Made by a program: the position numbers and the translations under genes. A stretch of DNA of 64,000 nt from Nitrosopumilaceae archaeon. GTDB lineage: Archaea; Thermoproteota; Nitrososphaeria; Nitrososphaerales; Nitrosopumilaceae. The stretch spans positions 126,287 through 190,286 of the forward strand of contig CBDATR010000009.1 of the NCBI GenBank assembly GCA_965200155.1. The letters are read 5' to 3'. Under the pieces are notes generated by a model. That model worked only from the letters and a program-made list of their open reading frames with translations. It had not been told where the DNA came from and did no database searches. How positions within the stretch are numbered: position 1 is the stretch's first letter; each line of letters begins with the position of its first letter. Shown here in pieces: positions 1 to 64,000 of this stretch.

Positions 1-309
1 GATGCAGATATGCAAAGGCGCCGACTGGAGAGGAACGTGAATAGGCTAGCCACAGGACTAGAGCAGATGGGATTATGTCAGGGACCCCAGACCCACATAA
101 TACCGGTCATGGTAGGAGATGAGCGCAATGCCACGGCTATTTCAGACGAGCTTGCCCGGCGGGGAGTATATGCACGCGCCATTAGATACCCAACAGTGGC
201 GCGGGGCTCTGCACGTATCAGGATATCTGTAACAGCTGCACTATCTGATGATGACATAGATTGCGTACTGGAAGCCTTTGATGGTGTCACATCGAGCATG
301 CGTTCCTAG
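1..309 (+). CDS. bioF: 8-amino-7-oxononanoate synthase family PLP enzyme, C-terminal part (5' end outside window)
   Basis: IIPVMVG, AIRYPTV..G.ARIRISVTA C-terminal motifs of AONS/KBL. Confidence 0.75.
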   Translation, partial: DADMQRRRLERNVNRLATGLEQMGLCQGPQTHIIPVMVGDERNATAISDELARRGVYARAIRYPTVARGSARIRISVTAALSDDDIDCVLEAFDGVTSSMRS

Positions 310-552
310 TCAAAACCGCCAAACATGGGAGACCCGGCAAAGAAGGCTAGAATGATCAGGCTACCTAACACCACACCTACCAAAACCATCCTCTTGTTCA
401 CAAGCGTTGCAAAGTACCGGATAATAAATAGTAAGTCAGGACGTTTCTGCGCAGGCAGGCATGGTGACACCTCATTCCACTCAATAATAGCCATGATGTG
501 CATATCAAGGCAGATTTCTGGATTTATAATGTAGTTCAGATAGTCCTGTTTC

Positions 553-1779
553 ATGACGGCAAGCAAGGAGGTAGAGGTACGGGGACACCTCATAGATTCC
601 ATGATTCTGGCAAAAGTCATGGACAGGGTAATGAATCACAAGGGCAGTTTTGAGTTCATAGACTTCAATGTAGGTACCAAGGTAAGTGACACCAGTTATG
701 CGAAACTTCGCATCATCGGACATGATGAGGCCCATCTCAAGAGCATACTAGATGACATCCACAAGGAAGGCGCAGAAGATATCATGCCAGCTCCCATTAT
801 GCTCATGGAGGCTCCCGATGACATGGTTTTGCCGGTGGATTTCTACAGTACGACCAATAACAAGACGCTACTATTCCATGACGATACATGGATTACCGTT
901 GAGAACCAGATGATGGACAAGTGTATCAGGGTAAGAGGTCATGAGGCCGCGTGTATAACCATACGGGAAGTCAGGAAGGGCGATATGATAGTGTGTGGCG
1001 AGATCGGCATACGGGTGGTACCACCACAACGACCCCGGGAAGAGGCCAACATATTCTCGTTCATGGGGAGTAGTAGCTCCAGCGAGAGGCCAACTCAGCA
1101 TATAGCTAGGCGCGTCGCGGAGAACCTGCTTCGAACCAAGGAGAGGGGCGGCAAGGTCGTGATGGTTGGAGGGCCAGCCATAGTACACACTGGTGCTGCG
1201 CCATCAATAGCATCGCTCATACGCCGAGGTTACATAAACGGGGTTCTGGCAGGAAATGCCCTGGCAGTACACGACATAGAGAATGCCCTATTCGGCACAT
1301 CCTTGGGGATGCATGTCAAGAATGCCACTCTGGCCAGCAAGGGATACAGGAACCACATGGATACTGTGAATGCGGTATTCACTTATGGCTCCATACGAAA
1401 TATGGTAGAGTCGGGCAGACTTAGTAGAGGAATATTCTATGAGTGCATCAAGGCAGATATCCCATTCGTGTTGGCGGGCTCCATAAGAGATGACGGACCA
1501 TTACCGGATGTCATTACCGATGTTGTGGAGGCCCAAAAAGAGTACAAAAAAATAGTAAAAGGCGCAGACATGGTTCTCATGATATCCACCATGCTGCACT
1601 CCATAGCCACGGGGAACATGTTACCGTCCAGTGTTGATATAGTGGCCATGGACATAAACCAGTCCACGGTGACCAAGCTTATTGACCGGGGTACATGGCA
1701 GGCACTGGGTATAGTTACTGATGTGGGTGCATTTCTGCCCCTAGTGGAGCAGATAGTGGTCAGTATGGAATCAGCATAA
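553..1779 (+). CDS. LOR/SDH bifunctional domain protein (TIGR00300-like, putative ornithine cyclodeaminase)
   Basis: GHLIDS N-terminus, FYSTTN, GGPAIVHTG, AGNALAVHDIE, AGSIRDDGPLP. Confidence 0.85.
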   Translation: MTASKEVEVRGHLIDSMILAKVMDRVMNHKGSFEFIDFNVGTKVSDTSYAKLRIIGHDEAHLKSILDDIHKEGAEDIMPAPIMLMEAPDDMVLPVDFYSTTNNKTLLFHDDTWITVENQMMDKCIRVRGHEAACITIREVRKGDMIVCGEIGIRVVPPQRPREEANIFSFMGSSSSSERPTQHIARRVAENLLRTKERGGKVVMVGGPAIVHTGAAPSIASLIRRGYINGVLAGNALAVHDIENALFGTSLGMHVKNATLASKGYRNHMDTVNAVFTYGSIRNMVESGRLSRGIFYECIKADIPFVLAGSIRDDGPLPDVITDVVEAQKEYKKIVKGADMVLMISTMLHSIATGNMLPSSVDIVAMDINQSTVTKLIDRGTWQALGIVTDVGAFLPLVEQIVVSMESA

Positions 1780-1833
1780 TTTGGGGAGCAGTATAATCAT
1801 GGGCACACCCAATGCCCACATTGCAGCATAATA

Positions 1834-3000
1834 TCACGATGTGGCATCTATCTTGTCGCTGGTCTTTTGTGACTCTGTGACGCGATCAGCCCGGCCTTGG
1901 GGGTGCATATCCATCTCAATGATATCACCGCCTATGGTTTTTAGTCCGTCGGCCACTTTTCTACACATTTGTGGATCCGGATCTAGGCCAAGCGTGTTCA
2001 GTAGGTGTGCAGCCCCGCCCGCACCGGTGAGACCGCCAAATACCACACGGCGACGGTTACCCACCATCTCCGGCGGCATTATCTCATAAGCCTCTGGATT
2101 ACGCAGTACTGCGGAAAGGTGTGTCCCCGCCTTGTGCCTGTACGCGGAGGAGCCCACTATAGGCTGGCTCTCCGGTGTTGGAATGCCAGTATACATTTCC
2201 AGATGCTCTGACAAGTCACACAGGTTCCTAAGCCTGAGTCGACGGGAGGACATGTATGAGCGGGCAATTACTACCGCGGCCTCGGCCAATGCGGGTATCC
2301 CATTTCTCTCCCCAATGCCGTTCACCGTTACGTGTATTTGGTCTGCCCCCACGGATACTCCCGCCAGTGAATTGGCCAGAGCCAAGCCCGTATCATTATG
2401 GGTATGTACATCCAGCCCACACCGTACCTCGCGCCTGATCATGGCTACAAACTGGGTCATCTGTTCCGGTACCATGCCGCCAACAGTGTCGGGCAGGCTA
2501 ATCCTGTCCACTCCAGCATCATAGGCAGCGCGGGCCATCTTTATGGCAAAAGCTGGATCCGCCCTAGAACCATCCTCGAGTGTTAGTCGTATACTCATGC
2601 CGTATGACTTGGCACGCTCTATGGCATCAACTGCCCGCCTCTCGGCCTCTTCCCGGCTTATCCGCAGCTTGTCGCGCATGTGTATGTCAGATATTCCGAT
2701 ATATGCGGCGCACCATTTTGCTCCGCAATCTGCATGTATGTCAATGTCTCCAGGCAGTGCCCTGCCGTGGCTGACTACATCAGCTTGTAGCCCAAGGCCA
2801 AGAATGGTCTTGGTGGAAGACTTGTGGATTGGAGATATCACCGGCGATATCTCTATCTGATCCACCCCAAACGCGTCCAGTTCCCACGCAAGCTGGGCGC
2901 GCTGCTTCTCCGTGAAGGTCACGCCAGGGTGCTGCTCCCCCTCTCTTAGCGTACTATCCAACAGACGTATGGGCTCGCCCCGGCCGAAACTGGTTGTCAA
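1834..3000 (-). CDS. Homocitrate/2-isopropylmalate synthase family (DRE-TIM) enzyme
   Basis: LLDSTLREGEQ, LPDTVG, HTHND.GLALAN, GIGERNG. Confidence 0.85.
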   Translation of the reverse strand: MTTSFGRGEPIRLLDSTLREGEQHPGVTFTEKQRAQLAWELDAFGVDQIEISPVISPIHKSSTKTILGLGLQADVVSHGRALPGDIDIHADCGAKWCAAYIGISDIHMRDKLRISREEAERRAVDAIERAKSYGMSIRLTLEDGSRADPAFAIKMARAAYDAGVDRISLPDTVGGMVPEQMTQFVAMIRREVRCGLDVHTHNDTGLALANSLAGVSVGADQIHVTVNGIGERNGIPALAEAAVVIARSYMSSRRLRLRNLCDLSEHLEMYTGIPTPESQPIVGSSAYRHKAGTHLSAVLRNPEAYEIMPPEMVGNRRRVVFGGLTGAGGAAHLLNTLGLDPDPQMCRKVADGLKTIGGDIIEMDMHPQGRADRVTESQKTSDKIDATS

Positions 3001-3050
3001 TATGGACGAATATTATAGGTGATTTAAAAAATCTTTACCCAACCATGTGG

Positions 3051-3133
3051 GTAATCATTTAAGTCGCCCTTGGGCAATCGTCCAAGATATACCGCCAGCA
3101 TGTGTTGATCTTTAACGCGACTCAAACAATTAC
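3051..3133. mobile_element. Degenerate MITE family B (GTAACCGTTTAG-type ends)
   Basis: gtaatcatttaagtcgc...gttgatctttaacgcgactcaaacaattac, homologous to the intact copy at 41720-41860. Confidence 0.55.
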
Positions 3134-3284
3134 ATCGGACATTATGCAAATAGGTCTGCAAGACAACAAAGCACAAAATCCACCACTATCTTGGACTTCC
3201 TGACCGATATGCATAATCTCCAATGTGTAGTTTCTCCAAATTGGGGCAGCATCTGCACTACAGATGTGCAGTAGGAGAAAATAG

Positions 3285-3690
3285 GTATGAGTTCACGTGT
3301 TTTGATCACATAATAAGATAGAATGCATCCCAGTTTTTTAATTATAATTGCATTCTGGCAGCAACCTCGTTCATTACAGAAAGGCCCTGAGCCCTCCATG
3401 TCTGAACACATATGGACATGCGGCGCATGGCCCTTTCACCACCCTTTATCTGACCACTAATCTTGTGGAAAAATGCAGGCGGTGCGGAAAGTACATCCGT
3501 ATCGCTTTCACCACCCTTTATCTGACCACTAATCTTGCGGAATACCACTGCGTATCAGAACCGGTTCCACTGCTCCACTGGATTGTTGGTCGGCGCCACA
3601 CTGTCATATTCTAAGAATACGAACATGCCTGGTATGGCCTTATTCAATCCTTTTACCTTCTTTTGCAGTTCAGTATCATCAACATCATAA
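3285..3690 (-). mobile_element. IS66 right-end fragment containing a repeat-spacer-repeat insertion
   Basis: TIR GTATGAGTTCACGTGTTTTGATCA at 3285; near identical to reverse complement of 6310-6652. Confidence 0.9.
3433..3540. repeat. CRISPR-like unit 1: 36-bp duplication (3433-3468, 3505-3540) flanking a unique 36-bp insert
   Basis: ctttcaccaccctttatctgaccactaatcttg(t/c)gg twice; empty site present in other IS66 copies (e.g. 8049). Confidence 0.9.
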
Positions 3691-3693
3691 TAC

Positions 3694-4385
3694 TAGACCG
3701 TATGCGCAGAATCACTTCTCCCACCCTGCACGTCTAAACCAAGTTTTTAGATACGAACAATTGGCCTAGTATCATGGGTTTTCACATACAGACTCGTGTG
3801 AAACAGAAAAGTTAAGACCTAATTTTGTAGTACCAAGTATGCTAAAAGCAGAAGAACTTACCAAGGAGCAGTTAGCCACAGAGTAATACCGGCTACACAC
3901 CGAGGCCAAAGTAACAAACCTGCGTGGCAAACTTGAGTATGAGTTCACGTCTTCCGGAATCTTGTGCACAAATCACATTAACTGTCGCGATCAGTTGTGC
4001 GTAAATTTAGACACAGGTGAACTCATACAAACTTGAAGCTCAAACAAAGAATGCCCTCGTTTCAAATCTCGATGACATCATAGAACGCAAGGATCAGCTT
4101 CATTCCCTGACCGGATGCACCACGGAAGAGTTCAAATGAATACTAACCAGATTCACAGAATACGTAGAGTCCCTGGAAGGCGATGATGCACGGCGATTCT
4201 TAGAACTTACAAATGATCGCGGGCACGTGAACAAATTTCCCATTAGGCATGTACTCTTAGTTACACTGATACGCCTGCGCTGCAATACAAAGCAGGAGCT
4301 TCTTGCTGCAATACTCAAGATAAACCAGTCAAACATATGCCGTTACATCTAGTTTACAAAGCAGGGACTGATCAAGGCACTCCCA
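3694..4385 (+). pseudogene. IS5-family (ISL2-like) element, left end plus N-terminal HTH half of transposase, with stops and a MITE insertion
   Basis: End tagaccgtatgcgca; from 3839 reads MLKAEEL..LTGCTTEEF*..LLVTLIRLRCN..LAAILKINQSNICRY. Confidence 0.7.
3937..4028. mobile_element. MITE-A (92 bp, IS66-derived)
   Basis: TIR GTATGAGTTCAC; TSD AAACTTGA. Confidence 0.95.
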
Positions 4386-4499
4386 GTATTAGTTCACGTC
4401 TTGTTGGACTGAAACGATAGTCCCCTTGTTGGTCTGGTAAACCAATCCCCCCTGGAACAACTATCAGTCGTGTAAAATGACCAATTACAGAACTTATAC
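4386..4499. mobile_element. Diverged MITE-A-like element
   Basis: gtattagttcacgtctt...gaacttatac ends; different interior. Confidence 0.45.
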
Positions 4500-4524
4500 T
4501 ACCGTTTAGTTCACTCCCATTACG

Positions 4525-4616
4525 GTATGAGTTCACGTCTTCCGGAATCTTATGCACAAATCACATTAACTGTCGCGATCAGTTATGCGTAAATTTAGAC
4601 ACAGGTGAACTCACAC
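4525..4616. mobile_element. MITE-A, left arm of composite 4525-6652
   Basis: Canonical MITE; CCATTACG before it recurs after 6652. Confidence 0.9.
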
Positions 4617-4664
4617 AACCGGTGACCCAATACTGGAATTACCCTATGAGAACAAGGGGAGATA

Positions 4665-4980
4665 GTATGAGTTCACGTGTTTTGATCATTCACTAAGATA
4701 TAGGTATGAGTTCACGTGTTTTGATCATTCACTAAGATATAGATTGGTATGGTAATATTTTACTTAAATACCAAATTTGCAATAAGAATCTAATGAGAAG
4801 ACGCCGGTCCTATAAGGAATTGGAACTGGAAAATAAACTTCTTCAGGATACCCTTGCGTCTACCGAGAAAGATCTTGCACATTACAAGGAACGTGTGAGA
4901 GTATTGGAAGCATATGTGTCCCGCATCATAAAAGAAATACGAAATCTCACACAAGATTTCCAAATTATTAGGAATTATGT
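4665..4980 (+). mobile_element. Two stacked IS66 left-end stubs (4665-4703, 39 bp; 4704-4980, 277 bp)
   Basis: Near-exact duplicates of the start of the element at 4981. Confidence 0.9.
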
Positions 4981-6652
4981 GTATGAGTTCACGTGTTTTG
5001 ATCATTCACTAAGATATAGATTGGTATGACAATATTTTACTTAAATACCAAATTTGCAATAAGAATCTAATGAGAAGACGCCGGTCCTATAAGGAATTGG
5101 AACTGGAAAATAAACTTCTTCAGGATACCCTTGCGTCTACCGAGAAAGATCTTGCACATTACAAGGAACGTGTGAGAGTATTGGAAGCATATGTGTCCCG
5201 CACCACAAAAGAAATACGAAATCTCACACAAGATTTCCAAATTATTAGGAATTATGTAAATGAATTGAATGAGAAATTAGAAGAAAAACAGGGGAAAATT
5301 GCGGTACTCACAACGCGACTTAAATATTATGAGAATGCTCACTCGCCACCATCCCTTCAATCCCTCCAGTACAAGAAGCGAAAACAGGAGGAACAGAAGC
5401 GAAAACAGGGAGATAATAAGCAACAGACAGAAGCCAGTACGAAATCAGCCAAAAAGGCTGGCGCGCAAAAGGGACACAAGGGGGTTTCCCGTTCCCACAA
5501 CCCCGGCAGAGTAGTGCATCACACCTTTGAGTACACACCAATATGTGAGTGCGGCAATATGATGACAAAAATTGGTTGGAAACAACGACACATAACGGAA
5601 TTAATACCAGCCAAAATAGAGGAGACCCTTCATGTGATAGAAATGGCTGCATGCAAGTGCGGCAAAAAACAACTGGCCCCAGCAGCGGGCGTCCCAAAGA
5701 GTGGTAGTTTTGGGGTTCAATTATGTGGTGCCATCACCGCATTACGCGCAGAAAAGATTCCAATAAAACGCATACCTGTAATTTCGAGGGATCTCTTCGG
5801 CCTAAATATATCGGTGGGTGCAGTAAACAACATAATTGCCAGGGCCGCCGATGCATGTGAATCATTTATGGAAACAATTCATGAGAATATAATAAAATCA
5901 CCCAGCATTCATGTGGACGAAACTGGTATATCACTGGCGGGTAGGCGTGGCTGGGTATGGGGGATGCGAGCCGAAGAGTGGATGATGTCCATATATGACA
6001 AAAGTAGGAGTTCAAATGTAGTGAACAAATACCTGAACGGTTACCAGGGAGCGATAGTAACGGACAGGTACGTTGTGTACCGCCGGTTTGATGACGGTGG
6101 GAAGCACCAGTTGTGTTGGGCGCATTTATTGCGCGATACCCAGGCATTACATGCAGGATTCTATATCGATCCCGGTGCTCAGGACGCCCGGATCAAACTT
6201 GACAACGACCTGAAAGGATTGTTCCGGAGCGCACGGGAATCCCTGAATCACTGCGGGCCGTCCGCGCAATTACGACACTCATTTGAGACAGGAGCAGATG
6301 CATCAGTACTGTGATGTTGATGATGCTGAACTACAAAAGAAGGTAAAAGGATTGAATAAGGCCATACCATGCATGTTCGTATTCTTAGAATATGACTGTG
6401 TAGAGCCCACCAACAATCCAGCGGAGCAGTGGAACCGGTTCTGATACGCAGTGGTATTCCGCAAGATTAGTGGCCAGATAAAGGGTGGCGAAAGGGCAAT
6501 GCGCCGCATGTCCACATTCGTATCATGTGTTCAGACATGGAGGGCTCAGGGCCTTTCTGTTATGAACGAGGTTGCTGTCAGAATGCAGTTATAATTAAAA
6601 AAACTGGGATGCATTCTATCTTATTATGTGATCAAAACACGTGAACTCATAC
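4981..6652 (+). mobile_element. IS66-family (ISBst12-type, single ORF) insertion sequence, 1672 bp
   Basis: 24-bp TIRs GTATGAGTTCACGTGTTTTGATCA; TnpC-like ORF only. Confidence 0.9.
5070..6595 (+). pseudogene. IS66 TnpC-like DDE transposase, frameshifted near 6300 and with a stop at the 6430-6442 scar
   Basis: Coiled coil, NAHSPPS, GAQKGHKG, Zn ribbon, IHVDETG, VTDRY, HQLCWAHLLR, then PTNNPAEQ in another frame. Confidence 0.9.
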
Positions 6653-6945
6653 CCATTACGTGCTACTCTTCGCACCATCATACGGTAACATATTACTGAA
6701 CAAAATACACCGAGCTAACTTGCTTCTACCATGTTTAGATGCGCCTACTTAAACAGTTACGGACCATTCCTGTACTACTGAAATGATTTTAACACTTAAT
6801 ATAACCCTCACTTAAGCTTATTAAAACTTATATATTTACCATTGTTGCGATTATATATGGAAGTTTATCAATTAGAAAATAATAAATTAAAAATAATTGA
6901 AGAGGAAAAAACGATCGGGGAAAAAGAAAAAAGGGTACAATCACT

Positions 6946-7037
6946 GTATGAGTTCACGTCTTCCGGAATATTGTGCACAAATCACATTAACTGTCGCGAT
7001 CAGTTATGCGTAAATTTAGACACAGGTGAACTCATAC
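6946..7037. mobile_element. MITE-A, left arm of composite 6946-9567
   Basis: Preceded by CAATCACT, which follows the MITE ending at 9567. Confidence 0.95.
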
Positions 7038-7251
7038 CATAATGCTTCTGTTAACCAAGAATTTTTCATACTTATTTATATAGAATACGGTAAAATCCAA
7101 AAAAAAATCTACCATAACCGAAAAATGCGTGAAATTAAACCCAGTGCATACATGAATCACCTCTGATACATATTATCAGAAGTTGGACGCTCCATTATCT
7201 GGCCACTATGTGATAGATTTAACTTAAATTGGTTATATGTGGTTCTAACAC

Positions 7252-7887
7252 ATGCTAAGGGATCTGCCTCTCAAGCTGGAATATCGCAGTGATGTTGATG
7301 ACATACTTCGTGATTTTTTCTATCCTTGCCTCGAGCAATGTAGTTTGTATTACGAATGTATAAACAAGTTCTCGTTAGATATGCTGATGTCGCTGATAGC
7401 ACACTATAAGCATTTTGCTGCTGGTGATGTTGTAATGAAGATAGTCATGGGTTATAGATTGGATATAAAAGATATTAACACACTGGCTAATATTTATTCT
7501 GGAAATATAAGCAACTCCAAGAATGCAGATAACTTGCGTGTGATTTCAAATCTTTTACAGACAGAAACACTACGATTACGTGTCGCCATTACTGATTTAC
7601 TGGATGAAAATAGTGGCTTTGAGCGCACTGGTATAATTGGAGATAGTAATGGGGATTACGTGGTATTTATTAATGCAGGCAAAGAGTTGTTCCATAAAAA
7701 ATATGAGAATTTTGAGATCGTGGATGTGTTTACCTCGTGGTCTGATACAGACCGAGCCAACCTTAAGATGAAAATGTTTGATCAATTATGGAATAATGAA
7801 CTAAAGCACGCTCAAGTGTATGATTATGATTATGCCACAAAATACAACATACTAAAATATGATTTGGATTGGGTCATAAACGATTGA
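7252..7887 (+). CDS. Stand-alone PLD-like domain related to the N-terminus of SF2 restriction/repair helicases; catalytic residues apparently lost
   Basis: YRSD.DDI..DFFYPCL start, ERTGIIGDSNGD, NFE.VDVFTSW, FDQLWNN. Confidence 0.65.
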   Translation: MLRDLPLKLEYRSDVDDILRDFFYPCLEQCSLYYECINKFSLDMLMSLIAHYKHFAAGDVVMKIVMGYRLDIKDINTLANIYSGNISNSKNADNLRVISNLLQTETLRLRVAITDLLDENSGFERTGIIGDSNGDYVVFINAGKELFHKKYENFEIVDVFTSWSDTDRANLKMKMFDQLWNNELKHAQVYDYDYATKYNILKYDLDWVIND

Positions 7888-7900
7888 CTACGTTAATTGT

Positions 7901-8304
7901 GTATGAGTTCACGTGTTTTGATCATATAATAAGATAGAATACATCCTAGTTTTTTAATTATAATTGCATTCTGGCAGCAACCTCGTTCATTACAGAAAGG
8001 CCCTGAGCCCTCCATGTCCGAACACATATGGACATGCGGCGCATGGCCCTTTCACCACCCTTTATCTGGCCACTAATCTTGCGGAATACCACCGCGTATC
8101 GCAGAGTCTGCTCCGCTGGATTGTTGGTGGGCTCCACACTGTCATATTCTAGGAATACGAACATGCCTGGTATGGCCTTATTCAATCCTTTTGTATGAGT
8201 TCACCTGTGTCTAAATTTACGCACAACTGATCGCGACAGTTAGTGTGATTTGTGCACAAGATTCCGGAAGACGTTAACTCATACATCCTTTTACCTTCTT
8301 TTGC
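7901..8304 (-). mobile_element. IS66 right-end fragment (unscarred, empty site) with MITE-A at 8193-8284
   Basis: Reads PTNNPAEQTLRYAVVFRKISG; MITE TSD ATCCTTTT. Confidence 0.9.
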
Positions 8305-8551
8305 GTATGAGTTCACGTGTTTTGATCATTCACTAAGATATAGATTGGTATGACAATATTTTGCTTAAATACCAAATTTGTGATAAGAATCTAATGAGAA
8401 GACGCCTGTCCTATAAGGAATTGGAACTGAAAAATAAGCTTCTTCAGGATACCCTTGCGTCTACCAAGAAAGAACTTGCACATTACAAGGCAGGGGCCAT
8501 GGGCCGCCTTGTCCTACGTCTTGCGGCTACCGATAAAGATCTTGCACATTA
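8305..8551 (+). mobile_element. IS66 left-end fragment containing a repeat-spacer-repeat insertion
   Basis: TIR at 8305; cttgcg...cttgcacatta duplicated at 8454 and 8520. Confidence 0.85.
8454..8551. repeat. CRISPR-like unit 3: 36-37 bp duplication around a 29-30 bp GC-rich insert; second copy truncated
   Basis: Compare empty sites at 4853 and 5130. Confidence 0.7.
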
Positions 8552-9475
8552 TACCTTATGCGCATGATTGACAATAACAGCCCATGTTGCTTCAAACTGG
8601 GGTGTATTTTATGGCACACAATCAGTCAAGCATGAACAATGTGAATGGCACCTGCCAGCACTAACGTATGCCGTGATTGCAAATGTCATGTAGTGGGGTG
8701 ACCGGATCTTGATGACGTATATCATGAGTGAGCTAAATGGTTACCACAAAACCCATTAATTTAGTGGATTTTCTGATGAGTAATATTCGAATTATAATAA
8801 CACGGAAATTATGGACAGATATTTTTCAAAAATTTCTTGTATCTGGTATGCTTGTGCATAATGTGTAAATTATGCAACCCGGATACTACGAGTAGATCTT
8901 CCCGGAATTCCTCACGACTACCATCATATACCTGACTTAATCTACGATATACCTTTAGCATTCGAATTACATTCTCGATTAATATGCGCCTTTTTGATAC
9001 ATATTGGCTGTATTTCCTTTCAGTTTTAGTGAGTGATTCCCTACCCCTGTATGGAATTATGACCTTTGCGCCGGGTAGGAAGTCTTTCATCCCCTGGTAT
9101 CCTGCATCTGCTATTACTGTTATCTTATCGGATGGTGGCGTGGTTGATTCTTTTAGGGACTTGCCCCATTTGCCGCCAAGGGGAATATCATTCTTGAATA
9201 TGCCATAATCGTGTCTTTTTCCCTCATATACTCCACTTACGTGAATTATCAGTCTTTTCTTGTTTGATGTTATCTGTACGTTATACGTGTGGGTTTTTTG
9301 TTTACCAGAGTACATTGCCTCCTGATTTTTTTCAGGACGTTGTACGCGTACATGTGTCCCGTCAGTCTTTATCTCCCCTCCGGCTCGACCGGGAACAATT
9401 TCCTTAAAGTCGGGTGTTGACTTGATTTGTGATATTGCTTTTGCAACGGTATCGGCCGTTGGAAGTATCTTGATC
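8550..9475 (-). pseudogene. IS5-family (ISL2-like) element, DDE C-terminal half plus right end
   Basis: IKTDGTHVRVQRP, YSGKQKTH, GKRHD, IADAGYQG, RILIENVIRMLK. Confidence 0.85.
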
Positions 9476-9567
9476 GTATGAGTTCACGTCTTCCGGAATC
9501 TTGTGCACAAATCACATTAACTGTCGCGATCAGTTGTGCGTAAATTTAGACACAGGTGAACTCATAC
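9476..9567. mobile_element. MITE-A, right arm of composite 6946-9567
   Basis: Followed by CAATCACT. Confidence 0.95.
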
Positions 9568-10010
9568 CAATCACTAATAGAATCAAACTTACATATAATC
9601 TTTCCAAATATGCAATTTTTAAAAACTGAATCTACAATTGGTAACTATCGACTAGACTCGGTAGCCTTTGATAATAATACTAATTCTTTTGTTATACTTG
9701 AATACAAAAATACTAAAAAACATGATGTGGTCGGGCAATGTATGTCATACCATGCTTTATTCACCAGTCATATGGCTGATTTTCATGTGTTATATTTTGA
9801 TTGTAATAACAAAATACCAAAAGACGTAAAGGCGGATAAATGTAGTGTAATCGTTATAGCACCAGATTATGCCAAATACCAAATAGGTTCAGTGAACTCT
9901 GCCTCGTGGCTTTATCTGTTCAAGATCACAAAATATGGGAATGATATAATAACACTAGAGGAAATTGGGAAAAATCGATTACCACGCAAGAATAAAAGTG
10001 GAGAAAATAG

Positions 10011-10109
10011 GTATGAGTTCACCTGTGTCTAAATTTACGCACAACTGATAGAACCGGTTACCAGTTAATGTGATTTGTGCATAAGATTCCGGAAGACGTG
10101 AACTCATAC
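10011..10109. mobile_element. MITE-A 99-bp variant (AACCGGTT scar)
   Basis: TSD GAAAATAG. Confidence 0.95.
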
Positions 10110-10504
10110 GAAAATAGTTCTCCCACTACACAAAAAGAATATTCAGAAGATGGTTATCTTGAGAAAATAAAACCGACTGAGCAGATAAAAAATCTATACC
10201 TTGAACTAAAAGATGCCATAAACAAAGCATTCCCAAATGTGAAATTCGAACAAAAGAAAGCCTACATGGTATATTCATTAGATAATTTACCGCTAGGTAC
10301 GATTGACATGAAAAGAAGTTTACTGTATCTGACATATAAGGCGGGTAAAAAGTCCATAATAGGAGAGAACTCGTTTGTCAAGAGGTCTAATACCGGACGA
10401 ATGGGGGGCGATTATTACTACTCCCAAGTTGAAAGTACACAGGATATAGAAAAAGTAATACTGGTAATCGAGGAAGTACATCAGATTAAACTTGGTCAAT
10501 AACC

Positions 10505-10909
10505 GTGTGAGTTCACCTGTGTCTAAATTTACGCATAACTGATCGCGACAGTTAATGTGATTTGTACATAAGATTCCGGAAGACGTGAACTCATACCAAG
10601 ATCTTTCTTGGTAGACCCAAGGGTATCCTGAAGAATCTGATTTTTCAGTTCCAATTCCTTATAGGACCGGCGTCTTCTCACTAAATTCTTATTGTAAATT
10701 TGGTATTTAAGCAAAATATTGTCATACCAATCTATATCTTAGTGAATAATCAAAACATGTGAACTCATGCACGACATTTGCAATCACGGCATACATTAGT
10801 GCGGGCAGATGTTATTCACATTGTTCATGCTTGACTGATTGTGTGCCATAAAATACCCCAGTTTGAAGCAACATGGGCTGTTACTGTCAATCATACGCAT
10901 AAGGTCTAA
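10505..10909. mobile_element. MITE-A (10505-10596), inverted IS66 left-end stub (10597-10770) and IS5 right end (10771-10909)
   Basis: Similarity to other copies in the window. Confidence 0.85.
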
Positions 10910-10976
10910 TACATATGTAAGTTTTACATATATTAACGATTGTCTAGAACGTACTTGCTCCACTTTGCAGGAATCA

Positions 10977-12359
10977 TCATTCACGATACTGCTCCACGAA
11001 TCGCCGCACATACTCCACCAGTCGTTTTGGGTCCGCCTGCCCCCGAGTCTGCTTCATTACCTTTCCCACAAGATAGTTTATCACCTGCGGGTTCCTGCGC
11101 GCCTCTAACACCGCCTCGCGCTCACCTCCAAGCGCCTCCTGAACGACACTCTCCAAATCCATTCCGTCATTGTTCTGTGTCACCGTTATGGTGCCGCCTT
11201 CTGTAGCCGCCTTGTATAGCAAGTCCTTGGATATGGCGCGCGTAACTTTTCCCTCATGTATTGCAGTGGCCAGCGTGCGTATGTGATCCGGTGTTATGTG
11301 AGAGGCGACCCTCTTGTCACGTGTATTCATTACTCCCATAAAGTCGGTGGTTATCATGTTGGCCACAATTTTGGCGGTCTGGGCAGTATGGGATTCCTCA
11401 AACAAGTCACAGCAGAATTTATCAGATGCCAGTACTGCTGCAACCTGGGGCTGTATGCCATACTCTGACACGTAGCGTTTCTGGCGCGCCATGGCGCTCT
11501 CCGGCAGATTCTCCTTTATCCTACTTATGGCATCAGTTACCAGTCCCACCCAGGGTATGTCAGCCTCCAAGAAATATCGATAGTCCATCTCTGTCTCCTT
11601 GGTACGAGAAGATATGGTAATCCGCCTGCCCTCATCCCAGTGCCGGGTCTCCTGCTTTACTACTATGCCACGATCATGCAGGCTGTTCTGCCTAGTAGTC
11701 TCAAAGTGCAGTGCCTTCTCCAAGTCATGAAATGAGTTTATGTTCTTTATCTCCACCTTGTTTCCGCCGTGAACCGAGACATTACCGTCGGCCCTCATGG
11801 CGCCATCAAGATGAGGGTTGGCCACGTTCAGGTTCTCCACTACGTCCGCCAGCATACTCATAAAGTTGCGCGCCTGGCGAGGACTCTCAAAGTCCGGCTC
11901 GGTTACTATCTCCACTAGTGGGGTGCCCGCCCTGTTATAGTCCACCAGTGTGGTACGGCGATCATTCCCGTCATAGGTGAGCCTACCGGGATCCTCTTCC
12001 AGTTGCAGTCGCGTGATTCTAATGGTCTTGCCGTCAACATCCATCTGGCCACCACTCCCTATACTGGTGGGACCATACACGTCAAACTGCGTTATCTGAA
12101 AATTCTTTGGCAAATCCGGATAAAAGTAGTTCTTTCTAAAGAATGCCAGTCTCTCGCTGAGTATGCAATTCAGCGATAGTGCAATGGCCATGGCGCTCTT
12201 TACAGCATCCTTGTTCAATAACGGGAGTGTACCGGGCAACCCCATACATATGGGACAGACATTAGTATTGGGCTCCATACCCCTATAGTCTGCCTTGCAC
12301 CAGCAGAAGAGCTTGGAGTTTAGCTTGGTCAGCTGGCAGTGTATCTCTAGGCCTATCAT
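10977..12359 (-). CDS. gatB: Asp-tRNA(Asn)/Glu-tRNA(Gln) amidotransferase subunit B
   Basis: IGLEIHCQL, RKNYFYPDLPK, DYNRAGTPLVEIVTEPD. Confidence 0.97.
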   Translation of the reverse strand: MIGLEIHCQLTKLNSKLFCWCKADYRGMEPNTNVCPICMGLPGTLPLLNKDAVKSAMAIALSLNCILSERLAFFRKNYFYPDLPKNFQITQFDVYGPTSIGSGGQMDVDGKTIRITRLQLEEDPGRLTYDGNDRRTTLVDYNRAGTPLVEIVTEPDFESPRQARNFMSMLADVVENLNVANPHLDGAMRADGNVSVHGGNKVEIKNINSFHDLEKALHFETTRQNSLHDRGIVVKQETRHWDEGRRITISSRTKETEMDYRYFLEADIPWVGLVTDAISRIKENLPESAMARQKRYVSEYGIQPQVAAVLASDKFCCDLFEESHTAQTAKIVANMITTDFMGVMNTRDKRVASHITPDHIRTLATAIHEGKVTRAISKDLLYKAATEGGTITVTQNNDGMDLESVVQEALGGEREAVLEARRNPQVINYLVGKVMKQTRGQADPKRLVEYVRRFVEQYRE

Positions 12360-13768
12360 TGTATGTCCTCCAGGGCGTGGGCCGTACGCAACAAGTCACC
12401 ATCGTGGCCGCTATCGGCCATAATCTGTATTCCTACAGAGAGTCCACCGCTCTCCCCGTATGGCACGGATATTGCGGGCTTGCCCGCCAAATTGGCCATT
12501 ACGGTATTAACATCAATATCAAATAATGATACGGGGTCATCTATTCTCTCACCCAGCCTGAATGGTAGTACAGGTACCGTGGGGGAGAGTAAGTAATCAT
12601 ATTCACGGAATAACGAGTCCAGGTTTCTAGTAAGCCGATCCTTAACTTTTAGCGCCTTTAGGAAATATTTCCCGGAATAACCGGCCGACGTTACGAATCC
12701 GCCCGCAATTATTCGGCGCTTTACCTCGGGTCCGAACCGGCTCCTGGACTTTGTAACGTATCGGTGAAATTCGTAACTACTAATGTCCATGTCGTAACCG
12801 TATCGTATATTGTCATAGCGGGCAAGATTACTGGCAGCCTCAGCAGAGGTTATGGTATAGTAGGCGGCCACTGAGTAGTCTACCATATCAAGGGATACCT
12901 CGTCTATACTAGCGCCCAGCTGGGTCAGACGCGATATTGCCTCATCCAGGACATGACGTATTCCCGACGGCATGGAAGGGGGAACCATCTGTTTTATGAT
13001 ACCCACCCTCTTGTTCTTTATTGTGTATGCGGGGTCCTGGCCAATGCCGGTATTAGCCGGTACGGTCATGGTGGTATGATCGTACGGGTCCCGGCCGCAT
13101 ATGATACTCATGACCGTCTCAATATCCGATACAGACCGCGCCATGGGTCCTATCTGCTCTATACTGTTGGCATAAGATATCAGGCCATACCTGCTAATCA
13201 TGCCATAGGTGGGCTTAAAACCCGCCACACCACAAAAACTTGCAGGATTCCGGACAGAACCGCCGGTGTCAGAACCCAGCGATACGGCAGCAGTACCTGC
13301 CGCCACCGATGCGGCGCTTCCGCCAGAGGATCCTCCGGGCACATATGACTTGTTGCACGGATTCAGGGTTGGCCCAAAGCTGCTAAATTCGGTAGTCAGA
13401 CCCATGGCAAACTCATCCATGTTAGTTTTGCCTACTATAATGGCGCCCTCATCACGCAGACGCGTTATCACCGTAGCATCATATGGCGATACATATGACT
13501 CTAGCATGCGCGATGCGCATGTGGTCGGCATGCCCGTAACACAGATGTTGTCCTTGATTGATATGGGCACCCCTGCCAGACGGCCTGCATCATTACCGGA
13601 GCGTATCTTTCTGTCTATATCCTTGGCCTGCTCCAGCATTTGTGGGTTCACAGTAATGTAGATGTTCATATCTTTGGTCTCCTCTATCCGCTCTGCTATG
13701 GCAGATATGGTCTCCTGCGCCGTTACCTGCCCGTCCCTTATGGATTTGGCCAAGGACGAAACGGACAT
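12356..13768 (-). CDS. gatA: Amidotransferase subunit A
   Basis: GKTNMDEFAMG, PGGSSGGSAA, GSDTGGSVRNPA. Confidence 0.97.
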   Translation of the reverse strand: MSVSSLAKSIRDGQVTAQETISAIAERIEETKDMNIYITVNPQMLEQAKDIDRKIRSGNDAGRLAGVPISIKDNICVTGMPTTCASRMLESYVSPYDATVITRLRDEGAIIVGKTNMDEFAMGLTTEFSSFGPTLNPCNKSYVPGGSSGGSAASVAAGTAAVSLGSDTGGSVRNPASFCGVAGFKPTYGMISRYGLISYANSIEQIGPMARSVSDIETVMSIICGRDPYDHTTMTVPANTGIGQDPAYTIKNKRVGIIKQMVPPSMPSGIRHVLDEAISRLTQLGASIDEVSLDMVDYSVAAYYTITSAEAASNLARYDNIRYGYDMDISSYEFHRYVTKSRSRFGPEVKRRIIAGGFVTSAGYSGKYFLKALKVKDRLTRNLDSLFREYDYLLSPTVPVLPFRLGERIDDPVSLFDIDVNTVMANLAGKPAISVPYGESGGLSVGIQIMADSGHDGDLLRTAHALEDIQ

Positions 13769-13775
13769 ATCCTAG

Positions 13776-14033
13776 CTAACCTAGTCCGGGAGCCCTTATG
13801 TACCCTCTTGCATCCCTGCGAGGCGAGGAGCCGGACCAGGATACATGCGTATCATCCCGCAAGGAGTCCAGGGGTATCGCCTGTATCTTGAGTGGTTCCT
13901 CATCTATTCCGGCCTCGTCCAGGGTATCAAAAAAGTCCAGCATCTTTTGTATATTCTCTGCATACTCCTGTGGTTTGTCTATTTCTACACGCATCATAAG
14001 GGCCACTGCTGCAACCTCGTCCCCAGATACCAT
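13776..14033 (-). CDS. gatC: Amidotransferase subunit C
   Basis: Size, operon position, LRDD and C-terminal IRAP motif. Confidence 0.85.
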   Translation of the reverse strand: MVSGDEVAAVALMMRVEIDKPQEYAENIQKMLDFFDTLDEAGIDEEPLKIQAIPLDSLRDDTHVSWSGSSPRRDARGYIRAPGLG

Positions 14034-14045
14034 ATCATTACCACC

Positions 14046-15350
14046 CTAGGGCCGCAGCCGGTCCACATCCCGGGGATAGAAGGTCGTATCCCGTATATTT
14101 GGTGTGCCCGTTAGTGCCATCATGAGACGCTCAAGGCCAATGCCGCATCCTGCATGGGGAGGCATACCATAATCAAAAGCCCCCAGATGGTATGAGAAGG
14201 ACTGGACATTCAGGTTCTTGTCCGCCAAGTTACGCTCCAAATCTTCCCGCTTGTTTATACGGCTACTTCCCGATGATATCTCCAAGTCACCATACATCAA
14301 GTCAAAGGACTCGGAGACTTGCGGGTTCTCCTCACTCCGCTTTACATAGAATGGCTTGGGCCCCATGGGCCAGTCGGTTATAAAGTACATGCCGGTCAGG
14401 CCCAGCTTGCGAAGCCACGAGGGGTGCAAGTCATCACCCCACTCCATCTTGGCGCCGGTATCTCGTATACGCTGGGCTAGGCTCTCGTATGTATATCTGG
14501 GAATCGCCTCTATTTTTGGAACATTTAGGGCTCCGGGGTTATCCTGCTCATATACAGCGGCGGCTCCGGCCGCATATTTAACCACATCCTCGATGCGATC
14601 CATTACATCTGTGTAATCTACGAACGCCTCTTCCATGTCTATGGATATGGCCTCGGCTAGGTGCCTGTTGGTACGGGATGCCTCTGCCCGGAATATTGGA
14701 GCTATCTCAAAGACCCTCTCAAAGGACATTGTAAGCTGCTCCTTGTATAACTGGGGGCTCTGGGCCAGAAATGCCTCCTTGTCATAGTAGAATATGGAAA
14801 AGAGTGAGGCGCCGCCCTCGGTAGCCGATGCTATAATCTTGGGCGTGCTTATCTCGGTGAAATTGTTCCTTGTGAAGTAATCCCGCAGGGCGCCCAAAAC
14901 CCTGCTACGGGCTCGGAATATGTGCTTGAGGCTGTCACGGCGCAAGTCGATGTAACGCGCCTCCAGTCTTGTGTCAATGTTTTTGACCGTAATGGCGGCA
15001 GGCTCAAAGGGTGGAATGCAAGTCACCGCGGAGAATACGTGCAGGGTAGTCGGAACTATTTCCACCCCGCCGGGGGCCCGGAGAGACTTGGATACCATTC
15101 CAGTGACAGATACCGAGGAATGAGGCTTTATGGCAGATAATGTTTCAAATATGTCATCCGGGCACTGCCCCTTCTTTGATACCACCTGTATGCGTCCATC
15201 CATGTCATGTAATATTGTGAATGATATGCTTCCGTGGGAACGTACAGATGCAACCCAGCCCATTACAGTTACAGTCTGTCCATCCAGGTGCTCGCCCAAC
15301 TGCCCGGAGAGGTGTGTCCGGCGAAGATTCCCCAATGTAGTGCCCACCAT
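14046..15350 (-). CDS. aspS: Aspartyl-tRNA synthetase (archaeal, likely non-discriminating)
   Basis: LAQSPQLYK, FRAE, GMPPHAG.GIGLERL, YPRD. Confidence 0.96.
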   Translation of the reverse strand: MVGTTLGNLRRTHLSGQLGEHLDGQTVTVMGWVASVRSHGSISFTILHDMDGRIQVVSKKGQCPDDIFETLSAIKPHSSVSVTGMVSKSLRAPGGVEIVPTTLHVFSAVTCIPPFEPAAITVKNIDTRLEARYIDLRRDSLKHIFRARSRVLGALRDYFTRNNFTEISTPKIIASATEGGASLFSIFYYDKEAFLAQSPQLYKEQLTMSFERVFEIAPIFRAEASRTNRHLAEAISIDMEEAFVDYTDVMDRIEDVVKYAAGAAAVYEQDNPGALNVPKIEAIPRYTYESLAQRIRDTGAKMEWGDDLHPSWLRKLGLTGMYFITDWPMGPKPFYVKRSEENPQVSESFDLMYGDLEISSGSSRINKREDLERNLADKNLNVQSFSYHLGAFDYGMPPHAGCGIGLERLMMALTGTPNIRDTTFYPRDVDRLRP

Positions 15351-15492
15351 GACAGGTACAGGTGTTGCGGCGATATTAATTGTATAGCATCAATCGCGAG
15401 TCTTTGCTTACATGGCGCCCTGACCGGGTACATTCTGATCATGTGTTTTTGACGTTTTATAGCGAGTACCATTAATCTTTAAATGGTATTTT

Positions 15493-15686
15493 GGTAACAG
15501 TTTAGGTCGCTCTTTCATATGGGCCACCAAGACAGGTGCTAAATCCTGTTCACGCGAAATCACAGTGTATGCTAAGGCTAGCAGGGACCATTACCTACAG
15601 GTTTGGCAGATGCTTGCCAATAAAAACACGCCTCAATTCAGAGCGACCCGAACAGGTACTGTCAATCATGCGCATAATGTCTAATA
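15493..15686 (+). mobile_element. Diverged relic of the IS5 element 3' end
   Basis: Aligns with reverse complement of 8551-8744; ends gtcaatcatgcgcataatgtcta. Confidence 0.6.
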
Positions 15687-15766
15687 TGCGAAACCATACG
15701 CTTTGTCTAAGGTATTCTATCTAAGCCCGGATTCTTGACCACCAGCATAGGAGTGAACGTATTTTA

Positions 15767-15853
15767 TCATGAAATTCCGGTCGGTCCTCTTTTGCCTTCG
15801 GTCTGTCCAAGCCCGCTACGCAGTTTCCGAATTAATTTTGCGACCCGAACCAT
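15767..15853 (-). CDS. Putative 28-aa basic peptide MVRVAKLIRKLRSGLGQTEGKRGPTGIS
   Basis: ATG preceded by GAGG and a TTTAA box; divergent from thrC. Confidence 0.35.
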   Translation of the reverse strand: MVRVAKLIRKLRSGLGQTEGKRGPTGIS

Positions 15854-15905
15854 GCCCTCACGGTTCACATATAGTCTTAAATTTGCACTGTAACACACGG
15901 TAAGC

Positions 15906-17234
15906 ATGAACGTGGTTTTGAGATGCATGCATCCGGACTGCAAGTCTGAATACCCCATAAAGAGCACCACGTTCTTTTGTGAAAAAGGCCATCCCTTGGA
16001 TGTTGTCTATCACGGCAAGCCAGACAAAGCCATGATAGAGGTATTCTATAGAAGACGGGATCACCATGGCAACATATACGACGAGAGCGGGGTGTGGAGA
16101 TTCCGGGAACTCATAAATTTCTGCCAGGTAGACACACATGACACCATGTCCTGTGCCAAATATTTGGTCTCGTTGGACGGAGTGGAGGGAAGACAGTCAA
16201 AGCCATACCACATGAAGCGCGCAGCAGATCTGGTGGGAGCCAGACCGGAATCATTATGGCTGCAGTCAGAAGGATACAATCCCAGCGGATCCTTCAAGGA
16301 TAACGGCATGGCCACTGCACTGACTCATGCCAAAATGGTGGGAGCCACGAAAGTAGTCTGCGCGTCCACGGGGAATACATCCGCATCCGCGGGCATGTTT
16401 GCAGCTAATGAGGGCATAGACTGTGATGTGTACATACCCTCAGGCCAGATAGCTCCGGGTAAGCTTAGCCAGGCATACCAGTTTGGGGCGCAGATAGTAA
16501 AGGTAGACGGGAATTTTGATGACGCCTTGGAGCAGTCACTGCAGAATACCAAAACCGGCGGATATACTGTAAATTCCATAAACCCGTTCCGCATCGAGGG
16601 TCAAAAGACCATACCGTATAGAGTGCTGGAGTACATGGAGTGGCACCCCCCGGACTGGATAGTATATCCGGGAGGGGCTTTGGGCAATACATCCAGCTGC
16701 GGAAAAGCGTTAATGGAGTTGCACGAGTGGGGCTGGATCAAAAAGATGCCCCGCATTGCGGTGATAAACGCGGAAGGCGCCAGTACACTCTCGGACCTGT
16801 ATAATGGACGCTATGGCGAGAAGGTGCGATGGAATGATGGCCGCGTAAATACAGAAGCAATAAACGAATACTACTCCCAGATGGACTCGCGCGGTTTGCG
16901 CCCCAAAACACAGGCCACTGCAATTCAGATAGGCAAGCCCGCCAACATATTGAAGGGGTTGCGGGCGCTCGATGTTACCGATGGCGTTGTCATTACGGTG
17001 TCAGATAAAGAGATGCTGGACGCCATGAGTGTGATAGGATTGAACGGATTTGACTGTGAGATGGCATCAGGGGCATCACTGGCAGGCGCACGCAAGCTCA
17101 TAGAGCAGGGAATAATGAAGCCGGACGACCGCATAGTATGCATACTCACAGGAAGGCAGAAGGATCCCATGCTACCGGTGGAATACCACAATGACCAGAC
17201 AAACAGGTTTGCGCGACCCCCCAGAAATAATTAG
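15906..17234 (+). CDS. thrC: Threonine synthase
   Basis: EG.NPSGSFKD, CASTGNTSAS, NSINPFRIEGQKT. Confidence 0.95.
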   Translation: MNVVLRCMHPDCKSEYPIKSTTFFCEKGHPLDVVYHGKPDKAMIEVFYRRRDHHGNIYDESGVWRFRELINFCQVDTHDTMSCAKYLVSLDGVEGRQSKPYHMKRAADLVGARPESLWLQSEGYNPSGSFKDNGMATALTHAKMVGATKVVCASTGNTSASAGMFAANEGIDCDVYIPSGQIAPGKLSQAYQFGAQIVKVDGNFDDALEQSLQNTKTGGYTVNSINPFRIEGQKTIPYRVLEYMEWHPPDWIVYPGGALGNTSSCGKALMELHEWGWIKKMPRIAVINAEGASTLSDLYNGRYGEKVRWNDGRVNTEAINEYYSQMDSRGLRPKTQATAIQIGKPANILKGLRALDVTDGVVITVSDKEMLDAMSVIGLNGFDCEMASGASLAGARKLIEQGIMKPDDRIVCILTGRQKDPMLPVEYHNDQTNRFARPPRNN

Positions 17235-17237
17235 ATG

Positions 17238-17329
17238 GTGTGAGTTCATCTATGTCTAAATTTACGCATGACTTACCGTGACAGCAAGTGTGATTTGTAC
17301 ACGAGATTCCGGAAGACGTGAACTCATAC
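17238..17329. mobile_element. Older MITE-A copy
   Basis: Diverged interior; TSD ATTAGATG/ATTAGAGG. Confidence 0.85.
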
Positions 17330-17459
17330 ATTAGAGGAGTACTCGGCATATGCCAATCACACTGGTTGTGGTGAGTTGATAAGACCGGTGGTTATGACCA
17401 AGTCATGAAGAGGCGATCCATGCCAAACAATTATCTATTGGCTATCTGGGTTAAACAGG

Positions 17460-17558
17460 ATGCCACTAAGAAAGAAGGGTAAACATCAGAGATGGGCAGA
17501 TCAGAGGGCAACCCGGCGAAGGAGAAAGACCAAGGCCAGTAAGCCACGTTCCCGTTAG
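17460..17558 (+). CDS. 32-aa Arg/Lys-rich protein, possible eL41/eS32-like ribosomal protein
   Basis: MPLRKKGKHQRWADQRATRRRRKTKASKPRSR; below ORF-track cutoff. Confidence 0.6.
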   Translation: MPLRKKGKHQRWADQRATRRRRKTKASKPRSR

Positions 17559-17599
17559 TGTCAAGATTTTATACGCCGTTCAGGACGGTTCTAATGGTA

Positions 17600-18301
17600 A
17601 TGGATCCACTAGTTCGGATCAAGGCGGCTCGTACACAGGGAACCTTGCCCAGTAAATTATGTGACTTGATAACTAAGCGCTTTTCCCTTGTGGTATCGGG
17701 AATTAACCGGGTAGAGACATCTTCCGGTTTAGAGTACCCGGTAGCATACGTGGAACCGGCCGCAGTGCTCTCCACTACATCGCAATTTGGGTATGGCATC
17801 CTGTTTGCCAGGACCATTCCACTACTGGTAAAGGACGATCTCCGGGTTGTGATACAGGTATCTGCTCCCCTGGTGGCATACGGCCTAAAGGGAACCATTC
17901 ACGCCATACTGGCACACGAATTCTTGCACTACCTTGATCTCATGCGGCGCATAAAGAGCGGCCTGCTTTCTGATGAGATTACCGGCAATCTGTTTGAGAA
18001 TGTATACGCGGACGAGTCCCGTACACTGGAACCGGGTGCCGTATTCCAGGACAGAACGCTGGTGAGGCACATAAAGAGTCGTTTTGGTATGGGCTTTCGG
18101 GATACAAGACTGGAGTCCCACGTAGTCGCAAAATGGATAGGCAAGGATTTACCCAGAATAGGCGTCAGTCTGGACACCAATACGGTGGCATTTTCGCCCC
18201 AGATACTGTCCCAAATACGCATCCCCCCGCATATGGCAGACATGCTAGACAAGATGTATGAAAAGAGCCAACGCATACGGTCGCGTCATAGAATGAAATA
18301 G
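17600..18301 (+). CDS. Hypothetical protein with HExxH (zincin-like) motif
   Basis: AILAHEFLHYL. Confidence 0.7.
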   Translation: MDPLVRIKAARTQGTLPSKLCDLITKRFSLVVSGINRVETSSGLEYPVAYVEPAAVLSTTSQFGYGILFARTIPLLVKDDLRVVIQVSAPLVAYGLKGTIHAILAHEFLHYLDLMRRIKSGLLSDEITGNLFENVYADESRTLEPGAVFQDRTLVRHIKSRFGMGFRDTRLESHVVAKWIGKDLPRIGVSLDTNTVAFSPQILSQIRIPPHMADMLDKMYEKSQRIRSRHRMK

Positions 18302-18375
18302 TGGGATTGGCAGGACTTGAACCTGCGACCCCTGGTACCCAAAACCAGAATCATACCATGCTAGACCACAATCCC
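18302..18375 (-). tRNA. tRNA-Pro(TGG)
   Basis: Cloverleaf; anticodon arm ctggt-tttgggt-accag; GGTTCAAGTCC. Confidence 0.95.
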
Positions 18376-18552
18376 AGTGATATAATACAGCAGGTCGACC
18401 CAATTTAAATTTGGACATATAACGGCACCAAACGTCTTTGTTGCTTAACTCAATCAAGTTATATAAGAAAATCGTATTGAGGAAAAAAGTTTGTGCATCT
18501 TCGCCACACAACTGTGTGTTGGCAGTCATTAGATCCAAGCATTAATATCTGA

Positions 18553-18781
18553 GTATCTATCTAGATTTTTGAAATGATAAATTAGTTGTGCCGCTCAGGA
18601 TTCCCTCAAGTTGCATAAATCCTGCCAGTAGTCGCGATTCGGCGTCGTGAATCTAGATGAACCTATATGATTACCCGAGGGTGTATATTTGCATTAGAAA
18701 GACATGCAGGATGAGAAAATATGGATTTTATAGCATCAGCAAATATCATGCGAACCATACTTCAAAAATCTAGACAGATAC
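18553..18781. mobile_element. MITE family C (TIR GTATCT(A/G)TCTAGATTTTTGAA); extra right end at 18951-18974
   Basis: About 21-bp inverted repeat with GTAT..ATAC termini; no TSD. Confidence 0.6.
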
Positions 18782-19118
18782 ATCAAAGTAACCGTTTAAG
18801 TCATTCCAAAGATTAGCCCACATTTGGAAAGCGCGTAAACACCATAGACGATTTAGTGCGCCACCTTATCACACAATTGCCGCGGTATGGTCTTTGGTAT
18901 AGGTGACCAGTACCGTGAGGGAGACATCTGCACAGGGCACAAACAGTTATCACTTCAAAAACGTAGACAGATACCTGATTATAATGTCCCAGCGAATCAT
19001 ACCATATGAGGAACGGCAAATGTGTGACGGTGTTGAGTCACATCCCTGCACTCAACAGGCCCCCATAGCATAACGCCACACCAAAAAACTATTAGAGCAG
19101 GCATTATACCATAATAAC

Positions 19119-19229
19119 ATGAAGGGGCTTTGTCACGGCTGTTTCACATCCAACACAGATATCGCGGTCATGAATGGCAGGATACTGTGCCCAGACTGCA
19201 GTAAACCCACCAAGCAATCAAAGAAATGA
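19119..19229 (+). CDS. 36-aa zinc-finger mini-protein
   Basis: MKGLCHGC...LCPDCSK; ATGA overlap with next gene. Confidence 0.7.
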   Translation: MKGLCHGCFTSNTDIAVMNGRILCPDCSKPTKQSKK

Positions 19230-20086
19230 GGCTGGACGTAATATCTCACTGTGCGCTGGATACCGTACACTTGGAGGGCTCAGTTCATGAACAGGCGGGT
19301 GGAGATGCCTGCTATATAGGCAAAATGTGCAGGGAGTTTGGTTCCAAAGTGGAACTGCAGACTCGCTATGGCAAGGACTTTCCCATACAATATCTGGATG
19401 ATGCAAAGATGACTCACGAGGGGGCTCTATCGGAGAGTCCCACCACTCGATTCACTATTCACATTGACGGCCACCACCGAAAGATCTACCTGAATGGACA
19501 ATGTGATAACATACCAGTACGACACATGGACAATGACGGGACAATAATTGCCCCCATATATCACGAAATAAGCCCCCAAGACATACATGGGCATGACGGA
19601 TATATCCTGCTAAACCCCCAGGGCCTCATAAGAGGGGCGGACCAGGACGGACTTGTCACAACGGTTACGGCAAAACTTGACCTAAAAGGCATAGACGCGC
19701 TAAAAGTCAATCCCGCGGAAGTGAAGGCACTCTCAGGTCAGGAGGGCGAGGAGGGACTGAAACTGTTACACAAGATGGGCGCCAAGACCATAATCCGCAC
19801 TAATGGCGAGAATATCTCCATGCTAACTGATAACATGCTATACTCAATACGCCTCCCCAACAAGGAGATTCACGACACTACTGGCCTGGGAGCCATACTG
19901 TGCGGCGCCTTTGTCTGTACCATGCTAAAGGAGAAGGATGTTTTGTGGGCTTTCTGCTTTGCCGGGGGCGCCGTACAGGCTGCCCTTGATACGAAAAGTC
20001 TGGGTCTGCTCAAGATACCCCACCGGGGGGCCATCCAGACCAACGCATCCTACTTTTACAATCTAGTCAAGTACAAACAGGTATAA
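19226..20086 (+). CDS. PfkB/ribokinase family kinase
   Basis: GG near N-terminus, LKVNPAE, DTTGLG. Confidence 0.8.
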   Translation: MRLDVISHCALDTVHLEGSVHEQAGGDACYIGKMCREFGSKVELQTRYGKDFPIQYLDDAKMTHEGALSESPTTRFTIHIDGHHRKIYLNGQCDNIPVRHMDNDGTIIAPIYHEISPQDIHGHDGYILLNPQGLIRGADQDGLVTTVTAKLDLKGIDALKVNPAEVKALSGQEGEEGLKLLHKMGAKTIIRTNGENISMLTDNMLYSIRLPNKEIHDTTGLGAILCGAFVCTMLKEKDVLWAFCFAGGAVQAALDTKSLGLLKIPHRGAIQTNASYFYNLVKYKQV

Positions 20087-20110
20087 CACCAAGACACGCC
20101 ATTACATTCT

Positions 20111-21124
20111 GTGAAGCTGGGAATATTTGAGCCATCAGGTAATTCAACGGCAATACTAAAGTCTTCGGGAATTGGCACCATACCGGTAACGGATCACGTC
20201 CCGGATGTAGATGGCGTATTAGTTGGGGGTGGTGACAAGGGGGTAAGAAGATACTTTCACAGAATAAGTGACACATCAGTGCCGGTCTTAGGATTGTCCG
20301 AGGGCGAGACGGCCGGATTCTTGGCACAAATAGACATGAAGGATTTGGGTTCTTATTCCCGCAGGCTTTTGCGCGGAGACTACACCATCGAGGAGATACC
20401 GCGGCTGGGCGTACTGGTGGACAAGAAGAAGATGCACACTGTACTAAATGACGCGGCAGTATTCTCCTCAAGGAGCGCCATACTCATGGAGTATACTCTA
20501 TGGGTGAATGGCCAGGAGGTCTGGCACGATAATAGCGACGGGGTGATTATAGCCACACCCCTAGGCTCCACTGCATATTCAATGTCCGCGGGTGGACCCA
20601 TGATATTTCAGGGCTCCCCCGTATTCGGTATTGTTTCTGTCAACTCTTTAGATAATACGAGGCGACCGCTCATAGTATCAAACACCAGTACCGTGACTGT
20701 AGATGACATATCTGCCAGAGTCCACTGCGATGTAGTCCTGGACGGAATAGACAGGACCGGCGTAAAAGAGAGCGTGGAATTTTCTACCCTAAAGGAGCCT
20801 GCCAGAATAATACGCATGCAGAAGGATACCACCAGCATATCGGCCCTGGCAAAGAAGGTACACTTGGCAGAGGACTTACTTAGTATGCCCCCAAGCTCGA
20901 AGCTTGTACTAAAGACACTGGAGCACGAGGGCGCCATGACACGGCGGGAACTGGTTACCCGCACCATGCTACCGGACAGGACTGTTCAAATGGCTCTGGG
21001 CCACTTAATAAAGAAGGGCTACCTGCGCAAGAAAATACCCGTCCGGGATGCCAGGCAGCGCATATACCACATAGCCAAGATTGTGTCAGACTCTCGCGGA
21101 AGCGGCGACAAAGGCCCTGTATGA
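20111..21124 (+). CDS. NAD kinase family protein with C-terminal winged HTH
   Basis: GGD, VLND, DGVIIATPLGSTAYSMSAGGP; MPPSSKLV..DARQRIY HTH. Confidence 0.88.
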   Translation: MKLGIFEPSGNSTAILKSSGIGTIPVTDHVPDVDGVLVGGGDKGVRRYFHRISDTSVPVLGLSEGETAGFLAQIDMKDLGSYSRRLLRGDYTIEEIPRLGVLVDKKKMHTVLNDAAVFSSRSAILMEYTLWVNGQEVWHDNSDGVIIATPLGSTAYSMSAGGPMIFQGSPVFGIVSVNSLDNTRRPLIVSNTSTVTVDDISARVHCDVVLDGIDRTGVKESVEFSTLKEPARIIRMQKDTTSISALAKKVHLAEDLLSMPPSSKLVLKTLEHEGAMTRRELVTRTMLPDRTVQMALGHLIKKGYLRKKIPVRDARQRIYHIAKIVSDSRGSGDKGPV

Positions 21125-22672
21125 CTCCTCAGGAATGCCCGGCCTACTGCTAAATTCCGGATGAAACTGCACGCCCATGTAGAATCGGCAAGCTGGAATC
21201 TCCAGTATCTCCATCCGCTTTCCGTTATCACTCTCTGCGGAGAATATCATTCCTGCAGACTTTAGCCGGTCAATCATATCCTGGTTTATCTCGTAGCGAT
21301 GACGGTGTCTACGCATTATGATATCAGAGCCATAGGTATCACGGGCCATTGTATTATTATGTATGGTAATGGCATGGGCCCCCAGCCTCAGCGAACCGCC
21401 GGTGGCATGATCCGCCTGGTCTGGCAGAAGATGGACTACCGGGTTTTGTGTATCAGGTGATATTTCAGTACTGTCAGCATCGCTCATGCCTAGGACATTT
21501 CGTGCAAACGCTATAGTGGCCAGCTGGAACCCAAAGCATATGCCAAGATATGGTATGTCCATGCGGCGGGCTGCATCGGCAGTCCTTATGATTCCCTCAG
21601 AACCCCGTGTCCCAAAACCGCCCGGTACCAGTATGCCACCATACTGACTCAGGCTTTCATAATCAGTCATGCTCTCCGAGTCCAGCAAGTCAATCTTTAA
21701 CGATACCCCCAGGCTGGCCGCGGCATGCTGTAGTGCATGATTAACGCTGACATAGCTGTCCTTGAGGGTTACATACTTGCCCACCATGGCTATTCTTGTA
21801 CTGGCATCCCTGGATACTCCAAATGACGTTACAGTCTTGTTCCAGTCATCCCACTTCCGGGAGGAGTCCACCAGTCCCACCATGCCAAATCTGTGAAATA
21901 TAGAATCAACTATGCCCTGCTCGTATAGCATTTGGGGCACCTCGAATATGGACTCTACATCATGGCATGATAACACATCAGAGACCCTGACGCCGGTAAA
22001 CATGCCAAGCTTCTCCTTGGTTTTATCTCGCAGTGGCTTTGCGCTTCGTACTGCCAGATAGTCTGGCTGTATGCCTATGCGGCGCAGCTCCTGTACGCTG
22101 TGCTGTGTGGGCTTTGTCTTTTGCTCACCGACAACATCCAAGGACGGCGCCAGCGTTACATGAACGAATATAACATCATCGGATCCCACCTGCATCTGTC
22201 TTAGGGCTTCCAGAAACGGCAATGACTCCATGTCCCCAACGGTGCCGCCACATTCCACAATAAGTACGTCCAGCGACTCGGCCAGCCCTATTTGCGATAT
22301 CCGCCTCTTTATCTCGTCAGTTACGTGTGGTATTATCTGCACGCAGGCCCCCAGATACTGTCCGTCTCTCTCTGCCTGTATTACCGAGGAGAATACCTGG
22401 GACGTGGTTATGTTGTGACTTTTCGGTACGTTCTGGTTCAGGAATCTTTCATAGTTGCCTATGTCCATGTCGCATTCGCCGCCATCCTCGGTCACAAATA
22501 CCTCTCCATGAGTTATGGGATTCATGGTACCGGCATCGTAATTTAGGTACGGGTCTATCTTTATGCAGGATACCCGCAGTCCGGCCAGCTGTAGTAATTT
22601 TGCCACGGACGACGCGGTAACACCCTTGCCCAGTCCGGACATTACACCACCGGTGACAAAAATATACTTCAT
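21086..22672 (-). CDS. pyrG: CTP synthase
   Basis: [32 protein letters not shown]. Confidence 0.98.
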
Positions 22673-22696
22673 GAAATGCCGGTGCGCGATACAGTA

Positions 22697-22930
22697 TTAT
22701 TTCTTACCAGATCCCAGCGCAGTTAGGTTAAACCGGAAGAGTGCCAGCGCAAATACAATAATCATGGCAATGCCGGTAACATATGCAAAGTTAAAGCCAT
22801 CCTCGTGCAAGTACTGAAATAGAATGGTGCACGCCAGCAATGCCACACCCAGTGCAGTGAGTTTTCTATCGTACACGTCATGCCCACCTGACTCCCACAC
22901 AAATCTCTTACGGAACAGGCGCCACACCAA
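22697..22930 (-). CDS. Small membrane protein
   Basis: Two hydrophobic segments. Confidence 0.55.
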   Translation of the reverse strand: MVWRLFRKRFVWESGGHDVYDRKLTALGVALLACTILFQYLHEDGFNFAYVTGIAMIIVFALALFRFNLTALGSGKK

Positions 22931-23006
22931 TCATTCAGAGCGGGCAAGAACATGATCAATAGATGACATGGCAGAATTGTTGTAAAAATAGGATGAATAT
23001 TTCCTT

Positions 23007-23537
23007 CTAATCGTGTGCGTGCGGATTCGTGCCACCAGACAGTGCTACAAAAGTACCTGCAGCCTTGTCATGGGCCTCCATATTGGACTGGTCGACCTGG
23101 ATAGCCTCTGGCGGACATACTGAGACGCAGGCCATGCAATATATGCAATCATGCTCCCTAATGGGATCCGCCTTGTCAGTATGGTCTGTACGATTCTCTT
23201 TCTCTGTTTCACCTGTTCCTTCGAAGGTCTGATTCAGCGCTTGTGCAGCAGGTATATCTTTTTCAGTTCTATACCACTGGAACACCTGTACAGGACATGC
23301 TTCTATGCAAGCACCGTCCGCTACACAAGAGTCCCAATCAACTGCAACCATGGTACCGCTGACGCCCAATGGCTCATACGTCTCACCACGGCTCTGGTAT
23401 GCCGCTTGTACCTCCTCATTGGTGGCACTCTCAGCATCCGCGCGACCTGGACCCCACATAAAGTGGAAGTTTCCATCCGCGTTTAGTATCTTGCCCTTGG
23501 CTTCAAAACCCTCAGGAAAGTTCTCTGGGATTGGCAT
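23007..23537 (-). CDS. Fe-S ferredoxin (archaeal zinc-containing-like type)
   Basis: CVADGACIEACP and CIYCMACVSVCP. Confidence 0.9.
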   Translation of the reverse strand: MPIPENFPEGFEAKGKILNADGNFHFMWGPGRADAESATNEEVQAAYQSRGETYEPLGVSGTMVAVDWDSCVADGACIEACPVQVFQWYRTEKDIPAAQALNQTFEGTGETEKENRTDHTDKADPIREHDCIYCMACVSVCPPEAIQVDQSNMEAHDKAAGTFVALSGGTNPHAHD

Positions 23538-23622
23538 ATTGATAGAAATGAGCGATTATTATTTAAATCTAGATAAAATTAGTCATGACTAAATCGTTTT
23601 TAGTAGCCATTACAGTACGAAC

Positions 23623-24285
23623 ATGATGGACATTACAAAATGGGATTTGTATGGCGGCACCAACATAGGATTGTATGCGGCCGTTGCGGACAGTTATCTG
23701 CTTGTGCCCAGCGGTTTTGCCGCAGCCAAGGCCGAGAGACTGGCGCAGATATTGGAGGTAGGCTGGCATGCCATCTCCATATGCGGGACCCGACTGCTGG
23801 GCTCCATGTCTGTACACTGCAACAACAGAATACTCCTGCCAAAGACCGTACACGAGCCGGAGTATACTGCCCTGTGTAGTATAACTGAGAGTGTTCACAT
23901 TCTGAATTTAAGATACACGGCGCTGGGAAATCTCATATGCGCCAACAGGCACGGGGCCATCATCTCACCGTTATTCACAGCAGCAGAGCGTCACATTATA
24001 CAGGACGCACTGGATACCGAGGTTGCACCAACGCATATTGCTGGACTTGAGCAGACCGGGGCGCTGGCGGCCACCAACGATACCGGTACGGTGGTGCACC
24101 CACTGGCGGATCAGGACGAGATAGAGTACATATCCCAGGTATTGAAAACCAAGGTAGAGCCATCCACCATAAATGCAGGTGTCCCGTATGTGACTACGGG
24201 CATACTCCTGAATAACATGGCAGTAGTGGTGGGAAGCACCAGTACCGGTCCTGAGATAATGATGCTCACCAGGGCATTTCTTTGA
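23623..24285 (+). CDS. eif6: Translation initiation factor aIF6
   Basis: NIGLY, ALGNLI.AN, TIN.G.PYV, GS.STGPE. Confidence 0.92.
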   Translation: MMDITKWDLYGGTNIGLYAAVADSYLLVPSGFAAAKAERLAQILEVGWHAISICGTRLLGSMSVHCNNRILLPKTVHEPEYTALCSITESVHILNLRYTALGNLICANRHGAIISPLFTAAERHIIQDALDTEVAPTHIAGLEQTGALAATNDTGTVVHPLADQDEIEYISQVLKTKVEPSTINAGVPYVTTGILLNNMAVVVGSTSTGPEIMMLTRAFL

Positions 24286-25513
24286 TGAATTTCAGGGGAT
24301 TTGATATTATTTTATCGTATGACACCAAGCTCTCGCTTCCGCCCTTCATGTCCTTGAATATTACCATACCCTTCTGCATCTCCTTGGGGGCAACTATTAT
24401 GGCCACATCCGAGTGCTGAGCCATGCTCATCTGCTTCTTTAGTGAACGCGCAGATACATCCATGGATACGGGAACCTGCTGGTGCCGCAGGGCCGCTGCA
24501 ATTACCATGCCCCGTGGTCGCATGCCCTCCTGTACGTATATGACCGCGACCCGCTTTTGTGGACAGGGTATGCTCCCCATGGCAGAGACTATGCGCTCCA
24601 CTCCGCCAGCCACTCCGGCAGCACCCATATCCTTCCGTCCGAACGCGGCCGGAAGCATGTCATATCGCCCCCCACCAGCAAGTGCCACATCTGATTTCGC
24701 ACCATACGCCTCAAAGACCATTCCCGTATAGTAGTCAAGACCCCGCACTATGCCAAAATCAATAATGACATTACGTATATTCAGAGAATCAAGATCATGA
24801 ATTAAACCATCCAGATAATTGTACATCCGGTCACTCAAGTATGACTTTATGTCGTCCGGTGTCCCCTTGGCACTGGCAAACTCCATCATGTCTTCGAGTG
24901 CAGTCTTATCGTACCCTTTTGCGATAAACTCGTCCACTATATCGGATGGCGCCTTTTTCTGCATCTTGTCCACTGCACGCAGTATGTCGTTGATTGAGTC
25001 TGTGCCAAAGTGTTGCGCTATATATGATTCCATAATCTCCCTGTGGCTGATTCGTATGTTATGACTAACCGGCAGTGAGTCCAAGAATCGGGAGGTGAAC
25101 TCGATAATCTCCGCGTCCTGTGCGGGATGGGGCTGGCCATAAATCTCTATATCCCATTGATGGAAATAGCGATAGCGATTTTTTTGGGGCTCATCATACC
25201 GGAACACGCCTCCAAAACTGGATATTTTTGCTGGCAATGGACGCGCCCGGTCAGATACAACATGACGGGTCAGGCCCATGGTAAAATCAAAGCGCAGTCC
25301 CACCTCCCTGCCGCCCTTGTCGGTAAAGTTGTATACCTCATCACGAATTGCTGGCCCGGACTTTGTCTCCAGCGTGGACATGAGCTCCAACGGCGACGGA
25401 TGTACTGATTCATAGTCATACAGGTCAGCCATGCGCTCAAACGCACTGCGTACGTACTCTATGCCATGGAGATCAGGACCGCTAACGTCCCTCATACCCC
25501 GCGGAAGTGCCAA
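24266..25513 (-). CDS. hisS: Histidyl-tRNA synthetase
   Basis: PRGMRD, FRYDEPQ.NRYR.FHQ, RGLDYYTG, GGGRYD. Confidence 0.97.
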   Translation of the reverse strand: MALPRGMRDVSGPDLHGIEYVRSAFERMADLYDYESVHPSPLELMSTLETKSGPAIRDEVYNFTDKGGREVGLRFDFTMGLTRHVVSDRARPLPAKISSFGGVFRYDEPQKNRYRYFHQWDIEIYGQPHPAQDAEIIEFTSRFLDSLPVSHNIRISHREIMESYIAQHFGTDSINDILRAVDKMQKKAPSDIVDEFIAKGYDKTALEDMMEFASAKGTPDDIKSYLSDRMYNYLDGLIHDLDSLNIRNVIIDFGIVRGLDYYTGMVFEAYGAKSDVALAGGGRYDMLPAAFGRKDMGAAGVAGGVERIVSAMGSIPCPQKRVAVIYVQEGMRPRGMVIAAALRHQQVPVSMDVSARSLKKQMSMAQHSDVAIIVAPKEMQKGMVIFKDMKGGSESLVSYDKIISNPLKFIKEMPW

Positions 25514-25539
25514 ACGCGATTCAATAAAGACGTACCAAT

Positions 25540-26328
25540 TTAGTGGTTTGCAAGAAAGTTATTCACTATGCCAGCAAACTGCTCCGGATGCTGAACATAA
25601 GGCGTATGACCGCAGCCCTCCATACCCTCGAACTGGCAATTGGGAATGGCCGCAGCAAACTTGTGGGCATAGGATATGGGTATTAAGGTATCTAGGTGAC
25701 CCCATACCAGTAGCGTGGGTATGGTTATTTTTTTAAGAGCAGGCGTTATGTCCTTTGAATTTTTAAAGCACAGTAGTGATGACATAAAGGCCATCTTGGC
25801 GTTGGACCTGTTCATGTTGGCCAGGAATGTTGATACCACCTTAGGATTGGCGTCTTTGCCGGTGCCGTCCATAAGGCGAAATGCGTGCGCCGCACTACCC
25901 TCCCTGGGATACAGTGCGGCCATTATGTATGCGTCAAGTGCCGGTGTGGAATGCCGCATCATTCCCGCAGGAGATATGAGTATCAGTCTCTGAACACCCT
26001 TGTGGGCGGAGGCGTACTGGGCCGCTATCTGGCCCCCCATGGAGGCGCCTACCACAACAGGTATCTCCAGGTTCAGCGCCTCAATGAACTTTTCCAGGAA
26101 TGATACAAAGAACTCCGGTGTGTAGTCTATCATGGGCTTGTCACTCTTGCCATAGCCTGTTATATCAGGAATTATGGTCCTGTACTGCCTAGATAGTATG
26201 GTGGCGGTAGGCACCCATTTGTCCGCGTATCCGCCAAGGCCGTGCAGCATGATCAGGGGCTGACCTGCGGTATCTGAGTGCAAATATCGGACTTTATTAC
26301 CCATAATGGTAATCCAGCCCTCCTTCAT
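25540..26328 (-). CDS. Alpha/beta hydrolase
   Basis: LHGLGG, GASMGG nucleophile, CGHTP. Confidence 0.9.
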   Translation of the reverse strand: MKEGWITIMGNKVRYLHSDTAGQPLIMLHGLGGYADKWVPTATILSRQYRTIIPDITGYGKSDKPMIDYTPEFFVSFLEKFIEALNLEIPVVVGASMGGQIAAQYASAHKGVQRLILISPAGMMRHSTPALDAYIMAALYPREGSAAHAFRLMDGTGKDANPKVVSTFLANMNRSNAKMAFMSSLLCFKNSKDITPALKKITIPTLLVWGHLDTLIPISYAHKFAAAIPNCQFEGMEGCGHTPYVQHPEQFAGIVNNFLANH

Positions 26329-26490
26329 GCATGTGCCATAATAATTGGAGAATTAAAATTTGACCCGATCATATCCGGAATCTGTCACTCCCTGCAATGA
26401 CAAGGCACCAGAGTGGTAAAATAAACACCCAGAGTTGCGACAGTGCGTGAAGCCGCCAAGCCATATATCAAGCGGTAACCAATGTAAATA

Positions 26491-26799
26491 ATGGCAGATA
26501 GATGGAGTTTGGTCATAATATCTGCCGGTATCGTGGTGGCGGCTAGCTTGTTTGTCATTATTCTCCTTAGTCCGCCCCAAGCGACAGAGTGGAACACTAC
26601 CGGATTCCCGTACTGTCTGCGAGTGCTTCAGTGCGCCAACATACCGGAGTTTCAGGGCATACCATTTGATCAGCTTAACATAATAGCCAAAAACTATAAT
26701 TCCTGCTTTGAGGACTACAAACTAGAGCAGACCTGTAACGTGCAGGTATACCAAGATATTGAGAGATTCCATGAATTGGGCTACGTCACAGAGCGATAG
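26491..26799 (+). CDS. Hypothetical protein with N-terminal membrane anchor
   Basis: Hydrophobic N-terminus, four Cys. Confidence 0.55.
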   Translation: MADRWSLVIISAGIVVAASLFVIILLSPPQATEWNTTGFPYCLRVLQCANIPEFQGIPFDQLNIIAKNYNSCFEDYKLEQTCNVQVYQDIERFHELGYVTER

Positions 26800-27099
26800 T
26801 GTATCATACCCTTTGCGCGTGGTATAGCGTAACGATATCAGTACCTGTTTGTACAGGCGATGCTAATGCGCCATAATCAGTAACCGTTTAGGTCGCCCCT
26901 GGCAAAGAGAAATGTATTTCACCAGATTCTTCTTGGCGTAATAGACTAACTTGTCCCAAGTATTGACAGGAGCATATCAGTCGTGTTGAGTTCACGCTTT
27001 CTCCACGTCATCATGCAGGTCAGGATGTTCTCGACTACCTGCATACCCTTGTTCGAACCCCAAGACATGCGTATCTTGTGATATATGACGAAGCGGCGC

Positions 27100-27200
27100 G
27101 TGTGAGTTCACCTGTGTCTAAATTTACGCATAACTGATGGAACAGGTTGTTCTAGTTAATGTGATTTGTGCACAAGATTCCGGAAGACGTGAACTCATAC
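27100..27200. mobile_element. MITE-A 101-bp variant
   Basis: Interior variant gatggaacaggttgttctagtt. Confidence 0.9.
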
Positions 27201-27573
27201 TCCTGATTTGGTTTCTTTGAATGGTTATTCGTATTCTCCGGATATTATTATGATTGATAATAATGTAGTTGATGTTCCGACTATGTCTATGTTAGTTGCT
27301 AATTTGCATACTTGCTATAAGATGGATTTCTTTGTTGATCATGAGATTTGGAAGTTGCGTGAATCTAAAAAATTATTTTCTGTTTATGGTGGGTCTATTG
27401 TTCGCATATGATGATTATCTTGTCGTATATTTCTTCCATCCATGTTTTGTATAGATCTGTATTATCTTTATTATACATAATAATATATGAATCTATCATA
27501 TATATAAGTGTGAAAAATTATTTTTGGATCTATATTAGACCTTATGCGCATGATTGACAGTAACAGCCCATGT

Positions 27574-28235
27574 GTATGAGTTCACGTGTTTTGATCATAT
27601 AATAAGATAGAATGCATCCCAGTTTTTTAATTATAATTGCATTCTGGCAGCAACCTCGTTCATTACAGAAAGGCCCTGAGCTCTCCATGTCTGAACACAT
27701 ATGGACATGCGGCGCATGGCCCTTTCACCACCCTTTATCTGTCCACTAATCTGTATGCCGTATTTGGCAAGATAACACCCTTGGCCAAATTCACCTTTCA
27801 CCACCCTTTATCTGCCCACTAATCTGTATGAGTTCACCTGTGTCTAAATTTACGCATAACTGATCGCGACAGTTAATGTGATTTGTGCACAAGATTCCGG
27901 AAGACGTGAACTCATACACTAATCTTGCGGAATACCACTGCGTATCAGAACCGGTTCCACTGCTCCGCTGGATTGTTGGTCGGCTCCACACTGTCATATT
28001 CTAGGAATACGAACATGCCTGGTATGGCCTTATTCAATCCTTTTACCTTCTTTTGTAGTTCAGTATCATCAACATCACAATACTGATGCATCTGCTCCTG
28101 TCTCAAACGAGTATTGTAATTGCGCGGACGGCTAGCAGGGATTCACGTGCGCTCCGAAACAATTCTTTCAAGTCGTTGTCAAGTTTGATCCGGGCGTCCT
28201 GATCACCGGGATCGATATAGAATCCTGCATGTAAT
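27574..28235 (-). mobile_element. IS66 right-end fragment with repeat-spacer-repeat unit and MITE-A (27826-27917)
   Basis: TIR at 27574; MITE TSD ACTAATCT. Confidence 0.9.
27722..27830. repeat. CRISPR-like unit 2: 36-bp duplication (27722-27757, 27795-27830) flanking a unique 37-bp insert
   Basis: ctttcaccaccctttatctg(t/c)ccactaatctgtatg twice. Confidence 0.9.
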
Positions 28236-28424
28236 GTATGAGTTCACCTGTGTCTAAATTTACGCATAACTGATCTCGACAGTTAATGTGATTTGTGCAC
28301 AAGATTCCGGAAGACGTGAACTCATACGTAATGTATGAGTTCACCTGTGTCTAAATTTACGCATAACTGATCTCGACAGTTAATGTGATTTGTGCACAAG
28401 ATTCCGGAAGACGTGAACTCATAC
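28236..28424. mobile_element. Tandem MITE-A pair (28236-28327, 28333-28424)
   Basis: Both share private variant gatctcgac; separated by gtaat. Confidence 0.92.
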
Positions 28425-28479
28425 CTAAATTATGCAACGCATAAAATGCAAAATATGCAGGCAATATATTTTCATGACT

Positions 28480-28549
28480 GTATGAGTTCACCTATGTCTA
28501 AATTCATGCATGATGATTTGAGCACGTAGTTGAAGACGTGAACTCATAC
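28480..28549. mobile_element. Internally deleted MITE-A (70 bp)
   Basis: Intact TIRs. Confidence 0.8.
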
Positions 28550-28633
28550 TACATTTTTGCTATGCACGACCTAAACGGTTACTCGTGTAAAGCGGGTTTC
28601 GTTTATATATATGACCATTACCATTCATAGGTA

Positions 28634-29182
28634 ATGAGTGGTATAAGTAACCCATACGAGGAAATGTACAAGAAATGGATAGAGCAGAATATGCAGACAA
28701 TCAGTGAGATGCAAAAGAACTTTGAGCAGATGAGCGGGAATATGCAGAATGCAATAAAAATGCCCGCGGAGATGCAAAAGAACTTTGAGCAGACCAAGCA
28801 GATGTGGGAGAATATGCAGAATGCAATAAAAATGCCCGCGGAGATGCAAAAGAACTTTGAGCAGGTTAACAAGTATATGCAAAACGCGTATACGCCTGAT
28901 GGATGGTCCAAAATGAACGAGCAGGTTAACGATATGAGTAAAATTCCACAAACATGGACAGCCTTCATTGATCAAATGTCAAAGATGTCCCCATGGCAAC
29001 AACCGCGGGAGCAACTTTTTGTACCGAACATGCTGATGAATTGGGCTGCGTTTAAGACGTCCATAGGGAGTAATGGTCGAATATCCATACCCGAGGCTGA
29101 GCGCAGTGCATTAAAGATTCGCGAAGGTGATCTGGTCCAGGTTATAGTACTACCAGTATCAAAGAGGGAGGTGAAAGAATGA
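28634..29182 (+). CDS. AbrB/MazE-domain regulator with Met/Gln-rich repeat N-terminus (PhaR-like)
   Basis: C-terminal SIGSNGRISIPEAER..LKIREGDLV; lies next to phasin-like gene and phaEC. Confidence 0.75.
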   Translation: MSGISNPYEEMYKKWIEQNMQTISEMQKNFEQMSGNMQNAIKMPAEMQKNFEQTKQMWENMQNAIKMPAEMQKNFEQVNKYMQNAYTPDGWSKMNEQVNDMSKIPQTWTAFIDQMSKMSPWQQPREQLFVPNMLMNWAAFKTSIGSNGRISIPEAERSALKIREGDLVQVIVLPVSKREVKE

Positions 29183-29598
29183 ATAAGAATGAGCAAGCAC
29201 AGCAAAAAGACGTATTTGCAATTTACAAGGATATTATGGACAAGGCTATCAATAGCATAAATCAGTCAGTACCCCGTTATCATCAATCGATAACTAATAC
29301 ACAGCAAGAGGTAATCAAGTCTCTGGAGAATAACATGACCCAGGCAATACAGATACAGCAAGAACTCGCCACAAAGAGTGGCATGTCTACTACCGTACCT
29401 GATGCTAGCATAAAGGCAATCAAGGAGGCTGCAGAAGGCTACCTAAAGATTAGCGCTATTTACAACCAGATGGCACTGTCTGCAATGGATGCTGCCCAAC
29501 AGAGTATCAAGTCTGCCAGTGACAACTCAAAGTCGTTTAACGACATAGCACAGAGTACAATGCGTTCGTACATGTCCGCATTTGCAGTGACAAACTAG
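29179..29598 (+). CDS. Putative phasin (PhaP-like)
   Basis: Ala/Gln/Ser-rich helical protein, ATGA-coupled to AbrB gene, convergent with phaC. Confidence 0.6.
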   Translation: MNKNEQAQQKDVFAIYKDIMDKAINSINQSVPRYHQSITNTQQEVIKSLENNMTQAIQIQQELATKSGMSTTVPDASIKAIKEAAEGYLKISAIYNQMALSAMDAAQQSIKSASDNSKSFNDIAQSTMRSYMSAFAVTN

Positions 29599-30659
29599 TC
29601 CGAATTTTTGGATAACCAACTGCCCAATTCGGGCAGAACTATTTTTTGAGATAATTTACTAGCTATCATGCCCACGTGACCGGTGGGATACAGGCGCAGT
29701 CTCTTTTCCTGGCTACCCACTGCATAATGAAGGGGCATACTGCATTCCGGTGAAACCAGATGATCTCCCACAGCTACCTGCGTAAATATTGGCATGTCTA
29801 TATTGTGCAGGTTCACCACTTGATCCCCCACCATCATTTTACTCTGGACCAACAAATTTTTTTGATATATGTTTTTGATCCACTCCCTGAAAAGTTCACC
29901 GGGAATGGGCGGGGTGTCATTAAGCCACTTTTCCACTCGCAGGAAATTATCCACAAATTTTTCATTATCAATGTTCTTGAAAAAATTGATGTATTTTTCA
30001 ATTCCCTGCTCGAATGGTTTCAGTACGGAGAAACAATAGTACATAAATTCCGGCGGCATATTCCCCACAATATCCACAAGCTTGTCCACTTCCATGTGTT
30101 TGGAGAGATTACTTACTACCGTGGTGTCCTTGTCGCCATCTATCACCGGTGCAGTAGCTACAAAGTTGCGCACTTTTTTGGGATACAATGCTGTGTATAT
30201 TGCGGCTATTGTTCCGCCTGTGCAATAGCCTTGTAGTGTAACGTTATCTACGGATGCCGTGTCGCATACATGATCTATACACGAGTCCAGATACACGTTT
30301 ACGTAATCATCAAAGTCCAGGTATCTATCCATGTTGCTCGGAGTACCCCAGTCTACCATGTAGACATCATAACCCTGAGATAACAGGTTGCGCACCCAGC
30401 TTTTGGTTGGGTGTATGTCAAGAATGTGGTACCGGTTTATCAAGGCATAGGCTATCACGATGGGGATGCGGTGAGTGCTGGGTTGTGTACCGGCGTAATG
30501 GAGCAGACGGACCTTGTCTATGTTGTATACCTCATCGTATGGAGTGATCTCCAAGTTCATTTCGTCCGGCGCCTTTACCAAATCCGGGGCACGAAGTATG
30601 TTGGAGCTGAACCGGGCCAGCTCCTCCATCATGTGATCAGGTATGGTTGACTCCATCAT
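29595..30659 (-). CDS. phaC: Class III PHA synthase subunit PhaC
   Basis: YALINR.HILD, GYC.GG lipase box, DHLV, GHVG. Confidence 0.95.
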   Translation of the reverse strand: MMESTIPDHMMEELARFSSNILRAPDLVKAPDEMNLEITPYDEVYNIDKVRLLHYAGTQPSTHRIPIVIAYALINRYHILDIHPTKSWVRNLLSQGYDVYMVDWGTPSNMDRYLDFDDYVNVYLDSCIDHVCDTASVDNVTLQGYCTGGTIAAIYTALYPKKVRNFVATAPVIDGDKDTTVVSNLSKHMEVDKLVDIVGNMPPEFMYYCFSVLKPFEQGIEKYINFFKNIDNEKFVDNFLRVEKWLNDTPPIPGELFREWIKNIYQKNLLVQSKMMVGDQVVNLHNIDMPIFTQVAVGDHLVSPECSMPLHYAVGSQEKRLRLYPTGHVGMIASKLSQKIVLPELGSWLSKNSD

Positions 30660-31221
30660 TTGACCTCCGTCTCATTTTAGACTCCAGTATGGCAACCCGC
30701 TTGCGCAGTGAGTGTAATTCACCATACACCTCATCAAGCTCATGGCGATTAGGCAGGTTTGCTGTTTTTAGTACTATATCGGATATGTTATTCCAGTGCT
30801 TGGTAAGATCCAGTTCTTTTGAAACCATCTTTCCATAGTTCCGCCCAAAATCTTTTGAATCGAACAGATCAGTAAAGTCATTATCAAATATATCAATCCA
30901 TATACGTTTGTAGGCCTCGAATCTCTCTGGATCTTTGGGTAGATCCGAGGTTCGCATATCCACCTTCTTTTGGGCCTCCTGCCATACCTCACTCATTTGC
31001 CTGTAATATTCAGCCAAGTATGTACCAAAATCAGTCATTGACTGATTCATCTCTATGAGTTCAGATGTGACCTTTTTGGTGTTGGCTGCCATGGCCCGCA
31101 GGGGCCCTATGGAAGACAGAGCCTGGGGCTTGCTGTTCATGAGGTATAATAAATCCGTCCAGAATACGGATACATGCTTGTAGTAGTCCCGTGCATTCTC
31201 TTCCATGCTTGCTATATTCAC
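30637..31221 (-). CDS. phaE: PHA synthase subunit PhaE
   Basis: LP.R.ELDEVY.ELH.LRKRV; upstream of phaC. Confidence 0.9.
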   Translation of the reverse strand: MNIASMEENARDYYKHVSVFWTDLLYLMNSKPQALSSIGPLRAMAANTKKVTSELIEMNQSMTDFGTYLAEYYRQMSEVWQEAQKKVDMRTSDLPKDPERFEAYKRIWIDIFDNDFTDLFDSKDFGRNYGKMVSKELDLTKHWNNISDIVLKTANLPNRHELDEVYGELHSLRKRVAILESKMRRRSNDGVNHT

Positions 31222-31389
31222 TAAAACGATATAAGCAGCTTGTAACTTTTGTGCAAGTTCATGTATGACTATGCATAATGGATTCCTGCAAGCAATCGTG
31301 CAATTGGCCTGTCAAGATCAAATCATGGATGTAAGGTAAGAGACCAGTACCACTTAACAGTTTTATCCAGCATGTAGCGTTATATTTTC

Positions 31390-31473
31390 GCAGAGGTCGC
31401 CTAGCCAGGTAGGGCGCGGGCCTTGAGAGCCTGTGTCAGCAATGACGCGGGGGTTCAAATCCCCCTCTCTGCG
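31390..31473 (+). tRNA. tRNA-Ser(TGA)
   Basis: Anticodon loop cttgaga, long variable arm, GGTTCAAATCC. Confidence 0.93.
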
Positions 31474-31565
31474 TACATTGGAGGTGATTCAAATAGGTCG
31501 ATCTCTCCGGAAGATTGTGAAAGTTGATATGTTTTAATTAAATATTGACCGAGTGGTTAAATACC

Positions 31566-33334
31566 TCAATAGTACGAAAAGTAAGTCCGCTTAGGATCCG
31601 GCGTACAGTAGTTCAGATTGCACAAGCCACGAAAGGCTATGGTAAAGAGAATAACAGAGGAATCAAGACAGTACATCATAAGACAGCACAAAAGAGGCGT
31701 TGCCGCAACCAAAATGTATGAGTTCACCTGTGTCTAAATTTACGCACAACTGATCGCGACAGTTAATGTGATTTGTGCACAAGATTCCGGAAGACGTGAA
31801 CTCATACACCAAAATAGCTCAAGATCTACACATCAGTTCAAGACACGTACGAAGATTGTGAACCAGAGGACGGGAACGACTCGAGTAAAGATGGGCAGGC
31901 CTATGATACCAATCACCGCCACCCAGATACGAATGGTAACTGAAGCAATACAGCAAGGATCCCGCCGGAGTAGTACGTATTGCAGAGGCTTAGACATGAT
32001 ACATATCGCGCAGTATATCACATAATGAAAAAGAACGGTACGACAGGATCATCACCTGCAAAGTCAGAGTGGGTACGCTATGAGCGTAAATATTCCAATA
32101 CAATGTGGCACTGGCATGTCGTGAAAGATGAGCGCTTCAGGGGACTGAATCTCATAGATGATGCATCCAGGTGTATAGTCGGGGCGGCACTATTCGAGCA
32201 TACAACCTCAGAGAACGCCGTTCTATTACTGAGACTGGCAATGAAACGATTCGGCGCCCCTGCATCTCGGATAACGGCGCGTGTTTCGTAGGACAATAAA
32301 AGGGCAAGAAAAGTTGGAAACCAACACTATTCAAGGAAGAACTGCTGGATCAAGACATCATACTAATCAATTCCAGACCATACCACCCGCAGACAAATGG
32401 CAAACTGGAGCGCTTCCATGGAATGATTGAGGACGAGGGGACTCTTATTTAAGAGTCCAACGAGATAGTATGAGTTCACCTGTGTCTAAATTTACGCATA
32501 ACTGATCGCGACAGTTAATGTGATTTGTGCATAAGATTCCGGAAGACGTGAACTCATACCTATATCTTAGTGAATGATCAAAACACGTGAACTCATACTT
32601 CTACCCGGCGCAAAGGTCATAATTCCATACAGGGGTAGGGAATCACTCACTAAAACTGAAAGGAATTACAACCAATATGTATCAAAAAGGCGCATATTAA
32701 TCGAGCATGTAATTCGAATGCCAAAGGTATATCGTAGATTAAGTCAGGTATATGATGGTAGTCGTGAGGAATTCCGGGAAGATCTACTCGTAGTATCCGG
32801 GTTGCATAATTTACACATTATGCACAAGCATACCAGGTACAAGAAATTCTTGAAAAATATCTGTATGAGTTCACCTGTGTCTAAATTTACGCACAACTGA
32901 TCGCGACAGTTAATGTGATTTGTGCACAAGATTCCGGAAGACGTGAACTCATACAAATATCTGTCCATAATTTCCGTGTTATTATAATTCGAATATTACT
33001 TATCAGAAAATCCACTAAATTAATGGGTTTTGTGGTAACCATTTGTATGAGTTCACGTCTTCCGGAATCTTATGCACAAATCACATTAACTGTCGCGATC
33101 AGTTATGCGTAAATTTAGACACAGGTGAACTCATACACGAGATATGGCATTATGACAGTCTCCGGGATTATGTTGACTACTACAATGAGAGAAGGTCGCA
33201 CTTCTCACTGGATATAGATAACGGCGAAACGCCGCTTCAGGAATAAAAAGGCGACCTAGACAATTAGGGCAAATGATGCAAAATGGATGGAGCGGGATGC
33301 CAATGACTAGCGGACCGACTTTTCATACATTACA
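31566..33334 (+). mobile_element. Decayed IS481-family element with MITE-A (31716-31807, TSD ACCAAAAT) and composite 32468-33136
   Basis: Fragments RYERKYSN.MWH, IDDASR, PQTNGKLERFH, YYNER; right end ...cattaca. Confidence 0.85.
32468..33136. mobile_element. Composite of inverted MITE-A arms (32468-32559, 33045-33136) carrying a 39-bp IS66 stub, an IS5 fragment and a nested MITE (32863-32954)
   Basis: TSD ACGAGATA on outer ends; nested TSD AAATATCT. Confidence 0.9.
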
Positions 33335-33765
33335 GATGATACTGAACTACAAAAGAAGGTAAAAGGATTGAATAAGGCCATACCAGGCATGTTCGTATTC
33401 CTAGAATATGACAGTGTGGAGCCGACCAACAATCCAGCGGAGCAGTGGAACCGGTTCTGATACGCGGTGGTATTCCGTAAGATTAGTGGCCAGATAAAGG
33501 GTGGTGAAAGGGCCATGCGCCGCATGTCCATATGTGTTCAGACATGAAGGGCTCAGGGCCTTTCTGTTATGAACGAGGTTGCTGCCAGAATGCAGTTATA
33601 ATTAAAAAAACTGGGATGCATTCTATCTTATTATGTGATCAAAACACGTGAACTCATACGAATTATGTATGAGTTCACCTGTGTCTAAATTTACGCATAA
33701 CTGATAGAACCGGTTACCAGTTAATGTGATTTGTACACAAGATTCCGGAAGACGTGAACTCATAT
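33335..33765 (+). mobile_element. IS66 right-end fragment (33335-33659) and MITE-A variant (33667-33765)
   Basis: Similarity to other copies. Confidence 0.88.
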
Positions 33766-33847
33766 TGAATTACGGCTATTCATGTTTTTGCCACCATTAG
33801 AGTCCAAAACAGAAATGATTTTTTATAACTAAATACTCACGACGCGT

Positions 33848-34045
33848 ATGAAGCGCTTTGCAACCCAAGAGATGGCAGTGAACCATGCCATGAATGAGAT
33901 TACAGCTGGTGTTATTGTGTATTTGTATGATGAAAATGATTCCCATGTTGTATCCAGTGAACAGCCGGATATACCATTTGTGGCGGCAGTACCAGGTGAT
34001 TCAATAGAGACCGTATCTGCACGATTTGGTAATTTGGTACGATAA
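33848..34045 (+). CDS. Small hypothetical protein
   Basis: ATG ORF after a TTTTATA box. Confidence 0.45.
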   Translation: MKRFATQEMAVNHAMNEITAGVIVYLYDENDSHVVSSEQPDIPFVAAVPGDSIETVSARFGNLVR

Positions 34046-35080
34046 TTATGCACTATTTTTTATTTCGGCGACCAGTTCATCGGTAAGACTAATCTTTTCG
34101 CGTATTGGCCTGACTATTTGTGTCAGGTATTTTGTTGCAGTACCCTTTAGGTCTACGGGATGTATTTTTCCTGAACCGTAATCCTGCTCCAGCATTTTGT
34201 AATTTTCATAGGATATATCGCCGCCAAATTTCTCTGCGCGTTCTATCACAATGTCATTAAATTCGTGAAATATTATGTGTCGGAATATTTCCAGTATTGG
34301 ATTATCCTGGATTTGGTTTTGGGGGCACCACGCCTTGGATATTTTTTTTCTTATCTGGGAGTCGGTATCATGCATGAATATACCCGAATTTGGATCCGAC
34401 TTGCTCATTTTTGGCGGATTGCCAGGCGAGGCCGGAGCACTCAAACCAGGCAGTAGTTTGTGATGTACGGCTACGGGTACCTTCCATTTCATTTTGGGAA
34501 ATATTTCCCGTACCAGCATGTGTATTTTTCTTTGATCCATTCCCGCGTGCATAATATCCAAATCCAGGGAATGAATATCCACTGCCTGCATGGGCGGGTA
34601 TAGTAGCTTTGCCAAATCAAGATTCTCGCTATCCGCTCGTCCCATTATTGTCAGAGCCCGCCTAGTACGGGCTAGTGACATGTGTCGGGTGAATTGTACT
34701 AGTTCACGCCAATAGTCCTTTTTCTCCTCATAAAGGCTGGTTCCCAGTACTATATTGGCATCAGGGCATACTGTTTGAAATGCATCAAGGTAATACTCCG
34801 ATACGCGGGATATGATATCCCAATCGGCACCAAGCTTATCGTTTATGATGGTATGCCAGTCTGCCAGAAATATGGTGCATTTTACCCCTGCCTTTATCAT
34901 ATCGTTTATCTTGAACCCAATACTGACCAAGCTGCCCAAATGCAGGAATCCTGAGATCTCCAGTCCAATGTAGTGTTTGGGCGATGATACAGTATCAAAA
35001 AGTCGTACAAGATCATCCTCGGTTACCACCTCCGCGGTAGGCTCCCTTTTGACCAGCTGTACCTTCTCCCACGTGTCCAT
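34046..35080 (-). CDS. tyrS: Tyrosyl-tRNA synthetase
   Basis: YIGLEISG.LHLG, YPPMQAVD, GMDQRK, KMSKS. Confidence 0.95.
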   Translation of the reverse strand: MDTWEKVQLVKREPTAEVVTEDDLVRLFDTVSSPKHYIGLEISGFLHLGSLVSIGFKINDMIKAGVKCTIFLADWHTIINDKLGADWDIISRVSEYYLDAFQTVCPDANIVLGTSLYEEKKDYWRELVQFTRHMSLARTRRALTIMGRADSENLDLAKLLYPPMQAVDIHSLDLDIMHAGMDQRKIHMLVREIFPKMKWKVPVAVHHKLLPGLSAPASPGNPPKMSKSDPNSGIFMHDTDSQIRKKISKAWCPQNQIQDNPILEIFRHIIFHEFNDIVIERAEKFGGDISYENYKMLEQDYGSGKIHPVDLKGTATKYLTQIVRPIREKISLTDELVAEIKNSA

Positions 35081-35293
35081 GATCTCGTTTCATAACTTGA
35101 ACCTATAAACTAATAGTTTCAGGTGCGGAGAGAACAAATCGATACACAGTAGAATGGAACAGTCTTCCCAAGTAATACCTTATTGTCACCAAAGTCTCAA
35201 TCTCAAACAGGTAGCAAAAATCCATGACCAAACAATATACAAAGAGATGACAAAATCCCAATTACTAAAAAGCCGGAGATTCACTAGAATCGC

Positions 35294-35360
35294 CACGAGT
35301 TCATAAACACCAGCGCAAATCACTGCTATCTTGAATAAATTTAGGCGCAGAAATTCATGT
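35294..35360. mobile_element. Highly eroded MITE-A relic
   Basis: gagttca..gcaaatcac..taaatttag..attcat in correct order. Confidence 0.35.
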
Positions 35361-35481
35361 ATTTGTAATTAGTACACAAGCACACATAATCCCACATCAT
35401 TTTAACGGAATGTATCAACAAACAGATACTGTGAGATCACTACTTCACACGACAAATTAATTAAACGAACTTGAGCCACAA

Positions 35482-37137
35482 ATGTTAATGAACAAGAGAG
35501 CCATACTGACCAGCGCCCTACCATACGCCAATGGCGAGATACATCTGGGTCATGTGGCATCAACATACATACCAGCGGATGTCACCAAGCGTTTTCTACG
35601 CATGAAAGGCGTGGATGCATATTATGTATGCGCCTCTGATGATTACGGAACTCCCATACTTATACAGTCTGAGCGTGAGGGCAAGAGCCCGTCTGAGTAT
35701 TCTGCATACTGGAATCAGAGGGATCTGGAGGATTTTAAGGAGCTTGACATTGATTTTGATTATTTCTACCGTACAAGCTCCTCGGAGAACATGGAATTTG
35801 TCCAATATGTGTTTAATAGGTTAAACCAGGCCGGTCACATATATCGCAAGGAGATTGTACAATATTACTGCGAGACGGACAAGAAATTTTTGCCGGATCG
35901 CTACGTCTTGGGGACATGCCCCCACTGTAAAAGCGAGAACCAATATTCGGATCTCTGCGAGAGTTGCGGGAATGTTCCTGATGCCATAATTAATCCGCAC
36001 TGCTCCATATGCGGTAATGCTCCGGTCAAGCGTCCCACTACACACTACTTTTTCAGGCTACGGAATTTCGCCGGCGAACTTGATGCGTGGCTGGAATCAA
36101 ATCATAATTTACAGGACGACGTGAAAAAATACGTCCGAAACTGGATTAAATCCGGCTTGGTAGACTGGGACATAACCAGGGACATATCCTGGGGCGTGCC
36201 CATACCGCTAAAGGAAGCTTCCGGCAAGGTCTTTTATGGATGGTTTGATAATCACCTGGCATACATATCATCCACCCTGAAATTTTTAAAAGATAATAAT
36301 CTGGACGGCAAGGAGTTCTGGAACTCTGCGGACATTTATCATTTCATAGGCAAGGATATTGTCTATCACCATTACCTGTTTCTTCCAGCCATGCGGCTGG
36401 GCATTGGTACAGAATACAAGCTGCCGGACTTTATTCCCACTAGGGGCCATCTTACGCTCCAGTCCAGGAAAATATCAAAGAGTCGCAACTGGTACATTGG
36501 ACTGCGGGAATTTCTATCATATTATCCCGCGGATTATTTACGATATTACCTACTCTCCATAACGCCCTTCTCGCAAGATGATCTTAATTTTGACTGGGGT
36601 GATTTTGCCACTCGCATAAATTCGGAGCTTATTGGAAATATGGGTAATTTCATAAACCGCTCCCTGGGATTTACAATACGCTCCCATGACGGCGTGGTAC
36701 CGGAACCGGATACAAACGACGACACAGATATGGAAGCCCGGAATAATATTACAAAACTGCACGAAACCATAGGAGCCCAGATGGAGCAGAATCATCTTGA
36801 TCGTGCGCTGAAAAAACTGATGGGATTTTGCTCGTTCTTTAACCAATATTTCCAGCACAAGGAGCCCTGGAAGGGCGAAAGTGGATCGCGCTCATGCATA
36901 TATTATTCAGTAAATGCAGTACGCAGCATTGCACTGGCATCATACCCATTTGTACCCCAGTCATCGGCCAGAATATTGAACCAGCTGGGAATGGATGGTA
37001 GTGCGGCTCAGCTGTCCTGGGATGACATGTCCAAAATAGCAATAAAACCCGGTCATAAATTGGGGCAGGTAGCCCCCCTCTTTAAAAAGGTGGATCAGAA
37101 GGACATTGACCGGCACAAGTCAAAACTGGATGGTTAA
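35482..37137 (+). CDS. metG: Methionyl-tRNA synthetase
   Basis: TSALPYANG.IHLGH, FIGKDIVYHH, KISKS. Confidence 0.97.
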   Translation: MLMNKRAILTSALPYANGEIHLGHVASTYIPADVTKRFLRMKGVDAYYVCASDDYGTPILIQSEREGKSPSEYSAYWNQRDLEDFKELDIDFDYFYRTSSSENMEFVQYVFNRLNQAGHIYRKEIVQYYCETDKKFLPDRYVLGTCPHCKSENQYSDLCESCGNVPDAIINPHCSICGNAPVKRPTTHYFFRLRNFAGELDAWLESNHNLQDDVKKYVRNWIKSGLVDWDITRDISWGVPIPLKEASGKVFYGWFDNHLAYISSTLKFLKDNNLDGKEFWNSADIYHFIGKDIVYHHYLFLPAMRLGIGTEYKLPDFIPTRGHLTLQSRKISKSRNWYIGLREFLSYYPADYLRYYLLSITPFSQDDLNFDWGDFATRINSELIGNMGNFINRSLGFTIRSHDGVVPEPDTNDDTDMEARNNITKLHETIGAQMEQNHLDRALKKLMGFCSFFNQYFQHKEPWKGESGSRSCIYYSVNAVRSIALASYPFVPQSSARILNQLGMDGSAAQLSWDDMSKIAIKPGHKLGQVAPLFKKVDQKDIDRHKSKLDG

Positions 37138-37879
37138 TGTGATTATTCCCCGAGTAACAACCCGCGGTTACTATGACCGCATGACTGGCGCAACCCGGAA
37201 ACGCAAAAGGTACGGCGTGTATCCGCCCAACCTGAAAAAGATACTGGTGGGCAGTGCGGAACTGGCTGTCATGGTGCACGGTATGCGTAATGATAGCGCC
37301 GGTGCTGCATCAAAGGTCCAGATAGCAAAAGAGTGCCTGTCCATTCTGGGGTATAAGCATCCCGTCATAGGGTTTAGCTACGATTCGGACATACCCGGCG
37401 CCCACAGGAGTGATAACAATGTCAAAACGCTGGAGACGGCCCGTATTATAGCGCACAAAAACGGCCATAACTTGGCCTGCTTTGTTATTGATTTTGCTCA
37501 TACGAACCCTCATACCAAAATCCGTCTTTTGGGCCACTCCCTGGGCTCGGAGGTAATTCTGTCCGCCATAATGTGGCTACATGATAACAACCACACAGAC
37601 ATGCTGGAGTCGGTCCACTTTTTTGCCGCGTCCATAAGGCGCCAGGATATACAAAAAGCCCAGATTAGTGCCATGAATAGAGTAATACGGGATTGTGTAA
37701 CAAATTATCATTGGCCCGTCGACGAGGTGCTTATGGAGGGGGAGACAGACGGAGTGAATCCGGAACCGGTGGGACTGAGAGGTATGACAGATGACACTGC
37801 AAAATGGACAGACATTATGGTGAGTCCGGCCAATCACAGATTCGCAAGTTATGCACCCATGTTGCAGTCATTCCCATAA
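37130..37879 (+). CDS. Alpha/beta hydrolase fold protein (DUF726/DUF900-like)
   Basis: VHG, LLGHSLG. Confidence 0.75.
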   Translation: MVNVIIPRVTTRGYYDRMTGATRKRKRYGVYPPNLKKILVGSAELAVMVHGMRNDSAGAASKVQIAKECLSILGYKHPVIGFSYDSDIPGAHRSDNNVKTLETARIIAHKNGHNLACFVIDFAHTNPHTKIRLLGHSLGSEVILSAIMWLHDNNHTDMLESVHFFAASIRRQDIQKAQISAMNRVIRDCVTNYHWPVDEVLMEGETDGVNPEPVGLRGMTDDTAKWTDIMVSPANHRFASYAPMLQSFP

Positions 37880-37920
37880 CTTGCACACTGCTATATAGCC
37901 CCCCTTGCACATCCACTGAC

Positions 37921-38961
37921 GTGAAACGGGTATTTGTTAATGGGTATGGTTCCATAGGCAGCCGAATAGCGTCATTTCTAAAAGACGATCCCAACGTGGA
38001 TGTAGTGGGAGTTGGCAAGTACTCTAATGATACCGCAGTCCAGGATGCAAAATCCAGGGGCCTGGACGTATACGTGCCGCATGAGCGCATGTCAAAGTTC
38101 GGATCCCATGCCACCGGCTCCATAGAGTCTGCACTGGACGCGTCAGACATGGTAATTGATGCATCGCCGGGCGGAATGGGCATGCGTAACAAGGAGAACT
38201 TGTACGATTCTCGGAACATACCCGTAATATATCAGGGTGGCGAGTCAGCCTTTGGCAGTGAGCGGGTATCGAATTTCATATTTAATTCCAGAATAAATTA
38301 TGCCGATGCCCTGGGCCGTCGTGACGCGATACAGGGCAGCTGCAATGTAACGGGTATGGGACGTATAATAGGACCGCTGCAGGAAAAGTATGGTAGCGAC
38401 ATTTTGCGTATAGACATAATGCTGGTGCGCCGATGGGCAGACATTGAACAGGCGGACAAGGCATTTCCTGATACCATACAGATGACGCCGGATCCCCATC
38501 ATGCCCATGATGCCAAGACATATCTTGGCGAGGAGACGCAGGTATATGTGCGGGCCATAAAGGTACCCACACGGCAGATGCACCTTCATGTAATGGATAT
38601 TCGGTTCTCCGGGGAGGCTCCGGTATCATCAGCCATACATGACCTGTATCGCACCGAGCGGGGTGTTGCATTACTACAGAATGCGCAGGATACCAAATCC
38701 GTCCGAGAGTTTGCCAACTCCATGGAATACTCTTTCCGGGACACCAACATGGTCCACATACATGCCAACATGACCGCCTCCCGAGGGGACACCATACAAT
38801 TGGTATACTCAGATGACCAAACGGGCATAGTGATACCGGAGAATCACATGCTTATGCAAGCCATGTTATACGGTACTAATTATGAGACTGCCCTGGCCCA
38901 TACCGAGTCCATATTCAACATGGAAGAGAGAAAGACTGCCCTGGAACAGCACTTTAACTGA
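37921..38961 (+). CDS. gap: Archaeal type II glyceraldehyde-3-phosphate dehydrogenase
   Basis: VNGYGSIG, YQGGE, SCN, VRR.AD, VIPEN. Confidence 0.93.
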   Translation: MKRVFVNGYGSIGSRIASFLKDDPNVDVVGVGKYSNDTAVQDAKSRGLDVYVPHERMSKFGSHATGSIESALDASDMVIDASPGGMGMRNKENLYDSRNIPVIYQGGESAFGSERVSNFIFNSRINYADALGRRDAIQGSCNVTGMGRIIGPLQEKYGSDILRIDIMLVRRWADIEQADKAFPDTIQMTPDPHHAHDAKTYLGEETQVYVRAIKVPTRQMHLHVMDIRFSGEAPVSSAIHDLYRTERGVALLQNAQDTKSVREFANSMEYSFRDTNMVHIHANMTASRGDTIQLVYSDDQTGIVIPENHMLMQAMLYGTNYETALAHTESIFNMEERKTALEQHFN

Positions 38962-40201
38962 CCTTGCTGATACGGACCCGCGCTACTTGGTGACCCATTG
39001 TCTTTTCCACCTTTATCTGGACATCCCCTATGTTTACAGAGTCGCCGGTACGGGGTATGGCCCTGAGTCTCTCGTGGAGTAATCCGTTTATTGTGACATA
39101 GTTCTTGCTCTCGGGAATGCGGGAGCCCAGGGTACTGTTAACCTTTGATATTTTGGTATCACCGTGGACCACCACTGCCTTGTCACTTACTGTGTAAAAC
39201 TCGGTCGTGGTTTCATCTATCTCATCCTCGATATCGCCAACTATGGTCTCTATAAGATCCTCCAGTGTGACCAAGCCTTCAACTCCTCCGTACTCGTCTA
39301 CCACTATGGCGATGTGTATCTTTTGCTTCCTCATAGATTTCAATAACGAGTTAACGGACTGGTTTGTGGACACGAATAGTGGCGATCGCGCCAGCTCCTT
39401 GAGGGTACGTGTCCTGTAATTTTCTACCACAACAGTCAGTATGTCCCTGACATGAACGAATCCTGTTATCTGGTCTACATTCTTGCCATAGACGGGTATG
39501 CGCGAATGCGTGGACTCGTTGATTAGTGGCAGGGCATCAAGTAGAAGTGTCTTTTCCGGAAGCGTAAACATCTTGGTCCTGGGCGTGACAAGGTTCTTGA
39601 CGGTTATGTCATCAAAGCGCAAGGCCCCATGTACCAGTTCGGTCTCCTCCTTCTCCAATGCCTTGTCTTTGAGGCCCTGCTCCACAATACCGCGTATCTC
39701 ATCCTCGGTGATCGGTGGTGTGTGATAGCTGCTTCCAGTCAATTTTACAATGAACTTGGTTATTGTCTCAAAGAGCTTTACCACCGGCCACAAGGCATAG
39801 CTAAATACAAGCAGGATTCCCGCACACCGCAGGGAAACCTTTGTGGCGTTGGCATTACAGTATGTCTTGGGGGTTATCTCGCCAAAGACCAGTATGAGCA
39901 GCGTCATTATCCCCACCGCAATGGCCAGTCCGCTATCACCGAATAGACGCAACGCCACACTGGTAGCAAAAGCAGAGGAGCCAACGTTAACAAGGTTGTT
40001 TCCCAAGTTTACACTGGACATCATCCAGCCGGGATTGGATTTTAGTTTGTAGAGAGCCTCGGCGCCACGAACCTTCTTCTCTTTTAGCTGGTTTACCTTG
40101 GAATCTCGCGTACCCACCAGTGCCACTTCCAGTCCACTGAAGAATGCCGATAAGCCAATAAGTGCAGCTAGTGCAACAATTTCTACCCACAGATCTACCA
40201 T
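38954..40201 (-). CDS. CNNM/CBS/CorC hemolysin-family transporter
   Basis: SAFFSG.E.AL, FGEITPK, VVDEYGG..GLVTLED. Confidence 0.93.
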   Translation of the reverse strand: MVDLWVEIVALAALIGLSAFFSGLEVALVGTRDSKVNQLKEKKVRGAEALYKLKSNPGWMMSSVNLGNNLVNVGSSAFATSVALRLFGDSGLAIAVGIMTLLILVFGEITPKTYCNANATKVSLRCAGILLVFSYALWPVVKLFETITKFIVKLTGSSYHTPPITEDEIRGIVEQGLKDKALEKEETELVHGALRFDDITVKNLVTPRTKMFTLPEKTLLLDALPLINESTHSRIPVYGKNVDQITGFVHVRDILTVVVENYRTRTLKELARSPLFVSTNQSVNSLLKSMRKQKIHIAIVVDEYGGVEGLVTLEDLIETIVGDIEDEIDETTTEFYTVSDKAVVVHGDTKISKVNSTLGSRIPESKNYVTINGLLHERLRAIPRTGDSVNIGDVQIKVEKTMGHQVARVRISKVS

Positions 40202-40305
40202 GTCCTACTCCCTTCATTCAGCGTCATTAGTTATGTAGACACCATCGTATACTGGTAGCTTAACCCACGCGTGTCATTTATTCTTTGTGCCCATGAGGTG
40301 CTGTT

Positions 40306-41688
40306 TCAATAGTACGAAAAGTAAGTCCGCTTAGGATCCGGCGTACAGTAGTCCAGATTGCACAAGCCACGAAAGGCTATAGTAAAGAGAATAACAGAGG
40401 AATCAAGACAGTACAACATAAGACAACGCAAAAGAGGCGTTGCCGCCACCAAAATAGCTCAAGACCTGAACATCAGTTCAAGACATGTACGAAGATTGTG
40501 AACCAGAGGACGGGAACGACTCGAGTAAAGATGGGCAGGCCTATGATACCAATCACCGCCACCCAGATACGAATGGTAACTGGAGCATACAGCAAGGATC
40601 CCGTATGAGTTCATCTGTGTCTAAATTTACGCATAACTGATAGAACCGGTTACCAGTTAATGTGATTTGTGCATAAGATTCCGGAATTAATAGTACGAAA
40701 AGTCCGCTTAGGATCCGGCGTACAGTAGTTCAGATTGCACAAACCACGAAAGGCTATGGTAAAGAGAATAACAGAGGAATCAAGACAGTGCATCGTAAGA
40801 CAACGCAAAAGAGGCGTTGCCACCACCAAAATAGCTCAAGACCTGAAACAAGACACGTGCGAAGATTGTGAACCAGAGAACGGGAACGACTCAAGATGGG
40901 CAGGCCTATGATACCAATCACCGCCACCCAGATACGAATGGTAACTGAAGCATATCACAAGGATCCCGCCGGAGTAAGTACGTATTGCAAAGAGGCTTAG
41001 ACATGATATATCGCGCAGTATATCGCATAATGAAAAAGAACGGTACGGCAGGATCATCACCTGCAAAGTCAGAGTGGGTACGCTATGAGCGTAAATATTC
41101 CAATGCAATATGGCACTGGCATGTCATGAAAAGATGAGCGCTTCAGGGGACTGAATCTCATAGATGATGCATCCAGGTGTATAGTCGGAGCGGCACTATT
41201 CTAGCATGCAACCTCAGAGAACGCCGTTCTATTACTGAGACTGGCAATGAAACGATTCGGCGCCCCTGCATCTCGGATAACGGCGCGTGTTTCGTAGGAC
41301 AATAAAGTGGCAAAAAGAACTGGAAACCCACTATTCAAGGAAGAACTGCTGAATCAAGACATCATACTAATCAATTCCAGACCATATCACCCGCAGACAA
41401 ATGGCAAACTGGAGCGCTTCCATGGAATGATTGAGGACGAGGGGACTCTTATTTAAGAGTCCAACGAGGGGACTCTTATTTAAGAGTCCAACGAGATATG
41501 GCATTATGACAGTCTCCGGGATTATGTAGACTACTACAATGAGAGAAGATTGCACTTCTCACTGGATATAGATAACGGCGAAACACCACTCCAGGAATAA
41601 AAAGGCGACCCAGACAATTAGGGCAAATGATGCAAAATGGATGGAGCTGGATGCCAATGACTAGCGGACCGACTTTTCATACATTACA
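40306..41688 (+). mobile_element. IS481 5' stub (40306-40602), truncated MITE-A (40603-40686) and decayed IS481 copy (40687-41688)
   Basis: Similarity to copies at 31566 and 59744. Confidence 0.87.
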
Positions 41689-41719
41689 TGCCCCTGACGC
41701 GTAATCAATAGTCCGGAAT

Positions 41720-41860
41720 GTAACCGTTTAGCTCACCCCGCGCAACTGTTCAAAACACACCGCCAACATATCCGTTCTTGCCTTTTCTATCATGTTACCT
41801 CACACATGTCCATGGATTTACCATCTAGGTGTTGATCTTTAACGCGACCTAAACGGTTAC
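41720..41860. mobile_element. MITE family B, intact 141-bp copy
   Basis: TIR GTAACCGTTTAG; 9-bp direct repeat GTCCGGAAT. Confidence 0.85.
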
Positions 41861-41948
41861 GTCCGGAATTATATTTGGTAACTTGGCGCATACGGCGCCA
41901 CTGCGAACTCAACCAAATGGTTATATACAAATTTGCATAATCGGTGTC

Positions 41949-42122
41949 ATGCCAAGATGGCCACCAAACTCGACGGACTTTACAGTCTCTGTAGTCCCCA
42001 ATGTTCGTTGTAATACATCGTACAGTTACATACCAAAGCCCATACTCAGCAAGCTGGGAAACCCCAAACGCATACAGTTTTCCATCAAGGACAATACGGT
42101 AATAGTAACTGCAGAAAATTAG
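41949..42122 (+). CDS. Small AbrB-like protein
   Basis: SYIPKPIL.KLG.P.RI.F..V.V. Confidence 0.6.
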   Translation: MPRWPPNSTDFTVSVVPNVRCNTSYSYIPKPILSKLGNPKRIQFSIKDNTVIVTAEN

Positions 42123-42135
42123 ATACGCTGCTTTT

Positions 42136-42399
42136 TTATTTTGTCTTTGTTCCTGAATTGCGGCTTTGCGCTTTTCTGTACTGCGTAATCTCTATCTCTA
42201 CGGTCATTAGAGGATCCTCGTTCTGGTTGCGCCGTATGGAGAGTAGCATGGGTTTTTCAAAATCTTTTGTACAGTCCGGGCAGGCATAGACAAGGACCCG
42301 ATGTTCGTTGGGCGCCTTGGGATTGGACAGCCGGGCATAATATACCAGGCGGGCACCGCAGTCTACGCAGTAACGGTTGGTCCGTCTAAGCCGAGCCAT
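42136..42399 (-). CDS. Small zinc-ribbon protein
   Basis: YCVDCG...ACPDC. Confidence 0.7.
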   Translation of the reverse strand: MARLRRTNRYCVDCGARLVYYARLSNPKAPNEHRVLVYACPDCTKDFEKPMLLSIRRNQNEDPLMTVEIEITQYRKAQSRNSGTKTK

Positions 42400-42464
42400 G
42401 AACAACATATGGTACATGACTATATTAGGTGCGCCATGTATGAACGGGTCGTGCCCGTGCAAAT

Positions 42465-42541
42465 TGGCGCCGCCCGACAGACTTGAACTGTCGACCGACG
42501 GATTAACAGTCCGCTGCTCTACCACGCTGAGCTAGGGCGGC
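42465..42541 (-). tRNA. tRNA-Asn(GTT), CCA encoded
   Basis: Anticodon loop ctgttaa. Confidence 0.95.
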
Positions 42542-42579
42542 AACAACATCAGGACACGGAGTGAGAAATTTAATCCTTA

Positions 42580-43131
42580 CTATGGGAGGCCTTTTTGCTT
42601 GTCATACGCGTAAATGCCGTCCAAAAAGACACGATGGTCCTTGTTCTTGATACGGGTACTCAACTGTATGTTGGCCACGGTCTGGGTTACGTCGGTCAGG
42701 ACGAATCCGGATACTACAACATCGTCGCCCTTGGGCTCTACCTTGACAGAGCCGCATATGTGCGCCTTGCGGGGGGCGCGTTCCCCCTGAAAATTCTCTA
42801 TAATGACAGTGTCACCCTGCGACTTTACGGTAATGGGAAAGTGTGCAAAGACTATCTTCATCTTTATGGTGTATCCGGTAACAACACCCTCGAACAGGTT
42901 TCGTATAAGAGAGCGAGCAGTATTTAGAATAGCAAAGTCCCGCTTGCGATTACCCACAGCCTTTAGGCTTACTTTATCATCATCGACGCTTATGTTCACC
43001 GGAATCTTGCGAAAACTCTTGATCGCCCTGCCCAAGGGGCCATTGACCAAAAGCATGTGCCGGTTTAGTGTTACAGATACACCCTCTGGGATGTCAACTC
43101 CGGTGACTAGTTTCTCCGGTCTAATAGGCAT
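42580..43131 (-). CDS. rpl6: Ribosomal protein uL6
   Basis: HFPI, NF.GE..PR, D.RVFLDGIY. Confidence 0.96.
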   Translation of the reverse strand: MPIRPEKLVTGVDIPEGVSVTLNRHMLLVNGPLGRAIKSFRKIPVNISVDDDKVSLKAVGNRKRDFAILNTARSLIRNLFEGVVTGYTIKMKIVFAHFPITVKSQGDTVIIENFQGERAPRKAHICGSVKVEPKGDDVVVSGFVLTDVTQTVANIQLSTRIKNKDHRVFLDGIYAYDKQKGLP

Positions 43132-43513
43132 ACCCTATCAGTAGCCCCCCAAGGCCTGACTCTGCAGCCTCACGATGTGACATGACACCCTGATTTGTGG
43201 TTACCAAGAGTATTCCCCGATTATACGAGGGAAGATACTGCTGCTCCCAGCGGGCATACTCTCCCTTTTTAACCTTAAAGTTGGGCGATATTGCTCCGCA
43301 CTTGGTTATCTTTGATCGTAACTTGATGTGGAATTTTCCGCCGCGCTTGTCGTCAATGTGTTCGTAGTCTCCAATGTAGTTGTACCTCTTTAGCGTCTCC
43401 AGTATCTTGGCGCCATACTTGGAGGTGGGTAGTATGGTGCACTCTCTTTTGCGTCGCACCTCGTTGTTGTATATGGTGACAAATATGTTTGCTATAACGT
43501 TGGTCGCGGGCAT
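43121..43513 (-). CDS. rps8: Ribosomal protein uS8
   Basis: CGAISP, TTNQGVMSH.EA. Confidence 0.96.
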   Translation of the reverse strand: MPATNVIANIFVTIYNNEVRRKRECTILPTSKYGAKILETLKRYNYIGDYEHIDDKRGGKFHIKLRSKITKCGAISPNFKVKKGEYARWEQQYLPSYNRGILLVTTNQGVMSHREAAESGLGGLLIGYAY

Positions 43514-43520
43514 TACATAA

Positions 43521-43697
43521 TCACCGGTATTTATTGAACCCCAAGGAAGTGGCTACCTCCCTAAAACATCGCCTACATAACATCAAGTCGTACTTTTGAA
43601 TGACCGCGGTATAATCACCACATCTCTTGCACCAGCGGGAGCCGCGCCCAAAGGTGTGTTTTTTGCGGCCGGTATACTCGTATGAACGATCCTTCAT
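43521..43697 (-). CDS. rps14: Ribosomal protein uS14 (58 aa, not in ORF track)
   Basis: GRGSRWCKRCG...LCRRCFREVA.SLGF.KY. Confidence 0.95.
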   Translation of the reverse strand: MKDRSYEYTGRKKHTFGRGSRWCKRCGDYTAVIQKYDLMLCRRCFREVATSLGFNKYR

Positions 43698-44200
43698 GAA
43701 ATGGTCACCCCAAATCGCTCCGACAGGTAATCCTGCGCTTCCTGCATTGTTATTATGTGAGATTTGCCGACGCGTGCCTTGTGCCGACTGCGCAATCGTA
43801 CGGAGAAGCCGGGCCTTGATAGGCTGACGCAGATATCCAGTCCCAATATGCCAATCTTTGGGTCATATTTCACACCAGGTATGTCAATGTGCTCCCGTAT
43901 TCCAAAGGAGTAATTACCAAAATTGTCAAAGGACTTCTTTTTTGCCATATTGCCCTTGGCCTCAAATAGGCGCCCCAGTAACTTGGCGGCATCATCATTA
44001 CGCAACGTTACCGCAATGCCTATGGGCTCGCCCTTCCTCACACCCCAGTCCCGCTGGGCGGATTTGGCGTTGCGGACCGAGGGGTTCTTGCCGGATATCT
44101 GTACCAGAGCCATTCTGGCTGTCTGAATGGCATCACCGGAGCGGCCAACGCCCATATTCAACACAACCTTTTCCAGCCGTATCTGCTTCATTACGTTCAT
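43694..44200 (-). CDS. rpl5: Ribosomal protein uL5
   Basis: EKVVLNMGVG, FGIREHID. Confidence 0.96.
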   Translation of the reverse strand: MNVMKQIRLEKVVLNMGVGRSGDAIQTARMALVQISGKNPSVRNAKSAQRDWGVRKGEPIGIAVTLRNDDAAKLLGRLFEAKGNMAKKKSFDNFGNYSFGIREHIDIPGVKYDPKIGILGLDICVSLSRPGFSVRLRSRHKARVGKSHIITMQEAQDYLSERFGVTIS

Positions 44201-44919
44201 GACGCGCTCACCTTGATTACCGGGTTATCCGGCCCCGTAACCATTATGGCATCGGTGGGTATCTCAATACTCCTTTTGCCCAAGGACATCAGGACGCGCC
44301 GGGGTAGTATAAACGTGCCCGGTATGATATTGATTACACTGCCCGACTGTCCTGCATTGGCGCCCTTTATGACCAGCGCCTGGCATTCAGTACTCAGGGG
44401 AATAACTTCTAGTATGTTCTGGGAGGGAACCTCCAGCAGGCAACTGTCACCCACCCGGGCATCCACATCGGTTATGATGGTGCGACCATCGTGCAATCCC
44501 AACGCTGTACGTCCACCCTTTATGGTAACCTTGCTGGTGACCTTGGCCAGCTTCTTTGTGATCTCGTCTTTTGGTATGGGCAGAGGTTGCAACAGCTTTC
44601 CCCGCAGGGGGACCATACGGTATGCTTCCGAGACGTTGGATAGCTCCACAACATCCATGAGCCCGATGCCGTGATGCAGTGATTTTCGTATGACGCCGTC
44701 AACCCGAACCGCTCCGCTGTATATGGCTACCTTGGCCTCCCGGAGGGTATACGCCACTTGAAGCATATCCCGCAGGAATACCGCAGACGGTATTGAGCGG
44801 AACTTGGGATGGGGGCCGGGCCTTGTCGCTACCACGAATCTCTTGTTCTTGCGTGTTATGCCCCAGAAGGTAGGTGCCATCTGCCGCTTTAGCTTCTTGC
44901 TACCGGATATGCTGGTCAT
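44197..44919 (-). CDS. rps4e: Ribosomal protein eS4
   Basis: LKRQMAP, PGPH, LHDGR. Confidence 0.95.
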   Translation of the reverse strand: MTSISGSKKLKRQMAPTFWGITRKNKRFVVATRPGPHPKFRSIPSAVFLRDMLQVAYTLREAKVAIYSGAVRVDGVIRKSLHHGIGLMDVVELSNVSEAYRMVPLRGKLLQPLPIPKDEITKKLAKVTSKVTIKGGRTALGLHDGRTIITDVDARVGDSCLLEVPSQNILEVIPLSTECQALVIKGANAGQSGSVINIIPGTFILPRRVLMSLGKRSIEIPTDAIMVTGPDNPVIKVSAS

Positions 44920-45311
44920 TGCTCTTTGGCATCCTCCCGGTTATTTTTATTATCCGAATTACCATTACCCAAGTCATGTATCTTTTTGTCCCGCCTCTTG
45001 TCGGATCTGTTCAGGTCGGTTATGAGTATGTTTGAGGGGTGTATGTATATGTCATAGCGTTCACCGGCCAGCTTCTCCTGTTTGGTACCGGCGACCACTA
45101 CACCGCGTCCAGGAGATACGGACTCTACCTTTCCGGTCACATTCTTGTACACACCCCTGGTTATTCGTACTGTGTCGCCGGGAACTATTCGTATGCTCCT
45201 AAAGTTATACTGTTTGCGCAGTTCCGCGGAGAGATGACCGGCCATCATCTTGCTACGCAGATTCTTTGTAGGATGATGTATTGTGCGGTTACGTATCGTG
45301 GAGGGCTTCAT
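44916..45311 (-). CDS. rpl24: Ribosomal protein uL24
   Basis: LS.ELR..Y..RS, GD.V...RG, IHPSN. Confidence 0.95.
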   Translation of the reverse strand: MKPSTIRNRTIHHPTKNLRSKMMAGHLSAELRKQYNFRSIRIVPGDTVRITRGVYKNVTGKVESVSPGRGVVVAGTKQEKLAGERYDIYIHPSNILITDLNRSDKRRDKKIHDLGNGNSDNKNNREDAKEQ

Positions 45312-45312
45312 A

Positions 45313-45735
45313 CTATATCACCGTCGATGCCACATTGGCTATACGTGGCCATTTCTCTGAGGCCTCCGCGGCTACCGGCCCCTTGATTCCTGTCCCCTTC
45401 ATCTCGCCCTCCGCCGACACTATCACCGCCGCGTTATCCTCAAAGCAGACCCGTATACCGTTTAGCCTGCGCACAGGATACTTTTGCCTAACGATAACGG
45501 CGCCATGCACCTGCTTGCGTAATTCTGCCGGACCCTTCTTTACCACTACATTACAATAGTCGCCAACGGCCGCCGCGGGCAGGCGGGAGACACGGGTCTT
45601 TGTCTTGTGAACCATTACAACTTCCAGAATCTTGGCGCCTGAGTTATCGGCGCATGTTATTTGGGCACCTACAGGAATGGACCTTGTTACATATGGACGG
45701 AATTCCTCTACGCCCTTGCCCGGTTGTTTTGCCAT
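45313..45735 (-). CDS. rpl14: Ribosomal protein uL14
   Basis: CADNSGAK, FEDNAAV. Confidence 0.97.
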   Translation of the reverse strand: MAKQPGKGVEEFRPYVTRSIPVGAQITCADNSGAKILEVVMVHKTKTRVSRLPAAAVGDYCNVVVKKGPAELRKQVHGAVIVRQKYPVRRLNGIRVCFEDNAAVIVSAEGEMKGTGIKGPVAAEASEKWPRIANVASTVI

Positions 45736-45736
45736 G

Positions 45737-46051
45737 CTATTGCTTCACCTGCACCACCACAAAGGATACGGATTTTGCCAGCGGTCTACATTCGGCCGCA
45801 AGCACGATATTGCCTTCTGTCACATCCAAACAGTCGGGGACATGGGCGTGTATCGTACTCTTGCTACGGGCATATCGCTTAAACTTGCCAATGTATACTG
45901 GAGACTCCCGCTGTATGGTTACAGTCTGTCTTGCCCTGGCACCGGAGACCTTGCCCTCGAATAGCTTGCCACGCACGGGGAGGTTACCGCAGAAGGGACA
46001 GTTCTTGCCAGAACACGGACGAGTGGGCTCTGGTACATCAATACCAATCAT
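45737..46051 (-). CDS. rps17: Ribosomal protein uS17
   Basis: CPFCG.L.VRG, ECRPLAKS. Confidence 0.96.
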   Translation of the reverse strand: MIGIDVPEPTRPCSGKNCPFCGNLPVRGKLFEGKVSGARARQTVTIQRESPVYIGKFKRYARSKSTIHAHVPDCLDVTEGNIVLAAECRPLAKSVSFVVVQVKQ

Positions 46052-46290
46052 GGGACATCCAGCCTCTCATGGAATCGTCTCTTTATATCGGTACCCTTGA
46101 TAGATTCTACCTCACCTTTGTACTTGACTTGCCACGTATTGATATCTTTGGGTAACATTTTGGATCCGGATGCAGTCTGGATAATCAGCATATTCCTGGT
46201 CTCGTTTAGTACGGTGCCGGCTAATCCTACCAAAGCGGCATTGGATGACGCGCTTATGGTTACATAACTGCCTATCATGGAGGGTATCAT
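46048..46290 (-). CDS. rnp1: RNase P protein Rpp29
   Basis: G..G.V..ETRNM; conserved operon position. Confidence 0.85.
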   Translation of the reverse strand: MIPSMIGSYVTISASSNAALVGLAGTVLNETRNMLIIQTASGSKMLPKDINTWQVKYKGEVESIKGTDIKRRFHERLDVP

Positions 46291-46490
46291 TTCTTTTTCA
46301 GCTCCGATTGGCAGGTAAGCATTCGTGCAATATCCCGGCGCATGGGTCGTATCTTGCCGTGCTCCTTTCTTAGTGTACCCTTGGCCTGGCTTATGCGCAA
46401 CTTGGTGAGCTCGTTGCGCATCTGCTGTATACGTTCAGCCAAGGTCTTTTCATCCATGGCCCTAATACTTTCCATGGCCTTGCGGTTCAC
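46287..46490 (-). CDS. rpl29: Ribosomal protein uL29
   Basis: IR..RRDIAR.LT. Confidence 0.92.
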
Positions 46491-47116
46491 TGCTCTGCCT
46501 CCTTGTCTGGTTTTCCGTCTTTTGCGGACTCGGTCATTGTAAACTCCGGGACAAACTTCTCCTTGTGTGCTATGCGAATACGTATGCCTATCAGCCCCAT
46601 GGGTGTTTGTACATGGGCTATATCCTCATCCACGATAACCTGTGCATGGTGTCCTGCCCGGGGAAGTATGCCCGCGGTGTGTTTCTCGAAGGATGAGCGG
46701 TCTCCCCTAAGTTTTCCGGACACCGTAATTTGTACACCCATGGCACCGGATTCCATTACCTGACGCAGAGTCCACATGGTGGCTCGTCTAAACGCGGTTC
46801 CCCGCTCTATATGACTTGCCATCCTGCCGCACATCACATTGGGCGAGAGTTCCGGCTTGGCTATCTCCTCTACCCGTATCTGCGGATTCTTGTAGTCAAA
46901 GTTTGACTCCAGCTGTTCTGTGAGTGCCCTTATGACTGAGCCCTTCCTTCCAATTACAAGGCCGGGACGTACCACATATACTGATACACGGGTTCCGGTT
47001 GGTTGCTTTTGTATGTCAAAGTGGCTGAAACCGGCATCCTTTATCTCCTTACGCAGGTAGTCGCGTAACAGCATCATGTTGTAGTTGTCATGGATCATCT
47101 TCTTTACGGTAGACAT
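46487..47116 (-). CDS. rps3: Ribosomal protein uS3
   Basis: [12 protein letters not shown] domain, SGKL. Confidence 0.96.
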
Positions 47117-47118
47117 GT

Positions 47119-47586
47119 CTAGTACTCCTGGGCCACGGCCTCCACGTGAACTCGCGCATCATTCTTGGGTGTAGCCCTGCCCTGGGCGCGCGGTATGAAG
47201 CGTTTTACTATTATCCCCTTGTGGACGGTCACATTTACTATCTTGAGTCTATCCAGATCCAGTCCCTTGTACTCAGCGTTGGACTCAAGACTTACAAGTA
47301 GATTTAGTATCTCCAGGGCAGCTTTTTGCGGGTAGCGGCCCGCCATGACTCCGGGATCCGAGCGATGACCCACCTGGTTCTTGTAACGCTTGAAGGGAAC
47401 TGCACTCTCCTTGTTTATCACCCGGTTCAGATAATCCTGTGCCGATTCCAGATTCATGCCCTTTATGGCGTGGCCTATCTCTCGGGCATGCTTGTGTGAT
47501 ATGGACTTTTCCCGTATGGAAGCTCGGGCGTGATTGATGCTGTCATAATATTGGTATGCATATTTGAATCGGGACATAACAATCAC
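47119..47586 (-). CDS. rpl22: Ribosomal protein uL22
   Basis: GRYPQKA, NAEYKGL, PRAQGRA. Confidence 0.96.
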
Positions 47587-47990
47587 TTTAGCGGCACATA
47601 CAGGCTGGATCTTGATGCCCCCACTCCCGGAGAACCGTGTGTTACCCTCTTGTTTGTAATTACATACTCGCCTATGTATCGTCCTATCATCTCCGGTACT
47701 ACCTCAACCGGAACAAACTCCTTTCCAGAGTATACCTGAATTGTAAGGCCCACCTGATAGGGCATTATAATCAAGTCACGCATATGCGTCTTTATGACAC
47801 CGCTCTTCTTGCCCGCCTTTGTGGCCTTGATCTTTTCGATTAGTTTGCGACGATCATCGGTTATGCCATTGGATATGTATCGCCTCAGCGTACGTCTTTG
47901 CCTAGAGTTGAATAGTGCCAACTGACGATCCAGTGGCATCCTACCCAGATCCTTCAGTGGTATTCCACGATACTCGAACTTCTTAACCAT
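47583..47990 (-). CDS. rps19: Ribosomal protein uS19
   Basis: KTH.RD, HG.PGVGASRSS. Confidence 0.96.
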   Translation of the reverse strand: MVKKFEYRGIPLKDLGRMPLDRQLALFNSRQRRTLRRYISNGITDDRRKLIEKIKATKAGKKSGVIKTHMRDLIIMPYQVGLTIQVYSGKEFVPVEVVPEMIGRYIGEYVITNKRVTHGSPGVGASRSSLYVPLK

Positions 47991-48016
47991 ACTGTACGCC
48001 TACCTTGTCGTCCATA

Positions 48017-48331
48017 TTATAGCATTCCTATATTGGTGGCGAGATCCTGGGCCCGGCTAACATTCTCCATCTTGACAAAGGCCTTCTTGCCATATATGGT
48101 ACGGGTGGTATTTACCTTCAACACCTTCTCCTTGTATAAGACAGAGACCGCCTTGCTTATCTGAGCCTTTGATGCGTCATCAGATACGATGAAGCATATT
48201 GTGCCGTGCGTCTCCACTAATTCGAATGTACGCTCTGTGATATGCGGTTTCAGTATAACGCGATGGGCACGATCCGCACTCATAACAATATTCCTGTCTG
48301 CCCTGGTCACTTGCGGCTTTCGCTTGATCAA
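48017..48331 (-). CDS. rpl23: Ribosomal protein uL23
   Basis: P.ITE, VNT, KKAFV. Confidence 0.93.
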   Translation of the reverse strand: MIKRKPQVTRADRNIVMSADRAHRVILKPHITERTFELVETHGTICFIVSDDASKAQISKAVSVLYKEKVLKVNTTRTIYGKKAFVKMENVSRAQDLATNIGML

Positions 48332-49140
48332 TTCATCATCTCCGAAATGCCCATATGTGTGGAGTGAATGGAACCCAAGCCCGCTAGTGCACTCTGCGAG
48401 TAAATGACCAACCGGGACGGAGTGGCTCCCGGGGCCATATCAAGGACGCTTATTTCCGAGGGTATCCGCACCTCTACTCCGGGAATGGAACCGCAAGCCT
48501 TGGTCAGAGCGGCGCCGTTAGATACAACAAACAGAATGCTCTTGCCCCTCTTTTTGCCCCGTCCCCGTAGCGCTGACTTGCCGGTACGGCTACGCCTGGA
48601 CTCCAGCCGCTCCACATCACCGTATAGGCCCAGTGATTCCAGCAGATGTATGACTTGCCGGGCTGTACGCATATCTTCCACGCTATCCTGGACTACTACG
48701 GGAAATGTCTCAATACTGCCTGTCCTGTGTCCCCGACCACGTATTACATCTGCCATGGCTGTTCCGGCTATTGCAGAGCACAGTGCCAGTCTATTCTCTT
48801 TTTTGTTTAATCTCTTCCAAATAACTTTGAATGCCGTGGGAGGGTGTGCCTGTCGACCGCCCCGTACTGACGCTACGCCACCGGCTTGCCCGGATCGGCC
48901 TCCGCCGCCACCCTTCATCTTTGCTATACGGGATCTGCCACGACCGGTGGGTGGATCATCAGAGCGTGCCACTACATCCATGCCAGCGGTAGGATGCCTG
49001 CCCTGAGGCTGGTGCCGGTGGGAGTCCAGATTTACAAAAGCCTTGTGTATCATATCCCTCCGGAAAGGGGTATCAAATACTGGCGGCAGCTGGACAGTAT
49101 CGCGCTCTACACCTTCCAGGTCATATACGGGGACTTTCAT
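48328..49140 (-). CDS. rpl4: Ribosomal protein uL4
   Basis: GGR.AHPP, NKKE, LDMAPG. Confidence 0.96.
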   Translation of the reverse strand: MKVPVYDLEGVERDTVQLPPVFDTPFRRDMIHKAFVNLDSHRHQPQGRHPTAGMDVVARSDDPPTGRGRSRIAKMKGGGGGRSGQAGGVASVRGGRQAHPPTAFKVIWKRLNKKENRLALCSAIAGTAMADVIRGRGHRTGSIETFPVVVQDSVEDMRTARQVIHLLESLGLYGDVERLESRRSRTGKSALRGRGKKRGKSILFVVSNGAALTKACGSIPGVEVRIPSEISVLDMAPGATPSRLVIYSQSALAGLGSIHSTHMGISEMMN

Positions 49141-50123
49141 GCTGCTACCTCCAGTATGCGGGGCTCAGATATGCGCGCAGGTCTGTTTCGTATCTGGGCC
49201 CGCATCTTTACCAGTCTTCTGTATGTACCGGGCACTGACCCCATGAGTATGATATACTCACCCTTTACCTGGCCAAAGTGCTTAAAGCCACCCGGCGGGT
49301 TAACCGTTGCACCATCATTGGCATCCCCCATTATCATTATGCGCTTGTTGTACTCCACTCTCTGGTGGAAACCCATCTGTCCCGCTCGGGGTACAGTATA
49401 CATGACATACTGGGGAGATATGGGACCCAGACTGCCAAGCTCACGAACGGTCTTTCGGGATTTGTGCTGTTTCCGCTTGGCGCCATATCGCTTTATCACT
49501 CCTTGCCATCCCTTGCCCTTTGTTATGGCGGCCACATCCACCGCGGCCCCTGTCTTGAAGACATCACCTATGCTTATGGTTTTACCCAGAAGATCCGCTA
49601 CAAACTGAGCCTGGGCCGCTATGTCACCGCCGTCTATGGGCGCCTCGAATATGTAGGGCTTCTTTTGCGACAGCCCGGCATCCTGTGGAATAACTGCCAG
49701 AATGGAGCATATGCGCCGTATGCCAGTCAGGTCCTGCGCCTTTTTTGCCGCATCCTCACCGGTCTTGAGTGTTATCCTTCTGGTTATCTTCTTGGGAAGT
49801 TCATCAGCATACAGGTCAAACTGCGCATGATAGCCGTTATTGTCCTTGGAGTAGCCGCGCATGCCCACCACCGTGGCTGGTGGCGTGGCTATTACCGTAC
49901 CCATGCTTACCAACTGCTTTCCCGCATTTGGTGTCTTGTCTCTATCGTCTATACTTACCACTTGCAGGCATCCTGCCTTGAAACCACAGTGTACCTGCAT
50001 GTGTGGCTCTGAGTCCCCGGATTCAGGATACCCCCGTATGCGCGCCTCCATGCTCTTTGCCCTGCCCCGTGGCAGGTATGCCAGACTACCCCGCCGTGGC
50101 TGACTGTGCTTTCTATGTCCCAT
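49137..50123 (-). CDS. rpl3: Ribosomal protein uL3
   Basis: PRRGSL, TKGKG.QG, AGQMGFHQR. Confidence 0.97.
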   Translation of the reverse strand: MGHRKHSQPRRGSLAYLPRGRAKSMEARIRGYPESGDSEPHMQVHCGFKAGCLQVVSIDDRDKTPNAGKQLVSMGTVIATPPATVVGMRGYSKDNNGYHAQFDLYADELPKKITRRITLKTGEDAAKKAQDLTGIRRICSILAVIPQDAGLSQKKPYIFEAPIDGGDIAAQAQFVADLLGKTISIGDVFKTGAAVDVAAITKGKGWQGVIKRYGAKRKQHKSRKTVRELGSLGPISPQYVMYTVPRAGQMGFHQRVEYNKRIMIMGDANDGATVNPPGGFKHFGQVKGEYIILMGSVPGTYRRLVKMRAQIRNRPARISEPRILEVAA

Positions 50124-50196
50124 TGTATTGCATAAAATTTTTTCCCCGTCTTATATATGGTATGTTTTGTGCATATGGTCTATGGGCGTATTATGC

Positions 50197-50295
50197 GTAT
50201 GAGTTCACGTCTTCCGGAATCTTATGCACAAATCACATTAACTGGTAACCGGTTCTATCAGTTATGCGTAAATTTAGACACAGGTGAACTCATAC
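50197..50295. mobile_element. MITE-A 99-bp variant upstream of rpl3
   Basis: TIRs; eroded TSD TATTATGC/TACTATAC. Confidence 0.92.
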
Positions 50296-50403
50296 TACTA
50301 TACACCTATGGCATTATTCCCTGTATGGCTGAGAGTATACTTATTCCCCCGATAGCCACACCCATGGCTCCCACCAGCATGCATATTACAAGAAAGCGCC
50401 TGT

Positions 50404-51204
50404 TCATTGTGACATATGCTCCTGCATGTTCAATATAGATAGCGTCCCCAATATTGCCTCTTCCAGTCGTATGGTTCGCGTGTTTTGGTGCGGAAAGAAA
50501 TTCAGTAGTGAAACATCCCGTCCTGCGATGGTACCACCGGAAATCTCCCTCACTTCCCGCTGTGGAGAGCCAAAGACAATTAGTGTATCGGACTGGGCAG
50601 CCAGGTGTCTTGCAGTGCGGGACGGAATTGCCATCTTCCCCTGCCTGGTGGTTACGATAATTCCCCCACTCCACTCCCGCAGCAGGTGGCGTATATCGGA
50701 TCTCTCCTTGACGGCATATCCCCAGTATGTGGTAGTGTTATCTATGGGTACTGCCTCCATGTTCTGCTGGTTCATCCTGAATCTTACCGTTGTACGGCCG
50801 CTGCGACGATCTCCATGAAGACGCACCAGCTGCTTGAGTCCCACATCCACATACTGTTTTCCCCGTACGGTGACGGCCAGTCCTTCCCGGATATCACCAT
50901 CTTTTATCTTGGATGTGTCTGTTTGGTGGCTTGGTATTCCCAATGGTTGCAGTATCCCCGCAAACTTTAGCTCGTCTATACGGGGGAATAATCGCCGACG
51001 CAGGAACTGAGGCGTCTCCATGTATCTCAGAATGGTAACTAAAAGTGAACGGTCTTCTGGGTTCTTGCCGTCGCGATACACGAATATGGTATGTATCCCA
51101 AATATGGACGCGGACCGGCCTATGCTGGATACCTTTCTGGACTTGTTTATCTTTGTGGATTCGTCAGACAGCGCCGAGTCCGGTATCGCCAGCGAGAGGC
51201 GCAC
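50404..51204 (-). CDS. SPOUT RNA methyltransferase (DUF171-like)
   Basis: Y.ETPQFLR, YWGY, VFGSP, QNTRTIRLEEA. Confidence 0.88.
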   Translation of the reverse strand: MRLSLAIPDSALSDESTKINKSRKVSSIGRSASIFGIHTIFVYRDGKNPEDRSLLVTILRYMETPQFLRRRLFPRIDELKFAGILQPLGIPSHQTDTSKIKDGDIREGLAVTVRGKQYVDVGLKQLVRLHGDRRSGRTTVRFRMNQQNMEAVPIDNTTTYWGYAVKERSDIRHLLREWSGGIIVTTRQGKMAIPSRTARHLAAQSDTLIVFGSPQREVREISGGTIAGRDVSLLNFFPHQNTRTIRLEEAILGTLSILNMQEHMSQ

Positions 51205-51210
51205 TTGATA

Positions 51211-51939
51211 TCATTCCGCGGGGAAGTACTTTGCTATTGCGGCCTCGTTATATTTGACCACATCTTGCTGGCTGACATCCCCATATGTGCCATTTCTGAT
51301 ACGCGCCATTCTCATATGCTCACTATATTTCGGGTTGTTAACGGCCTTTATTATGGCGGCGATAGCCAGTATCGATGCGTCCTCCAGTGTTATGTCTTTA
51401 TGGTAGTTCTCTTCCAGAAATTTAGACACACGATCTGAGCCGGATCCTATGGATACTGCATCATACTCGATGTATGCCCCACTGGGGCCGGTCTCGAAGA
51501 TGTGCGGACCATCCTTGTTGACACCACCTAGTATGAGAGAGACACCAAATGGCCTCACTCCCGCATACTGCGTAAACTGCTGGCATTGATCCGCGAGATG
51601 CTTTGCCACTGCTTCCACATGTACGCTCTCGTCGTATATGAGACGGTTGCTCTGTGAAAAGAACCGGGCGTTGTCTACCTGGCTGCGGGCGTCAGGAATG
51701 TACCCCGCCGCAACTACGCCTATGTGATCATCTATCTTGAATACCTTTTGTGATGCATCTGTTATCTGCAACCTGCTAAAACGCTCCTCGACGGCCATTA
51801 CTACACCGTCCGCGGCCTTTATCCCCACTGCCACCTTGCCACGCTTTACGGTCTCCTCGGCATATTCCACCTGGTACAGCTTGCCATCGGGCGAGAATAC
51901 CGTGATGGCTCTGTCATATCCCTGTTGCGCCGGAAGCAT
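51211..51939 (-). CDS. psmA: Proteasome alpha subunit
   Basis: YDRAITVFSPDG.LYQVEYA. Confidence 0.97.
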   Translation of the reverse strand: MLPAQQGYDRAITVFSPDGKLYQVEYAEETVKRGKVAVGIKAADGVVMAVEERFSRLQITDASQKVFKIDDHIGVVAAGYIPDARSQVDNARFFSQSNRLIYDESVHVEAVAKHLADQCQQFTQYAGVRPFGVSLILGGVNKDGPHIFETGPSGAYIEYDAVSIGSGSDRVSKFLEENYHKDITLEDASILAIAAIIKAVNNPKYSEHMRMARIRNGTYGDVSQQDVVKYNEAAIAKYFPAE

Positions 51940-51971
51940 TAGGGATCAGCATCTTAAGATTAATTTAAGTT

Positions 51972-52403
51972 ATGCAGTCGTCTTTGTGTCAGATGTACAG
52001 TATATCTTTCTGCGGGCACCACAACGTGCGCGCCACCCATGGCACCACCACGGAGATAACCACGGAGAAGTCGCTCACTCCCCGGGGCGATTGCATAGTA
52101 GGGGTAGGTGCGTCTTCCGGGTGTGCAGGTCTGCCCGCGGACATAAAGAGAGCCTTGCGGGACAGGAATGTCGTAGTTCGTGTAGATATTGTAGTGGGTA
52201 GCAGAACTTTCACCATAAATGGTAGGGGAGACCCGCACCTCACGCTGGAGCATCCGGATGATATAGTGATACGAAAGAGCGGTTTTGTTTGCCCCAGGAC
52301 ACTGGCGGTACACTGCGACGCGGCAGCCAACGATATGCCCCGGGACATGACAGAGTGTTTGCAGAAAGGGCAGGGTGGAGTATTGCACCTTAGCGTCTCA
52401 TAG
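51972..52403 (+). CDS. DUF371 family protein
   Basis: GH.NVRATH.TT.EIT, GDCI, VIRKS. Confidence 0.88.
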   Translation: MQSSLCQMYSISFCGHHNVRATHGTTTEITTEKSLTPRGDCIVGVGASSGCAGLPADIKRALRDRNVVVRVDIVVGSRTFTINGRGDPHLTLEHPDDIVIRKSGFVCPRTLAVHCDAAANDMPRDMTECLQKGQGGVLHLSVS

Positions 52404-52439
52404 ATTCGAATTTATACGCAAAAAGCAACATTGTATACC

Positions 52440-52562
52440 ATGGGACTAAAGACCAAGGTGTTTGTCGTACTCCCGCTTATAGTATTTGGCGTAATTATAT
52501 TCGGTTTTGCCGTTTATAACACCGTATGCAAGAACTCCAGTCTGTCCCCGCTGAACTGCTAA
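52440..52562 (+). CDS. 40-aa single-TM peptide
   Basis: MGLKTKVFVVLPLIVFGVIIFGFAVYNTVCKNSSLSPLNC after a TTTATA box. Confidence 0.5.
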   Translation: MGLKTKVFVVLPLIVFGVIIFGFAVYNTVCKNSSLSPLNC

Positions 52563-52601
52563 GACACCCCTTTCATATATGAGGCATATTATTACAAATT
52601 C

Positions 52602-52934
52602 GTGTCCGCAAGTAAGGATTCATTAAGTCCGCCTCAGGATGCCAGCACGCAAGATATACAGTTATTGCAGAAATACCTCAGCGAGATGCCCATACATATA
52701 GTGCTGGGCGGTCTGGAGTTTGCCCGTAATCGGTGGCGGCTACAGGACTCAGGTACCCTGAATGTGGGACGCAAGGGCGTAGTGAACGGCGAGGTTGAAA
52801 TGGTAACGGCCGAGCAGGCACGCTGGCGGCTGAGCCACTGGAAGATTATGATAGCAAACTACCGCCAGCAGGGGTACAGCTATCCCACCATATCCCGAAT
52901 TAAAAAGCGCCTAATCCAACTGGCCAGTGACTAA
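52602..52934 (+). CDS. Hypothetical protein
   Basis: 110-aa ORF with upstream TATA; C-terminal GYSYPTISR. Confidence 0.65.
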   Translation: MSASKDSLSPPQDASTQDIQLLQKYLSEMPIHIVLGGLEFARNRWRLQDSGTLNVGRKGVVNGEVEMVTAEQARWRLSHWKIMIANYRQQGYSYPTISRIKKRLIQLASD

Positions 52935-52935
52935 A

Positions 52936-53706
52936 CTAGACTGCCAATTCATCTACTCGGGAGCGTTTTTTACTAACGTACAGGTCCATGGGTATCTCGG
53001 GTAGTACTGTCTTGGCCTGCGGGGCCCGAAGATTGGTTGCCTCGGCATACTGATCAGCGACATCTGGCATTACGGTCTTGGCCTGCGGGGCCTCTAGACT
53101 ATCGGGGACTTTGGGTATTATTGTATCCACGTCGTCGGATATGGATGCCATTGCGTCCTCTAGTATGGAGGAACTGGCATCGTTTCTAACGGTGGCACTA
53201 AGGTCCATAGCGTCATCGGCCGTTACCTGGGAGCTGCTCATGAGATCGCCTAGGATACCCGATAGATCCTGTAATGAAGCGTTGGCATCCGGTATCATGC
53301 TGCCTATTGACGGGGCCAAATCCTTTATGACCGACATGCATGGACTCAGGGTAACCACGATATCGCCCAGCTCGGAGACCGTATTGAGCCGTAATTGTAT
53401 CTGCTCAAGAGATAGTTTGGCACTGTTGACTGTCTTTCTTATGTTCCGTACCTGGGCCAGCTCGTTGGCATACATTGTGGCGTATGCATTGTTGTGAATC
53501 CGCTGCGCCTCTACAGTTCTTCGGAATAGCTGATCATCCTTTGCCTTTAGCTTCTCGTCTACGGCTTGCAGCCGTGATATGGGTATTTGCAGGCGTTTCT
53601 GTGCCTCGTCCACCTTCTTGGAGAGGGGCACATCAGGTTTTACCCCTCCCAGAATCTTGCTCACTCTTTCTCTCTTTGGCTTGCCGCCCCACGCGTCGCC
53701 TATCAT
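52936..53706 (-). CDS. cdvB: ESCRT-III/Snf7 family cell division protein
   Basis: YANELAQVR, LEQIQLRLNTV.ELGD. Confidence 0.88.
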   Translation of the reverse strand: MIGDAWGGKPKRERVSKILGGVKPDVPLSKKVDEAQKRLQIPISRLQAVDEKLKAKDDQLFRRTVEAQRIHNNAYATMYANELAQVRNIRKTVNSAKLSLEQIQLRLNTVSELGDIVVTLSPCMSVIKDLAPSIGSMIPDANASLQDLSGILGDLMSSSQVTADDAMDLSATVRNDASSSILEDAMASISDDVDTIIPKVPDSLEAPQAKTVMPDVADQYAEATNLRAPQAKTVLPEIPMDLYVSKKRSRVDELAV

Positions 53707-53922
53707 AACAAAAGACTGTCTGAAAATTATGGTTAAAAAGACGGTGTAACCATTGCATGATTAACCGCGGTGACAATAGTCCGTGGTTAATACGCACCCA
53801 AGGGCGAATATAGACATGAGTTCACCTCTTAATCCCGTGCCCAAATCGTACTGATAACGAACCATCGTGCGTAAATTTAGACACTGGCGAGTCGGTACGC
53901 AACCACAGAGGGTGATTAATGC

Positions 53923-55020
53923 TCACCCAAAGGTGAAGGTGAATATCTCCAGGCCTGGCGAGTCGGTACGCAACCACAGCTCGTGCTGACCGGCAGTCTC
54001 AGAGGTCACAACGTTGTACAGATCTGACTCAGATATACGGATGGTATTGCCGTCAACATCCGAACCCCGGTACTCAGCTGCGATGGGTTCCCCGTCAAGG
54101 AATACCTCGATGGTACCGGAACCCGCGGCCACTATGTTGACCTCCTTGGCCTGATATATCAGCTCTATTCCACCACTCTCTGAGATCAGCGTCATGCCTT
54201 CCCGTCCGTTGTGCCAAGTGCCATCCATGTAGAAGAGACCCACACTCTTGGAATCCGGTATGCTATATGATACGTCGGTGTTACGGACAAATCCCTCCGG
54301 GTTACCCAAGTTGTTCCTGCCAAAGGCCAAGCCATACCCCAGGTATAATTCCGGAGTTCGACCCCTGGTATGATCAAACTGCTCTATTTCCACCAAGCTC
54401 TGTACCGGCATAATGGCCATGTTCAGGGCTTCGGCTCTCTGCGCCAATAATACCTGGATTACCTCTTCGGTCTCCTCGTAGCTGCCCTCACCTATGTGAT
54501 CATATCTGATAAATCCCTCATGATCCGCAATGTACTTGCGTGGCCAGTAACGATTCTCAAAGGCGTTCCAAGTATCCCTGTCATTATCCAGCACTACCGG
54601 GTACTGTATGTTGTATTTGTCCACCGCCTGCTGTACGTTGTTTGCGTCCTTCTCGAACTCGAACTCGGGACTGTGTATGCCTATTATAAGCAGACCCTGA
54701 TCCGCGTACTTTTCATCCCATGCCGTTATGAATGGCAGTGTCCTGATGCAGTTTATACAGGAATATGTCCATATGTCATACATGACTACATTTCCCTCAA
54801 TACGGCTCTGAAGATCCTCCGGTGTCGTGTTGATGTAGTCGGCTATGCCCACTATATCCGGGGCTGGGCGGGATAGCGACTGGTTGAGTATGGGAACATC
54901 CATGTCCAGATATACAGAGAGGTTCGCCTCTTCCACACTGCCAAAGTAGACATTGATGCCGACAATGCCTACTGCCACGACCACACCTAATACTATGGCT
55001 GTCTTTAACTCGGTCTTCAT
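53923..55020 (-). CDS. Thioredoxin-like protein (DipZ C-terminal type)
   Basis: WTYSCINCIRT, HSPEFEFE, RTPELY, FTFG. Confidence 0.9.
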   Translation of the reverse strand: MKTELKTAIVLGVVVAVGIVGINVYFGSVEEANLSVYLDMDVPILNQSLSRPAPDIVGIADYINTTPEDLQSRIEGNVVMYDIWTYSCINCIRTLPFITAWDEKYADQGLLIIGIHSPEFEFEKDANNVQQAVDKYNIQYPVVLDNDRDTWNAFENRYWPRKYIADHEGFIRYDHIGEGSYEETEEVIQVLLAQRAEALNMAIMPVQSLVEIEQFDHTRGRTPELYLGYGLAFGRNNLGNPEGFVRNTDVSYSIPDSKSVGLFYMDGTWHNGREGMTLISESGGIELIYQAKEVNIVAAGSGTIEVFLDGEPIAAEYRGSDVDGNTIRISESDLYNVVTSETAGQHELWLRTDSPGLEIFTFTFG

Positions 55021-55030
55021 ATAATCATCA

Positions 55031-55762
55031 TCATCCCATGGATACTAGCTCGTTTAGGAGCGGAAAGTTTGCCAAATATGCCAACTGATTAGTGTATACA
55101 AGGACCCCCAATACAATTATGAACGCACCAAGTATTACCGAGTAGTACTTCATGTGCTTGCTCATAGCTCGTATGATGCGCTGCGCCTTGGATATGAATA
55201 CTGCCATCAGTATGAACGGTATACCCAGACTCAGCGAGTATACTAATAGGAGATTAAATGCCGCGGCCGGTGTGGTGGCAGCCAGCGTAAGAATGGTTCC
55301 AAGTATGGGCCCCACACAGGGCGTCCATCCTGCGGCAAAGGCCAGTCCAAATACGAAGGAGAGCGGATAGGATGCCTTTTCCCGGCGCACAAAGAATTTT
55401 TTCTCCATGTTTAGGGCAGGTATGCGGGTGGAGAGTACGAGAAACGCACCGAACCCGATTATTATAATGCCACCTACCTGATTTAGTATGCCTATCACAT
55501 CACCCCCGGCACCATAAAGTACACTGTTTATGGCCACCCCAAGCATGGAGAAGACTACAGAGAATCCTAGAACAAAGAATACCGAGTTCAGTATTATGTT
55601 GGTCCGGTTTATGGTAACGGTGCCACTCTTGGAGTTATTGATATCATATAGTGTTGTTCCAGAGATATATGCCAGAAACGCGGGTATCATGGGCAGGATA
55701 CACGGGGCAAAGAATGAACCCAGTCCTGCCAACGCCGCTATAGCAATTGTTACCTCTGCCAC
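55031..55762 (-). CDS. ccdA: CcdA/DsbD-type disulfide transporter
   Basis: SFFAPC.LP, GWTPCVGP.LG. Confidence 0.92.
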   Translation of the reverse strand: MAEVTIAIAALAGLGSFFAPCILPMIPAFLAYISGTTLYDINNSKSGTVTINRTNIILNSVFFVLGFSVVFSMLGVAINSVLYGAGGDVIGILNQVGGIIIIGFGAFLVLSTRIPALNMEKKFFVRREKASYPLSFVFGLAFAAGWTPCVGPILGTILTLAATTPAAAFNLLLVYSLSLGIPFILMAVFISKAQRIIRAMSKHMKYYSVILGAFIIVLGVLVYTNQLAYLANFPLLNELVSMG

Positions 55763-55810
55763 GCCATTATTAGCATACTCATTTAATATAAGTCCATGAA
55801 TGTACTAAGC

Positions 55811-55992
55811 ATAACTGTCTAGGTCACACCATGCTCACTGCGACACCGATAGCGTGTCTTATAAGCCTACGACATACAAGACAGGTATTGTGTACGGCAA
55901 ATGCCGAATTTGTTACCCATAGACTTAGGGTAGACGCCATAGGCTTTGTACCATGGAAACACGTCTAAATTTGGAGTGGTCTAAACGGTCAC
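55811..55992. mobile_element. Degenerate MITE family B
   Basis: ataactgtctaggtc...gtctaaacggtcac. Confidence 0.35.
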
Positions 55993-56115
55993 ACTAAGCG
56001 TAACTGTATGCGTTTTTTTGTATGGTAAATGCACACCCCCGGCATAGACCAGTACCACTAAGCTCTGTCACCACTGATGAAGTGGTACAGTATGACAGGT
56101 TTCACTATAGTGGTA

Positions 56116-57210
56116 TTAATTGTCAGGCTGGTTCTGTATAGCCAAAAAATCAAAGCGGCTACACACACATGCAATGCCAAGCACCCCACTTACGGATGGC
56201 TCCACACCATGACCGCTGACAAAACGCTTGATCGGCATACCGCCCTCGGCCTGTATAAACAGACGGAATACGTTATCTGATACGCGCCTGTAATTTAGCG
56301 AATGTATTGTACGGCAGGCGGGCTTGAAGGTATCGTCCCCTATGGATATGATACCCCGCAGGCTCTTCAGTGACCGGAGTTTCTTGGGCAGTATGGCAGT
56401 ATCGGTCTCTACCCGTATTCGTGTAGTGGAAACGAATTTGGGTATCTGTGGAGGCAACCGGGATATTGTGGATATGTCATGAAATTTCACGCCCGGATAT
56501 GTCAAGTCCGAAGGCAGTATGATATCTCGTCGTACGGGGTTTTGTATGCGTGCATACATGCACCTTCCATGTACCAGGCTGGAGCTGTCCTCCCCGCCAA
56601 CCCAGGTAAACCGGACCCCAGTCCCCCCCACAACGTCTAGCAGGAAGGATGTGAACATGGACTCTACACTGTTACGGGGGCATGAATCGCAGCCTGAGCC
56701 ATCGCATGAATTGCAGAGTTTCTTCTGCGGTATGCCCCGGCGGTACTTTGTGTAGTGCGCTTGTACTACCAGGGACCTGGATCTTACAGAGCAGGAATTA
56801 TGCCGCATATCCAGCAGTATGGTAATGTCGGGGTTTGTATGATCCAGTATGGAGTCGCATTCCTTGGATATTATGCGCGTCAGACTCTTGGTCAGGGCAG
56901 TCTTTATGGAGTCGCTTCCCTTGGCACGGATCTTTGAGCGGACGTAATCATCCCTGTCCAGGAATGACGGCTTTAGTGTTACGCCTATGGAGAACGATGT
57001 AAAGTCGTATCCGGATATGCCCTCCAATATTATGGCAGAAACCGAGTTAAGATGCAACATCATGTCCTTGCATATGAAACATTTTGGTCCAGATTCTGCG
57101 GAAGAATGCAATATGGGCGAGTAGTTGCGGGACTTGTGAAATATGCGGTCCCGACAACTCTTGCACAAGTCTAGGCCGGTATCGTGCGCCAAGTTGCCAG
57201 GCGATATCAA
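56116..57210 (-). CDS. pus10: tRNA pseudouridine synthase Pus10-like
   Basis: Y.K..RGIPQ, GGED, AEGG.PIK.FVSG..VEPS. Confidence 0.8.
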   Translation of the reverse strand: MISPGNLAHDTGLDLCKSCRDRIFHKSRNYSPILHSSAESGPKCFICKDMMLHLNSVSAIILEGISGYDFTSFSIGVTLKPSFLDRDDYVRSKIRAKGSDSIKTALTKSLTRIISKECDSILDHTNPDITILLDMRHNSCSVRSRSLVVQAHYTKYRRGIPQKKLCNSCDGSGCDSCPRNSVESMFTSFLLDVVGGTGVRFTWVGGEDSSSLVHGRCMYARIQNPVRRDIILPSDLTYPGVKFHDISTISRLPPQIPKFVSTTRIRVETDTAILPKKLRSLKSLRGIISIGDDTFKPACRTIHSLNYRRVSDNVFRLFIQAEGGMPIKRFVSGHGVEPSVSGVLGIACVCSRFDFLAIQNQPDN

Positions 57211-58526
57211 CCCATACCCAGCCGACGCATGAACCCCTGCATTTTACGACCCTTGTTGGACTTGATCGTGGACTTGGTTGTGTTAAACTGTTTTATCAGA
57301 TTCTTGACATCACGCTCCCCATTACCGGAACCTCGCGCTATACGCTGTATTCGGGAACGGTTTAGCGTATTGGGATCCAGGCGCTCCTGATCGGTCATGC
57401 TTTGTACTATGGCACGCCATTTCTCGGTGTTCCTCTGGGCCTGCTCGGCCTGGCTCTCGCTTATCTTTCCGGCAAACATAGGTATGCTGTCGAGCAGCTC
57501 CTTCATGGAACCGGCGTTCTGCACGTTCTCCAGCTCGTTTAAAAAGTCCAGCAGGGTCATCTTGCCACGAACTATGCGCGCGGCCCTGTCGTCACTGACC
57601 TGATTCTCCAGCTTCTTTGCCAAATCCAGCACCGCCCGTATATCACCCATTCCGAGCATGCGTCCCACAAACCGGGTGGGCGAGAATGGGGCCAAGTCAT
57701 CAATTCTCTCACCGTTACTGATGAACATTATATGGGCACCGGTAGCCGCGGCGGCTGCCAGGGCGCCCCCGCCCCTTCCCGAACTATCCAGCTTTGTTAT
57801 GATAATACCGCCGACGGGAACTGCCCCATGAAACGCCTTTGCCTGATTGTGACACTGCTGTCCTATGGTGCCGTCTATCACTAGGAGCGATATGTCTGGG
57901 CTGGCAACTGCCCCGATTCGATTCATCTCTTCGAGCAGGTCTTTTTCTTCCTTGTGACGCCCTGCCGTATCAATTATGACATAGTCGTAGGAATTACCAA
58001 AGTGTTTTAGGCCATCCCGCACTATATCGGCAGAATCCCTGGGCGTCTTGCTCCCGTATACGGCAGCCTTGGCTTTATCGCACATGGAACGCAACTGTAC
58101 CAAGGCGCCTGGTCGGTAGTTGTCTGCTCCAATAACCCCTACACTGTGACCCTGTCCCCTCAACATCTTGGCAAGTTTGGCGCAGGTGGTAGTCTTACCG
58201 CTGCCCTGTATACCCAGTAACAGAATTCGTATGGTACCATCTTTTTTGGGCAATGCGGATTCCTCGCCCAGCAACCCGGAGAGTTCATCGTACAGTATCT
58301 TTATGATGTGATCCTTGCGGGAGAGGCCGGGTGGAGGATTCTCTTCTAGTGCCCTGGTATACAGCTTGCCCGTTATATCCACGACTAGGCTGGTCTCCAC
58401 ATCGGACATTATCAGAGCCCGCTGAATGTCCTTTTTTAGCTGGTTAATGGTATCCTTGTCCACACCCTGTGAACGAATTACCTTGTCCACTGCACCCCTC
58501 AGGTTGCTACGAAGATCATCCAGCAT
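57207..58526 (-). CDS. srp54: Signal recognition particle protein SRP54
   Basis: G.QGSGKTTT, DTAGRH, TKLD, LGMGD. Confidence 0.97.
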   Translation of the reverse strand: MLDDLRSNLRGAVDKVIRSQGVDKDTINQLKKDIQRALIMSDVETSLVVDITGKLYTRALEENPPPGLSRKDHIIKILYDELSGLLGEESALPKKDGTIRILLLGIQGSGKTTTCAKLAKMLRGQGHSVGVIGADNYRPGALVQLRSMCDKAKAAVYGSKTPRDSADIVRDGLKHFGNSYDYVIIDTAGRHKEEKDLLEEMNRIGAVASPDISLLVIDGTIGQQCHNQAKAFHGAVPVGGIIITKLDSSGRGGGALAAAAATGAHIMFISNGERIDDLAPFSPTRFVGRMLGMGDIRAVLDLAKKLENQVSDDRAARIVRGKMTLLDFLNELENVQNAGSMKELLDSIPMFAGKISESQAEQAQRNTEKWRAIVQSMTDQERLDPNTLNRSRIQRIARGSGNGERDVKNLIKQFNTTKSTIKSNKGRKMQGFMRRLGMG

Positions 58527-59203
58527 CAGTTCATGAGACGCGCTCCCGATATTTCAAACCTTCCCGTGTAGCCATCCCAGCTAGGCACGCCGCACAGCAT
58601 TATTCCCGAAGAGAATAAAGGGCAGTCCACCACAAAGGTCTCTGCCTCCCCGCCCTCAAAGTCTACCGCAACCCCGTATTCCGCGCTGAGTCCGTGCAAA
58701 TATTGTAATCGCTCCTGTGTCATGACCCGGCCCAACCACGAACCGTCCAGACCTCCGGCAGATACGCTTATCACTACAAACCGGAATCCCTCTTGTAGCA
58801 TGCGCTCTACGTATCCGGAGCCATACCCCCATACCGGAGATAACATGGAAAGGGAGTGCCGGTTACAGAGAGCGGCAAACCGTTTCTGCTGGTACCTGCT
58901 GCGTATTCCACCATGAACCAGACCCTGTATGTCATGCTTTTGTATAGCCCACTGCACCAGGCCGTCCAGGGCCATATCCTCGCGTGATGTATCAGGCGAG
59001 TCAGTATGTTCACCGCGCCAGTCTATACCCATGGATCTTGCCTGCAGTTTAGTGTATGCAGTTCCCGGGTGATGTAACAGATGACTATCGGGCGATGGTG
59101 TATGAACTGTCAGCAGGCAACAGATATCATGGCCGGTACCCCTGGCGGCATAAACGGCGTAAGTGCTGTCCTTGCCGCCAGAGAACAAAACCCCTACCCG
59201 CAT
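58526..59203 (-). CDS. dph6: Diphthine-ammonia ligase
   Basis: LFSGGKDS PP-loop, EGGE.ETFV.D.PLF. Confidence 0.9.
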   Translation of the reverse strand: MRVGVLFSGGKDSTYAVYAARGTGHDICCLLTVHTPSPDSHLLHHPGTAYTKLQARSMGIDWRGEHTDSPDTSREDMALDGLVQWAIQKHDIQGLVHGGIRSRYQQKRFAALCNRHSLSMLSPVWGYGSGYVERMLQEGFRFVVISVSAGGLDGSWLGRVMTQERLQYLHGLSAEYGVAVDFEGGEAETFVVDCPLFSSGIMLCGVPSWDGYTGRFEISGARLMN

Positions 59204-59278
59204 AACACGGACACCTCATAACTCATAATCCTCATCACATGCATCAGATGGCTTTTCCGACAATCATCGGCATCCGGA

Positions 59279-59689
59279 TTAGTTTTTGATACGCATTATT
59301 TTAGTCCTGTCCATGACCTGCCAGTACTCTACGTTCTGATCATTCTCCAGGCGATCTCGTATCTCCTCATCCACCAATGTGATATCAATGGTCTCAAAGG
59401 TCTCCGAATCCATAATCTGAATCAGATCCCCCGTCATGGATATTATCTGGCCGGTACGCTTGTCTATGAGTGGTACGTGTACCTGCATACTTACAGGTCC
59501 CACATGAGGCCGCTTCTGGCCATCAAAGACGCCTACACCAACTATACGAGCCTTGGCGGCGCCGTGTTTGCCCGGTTTTGAAGTATCATACTCGGATATA
59601 CGACACGGCTCGCCTGTGGGTTGATCATTGACTGGCAGTAATATGTAGGAACCTATCTTTAACGAACCCAACTCTACAGGTTTGCTCAT
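59279..59689 (-). CDS. eif5a: Translation factor aIF5A
   Basis: SKPGKHGAAKA. Confidence 0.97.
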   Translation of the reverse strand: MSKPVELGSLKIGSYILLPVNDQPTGEPCRISEYDTSKPGKHGAAKARIVGVGVFDGQKRPHVGPVSMQVHVPLIDKRTGQIISMTGDLIQIMDSETFETIDITLVDEEIRDRLENDQNVEYWQVMDRTKIMRIKN

Positions 59690-59743
59690 ACTGAACCGGT
59701 CGTACTGAGACGTATTTATTATTTGATATTGTGTGCGGGTGAT

Positions 59744-60777
59744 TGTAATGTATGAAAAGTCGGTCCGCTAGTCATTGGCATCCCGCTCCATCCATTTTGC
59801 ATCATTTGCTATAATTATCTGGGTCGCCTTTTTATTCCTGGAGTGGTGTTTCGCCGTTATCTATACAGTGAGAAGTGCAACCTTCTCTCATTGTAGTAGT
59901 CTACATAATCCCGGAGACTGTCATAATGCCATATCTCGTTGGACTCTTAAATAAGAGTCCCCTCGTCCTCAATCATTCCATGGAAGCGCTCCAGTTTGCC
60001 ATTTGTCTGCGGGTGGTATGGCCTGGAATTGATTAGTATGATGTCTTGATCCAGCAGTTCTTCCTAGAATAGTGGGTTTCCAGCTTTTCTTGCCCTTTTA
60101 TTGTCCTACGAAACACGCGCCGTTATCCGAGATGCAGGGGCGCCGAATCGTTTCATTGCCAATCTCAGTAATAGAGTGGCGTTCTCTGAGGTTGCATGCT
60201 AGAATAGTGCCGCTCCGACTATACACCTGGATGCATCATCTATGAGATTCAGTCCCTCGAAGCGCTCATCTTTTCATGACATGCCAGTGCCACATTGCAT
60301 TGGAATATTTACGCTCATAGCGTACCCACTCTGACTTTGCAGGTGATGAGACTGTCGTACCGTTCTTTTTCATTATGCGATATACTGCGCGATATGTATT
60401 ATGTCTAAGCCTCTTCGCAATACGTACTACTCCGGCGGGGTCCTTGCTGTATGCTTCAGTTACCATTCGTATCTGGGTGGCGGTGATTAGTATCATGGAC
60501 CTGCCCATCTTGAGTCGTTCCCGTTCTCTGGTTCACAATCTTCGTACGTGTCTTGTTTCAGGTCTTGAGCTATTTTGGTGGCGGCAACGCCTCTTTTGTC
60601 TTGATTCCTCTGTTATTCTCTTTACCATCTGGCTTGTGCAATCTGGACTACTGTACGCCGGATCCTAAGCGGACTTACTTTTCGTACTATTGATTCCGGA
60701 ATCTTATGCACAAATCACATTAACTGGTAACCGGTTCTATCAGTTATGCGTAAATTTAGACACAGGTGAACTCATAC
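59744..60777 (-). mobile_element. Decayed IS481 copy (59744-60693) fused to truncated MITE-A (60694-60777)
   Basis: Same fusion junction as 40603-41688. Confidence 0.87.
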
Positions 60778-60923
60778 GATCCTTCAGGCAGGGGGCGGAG
60801 CCATGCCGCTACGAAGTGTCAAGGCAGTGTTGGCCAGGATCATTCCTTATTGGTACAGTGAGCGGCATACCACACGCCAGATTTGGCATGAATTCCCCTA
60901 TGGCTAAATTTATGCACGTTGTG

Positions 60924-62255
60924 TCAGGATTTATCATATTCAGCCATATGGCATATGCGCCTTATCTTGGATACTACATTCTCAGGGGTGGTGCCAAAGA
61001 TTATGGTCATGGGCTCCTTGCCAAAGTCACCCTTGTGGCACACCGCATCGGGTGCCTTTGGCGCATCGGTGACTGCCTGGCTCACGCCCCACGCTACCGA
61101 GGAGCCGGACTCTTTTATGTCCGGCGGCTCCTGGTTCCTGTCATAGAATGCTACCGCCATATCCGCGCGAATAATTGCAGAGAGTACTGTTGATGAATAT
61201 TGTATATTTACAGCTGCCCGTACGTGTGGAAAACGGCCACGAATGGCGCAAACGGCAGAAGCCACATGATGGGAACCGCCCGGTATCACATCCCCCGCAA
61301 CCACCGCGGTATCACACGCGCGGACTATCCTCCCACACACTCCCAGTACTTCATTGGGAGTGGTTGAGTGTAATGGAGCATATGCAAAGTTGGTTTGACA
61401 TTGTGGTATGAGACGGAAAAAACCCCGCACCGCGCATAGGGACTGTATCCACAAAGACAGGTTGCCAGCATCACTGAGGGAATTACCCACTACGGGGACC
61501 CCCCGTCCTGGCGAGACGGTGCCGGATAGCGCCATATACGCGGTTCTGTGTGCCAGTTTAGCTGCATTAAAGATGCCAGAATTTTGTGCCATATGGCAAG
61601 CCAAGGCCGCGGAGTATGTACAACCGCTCCCGCGATTTGTTATATCAAGACGCTCTCCCGCAATATAATGATGCATAACGCCCGACTCTCCGGAGACACA
61701 CACTATGTCCACCACACTGTCACCATCAGTTACGCCGGTAACTATAACATTCGGTACGGATACCATTTCCATAAGGAGTGTGACGGCATTCTCCGCGGAA
61801 GGTACATCATGAGGTTTTGTATCGGTCAGATATGCAAGCTCCTGCAAGTTGGGAGTAATGACAGAGGTCATGGGAATGATATTCTGAATCAAGTACGACT
61901 TGGCAGATTCCTCCAGGAGGGCACCGCCGGTGGTGGATACCACTACCGGATCCAGTACTATTGGTACGTTTAGATCTCCCAGGATATCCGTTATGGCATC
62001 CATAGCCTCGCGGCCCCACAGCATACCTATCTTTACTGTATGAATGTCAAAATCTGAGAGGATGGATTCCAGTTGCTGCATTATTGTGGAGCGCGGTACA
62101 GGGTATGTCCCCAGGAACGCAGTGGTATTTTGTCCCGTTATGGCAGTTACCACACTGAGTGGGTGCGCGCCCAGCGAGGCGGATACGACAACATCCCGCT
62201 GCACCCCCGATGCTCCAGAGGGATCAAATCCACCCACACACAGAATATTCAACAT
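60924..62255 (-). CDS. thiDN: HMP/HMP-P kinase fused to thiamine-phosphate synthase ThiN
   Basis: GG.DPSG.SG...D, VLDPV, TPN..E, GSGC; IPQCQTN, GDFGKEP. Confidence 0.92.
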   Translation of the reverse strand: MLNILCVGGFDPSGASGVQRDVVVSASLGAHPLSVVTAITGQNTTAFLGTYPVPRSTIMQQLESILSDFDIHTVKIGMLWGREAMDAITDILGDLNVPIVLDPVVVSTTGGALLEESAKSYLIQNIIPMTSVITPNLQELAYLTDTKPHDVPSAENAVTLLMEMVSVPNVIVTGVTDGDSVVDIVCVSGESGVMHHYIAGERLDITNRGSGCTYSAALACHMAQNSGIFNAAKLAHRTAYMALSGTVSPGRGVPVVGNSLSDAGNLSLWIQSLCAVRGFFRLIPQCQTNFAYAPLHSTTPNEVLGVCGRIVRACDTAVVAGDVIPGGSHHVASAVCAIRGRFPHVRAAVNIQYSSTVLSAIIRADMAVAFYDRNQEPPDIKESGSSVAWGVSQAVTDAPKAPDAVCHKGDFGKEPMTIIFGTTPENVVSKIRRICHMAEYDKS

Positions 62256-62353
62256 ATGACTGGAGGCGGTAATGCCATATGTGTTTGTTATTATACCGTG
62301 TTCCATAAGCTTGTGGCGTATAGCGGTCACCATAAGTCTTTGACTATTGATTT

Positions 62354-63770
62354 TCATGGCGCCTCGCTCCTGGACAGTACCTGGCTTTGGCTTGTCACCA
62401 TTATTCCCGCCCTGACGCCTCCGGACGACCCGCTCGGCCACCCCATGCAGGGAAACCGGTTACTATGCGCCGCGTTGATATCGGCGTCACTCTCCTGGTT
62501 ACATCGGGTGCATCTAAATACATCCCAGTTAAACGTGCTAACATGTCCACACACGTGACAGGTCTGGCGGGTATACTGTGCAGGAACGACCTCCCGTTCC
62601 ACTCCCAATATCTCGCATTTCGTATGAGTTCACGTCTTCCGGAATCTTATGCACAAAAGAACCGGTTCTTTAACTGTCGCGATCAGTTATGCGTAAATTT
62701 AAACACAGGTGAACTCACACCACATTTCTGCTCCAGCTTGTGCAAGAATGTGCCAGCGCGGTTCTCACGCATCATTCGATTCATTGTTCTCTTGTGGTTG
62801 CCCCCGTGAGCAGTCATGGGTTTTACCGACAGGTCCTCAATGACTACCTTGTCAACTCCACTGGTAACGGCGTAGACTATTCCTGTTAATGGAGTCGTTC
62901 GCGATGTTATTCGCTCGCTTCCACAATCGTGATATTTTCTTCTCGATCTTTCGCTTCCTGCGCTTACCTTTTCGCGTTCTAATACTCCGGAGTGAGATAA
63001 TCTCACGTAATATGGAACGATGTCTCATGTTATGAATAATCGTTCTGCCATTCGTGTAATCTGTTACAGCTAGATGTTTCCCGCCGACATCCACGCCACG
63101 AACAACACCGGCTGTCACGTGCCTTTCAGGCACCATTACAACATTGATGTGAATCTTGAATTGACGCTCCCTACTATTGGTTACTCGTTCCACTATCTTG
63201 AATGAGTGCATGTCCAAGGAACGATCGATTGTTTTGGTTGTTCTCACCACACCAATACCCGGCAGGTATAGTTCACGAGAACCGCACCTTATCGGCGGAC
63301 TCACACATTACTCTATCATTGTCACGCCGGTGTGGTATGTAATTAGAATGATCCTCGTACGCCCGCCTGCACGCGGCAGACGCCTGTAGTATTGCACCTC
63401 GGCCATAGTTAGAGGGTAACTCGCGCACCCACTCCAGATCAGGGCGCCACTTTGTCAATTCCAGGAACAAACCATTCTTGTTGGACTGGTAAACCGTCCC
63501 CTGATAGCAGTTCTAGAACGCGGTAGCTGATTCACGTATAATGAATCACAGACCATATGATGACTTGGCGGACTCGTTCTTATTCTTGACCTTGGCCGGA
63601 TCATGCTTCAATTCAAGAGTGGTTCCGGGTATGTAACAACCACCCAGCGTGATCTCGGACACCGCCCTGTCATATACGTAATCGGATGTGTGTTCAAATA
63701 TCTTGGCGCGCCGGGAGAATTCACTATTATTTTTCAACGGTATAATGACGGTCCGAATTATGTCACTCAT
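62354..63770 (-). pseudogene. tnpB: TnpB RNA-guided nuclease, fragmented
   Basis: GVDVG, VVIEDL, YTRQTCHVCG..FRCTRC..DADINAA in several frames. Confidence 0.88.
62622..62720. mobile_element. MITE-A variant inside tnpB
   Basis: TSD CGCATTTC/CACATTTC. Confidence 0.9.
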
Positions 63771-63900
63771 GGTTTTACTCTAGTAGTTCTATATAAGTAC
63801 GGTCCTATACCCGGCAAAGACTTATGGTGGATGCTATACATCGCAGAATACCGGCTGCCTTTTACGTCATTATATTAGAGAGTGACACCAAGTATATGTC

Positions 63901-64000
63901 GTGTATATTAGATCAAAGCGTGTTAAAGACAAAGAGTACCTGTATCTTGTGGAGAGCAAATGGGATCCTAAAAAACGAAACTCGCGGCAAAGTATAGTAA
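63901..64000 (+). CDS. Start of a protein (MYIRSKRVKDKEYLYLVESKWD...), runs off window
   Basis: Open frame from GTG; YLYLV.S.WD motif. Confidence 0.5.
   Translation, partial: MYIRSKRVKDKEYLYLVESKWDPKKRNSRQSIV

Follow-up and report, generated by a model that had tools for sequence, protein, structure and literature searches.

Two loci derived from an IS66-family insertion sequence each carry a spacer-sized insert between two copies of a 36-bp target, and both units very likely arose through off-target (ectopic) integration of spacers, carried out by the archaeon's own type I-G adaptation proteins, a Cas4-Cas1 fusion together with Cas2. The anatomy of the insertions is observed; their catalysis by these proteins is inferred, and no enzyme activity data are available. 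Both loci lie in a 64,000-nt stretch of contig C9 (C9:126287-190286), here called the window, which belongs to a 2.38-Mb draft genome (G000) of 51 contigs that is 87.6% complete. Archaeal amoA is present in this genome, mcrA is absent, and the public runs holding its DNA are labelled sponge metagenome. Given this, we regard the organism as a sponge-associated ammonia-oxidising archaeon.

The units occupy positions 3433-3540 (site 1) and 27722-27830 (site 2), where DNA of an IS66 copy is directly duplicated over 36 bp around a unique insert of 36 and 37 bp, respectively. At site 1 the period is 72, with ggcc preceding the first copy and aatacc following the second; at site 2 the period is 73. 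The coordinates of all features are collected in Table 1. A 31-nt core is common to all four copies of the duplicated target and matches the window seven times (≤3 mismatches), compared to zero expected from 100 shuffles. Three further IS66 copies in the window, and 68 further loci in the genome, hold the site in unduplicated form, and a five-way alignment shows that the three empty window sites lack exactly the 72 or 73 extra bases. Genome-wide, the core gives 75 matches at 73 loci, with two copies seen only at the two window loci and a single unit at the other 71. Read on the transposase strand, the duplicated unit ends in GTGAAAG, which loosely resembles the TTGAAGG of the real CRISPR repeat. 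Elsewhere in the window, at ~53884-53979, there is a 25-nt repeat with a period of 71, possibly a third, degenerate event, but it falls off the 36 + 36 geometry.

Table 1. Positions of the insertion units, empty sites, host elements and CRISPR array (window numbering, except where a contig is named)
Feature	Position	Strand	Remarks
Site 1, first copy of duplicated target	3433-3468	.	CTTTCACC...TTGTGG, 36 nt
Site 1, insert	3469-3504	.	36 nt
Site 1, second copy of duplicated target	3505-3540	.	CTTTCACC...TTGCGG, 1 mismatch to first copy
Site 2, first copy of duplicated target	27722-27757	.	31 nt of IS66 plus 5 nt (GTATG) of MITE end
Site 2, insert	27758-27794	.	37 nt (36 if the last C is assigned to the repeat; boundary ambiguous by one C)
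Site 2, second copy of duplicated target	27795-27830	.	1 mismatch to first copy
Empty (unduplicated) site, near-full IS66 copy	6464-6494	-	core match and alignment
Empty site, IS66 fragment	8049-8079	+	core match and alignment
Empty site, IS66 fragment	33480-33510	-	core match and alignment
Truncated IS66-family copy holding site 1	3285-3694	-	IS positions 1-342 of 1741 (blastn with full IS)
Truncated IS66-family copy holding site 2 and MITE	27574-28236	-	IS positions 1-510 (blastn with full IS)
MITE in the site 2 IS66 copy	27826-27916	.	~91 bp, terminal inverted repeat GTATGAGTTCAC
CRISPR array	C9:71011-92087		289 repeats, 287 identical; after cas2

The host element is 1741 bp long, with 36-bp inverted ends (positions 1-36 match 1705-1740 inverted, 89%) and one transposase gene of ~530-550 codons. 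The transposase of a full copy matches PF03050 (DDE_Tnp_IS66) with an E value of 6.4e-39, and its zf-IS66 match is weak. With a full element (L004:1667-3407) as the reference for blastn, both window copies prove to be remnants, retaining only 342 and 510 of the 1741 bp, and hence no working transposase was disrupted there. In the copy at 3285-3694, the transposase reads along the minus strand.

The copy holding site 2 also contains a MITE, with IS66 positions 181-189 (9 bp) duplicated on either side of it. Hits of ≥80 nt to this MITE number 533 in the genome. The last five nucleotides (GTATG) of both site 2 copies are the first five letters of this MITE rather than IS66 sequence, so the MITE must already have been in place when the spacer was integrated. 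The duplication is nevertheless 36 bp long, despite MITE sequence at one end. Its length is thus set by measure, not by sequence, in the manner of a ruler, and only the shared 31 nt, or DNA beyond the CTTTCA end, can contain the determinants.

With the CRISPR array excluded, we searched the whole genome for direct repeats (≥28 nt) at spacings of 30-300 nt. The scan returned 323 repeat pairs with a spacer between them. Periods 71-75 accounted for 78 of these, and no other period held more than six. Most duplications in this peak measure 36-37 nt, and most inserts 35-37 nt. Once a coding tandem repeat was removed, 68 events remained, 62 of them with distinct inserts. The periods of these 62 events are 71 (4), 72 (26), 73 (18), 74 (8) and 75 (6); all fall within 71-75, and 249 of the 288 array periods fall within 72-74. 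Duplications are 36-37 nt long in 49 of the 62 events. Apparent 37-nt duplications (28/62) are commoner than predicted by an exact 36-bp stagger with chance extension, which suggests that the stagger may vary. The two copies are identical in 48 events, indicating that most of these insertions are young. The targets belong to 50 unrelated sequence families; single-copy DNA holds 31 of the events and repeated DNA 30. IS66 is often hit since it is present in ~70 copies and offers at least two favoured sites.

These data bear on several points raised by a sequence-only reading of the window. Its observation of 36-bp site duplications around unique inserts, with empty sites in three other IS66 copies, is confirmed. 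Wide variation in duplication length, which would have spoken against its interpretation, is not seen: the lengths are narrow across the 62 events. Its proposals that integration is directed into a transposon and that the insertions disrupt the transposase both fail, the former on the 31 events in single-copy DNA and the latter on the truncated state of the two window copies.

Some insertions fall within genes. Open frames of 495-523 codons at C10:229607 and C10:288031 are interrupted, and other events lie in frame inside open frames, for example one of 599 codons at C22:16729. Periods divisible by three make up 32/62 of the events versus 102/288 in the array (Fisher P = 0.02), an excess that might be a mild sign of better survival for frame-preserving insertions. 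For the event at C10:141058, a paralogous empty site exists in the same genome (C43:124012-125078). An orthologous empty site was sought in same-genus genomes for one locus, where the DNA was only 64-79% identical and could not be used.

The second hot spot in IS66 is a 36-nt stretch near the transposase N-terminus, encoding LASTKKDLAHYK and found at 66 loci. One unit is present at 50 of these, two at 9, three at 6 and four at 1, and six unrelated inserts are represented. The full-length transposase contains the oldest insert, which preserves the reading frame and whose flanking copies have diverged. Two lineages have gained more inserts, and in both of them these newer inserts are all found to the same side of the oldest, upstream with respect to the coding direction; a CRISPR array grows with the same one-sided polarity. 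One insert (GAGAATGAG...) occurs in seven IS copies and must therefore have spread by transposition or recombination after it was integrated.

A single Cas1 match was found in the entire genome, and it lies on the window's contig, where the adaptation module and the array are situated ~35 kb upstream of the window. At 549 aa, the protein fuses Cas4 to Cas1 (NF049935 cas4g_cas1g, scoring 710.7 bits where the cut-off is 560). Next come a Cas2 of 91 aa, both genes being contained in C9:68770-70844, and the CRISPR array. The two degenerate repeats are the last two of the array, which places the leader on the cas2 side. The repeat is 36 nt long, ATTTCCGCAGCCTAACGGTTGCGGCCTCATTGAAGG, and spacers of 36, 37 and 38 nt number 85, 101 and 63, respectively (249/288 together). 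Beyond the array, on the opposite strand, are genes for a type I-G 'Cas3-extension' protein, Cas3g, Csb2 (Cas5-6) and Csb1 (Cas7g). An IS adjoins csb1. Type I-G profiles for Cas4g/Cas1g, Cas2, Cas3g, Csb1 and Csb2 score above their cut-offs, with no Cas8g (Csx17) among them; a TIGR04113 search for Cas8g/Csx17 gave no match, but neither did the control for that search. Outside the array, the resident repeat is found only once, as a solitary copy on C43. Array spacers show no bias in their first and last letters. The closest relatives of Cas4/1 in the genome-contig database belong to unrelated phyla, with an identity of only 51%.

The inserts differ from the array spacers in where they come from. 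At least 30 identical letters are found elsewhere in the genome for 37 of the 68 ectopic inserts, compared to 0 of the 288 array spacers. Among the latter, one reaches a best genomic identity of 28 letters and the others ≤22; the 28-letter case is probably spacer M58 matching an ectopic locus on C25. With other copies of the same filled IS locus set aside, 29 inserts have a true distant protospacer with unrelated flanks. The site 1 insert has its sequence at seven other places in the genome. The best of these, C23:24950-24983 (34/34), extends to a match of 36 nt and lies within a 149-aa ORF that has no Pfam match. The site 2 insert is a 35/36 copy of a gene for an aIF5B-type initiation factor (C24:402598-402633).

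An ectopic insert without a genomic source, at C25:4760, overlaps array spacer M58 over 26/26 nt (E = 4.6e-11). Overlaps of the same kind exist among the array spacers themselves. It follows that the ectopic sites and the array share one pool of captured fragments. The 26-nt core of this overlap had 0 hits in viral contigs and 0 in metagenome contigs. No clear PAM signal was seen beside the 29 self protospacers, whether these were left unoriented or were oriented by the target motif described below. TTN is the PAM of another I-G system, and here TTN flanks only 8 of the 58 protospacer sides.

Ectopic events are concentrated near the integrase genes. Five of the 62 lie within 10 kb upstream of the array, versus 0.26 expected (P = 8e-6), and two of these five form a three-unit locus (C9:70400-70587) between cas4/1 and cas2. 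The duplicated unit at this locus includes both the stop codon of cas4/1 (TAG) and the start codon of cas2 (TTG), which comes one base later. As we read the sequence, the first copy closes cas4/1 and the last opens cas2, leaving both genes intact with a 148-bp insert between them.

Target sequences show a weak motif, which we regard as tentative: A at -3; T, G and A/C at +3 to +5; and C/G at +26. The motif was fitted over orientation and 1-4 nt of boundary slack, and its information content is 7.99 bits, compared to 5.4-6.2 bits in all 12 of 12 random-site controls. The real leader-repeat junction (agt/ATTTCC, with the slash at the junction) fits four of the five motif positions, and some targets are strikingly junction-like, for example aat/ATTTCTGCATAG at C10:149048. 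The C-terminal IS66 site used in the window fits only loosely and in part. Protospacer flanks match target ends more than shuffles do. By arithmetic, this is accounted for by the small number of insert letters counted in maximally extended duplications, plus chance, and hence we make no claim of microhomology. Folding of the real repeat gives an 8-bp hairpin at -14.3 kcal/mol; the IS66 units reach only 0 to -4.2 kcal/mol, no better than shuffles. In the absence of such a hairpin, the IS66 units probably yield no crRNA.

Independent assemblies support the existence of some of the ectopic insertions outside the window. The cas-proximal stretch is present in eight public runs from two studies, and contigs from four of these runs were aligned to this region (L002:10000-19450 in our locus numbering). 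The ectopic locus C9:65224 (L002 13725-13832) is crossed by the X1, X5 and X6 contigs, which carry the same insert with 0-2 differences. The X3 contig (1152 nt) shows the same flanks and duplication, with 25 changed and 3 added letters. All the differences listed for X3 fall within 13758-13795, which is the insert, indicating that another population has a different spacer-size insert at the same ectopic site. For the event at C9:64791, the first copy and most of the insert are crossed by the X5 and X6 contigs. Elsewhere, contigs break inside the exact duplications, which we take to be a limit of assembly, and the events at C9:62508, 70400 and 70477 are neither confirmed nor denied.

We then compared related genomes. 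Among 61 genomes from this archaeon's family, of which G000 is one, Cas4g/Cas1g scores above the cut-off in 7. About 360-400 kb from each of five relatives were scanned, with one filter applied to all. By this filter, G000 (array of 289 repeats) has 56 events in 2.38 Mb, or 9.4 per 400 kb. Three of the sampled relatives have Cas4g/Cas1g: G061, with an array of about 9.8 kb, has 5 events in 359 kb; G071, with an array of about 40.7 kb, has 7 in 386 kb, to which inspection by eye adds a few; and G035, with an array of about 2.6 kb, has 0 in 400 kb. The remaining two, G010 and G048, have no Cas4g/Cas1g match and no array entry, and each has 0 events in 400 kb. Events are thus found in two of the three sampled relatives with Cas4g/Cas1g and in neither of the two without. 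Complete single-contig relatives also show events. Ectopic events track the integrase and, roughly, the size of the array. One caveat here is that this rests on six genomes, and that kin are not independent.

Our interpretation of the window units can be set out as follows. The adaptation complex would capture a fragment of ~36 bp, in these cases from the cell's own DNA. The two 3' ends of the fragment would be joined to the two strands of a non-CRISPR target at points 36 bp apart, and repair of the gaps would duplicate the 36 bp between the joints. The choice of site would be governed by a weak motif together with a 36-bp ruler. Both catalysis by Cas1-Cas2 and the order of the two strand attacks are inferred, with indirect support from the co-occurrence of events with Cas4g/Cas1g among the six genomes. 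Self-derived inserts may survive at ectopic sites and not in the array because self-targeting array spacers would be lethal and ectopic units would lack a crRNA; this, too, is an inference.

The core of the sequence-only reading, Cas1-Cas2-type integration that duplicates a repeat-length target, is therefore strongly supported. It had proposed looking for cas1, cas2, cas4 and true arrays in the genome, and a type I-G module with a 289-repeat array was found on the same contig. The lengths it wished to see compared also match (repeat 36, spacer mode 36-38). A PAM shared among the inserts, which it suggested might exist, was not detected. It had named two further outcomes as damaging, namely inserts derived from adjacent DNA, as in template switching, and junctions unsupported by reads. 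The sources proved to be distant. Contig support of this kind covers other events only, not the window junctions themselves. Its description of the units as nascent mini-arrays needs correction: the duplicated unit is not a CRISPR repeat, has no hairpin and probably gives no crRNA.

Could the same structures arise without an integrase? Replication template switching, or microhomology-mediated repair, would copy a distant sequence and then resume upstream of the point of departure. In favour of this, the inserts exactly reproduce distant genomic DNA, and at some junctions 1-4 letters are common to the protospacer flank and the target. However, the sharing is what boundary counting and chance predict by arithmetic, and such a process does not predict that both lengths should be ~36 and equal to those of the resident CRISPR repeat and spacer. 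Nor does it predict the clustering near the cas genes, the overlap with an array spacer or the absence of events from the two Cas1-less relatives. We consider this explanation very unlikely. Also very improbable, in our judgement, is the idea that the units are artefacts of a metagenome-assembled genome, created by misassembly or by chimeric reads. The draft is in 51 contigs and incomplete (87.6%), and the window junctions were not re-examined in reads. Such artefacts, though, would not give 62 events of one fixed geometry matching the CRISPR locus; moreover, contigs from four runs and two studies reproduce C9:65224 and C9:64791, and complete single-contig relatives carry such events.

A different possibility is that the units are working mini-CRISPR arrays carried on IS66, with IS sequence serving as the repeat. 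Virus-borne mini-arrays and transposon-borne arrays exist. The repeat-spacer-repeat architecture fits this idea, as does the loose likeness of the GTGAAAG end to TTGAAGG. Against it, the unit is not the resident repeat and lacks its hairpin (0 to -4.2 versus -14.3 kcal/mol), 71 of the 73 IS66 loci hold a single unit, and the same architecture is seen on 50 unrelated target sequences. Both inserts, furthermore, target host DNA, in one case an essential translation factor gene. This alternative is also very unlikely. A bona fide array of the resident system was considered as well and rejected, since the units are not the resident repeat and are without its hairpin. Ectopic integration by the type I-G proteins remains the preferred reading.

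The process itself is already known from the laboratory; this is a natural and unusually rich case of it. Off-target integration giving rise to 'neo-CRISPR' loci was reported by Nivala, Shipman & Church 2018 (Nat Microbiol), according to PMC7054753, PMC6698737, PMC9456107 and bioRxiv 10.1101/148544. As in that work, a spacer-sized fragment enters a non-CRISPR site with duplication of a repeat length, and repeated hits can start a new array. The earlier system was type I-E of E. coli with over-produced Cas1-Cas2, whereas ours is a natural archaeal type I-G system, with ~60 fixed events in a single genome of 2.4 Mb. Half of the events are self-derived, some have been spread by an IS, some lie in frame within genes, and the pattern is common to related genomes. 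For natural occurrence, the E. coli work had only 'circumstantial' evidence, from two other species (bioRxiv 10.1101/148544). In the literature we searched, from which supplements and subscription papers were excluded, there was no report of natural genome-wide ectopic integration at this scale, or in type I-G systems or Thaumarchaeota; PMC6697440 mentions only the presence of CRISPR-Cas in sponge Thaumarchaeota.

Related systems share some of these features. Cas1-Cas2 of Pyrococcus furiosus in vitro (PMC6698737) also uses non-CRISPR sites with the repeat-length spacing and, as far as our tentative motif allows the comparison, with a loose resemblance of targets to the repeat borders and a base preference at the joint. 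There, however, the target was a plasmid and the repeat is 30 bp, unlike the fixed genomic insertions and 36-bp ruler seen here. Work on Geobacter Cas4/1-Cas2 is reported to show canonical leader-proximal acquisition in type I-G. Our case resembles this canonical acquisition in protein family (NF049935), in its 36-nt repeat and in one-sided polar growth, but it differs in that the targets have no leader, cognate repeat or repeat hairpin, and in that no PAM signature was detected in the self-derived inserts. A staggered cut repaired into a direct duplication flanking the insert is likewise shared with transposon target-site duplication. The duplication here is 36 bp, though, compared to 9 bp for the MITE, and every insert is a different ~36-bp sequence without transposon ends.

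A bolder reading goes further, and on balance we favour it, by a narrow margin. In sponge-associated ammonia-oxidising archaea, Cas4/1-Cas2 of type I-G may act as a low-specificity insertion machine that works genome-wide. It would seed proto-arrays of polar growth (up to four units), add 24-codon in-frame segments to genes, including to the transposase that spreads them, and disrupt other genes. Sites that escape interference would then keep an unfiltered record in which about half of the captured fragments are self. If this is true, CRISPR adaptation is a measurable mutagenic force as well as a natural source of new arrays.

Dozens of such events, fixed in nature, are available in this genome and in at least two relatives, and their sources and empty sites are known. 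Several questions thereby become testable: how new arrays originate, how the Cas4-Cas1 fusion recognizes its targets, what adaptive immunity costs in mutations, and how much self DNA is sampled before selection, given that about half of the inserts at ectopic sites are self, versus 0/288 in the array. There is also a practical implication for annotation, namely that many of the two-repeat 'questionable CRISPRs' called in such genomes are integration scars, not arrays.

Self protospacers, the genomic sources of ectopic inserts (~36-bp fragments lying outside the array within a 36-bp target duplication), were unevenly distributed among the contigs. Contig C10, which makes up 22.7% of the genome, holds 15 of the 29 (binomial p 0.0006). 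No such enrichment was seen for integration targets, with 15/62 on this contig. C10 may mark a region or replicon that is a hot spot for capturing fragments.

Two ectopic inserts lie exactly at the junction of the cas4/1 stop and the cas2 start, outside the window (G000:C9:70400-70587; L002 18901-19088). These inserts set the two genes 148 bp apart, and both reading frames remain intact. On another contig (G000:C24:352098-352298), two ectopic events separated by 21 nt have opposite inferred orientations and occupy separate arms of a small palindrome (AATGC...GCATT). The arrangement agrees with the proposed target motif (A-N-T | AATGC), itself tentative.

Within the window, a 25-nt direct repeat of period 71 (53884-53979) adjoins a truncated MITE end. 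This could be a third event, degenerate or truncated, although the geometry of 36-bp duplication plus 36-bp insert is not matched. Two other repeats were rejected as integration events: a 68-nt repeat of period 72 (28725-28864), which is genuinely tandem and encloses no unique insert, and a 277-nt tandem duplication in DNA rich in IS ends (4699-5252).

No Cas8g/Csx17 gene was seen beside csb1 (L003 6717-8326; G000:C9:98716-100325), and an IS (DDE_Tnp_4) occupies that place. The type I-G effector module may be incomplete; one caveat is that the Csx17 profile search also missed its control. Despite this possible incompleteness, the array contains no self-targeting spacers. Far away from the array, at G000:C43:128228, the resident CRISPR repeat occurs as a single isolated unit (up to 7 mismatches).

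The MITE has 637 matches across the 2.38-Mb genome by BLAST, 533 of them ≥80 nt. In several IS66 copies it sits at the identical position, adjoining AGATTAGTGG. This points either to a favoured insertion site or to an IS and MITE having spread together as a composite.

MITE and example copies (window coordinates)
Feature	Position	Length	Terminal inverted repeat
MITE	27826-27916	~91-100 bp	GTATGAGTTCAC
D3/D4 copy	3924-4029		
D3/D4 copy	4512-4617		
D3/D4 copy	6933-7038		
D3/D4 copy	9463-9568		
D3/D4 copy	33032-33137		

IS66 copies also vary within the transposase. In many of them genome-wide (e.g. window 3540-3580, minus strand), ...AEQALRYAVVFRK... is swapped for ...AEQWNRF*YAVVFRK.... This variant, common to dozens of copies, is 6 nt longer; within it lie a palindrome, GAACCGGTTC, and a TGA that is in frame.

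Follow-up and report, generated by a model that had tools for sequence, protein, structure and literature searches.

Probable off-target spacer integration by a type I-G CRISPR adaptation module in an IS66 transposase gene, and similar units across the genome of a thaumarchaeal sponge symbiont

The repeat–insert–repeat unit at positions 8454–8553 of the window, the 64,000-nucleotide stretch of a Nitrosopumilaceae genome analyzed here, is very probably an off-target (ectopic, "neo-CRISPR") spacer integration made by the archaeon's own type I-G Cas4-Cas1 fusion and Cas2. Dimensions that match the resident array, many inserts derived from the archaeon's own chromosome and an enrichment of such units beside cas1-cas2 together point to off-target Cas1-Cas2 integration, and it is from these dimensions and this context that we infer Cas4-Cas1/Cas2 to be the catalyst. 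Carrying a prespacer of about 36 bp, the integrase would have made its two attacks within the IS66 transposase gene, at phosphodiester bonds spaced about 36 bp, rather than at the two borders of the leader-proximal CRISPR repeat, and gap repair would then have left the 36-bp target duplicated on either side of the insert. The marked IS would have kept transposing until it occupied 13 loci, most of them with a later 6-bp deletion in the spacer.

The unit is located in a fragment of an IS66 copy, starting at 8305 and only 249 bp long, within the part of the transposase gene that encodes the N-terminal coiled-coil region. The features of this segment are as follows.
8305..8328, forward strand: terminal inverted repeat (TIR) at the left end of an IS66-family element, exact 24-mer GTATGAGTTCACGTGTTTTGATCA
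8394..8553, forward strand: transposase reading frame, 5' part, from the ATG at 8394 and on through the ectopic unit
8454..8489, forward strand: pseudo-repeat copy 1 (R1), 36 bp, TIR-proximal, starting CTTGC
8490..8519, forward strand: ectopic spacer S_c in its 30-bp form, GCAGGGGCCATGGGCCGCCTTGTCCTACGT
8520..8553, forward strand: pseudo-repeat copy 2 (R2), of which 34 bp are left, cut by the neighbouring repeated element
8554..8590, forward strand: end of a different repeated element (CCTTATGCGCATGATTGAC...), which cuts the IS66 fragment short

The first-pass annotation of this DNA had described a duplication around an insert beginning at 8454, and this is confirmed as a 36-bp duplication of the IS66 transposase gene around a 30-bp insert. 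The differences it reported between the two copies are also present, although they number five over the 34 shared positions (7, 13, 15, 21 and 33) and not four. Its caveat that the insert is unusually short is correct for the 30 bp seen in the window, which represent a 6-bp deletion form of a 36-bp spacer in other IS copies. S_c is carried at 13 loci (IS copies), with the 36-bp form at C10:210309, C13:47756 and C24:501097 and the 30-bp form at nine other loci; a search of the assembly found no source for it outside IS copies. Being 72 bp long and in frame, the unit left the transposase open: the S_c-bearing copy at C43:69966-71705 has an open frame of 530 aa, compared with 508 aa in full copies without the unit. 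The composite junction between the IS66 fragment and the truncating element occurs a second time at C24:55002, and the end sequence of the truncating element also adjoins a TIR at window positions 27542-27573.

The exact 24-mer TIR is present in 10 copies in the window, with one more carrying 3 mismatches, against 0 expected; genome-wide there are 176 TIR copies with up to 3 mismatches and 1419 IS66-type 12-nt tips with at most 1 mismatch. IS66 copies measure 1672-1695 bp (~1.67 kb) and contain one transposase ORF between 24-bp TIRs, and an intact copy in the window (5070-6311) matches DDE_Tnp_IS66 (Pfam, 2.4e-28) and zf-IS66. Target duplications of 8 bp were observed at insertions of MITEs that share the IS66 tips. 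This combination of DDE_Tnp_IS66 transposase, TIRs and 8-bp target duplication is that of a single-ORF IS66-family element, which we take to belong to the ISBst12-like group; measured against that group, the IS is ordinary and is novel only as a landing pad and vehicle for ectopic spacers. Occupied and empty sites in the window, together with one MITE, are the following.
3433..3537, forward strand: unit 1, at an IS66 right end, with a 33-bp duplication (3433-3465, 3505-3537), a 39-bp insert (3466-3504) and a period of 72
5130..5165, forward strand: empty left-end pseudo-repeat in the full IS66 copy 4981-6652, the empty-site control for the unit at 8454
8049..8081, forward strand: empty right-end pseudo-repeat (148 bp inward from the TIR at 7901-7924), serving as empty-site control for units 1 and 2
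8193..8284, forward strand: MITE of 92 bp with IS66-type tips and the 8-bp target duplication ATCCTTTT, within the neighbouring IS66 right-end copy
27722..27825, forward strand: unit 2, at another IS66 right end, with a 31-32-bp duplication, a 41-42-bp insert and a period of 73

The central 30 nt of the unit 1 insert are identical (100%) to C23:24952-24981, with other copies at 92-97%, and the unit 2 insert matches the single-copy locus C24:402633-402598 (97%, 36 nt). Unit 2 is followed by a 92-bp MITE (27826-27917) with the target duplication ACTAATCT. Further empty sites in the window are found at 4853-4888 (left) and, on the reverse strand, at 6462-6494 and 33478-33510 (right). Genome-wide, the left-site 36-mer is single, and thus empty, in 51 of 66 loci, and the right site in 70 of 72. 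Since empty copies of both sites exist, the units are insertions.

Six different inserts, unrelated to the repeat and to each other, occupy the same position at the left site, and one of them, S_d, has a source with 100% identity at C24:21285-21319. At least three independent integrations and three later extensions took place at this site, and the resulting neo-arrays are small, with up to four repeats and three spacers. Coding-repeat expansion in the coiled-coil N-terminus of the transposase, by replication slippage or unequal recombination, could be considered here, as the region is heptad-like and, within a few bases of the site, about 13 IS copies do have a genuine tandem duplication that is 21 bp long and in frame. 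However, slippage is unable to import foreign sequence such as these inserts, or to repeat a 36/36 geometry at about 50 unrelated loci, and we assign this explanation a next to negligible probability.

A type I-G CRISPR-Cas system with an intact adaptation module is located on the same contig as the window, 53 kb upstream of it. Its Cas4-Cas1 fusion (C9:68770-70419), the only Cas1 in the assembly, is an open 549-aa protein that covers the full Pfam and NCBIfam models (Pfam Cas1 3.4e-91 and Cas4 1e-18; NCBIfam Cas4g/Cas1g 710.7 bits, cut-off 560); its best relatives come from unrelated phyla and share at most 51% identity. Cas2 was confirmed by a profile match, and the NCBIfam type I-G scores were 709.1 for Cas3g (cut-off 400), 284.5 for Csb2 (45), 72.8 for Csb1 (38) and 276.6 for the I-G Cas3-extension protein (65). 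The array at C9:71011-92087 comprises 289 repeats of 36 bp, ending in ATTGAAGG, and 288 spacers, mostly of 37 nt (101), 36 nt (85) or 38 nt (63), so that 249 of the 288 measure 36-38 nt. The last repeat is degenerate, which places the leader on the cas2 side. Logan contigs from two metatranscriptome runs of one study cover cas1 and cas2, a coverage that is no proof of transcription. For csx17/Cas8g, the model TIGR04113 found no match in the 87.6%-complete assembly and also matched none of 14 control genomes; an IS (DDE_Tnp_4) occupies the place where the gene is expected. If interference is really broken, the purging of self-targeting spacers from the array would have to be historical. Among sampled Nitrosopumilaceae, Cas4g/Cas1g is present in 7 of 61.

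The whole assembly was scanned for isolated direct repeats of at least 28 bp with periods of 40-140. Periods 71-75 yielded 22, 115, 121, 74 and 22 pairs (real array included), whereas every other period yielded 0-10. A total of 79 isolated repeat–insert–repeat units were kept, representing about 60 distinct inserts at about 50 sites, so the earlier caveat of only two independent sites no longer applies. Their periods are 72 (31 units), 73 (19), 74 (8), 75 (7), 71 (6), 66 (7) and 78 (1), and all seven units with period 66 contain the deleted form of S_c. The modal period of the array is 73; the shift of the ectopic distribution towards 72 may reflect the survival of units that preserve the reading frame.

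The exact duplication core peaks at 36 bp (17 of the 79 units) and 37 bp (20). Among 24 source-defined units, i.e., those whose insert has one source locus, the duplication spans 35-40 bp, with eight units at 36 and eight at 37, and 14 inserts are 36-38 nt long. The duplication is therefore of the length of the resident repeat (36 bp), except for the shorter right-end IS66 units (31-33 bp), and the insert, which has no terminal repeats of its own, is of the length of a resident spacer. The initial reading of a CRISPR-type integration is borne out by these two lengths and by the one intact Cas4-Cas1 with Cas2.

The same measurements bear on a process unrelated to CRISPR that would insert about 72 nt, made up of a short genomic copy and a compensating target duplication. 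Such a process would fit the most common ectopic period, the self-derived inserts without a clear PAM, and the right-end IS66 units, which look compensated (33+39 and ~32+41, period 72-73) and whose deviating duplications (31-33 bp) and inserts (39-42 bp) count against off-target integration. In the 24 source-defined units, however, the duplication keeps to about 36-37 bp without any trade-off with insert length (r=-0.02), and duplication and insert overlap by 0.67 nt on average, less than the ~1.3 nt that chance extension would give. In addition, 33 of the 71 units with periods of 71-75 have a period of 73-75, the ectopic dimensions equal those of the resident array, the units cluster beside cas1-cas2, and the protospacer of one array spacer lies partly within the source of an ectopic insert. 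We consider the compensating process very improbable. A casposon was also considered and rejected: casposons are large elements with their own TIRs and a casposase and produce target duplications of ~14-15 bp, whereas here inserts of 30-42 bp without TIRs are flanked by duplications of ~36 bp, and the only Cas1 is the CRISPR-linked fusion.

This clustering amounts to five of 65 units within the 10 kb upstream of the array, against 0.27 expected (Poisson P=1e-5). One two-spacer unit sits exactly at the junction of the cas1 stop and the cas2 start, and other units are located in an RM nuclease gene, in a surface protein gene (24 extra residues) and in transposase genes. At C22:16724, protein-level comparison with the ortholog of a congeneric genome (G005) revealed the absence of the 24-aa unit there; an empty-site comparison at the DNA level was abandoned because congeners are too diverged and the chosen locus belongs to a multi-copy family. 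The unit at C9:65224 is present in Logan contigs from runs of two studies. None of the Logan joints listed skips 70-75 bp, and contigs break at the duplications.

The targets themselves resemble the true repeat only slightly more than random DNA does, matching it at 13.9 versus 13.0 of 36 positions (P=7e-5, 54 sites). No single position of the repeat was matched beyond |z| ~2.6, and no strong nucleotide preference was detected at the borders of the ectopic sites. The CC^CTT junction pointed out in the first-pass annotation is not general among ectopic units.

Of the 65 clustered inserts, 32 have a source elsewhere in the assembly; 28 of these are single-copy, and the identity is mostly 100%. 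In contrast, none of the 288 array spacers matches the genome outside the array, with the exception of one partial overlap: 26-28 nt of this spacer also occur, shifted by 7-9 nt, in the ectopic insert at C25:4760. We infer that self-derived spacers survive only at ectopic sites, where pseudo-repeats would give no working crRNA, whereas self-targeting spacers in the real array would be purged. A marking system directed against transposons, as suggested earlier, finds no counterpart in these data, since none of the array spacers matches an IS and the inserts that the IS carries derive from other parts of the chromosome. Nor are prespacer sources nearer to transposon tips; the median distance is 2675 bp versus 1287 bp for random positions (P=0.05, in the opposite direction). 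The flanks of the 24 single-source protospacers revealed no clear PAM motif, with TTN in 6 of 24 when both strands are counted and no dinucleotide standing out, and as a consequence the ectopic units could not be oriented. Had Cas4 processed these prespacers, a clear PAM would have been expected in such a Cas4-dependent system.

The position of the unit within the IS had given rise to the proposal that the IS66 end is equivalent to a leader, with a factor bound at or near the 24-bp TIR (the transposase, a chromatin protein or a bent DNA shape) positioning the integrase 148-149 bp inside either end, so that new arrays would preferentially arise in the IS. The TIR offsets of 149, 148 and 148 are reproduced with the boundaries originally used, and the right-end units start 146-148 bp from the TIR if boundaries are set by identity. 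For two sites in a 1.7-kb element, a common distance of 148-149 bp has a chance of about 0.4%, calculated post hoc. Genome-wide, however, the distances are arbitrary, the very outcome that the first-pass annotation had named as speaking against its proposal: for the ~50 other target sites, the nearest GTATGAGTTCAC tip is 65 to ~12,000 bp away and the distances do not peak at 148, and a second IS (~979 bp, ~90 copies) has two internal sites, 398-494 bp from its ends, that contain three and two different spacers.

Registered identity between the real leader and either IS end is 25-29%. By local alignment, the left flank is marginal (score 16 vs 11.6 +/- 1.9, reached by 9 of 300 shuffles) and the right end is unlike the leader (its score is attained in 101 of 300 shuffles). 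The 9-mer GAATTGGAA occurs at -41 to -33 in the real leader and at nearly the same distance, -37 to -29, in the left IS flank, but it does not recur at other sites; similar words occur in 15 of 112 flanks versus 9.5 expected, and no 6-mer or 7-mer is enriched in these flanks after multiple testing. The 30-bp flanks of ectopic sites match the leader no better than random ones (11.35 vs 11.41 of 30, P=0.62). A role for a chromatin protein would have a parallel in P. furiosus, in which leader-bound archaeal histones promote integration at the first repeat (PMC13748974).

The left-site integrations and extensions described above suggest a weakly polar growth on the TIR side, with S_c, the oldest spacer, TIR-distal in 7 of 7 multi-spacer loci; yet this polarity comprises only three acquisitions, with odds by chance of ~1 in 6, and the repeat copy on the distal side, which has 3-5 substitutions, could be a poorer target. 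The IS sites are also not hot per copy, with three de novo events in 66 left-site loci and two in 72 right-site loci. Taken with the arbitrary distances, this makes a general leader function of the IS end quite unlikely. A related reading, in which the left end alone is a working proto-leader and the IS both nucleates and disseminates new CRISPR-like arrays, is likewise unlikely. Integration would then be steered to ~149 bp inside the TIR by GAATTGGAA (at about -35) and/or by phased archaeal histones or the transposase, the TIR side would receive the new spacers, and the growing array would be copied by transposition; if true, this would represent a natural route from a transposon to a CRISPR array. 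Under off-target integration, which we favour, the repeated use of the IS66 sites is due mainly to the ~70 copies of a moderately permissive sequence, and not to a leader-like IS end, although this copy-number argument does not explain the coincidence of both sites at 148-149 bp.

The type I-G (formerly I-U) adaptation module with a Cas4-Cas1 fusion has been studied in Geobacter sulfurreducens. That system shares with the present one Cas4g/Cas1g, Cas2, Cas3g with a C-terminal HD domain, Csb1 and Csb2, as well as 36-bp repeats with the same end and spacers in the mid-30s; the differences are that the present system belongs to a thaumarchaeal sponge symbiont and that its ectopic inserts display no clear TTN-type PAM.

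Neo-CRISPR loci formed by off-target integration are known from the type I-E system of E. coli with over-expressed Cas1-Cas2 (Nivala, Shipman and Church 2018, as cited in PMC7054753, PMC11788318, PMC6698737 and bioRxiv 10.1101/148544). Spacer-length inserts there likewise lie between repeat-length duplications of non-CRISPR DNA, and new pseudo-repeats are reused to form small arrays. In contrast, the events described here are natural, occurred in an archaeon and involve a type I-G Cas4-Cas1 fusion; about 60 inserts are found in one genome, half of them traceable to its own chromosome, and some units are located in an active IS and have been amplified by transposition. The evidence of that study from natural genomes, which came from two other species, is called "circumstantial" in bioRxiv 10.1101/148544. 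P. furiosus Cas1-Cas2 performs off-target full-site integration in vitro at repeat-like plasmid sequences (PMC6698737) and resembles the present case in attack sites one repeat length apart, a weak likeness to the repeat and independence from the leader. It differs in that the events concern plasmids in vitro and a 30-bp repeat, whereas here they are fixed in the genome and follow a 36-bp ruler.

Off-target CRISPR integration is established in the laboratory, and the present genome adds about 60 natural events with known targets, half of them with known sources. Our literature search found no genome with dozens of off-target integrations, and none reported for Thaumarchaeota or type I-G. The genome of this sponge symbiont therefore provides an unusually rich natural record of CRISPR adaptation going astray, in which one can test which targets a type I-G Cas4-Cas1/Cas2 accepts without leader guidance, how a raw prespacer pool (half self, no clear PAM) compares with a purged array, and what mutagenic cost CRISPR adaptation imposes on the host. 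It also shows that an active IS can take an ectopic unit along and multiply it.

As a separate observation, the cas neighbourhoods (22-40 kb) of four relatives were examined, and candidate isolated duplications were seen in one of them (G071).

The repeat-insert-repeat unit at window 8454-8553, reported by the first-pass annotation as a 36-37 bp duplication around a 29-30 bp insert (here S_c), was confirmed in the sequence. It lies in a copy of a single-ORF IS66-family element that is present at window 8305 only as a left-end fragment. The features of this locus, by window position, are:

8305-8328: 24-bp TIR of the IS66-family element, left end of the fragment copy
8394: ATG of the transposase
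8454-8489: first pseudo-repeat copy, 36 bp
8490-8519: S_c insert, 30 bp
8520-8553: second pseudo-repeat copy, ending after 34 bp, cut by the end of another repeated element

The two pseudo-repeats disagree at 5 of the 34 positions, where 4 had first been counted. The TIR offsets of 149, 148 and 148 for this unit and for the two occupied right-end sites (units 1 and 2, window 3433-3537 and 27722-27825) are right, given the boundaries then used. The window holds 10 perfect matches to the TIR and an eleventh carrying 3 mismatches, where none would be expected, and the 2.38-Mb assembly has 176 copies at up to 3 mismatches; full copies of the element measure 1672-1695 bp, and their 508-aa transposase carries DDE_Tnp_IS66 and zf-IS66 domains. 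The composite of IS66 left fragment and S_c, truncated by the other element, has two identical genome copies (window 8305-8700 and C24:55002-55400), so the copy described here belongs to a larger duplicated or transposed segment. A 92-bp MITE that shares the IS66 tips occurs everywhere in very large numbers, for instance at window 8193-8284 and 27826-27917, some copies carrying an internal insertion, and IS66/MITE tip matches number 1419 in the genome at up to 1 mismatch, approximately one per 1.7 kb.

A genome-wide direct-repeat scan over periods 40-140 revealed a steep, narrow peak between 71 and 75 bp (22, 115, 121, 74 and 22 pairs, respectively), with 0-10 pairs at all other periods. Most of this peak is a real CRISPR array that lies 53 kb upstream of the window, at C9:71011-92087. 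It comprises 289 36-bp repeats, of which the final one is degenerate, and 288 spacers (101 of 37 nt, 85 of 36 nt, 63 of 38 nt). A Cas4-Cas1 fusion, the single Cas1 in the whole assembly, and Cas2 are located upstream of the array, and Cas3g, Csb2, Csb1 and an I-G Cas3-extension protein lie downstream on the opposite strand; the fusion and these four proteins score above NCBIfam type I-G cut-offs. Csx17/Cas8g gave no match in a search that had no positive control. The array shows irregularities at C9:75391-75484 and C9:82664-82771, a 57-nt spacer resembling two spacers with the repeat lost, two identical neighbouring spacers, and three more partly identical pairs far apart; a lone repeat-like 36-mer with 3 mismatches is located at C43:128228.

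The rest of the peak is made up of 79 isolated repeat-insert-repeat units, counted with eukaryote-like satellite contigs excluded. After removal of four tandem or MITE artefacts at clustering, 65 inserts were obtained, corresponding to about 60, as S_c was over-split fourfold and S_d, another IS66 left-site insert, twofold. Distinct targets number roughly 50 (two clusterings gave 54 and 56, each still splitting a few sites), which lifts the earlier caveat that only two independent sites were known. Exact duplication cores peak at 36 bp (17 units) and 37 bp (20 units). In the 24 units with an insert traceable to just one source locus, duplications measure 35-40 bp (8 at 36, 8 at 37) and 14 inserts are 36-38 bp long. 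A "compensating 72-nt" process, by which duplication would trade off with insert length, is argued against by this set, where the duplication is fixed near 36-37 bp and uncorrelated with insert length (r=-0.02, n=24). Judged by their dimensions and context, the units very probably arose by CRISPR-type integration, i.e., off-target activity of Cas1-Cas2. Two staggered units occur at C24:352093-352300, the target of the second overlapping the last 14 bp of the first's second repeat copy.

Passages citing Nivala et al. 2018 describe off-target integration giving neo-CRISPR units in E. coli over-expressing Cas1-Cas2, and natural evidence is termed "circumstantial", from two species, in one of these citing passages (bioRxiv 10.1101/148544). 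For P. furiosus Cas1-Cas2, a passage in PMC6698737 describes off-target integration in vitro at repeat-like sites. The present units are of that kind; unlike those cases, they are natural, of type I-G, very numerous, largely self-derived, partly IS-borne and in an archaeal host. The literature search found no description of such a genome, which appears to be an unusually rich case of known off-target CRISPR integration.

Sources elsewhere in the assembly were found for 32 of the 65 inserts, 28 of them single-copy and usually 100% identical over the full length. The 288 array spacers had no match in the genome outside the array, with one exception: spacer 57 and the ectopic insert at C25:4760 have 26-28 nt in common, offset by 7-9 nt, and look like neighbouring prespacers of one foreign DNA. 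We hypothesize that the integrase takes up self DNA often, that self spacers in the real array would be lethal and lost, and that those at pseudo-repeats would yield no usable crRNA and hence persist. Of the 26 single-copy loci from which ectopic spacers derive, 15 are on contig C10, which makes up 22.7% of the assembly (binomial P=1.2e-4), and are spread over 28-479 kb; replication geometry, copy number or a separate replicon may lie behind this excess.

All ends of the IS66 element in the assembly were aligned. Of 66 left-site loci, 51 have one copy of the 36-mer, 8 have two, 6 have three and 1 has four, with six unrelated 36-37 bp inserts between its copies. S_c has a 36-bp form at three loci (C10:210309, C13:47756, C24:501097) and in a MITE-truncated left end at C34:234468, and lacks six bases at nine other loci, which resolves the previously noted shortness of the insert. 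The right site is occupied in 2 of 72 loci, both in the window (units 1 and 2) and with different inserts; empty copies of both sites are present within the window itself. Since 36+36 bp keeps the reading frame, marked copies could go on transposing: in the copy at C43:69966-71705, which bears S_c, the frame is open over 530 aa (508 plus 22 residues), and the copy bearing S_f, a further insert, stays open through its 24 extra residues. Continued transposition of marked copies would explain the 13 loci with S_c. There is no sign of the anti-transposon marking system once proposed, and the array has no spacer against any IS. About 13 full-length IS66 copies (e.g., C10:266122-267815) have 21 bp duplicated in tandem and in frame within the part coding for the transposase N-terminus, close to the ectopic site (a few bases away), giving a 515-aa protein; this is ordinary slippage, unrelated to the spacer units.

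It had been proposed that the IS66 end acts as a CRISPR leader equivalent, placing the integrase 148-149 bp inside the TIR. We consider this very unlikely: the other units lie 65 to ~12,000 bp from the nearest of the 1419 GTATGAGTTCAC tips, with no peak, and a second IS (~979 bp, ~90 copies, e.g., C24:245259-246308 and C34:19372-20404; the copy inspected lacks a long open frame) has two target sites 398-494 bp from its ends, one with 3 different inserts and the other with 2. Repeated elements take several hits at fixed positions, namely at the left and right IS66 sites and in the second IS. Flanks of ectopic sites show no resemblance to the real leader (P=0.62). The near-equal distance of both IS66 sites from their TIRs (148-149 bp), noticed post hoc, is unexplained by the copy number of the sites and speaks for the leader proposal. 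Weakly suggestive, too, is the TIR-distal position of S_c in 7 of 7 multi-spacer loci, but this polarity reflects only 3 later acquisitions and would arise by chance about 1 time in 6. Likewise, the 9-mer GAATTGGAA occurs in the leader at -41 to -33 as well as at -37 to -29 of the left IS flank, yet was not found at other ectopic sites. Per copy, the IS66 sites are not hot: de novo events number 3 over the 66 left-site loci and 2 over the 72 on the right, and a moderately permissive sequence in ~70 copies suffices to explain the repeated hits. As leader-bound archaeal histones promote integration in P. furiosus, according to a passage in PMC13748974, a chromatin-positioning version stays alive at low probability.

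The off-target units are enriched near the array, with 5 of 65 within 10 kb upstream of it against 0.27 expected (P=1e-5). One of these five, a three-repeat, two-spacer unit outside the window (C9:70400-70590, excerpt L001:18401-18591), sits exactly on the cas1-stop/cas2-start junction, its 37-bp pseudo-repeat spanning both codons; the first copy retains the cas1 stop and the last the cas2 start, so that both frames are open and the genes now ~150 bp apart. It seems that the operon encoding the integrase was itself a target on two occasions. Another unit is in frame in a 599-aa protein whose ortholog in a congener (G005) is without those residues. The match of pseudo-repeats to the true repeat is slightly better than that of random DNA (13.9 v 13.0 of 36, P=7e-5). 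At C9:64563-65912 (L001:12564-13913), only fragments are left of a HaeIII-like restriction endonuclease and a D12-class methyltransferase, with two ectopic units (C9:64791, C9:65224) and MITEs in or between them.

The assembly, 87.6% complete, contains some satellite contigs that look eukaryotic; C2, C4, C6, C8, C26, C32 and C40, short, full of microsatellites and satellite-like tandem repeats and left out of counts, are probably DNA of the sponge host that entered the archaeal bin. One housekeeping protein shares 72-76% identity with proteins of sponge-associated Nitrosopumilaceae MAGs labelled Thaumarchaeota archaeon TS and Cenarchaeum sp. Cas4g/Cas1g exceeded the cut-off in 7 of the 61 family members sampled, counting this genome. 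Among the cas neighbourhoods of four Cas4g/Cas1g-bearing members, three had no ectopic units, and that of G071, a relative of high GC content whose own type I-G array counts at least 279 repeats with a period mode of 71, had up to six candidates with that array's period (G071:C1:2985600-2994900, excerpt L051; periods 69-75, within ~12 kb of cas1, one three-repeat), some doubtful owing to GC-rich low-complexity DNA. Public runs with the locus are labelled sponge metagenome, and the unit at C9:65224 is carried by contigs of runs from two studies.

Follow-up and report, generated by a model that had tools for sequence, protein, structure and literature searches.

Background

Integration of spacers outside the CRISPR array and the use of a molecular ruler in repeat duplication are already known. 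Nivala, Shipman and Church (Nat Microbiol, 2018) reportedly observed off-target, non-canonical spacer integration by Cas1-Cas2 and named the products 'neo-CRISPR' loci. Repeat duplication governed by a molecular ruler is said to have been found by Goren et al. in 2016 in the type I-E system of E. coli, and the same has reportedly been found in the type II-A system of Streptococcus thermophilus. Off-target integration that creates duplications of repeat length is described in bioRxiv 10.1101/148544, and for the Cas1-Cas2 of Pyrococcus furiosus, off-target sites are reported to resemble the real repeat in short features (PMC6698737). For the type I-B system of Haloarcula hispanica, PMC4872114 places the end of the duplication at a set distance, independently of sequence. 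For a type I-G Cas4/1, leader-side integration is reported to be more specific than spacer-side integration (PMC10504553); in the type I-G system of Geobacter, a TTN motif accompanies 50% of unique spacers, and its share exceeds 80% when all spacers are counted (PMC6547450).

Here we describe a locus in a sponge-associated, ammonia-oxidising Nitrosopumilaceae archaeon that is very probably the scar of the archaeon's own type I-G Cas4/Cas1-Cas2 integrase acting outside its array. As in neo-CRISPR loci, an insert of spacer length lies within a repeat-length duplication of non-CRISPR DNA, and the sites share short features of the repeat. Unlike those loci, the present case is natural rather than the outcome of over-expression, and it concerns an archaeal type I-G system with a Cas4/Cas1 fusion; the genome also holds about 60 such events in 2.4 Mb, at least 24 of them with inserts from the host chromosome, and one event spans the junction of a miniature inverted-repeat element (MITE) already in place. 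The likeness to molecular-ruler systems is that the duplication starts at a site defined by sequence and ends at a set distance, whatever the sequence there. The ruler studies used engineered repeats, whereas here a MITE has naturally replaced the distal 5 bp and the flank, and 63 unrelated targets can be compared; unlike in those systems, a mid-repeat anchor motif was not identified here. With the type I-G systems of Geobacter sulfurreducens and Methanosarcina barkeri (formerly I-U), as described in PMC6547450 and PMC10504553, this genome shares the fused Cas4/Cas1, spacers mainly of 36 bp, a more specific leader-side reaction, and a repeat whose start and end are similar short sequences. Strong TTN selection and oriented integration into the array are reported for those systems, whereas the ectopic inserts described here show weak TTN and no consistent orientation. 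What is unusual is the density of events, the self-derived inserts and the natural swap of sequence. In titles and abstracts, sponge archaea included, we found no record of natural genome-wide ectopic or off-target integration.

Structure of the insertion

The window analyzed is a stretch of 64,000 nucleotides. Inside a truncated IS66-family copy (27574..28235, with a transposase remnant on the minus strand), whose left terminal repeat GTATGAGTTCAC was placed at 27574-27585 by a terminal-repeat search, a unit-insert-unit structure of 36 bp, 37 bp and 36 bp can be read at window 27722-27830. A repeat search returns the two units as 37-nt copies (27721-27757 and 27794-27830), 97% identical and spaced 73 nt apart. 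Unit 1 (27722..27757, plus strand) runs 36 bp from CTTTC and is made of 31 bp of IS sequence followed by GTATG. The inserted 'spacer' (27758..27794, plus strand), of 36-37 nt, is a copy of host DNA. Unit 2 (27795..27830, plus strand) ends in five bases (27826-27830) that are the first five of a 92-bp MITE (27826..27917, plus strand). The MITE has the same terminal repeats as the IS66 element and lies between the two copies of its 8-bp target-site duplication, ACTAATCT (left copy 27818..27825, right copy 27918-27925, plus strand). It starts 31 bp after CTTTC, and GTATG, its bases 1-5, closes both units; IS copies free of the MITE have TGCGG in place of GTATG (window 3505-3540 and 8049-8084). 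Alignment of the IS copies, together with the sequence of the locus, thus confirms what the first-pass annotation had proposed, namely that a MITE lies 31 bp into the target and that the duplicated unit ends in GTATG instead of TGCGG.

The target unit falls within the sequence that encodes, on the minus strand, the C-terminal part of an IS66-family transposase. Window 5070-6314 contains an intact paralogue of this transposase, which matches PF03050 DDE_Tnp_IS66 in a profile search (E 2.4e-28). A DDE transposase, a shared terminus (GTATGAGTTCAC) and the 8-bp duplication ACTAATCT on both sides of the MITE identify an IS66 element and a MITE that depends on it; MITE-type terminal repeats occur 53 times in the window. 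The first 20 nt of the unit are found 7 times in the window (0 expected) and 74 times, at 72 loci, in the 2.38-Mb genome. The unit-insert-unit form occurs at only two of these 72 loci, the present one and window 3433-3540, and the remaining 70 IS66 loci hold a single unit, that is, an empty site. The event at 3433..3540 (plus strand) has no MITE and consists of a unit (3433-3468), a 36-nt insert (3469-3504) and a second unit (3505-3540), both units terminating in TG(T/C)GG. A third IS66 copy, with one unit at 8049..8084 (plus strand), provides the 'empty site' reference, and other single units lie at 6459-6494 and 33475-33510 (minus strand). Both the inserts and the IS copies differ between the two events, which are thus independent, as had been claimed from the window alone.

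The two copies of the unit differ at one base in both IS events, the left copy having T and the right copy C (27742 vs 27815; 3466 vs 3538). At 27742/27815 other IS copies have A or G, so that neither T nor C matches them. An error of gap repair or a variant of the assembly may account for the difference; in one public contig, T seems to be present after the insert too.

The same octamer receives the MITE repeatedly, in both orientations, in other IS copies. At C24:499577, for example, an IS66 copy carries the MITE reversed at this site, with its own 8-bp duplication and no insert. Three composites (G000:C10:381947, C24:187571 and C10:229879, where G000 stands for this genome) join the left end of IS66 (179 bp, up to the MITE hot spot) to a MITE. 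They lie in unrelated DNA, each between an IS terminus and a MITE terminus, and were evidently mobilised as a unit; they appear to represent a new non-autonomous element born of MITE-in-IS insertion. IS66 has a second hot spot close to the 5' end of its transposase gene, a partly palindromic unit of 37 bp that occurs 76 times in the genome (window 4866-4889, 5143-5166 and 8467-8490 on the minus strand; elsewhere, for example, G000:C24:500780-501180). Its native pair is 66 bp apart, and at least five different inserts have been acquired there; one locus has two consecutive extra inserts.

The window sequence is present in runs labelled sponge metagenome, and the genome encodes an archaeal AmoA. 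Contigs of two public runs from two studies (X1 and X5) cover the insert and one unit-insert junction at a depth of 43-130, compared with 25-36 on the unique flank; this support is partial, as no contig spans the whole copy and one of the two runs is possibly the source of the assembly. Confirmation from reads, which the first-pass annotation had called for, therefore extends to the insert and a junction and stops short of the copy as a whole. The contigs of the public runs are too short to span the repeats. In runs X7 and X9 the insert is not covered, which proves nothing.

Donor of the insert and order of events

The insert at 27758-27794 is self DNA. Its donor, G000:C24:402598-402633, is identical at 35 of 36 positions and belongs to a single-copy housekeeping gene, that of aIF5B, as judged from matches to IF-2 and EF-Tu domain 4. 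The donor has ATG at one flank and CC at the opposite one, so that five junction bases can be assigned either to the insert or to the duplication. Because the donor flanks match the junction bases, the duplication at this locus is bounded at 32-37 bp. The claim that it still measures 36 bp from CTTTC consequently stands in one respect, a unit length within the normal range, and exceeds what this locus alone can prove in giving exactly 36 bp. Each ambiguous base amounts to one coincidence between donor and target whichever way it is assigned; no split is therefore favored by the locus itself, and the prior from other events decides. This prior points to a duplication of 36 or 37 bp.

However the junction is split, at least GT of the MITE stays within the unit as long as the donor match is contiguous. 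Since the unit always includes MITE bases, the MITE preceded the insert, and the order originally proposed, MITE first and insert second, holds for each of these splits.

Similar insertions across the genome

A genome-wide search for direct repeats at fixed spacing, from which tandem protein repeats were removed before counting, yielded 63 unit-insert-unit events outside the array. Their periods are 71 (4 events), 72 (27), 73 (18), 74 (8) and 75 (6). Pairs of 33-41 bp duplications number 63 at periods 71-75, against 24 in total over the other 45 periods of the range 50-99. The matched stretch measures 36 bp in 19 events, 37 bp in 29, 38 bp in 4, 39 bp in 2 and 40 bp in 3, and is shorter in 6. 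Four of these six shorter-scoring events, including that at window 3433, are duplications of 36-39 bp in which a mismatch lies close to one end, while 34 and 35 bp were measured for the other two; the duplicated stretch may thus be at least 36 bp in 61 of the 63 events. Duplications of 31 bp in other copies, which would have turned the GTATG match into a coincidence, were not seen among the 63 events, the shortest being the two just mentioned. The targets are mutually unrelated in sequence.

Copy identity and inserts were counted in the 59 events whose core is at least 34 bp. The two copies are identical in 48 of them, with 11 mismatches in 2,176 nt overall, and 56 distinct inserts are present, one event occurring in four IS copies. 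With about 26 events per Mb, the genome is an exceptional one, and it is rich in IS66 copies and MITEs as well. Forty-two of the 59 events lie where no open frame of at least 450 nt exists. The excess of events could plausibly stem from weak purifying selection in a symbiont restricted to its host. Periods divisible by 3 are found in 29 of the 59 events, compared with 35% in the array; 17 events fall within long open frames, and 9 of them have such a period. These figures are only suggestive of reading-frame selection on the periods.

At G000:C9:44441-44839, five tandem 71-bp units precede a copy in which the 37-nt insert is a different one (donor C10:414241-414277). This locus may be an ectopic event that was amplified in tandem.

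Relatives were sampled at 400 kb each and subjected to the same event test. The sample of G006, whose Cas4/1 is 66% identical, contains three clean events, and that of G005 (Cas4/1 59% identical, 127-repeat array) contains none. Because Cas4/1-positive G005 shows no event, presence of the enzyme is insufficient. No events were found in the 400-kb samples of G010 and G016, which have no Cas1 match. A search of a genome-contig collection with Cas4/1 retrieved only distant relatives, of at most 51% identity.

The type I-G CRISPR-Cas locus

The contig that contains the window also carries, 56 kb upstream of it, a CRISPR-Cas locus of type I-G. It encodes a Cas4g/Cas1g fusion of 549 aa (NF049935, 710.7 bits for a cut-off of 560) with Cas2 (91 aa) next to it, both frames being open. 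Past the array lie Csb1, Csb2, Cas3g and a Cas3-extension protein. The profiles NF049935, TIGR02621, TIGR02570 and TIGR02165 all exceed their cut-offs, which identifies Cas4/Cas1, Cas3g, Csb1 (Cas7g) and Csb2 (Cas5/6). Our search of the genome, which is 87.6% complete, returned only one Cas1. In the same 87.6% complete assembly, the large subunit Csx17/Cas8g was found neither with TIGR04113 nor with the Csx17 of the relative G001, in which TIGR04113 does find the protein; nor was Csx17/Cas8g found in G005 or G006.

The array comprises 289 repeats of 36 bp and 288 spacers. Spacers measure 35 nt (16), 36 nt (85), 37 nt (101), 38 nt (63) or 39 nt (15), and thus 280 of the 288 fall between 35 and 39 nt; three have 41 nt or more. 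The main periods of the array are 72 (85), 73 (101) and 74 (63).

Several features of the neighborhood may be recorded here. An IS with a DDE_Tnp_4 transposase in two frames lies directly upstream of csb1 (L018:6700-8800; G000:C9:98700-100800) and occupies the place where the large-subunit gene of a type I-G system might be expected. A three-unit mini-array is found between the stop of cas4/1 and the start of cas2 (G000:C9:70403-70589; L002:18404-18590): a 37-bp stretch of the junction is repeated around two 37-nt inserts, the donors of which are C10:291117-291150 and C24:421310-421346. Both the cas4/1 and the cas2 frames are kept intact, 148 bp further apart. A defence island adjoins the cas genes (L018:8754-19958 and L019:1-2826), with a DUF1156 methylase accompanied by split DUF499 frames, an SNF2-type helicase and a type ISP restriction enzyme. 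Far from the array, a solitary diverged CRISPR repeat with 4 mismatches in 36 lies at G000:C43:~1560-1595 (minus strand; L020).

Sources of the inserted DNA

An ungapped match of at least 30 nt elsewhere in the genome was obtained for 28 of the 59 inserts. Four of the 28 are copies of a single multi-copy event and were dropped, leaving 24 donor-resolved events. In 15 of these 24 the insert is identical to the donor over its full length, and a duplication of 36 or 37 bp is compatible with all 24. Nine events are unambiguous, with a duplication of 36 bp in seven and of 37 bp in two; their duplication and insert lengths are 36+38, 36+39, 36+36, 37+35, 36+35, 36+36, 36+36, 36+37 and 37+36.

Spacers of the array match sequences outside it in 2 of 288 cases, one a 28-nt overlap with an ectopic insert on C25 and the other a 17-nt match that is probably due to chance. 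The ectopic insert in question (G000:C25:4797-4831) and the 58th spacer of the array (on C9) overlap by 27-28 nt with a 9-nt offset, and evidently share one non-chromosomal source. Thirteen of the 25 self-donors lie on G000:C10 (540 kb, 23% of the genome; binomial p = 0.001), spread over 28-414 kb; a replication-linked source of this excess is possible.

The TTN signal at donors is weak: TT lies one base from the insert, on either flank, in 8 of 25 cases, for 3.2 expected. When events are oriented by their end motif, the side of TTN is inconsistent, with 1 of 9 fitting as read by eye. A weak TTN and an inconsistent orientation thus make the ectopic inserts look like unselected, unoriented prespacers.

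Sequence at one end, distance at the other

The ends were compared in the 42 distinct targets whose match measures 36 or 37 bp. T(G/T)C is present at positions 3-5 of at least one end in 24 of the 42, compared with 9.9% of random sites, and at both ends in only 3; this motif is post hoc, having been read from the same data. TTC, chosen a priori from the repeat termini, is found in 8 of 42 targets vs 4.8% of random sites (p = 7e-4), and TGC, in 19 of 42 vs 5.2%, is commoner than the repeat's own TTC. AGT lies just outside 5 of 27 oriented ends, as it does in the real leader before the first repeat. No composition signal was detected at the far end of the oriented units. Likeness of the whole unit to the canonical repeat is weak, the best in-register identity being 11-18 of 36, and twelve-base end scores are only modestly above random. 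Because the TTN orientation is inconsistent, the polarity of events relative to a 'leader' is drawn solely from the likeness of the motif to the leader-repeat junction.

In the IS unit, T(G/T)C is found only at the CTTTC end. The two IS events share this CTTTC boundary within the ambiguity, for 0.005 further events expected there by chance. A search for an internal anchor revealed only a G/C enrichment at positions 11-12, and the MITE leaves positions 1-31 intact. Since the distal sequence was replaced by the MITE, and given the shared register and the one-sided motif, the determinant of site choice lies no further into the unit than position 31; positions 1-31 may also include an internal anchor. 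An anchor on the side of CTTTC and the terminal repeat had been suggested by the first-pass annotation. The side is retained, as the CTTTC end alone carries T(G/T)C; the anchor itself is a weak motif and not the terminal repeat of the IS.

The position of the other cut follows from distance, whatever the local sequence. This is supported by the swap of the distal 5 bp and flank by the MITE, after which the unit still has a normal length, and by the 63 unrelated targets of the same length. A ruler of about 36 bp, as first suggested from this single locus, agrees both with the 61 of 63 events that can be at least 36 bp and with the nine unambiguous ones at 36 or 37 bp.

Proposed mechanism and alternatives

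The locus combines a duplication of repeat length, an insert of spacer length that is unrelated to its flanks, intact cas1-cas2 genes in the genome and an empty site for comparison, all of which are expected of off-target integration. The agent, and which of the two cuts came first, we infer: geometry and co-occurrence point to Cas4/Cas1-Cas2. The first-pass annotation had gone no further than a resemblance to CRISPR integrases, and the genome's own type I-G enzyme is now the evident candidate. A 92-bp MITE would first have entered a dead IS66 copy at ACTAATCT. The integrase would then have captured a 36-37-bp piece of the archaeon's own aIF5B gene and joined it to the IS at two points, in staggered attacks separated by 36-37 bp, and gap repair would have duplicated the stretch between the cuts. 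The duplicate would carry the first bases of the MITE because the MITE was already 31 bp into the target. One cut would have been placed by the short sequence at the CTTTC end, much as at the leader-repeat junction of the array, and the other by distance alone.

The reverse order of events would be a duplication of only 31-32 bp (to ...AATCT) around a 41-42-nt insert starting G-T-ATG, followed by entry of a MITE into its hot spot in unit 2; GTATG would then match by coincidence and the event would be silent on the ruler. The donor flank, GGATG, does match the GTATG of the unit at 4 of 5 bases, and the MITE is known to enter this very site in other IS copies in either orientation. However, no other event is so short, the two shortest having 34 and 35 bp and the nine tight ones 36 or 37 bp, spacers of at least 41 nt are rare in the array (3 of 288), and an extra substitution is needed at the second base of the insert. 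We regard this order as extremely unlikely. An artefact of assembly or recombination, by mis-joining of IS66 and MITE copies, has a probability close to negligible, even though the region is built of high-copy repeats and no public contig spans it whole: the insert is unique and derives from a single-copy housekeeping gene, contigs from two studies cover it together with a unit junction at about the depth of the unique flank (43-130 vs 25-36), and an assembler cannot make some 60 structures with fixed geometry and distinct inserts.

A different integrase, or repair-linked templated insertion, could also be imagined to add about 72 nt at a time. That the inserts are mostly self DNA, mostly without the expected PAM, and that Cas4/1-positive G005 shows no event in 400 kb would fit such a process. 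It would not explain why duplication and insert lengths each match the repeat and the spacer of the array, rather than merely their sum, nor why the end motif resembles the leader-repeat junction; moreover, one mini-array lies within the cas1-cas2 junction, and samples from Cas1-negative relatives have no events. No other enzyme known to us produces a duplication of repeat length with an insert of spacer length inside it, and we consider another mechanism very unlikely. Ectopic activity of the Cas4/Cas1-Cas2 integrase on an IS66 copy already interrupted by a MITE thus remains the reading that we favor.

Implications

The novelty lies in the combination, within one genome, of enzyme, array, donors, about 60 scars, a natural distal swap and a one-sided motif. 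Where rulers had been shown with engineered repeats, the MITE provides a natural swap experiment, and it is accompanied by about 60 independent off-target events with identifiable donors. Without bench work, such a set gives the target preference of a type I-G system (a motif at one end and none at the other), its measuring distance of 36-37 bp and the lengths of its prespacers.

Adaptation can thus scar the host chromosome with self DNA, and the real array is nearly free of self spacers (2 of 288 with any outside match). This contrast between array and scars bears on how autoimmunity shapes arrays and on the origin of new ones. More speculatively, CRISPR adaptation may be a sizeable mutational process in this host-restricted archaeon: the integrase would copy pieces of self DNA into dozens of sites, the choice being made by a motif of 3-5 bases together with a ruler, and some of the resulting units would lie in IS66 elements of an active family that spread them further. 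One unit-insert-unit structure is already present in four IS copies, and we tentatively suggest that mobile elements might in this way seed and disperse proto-CRISPR arrays.
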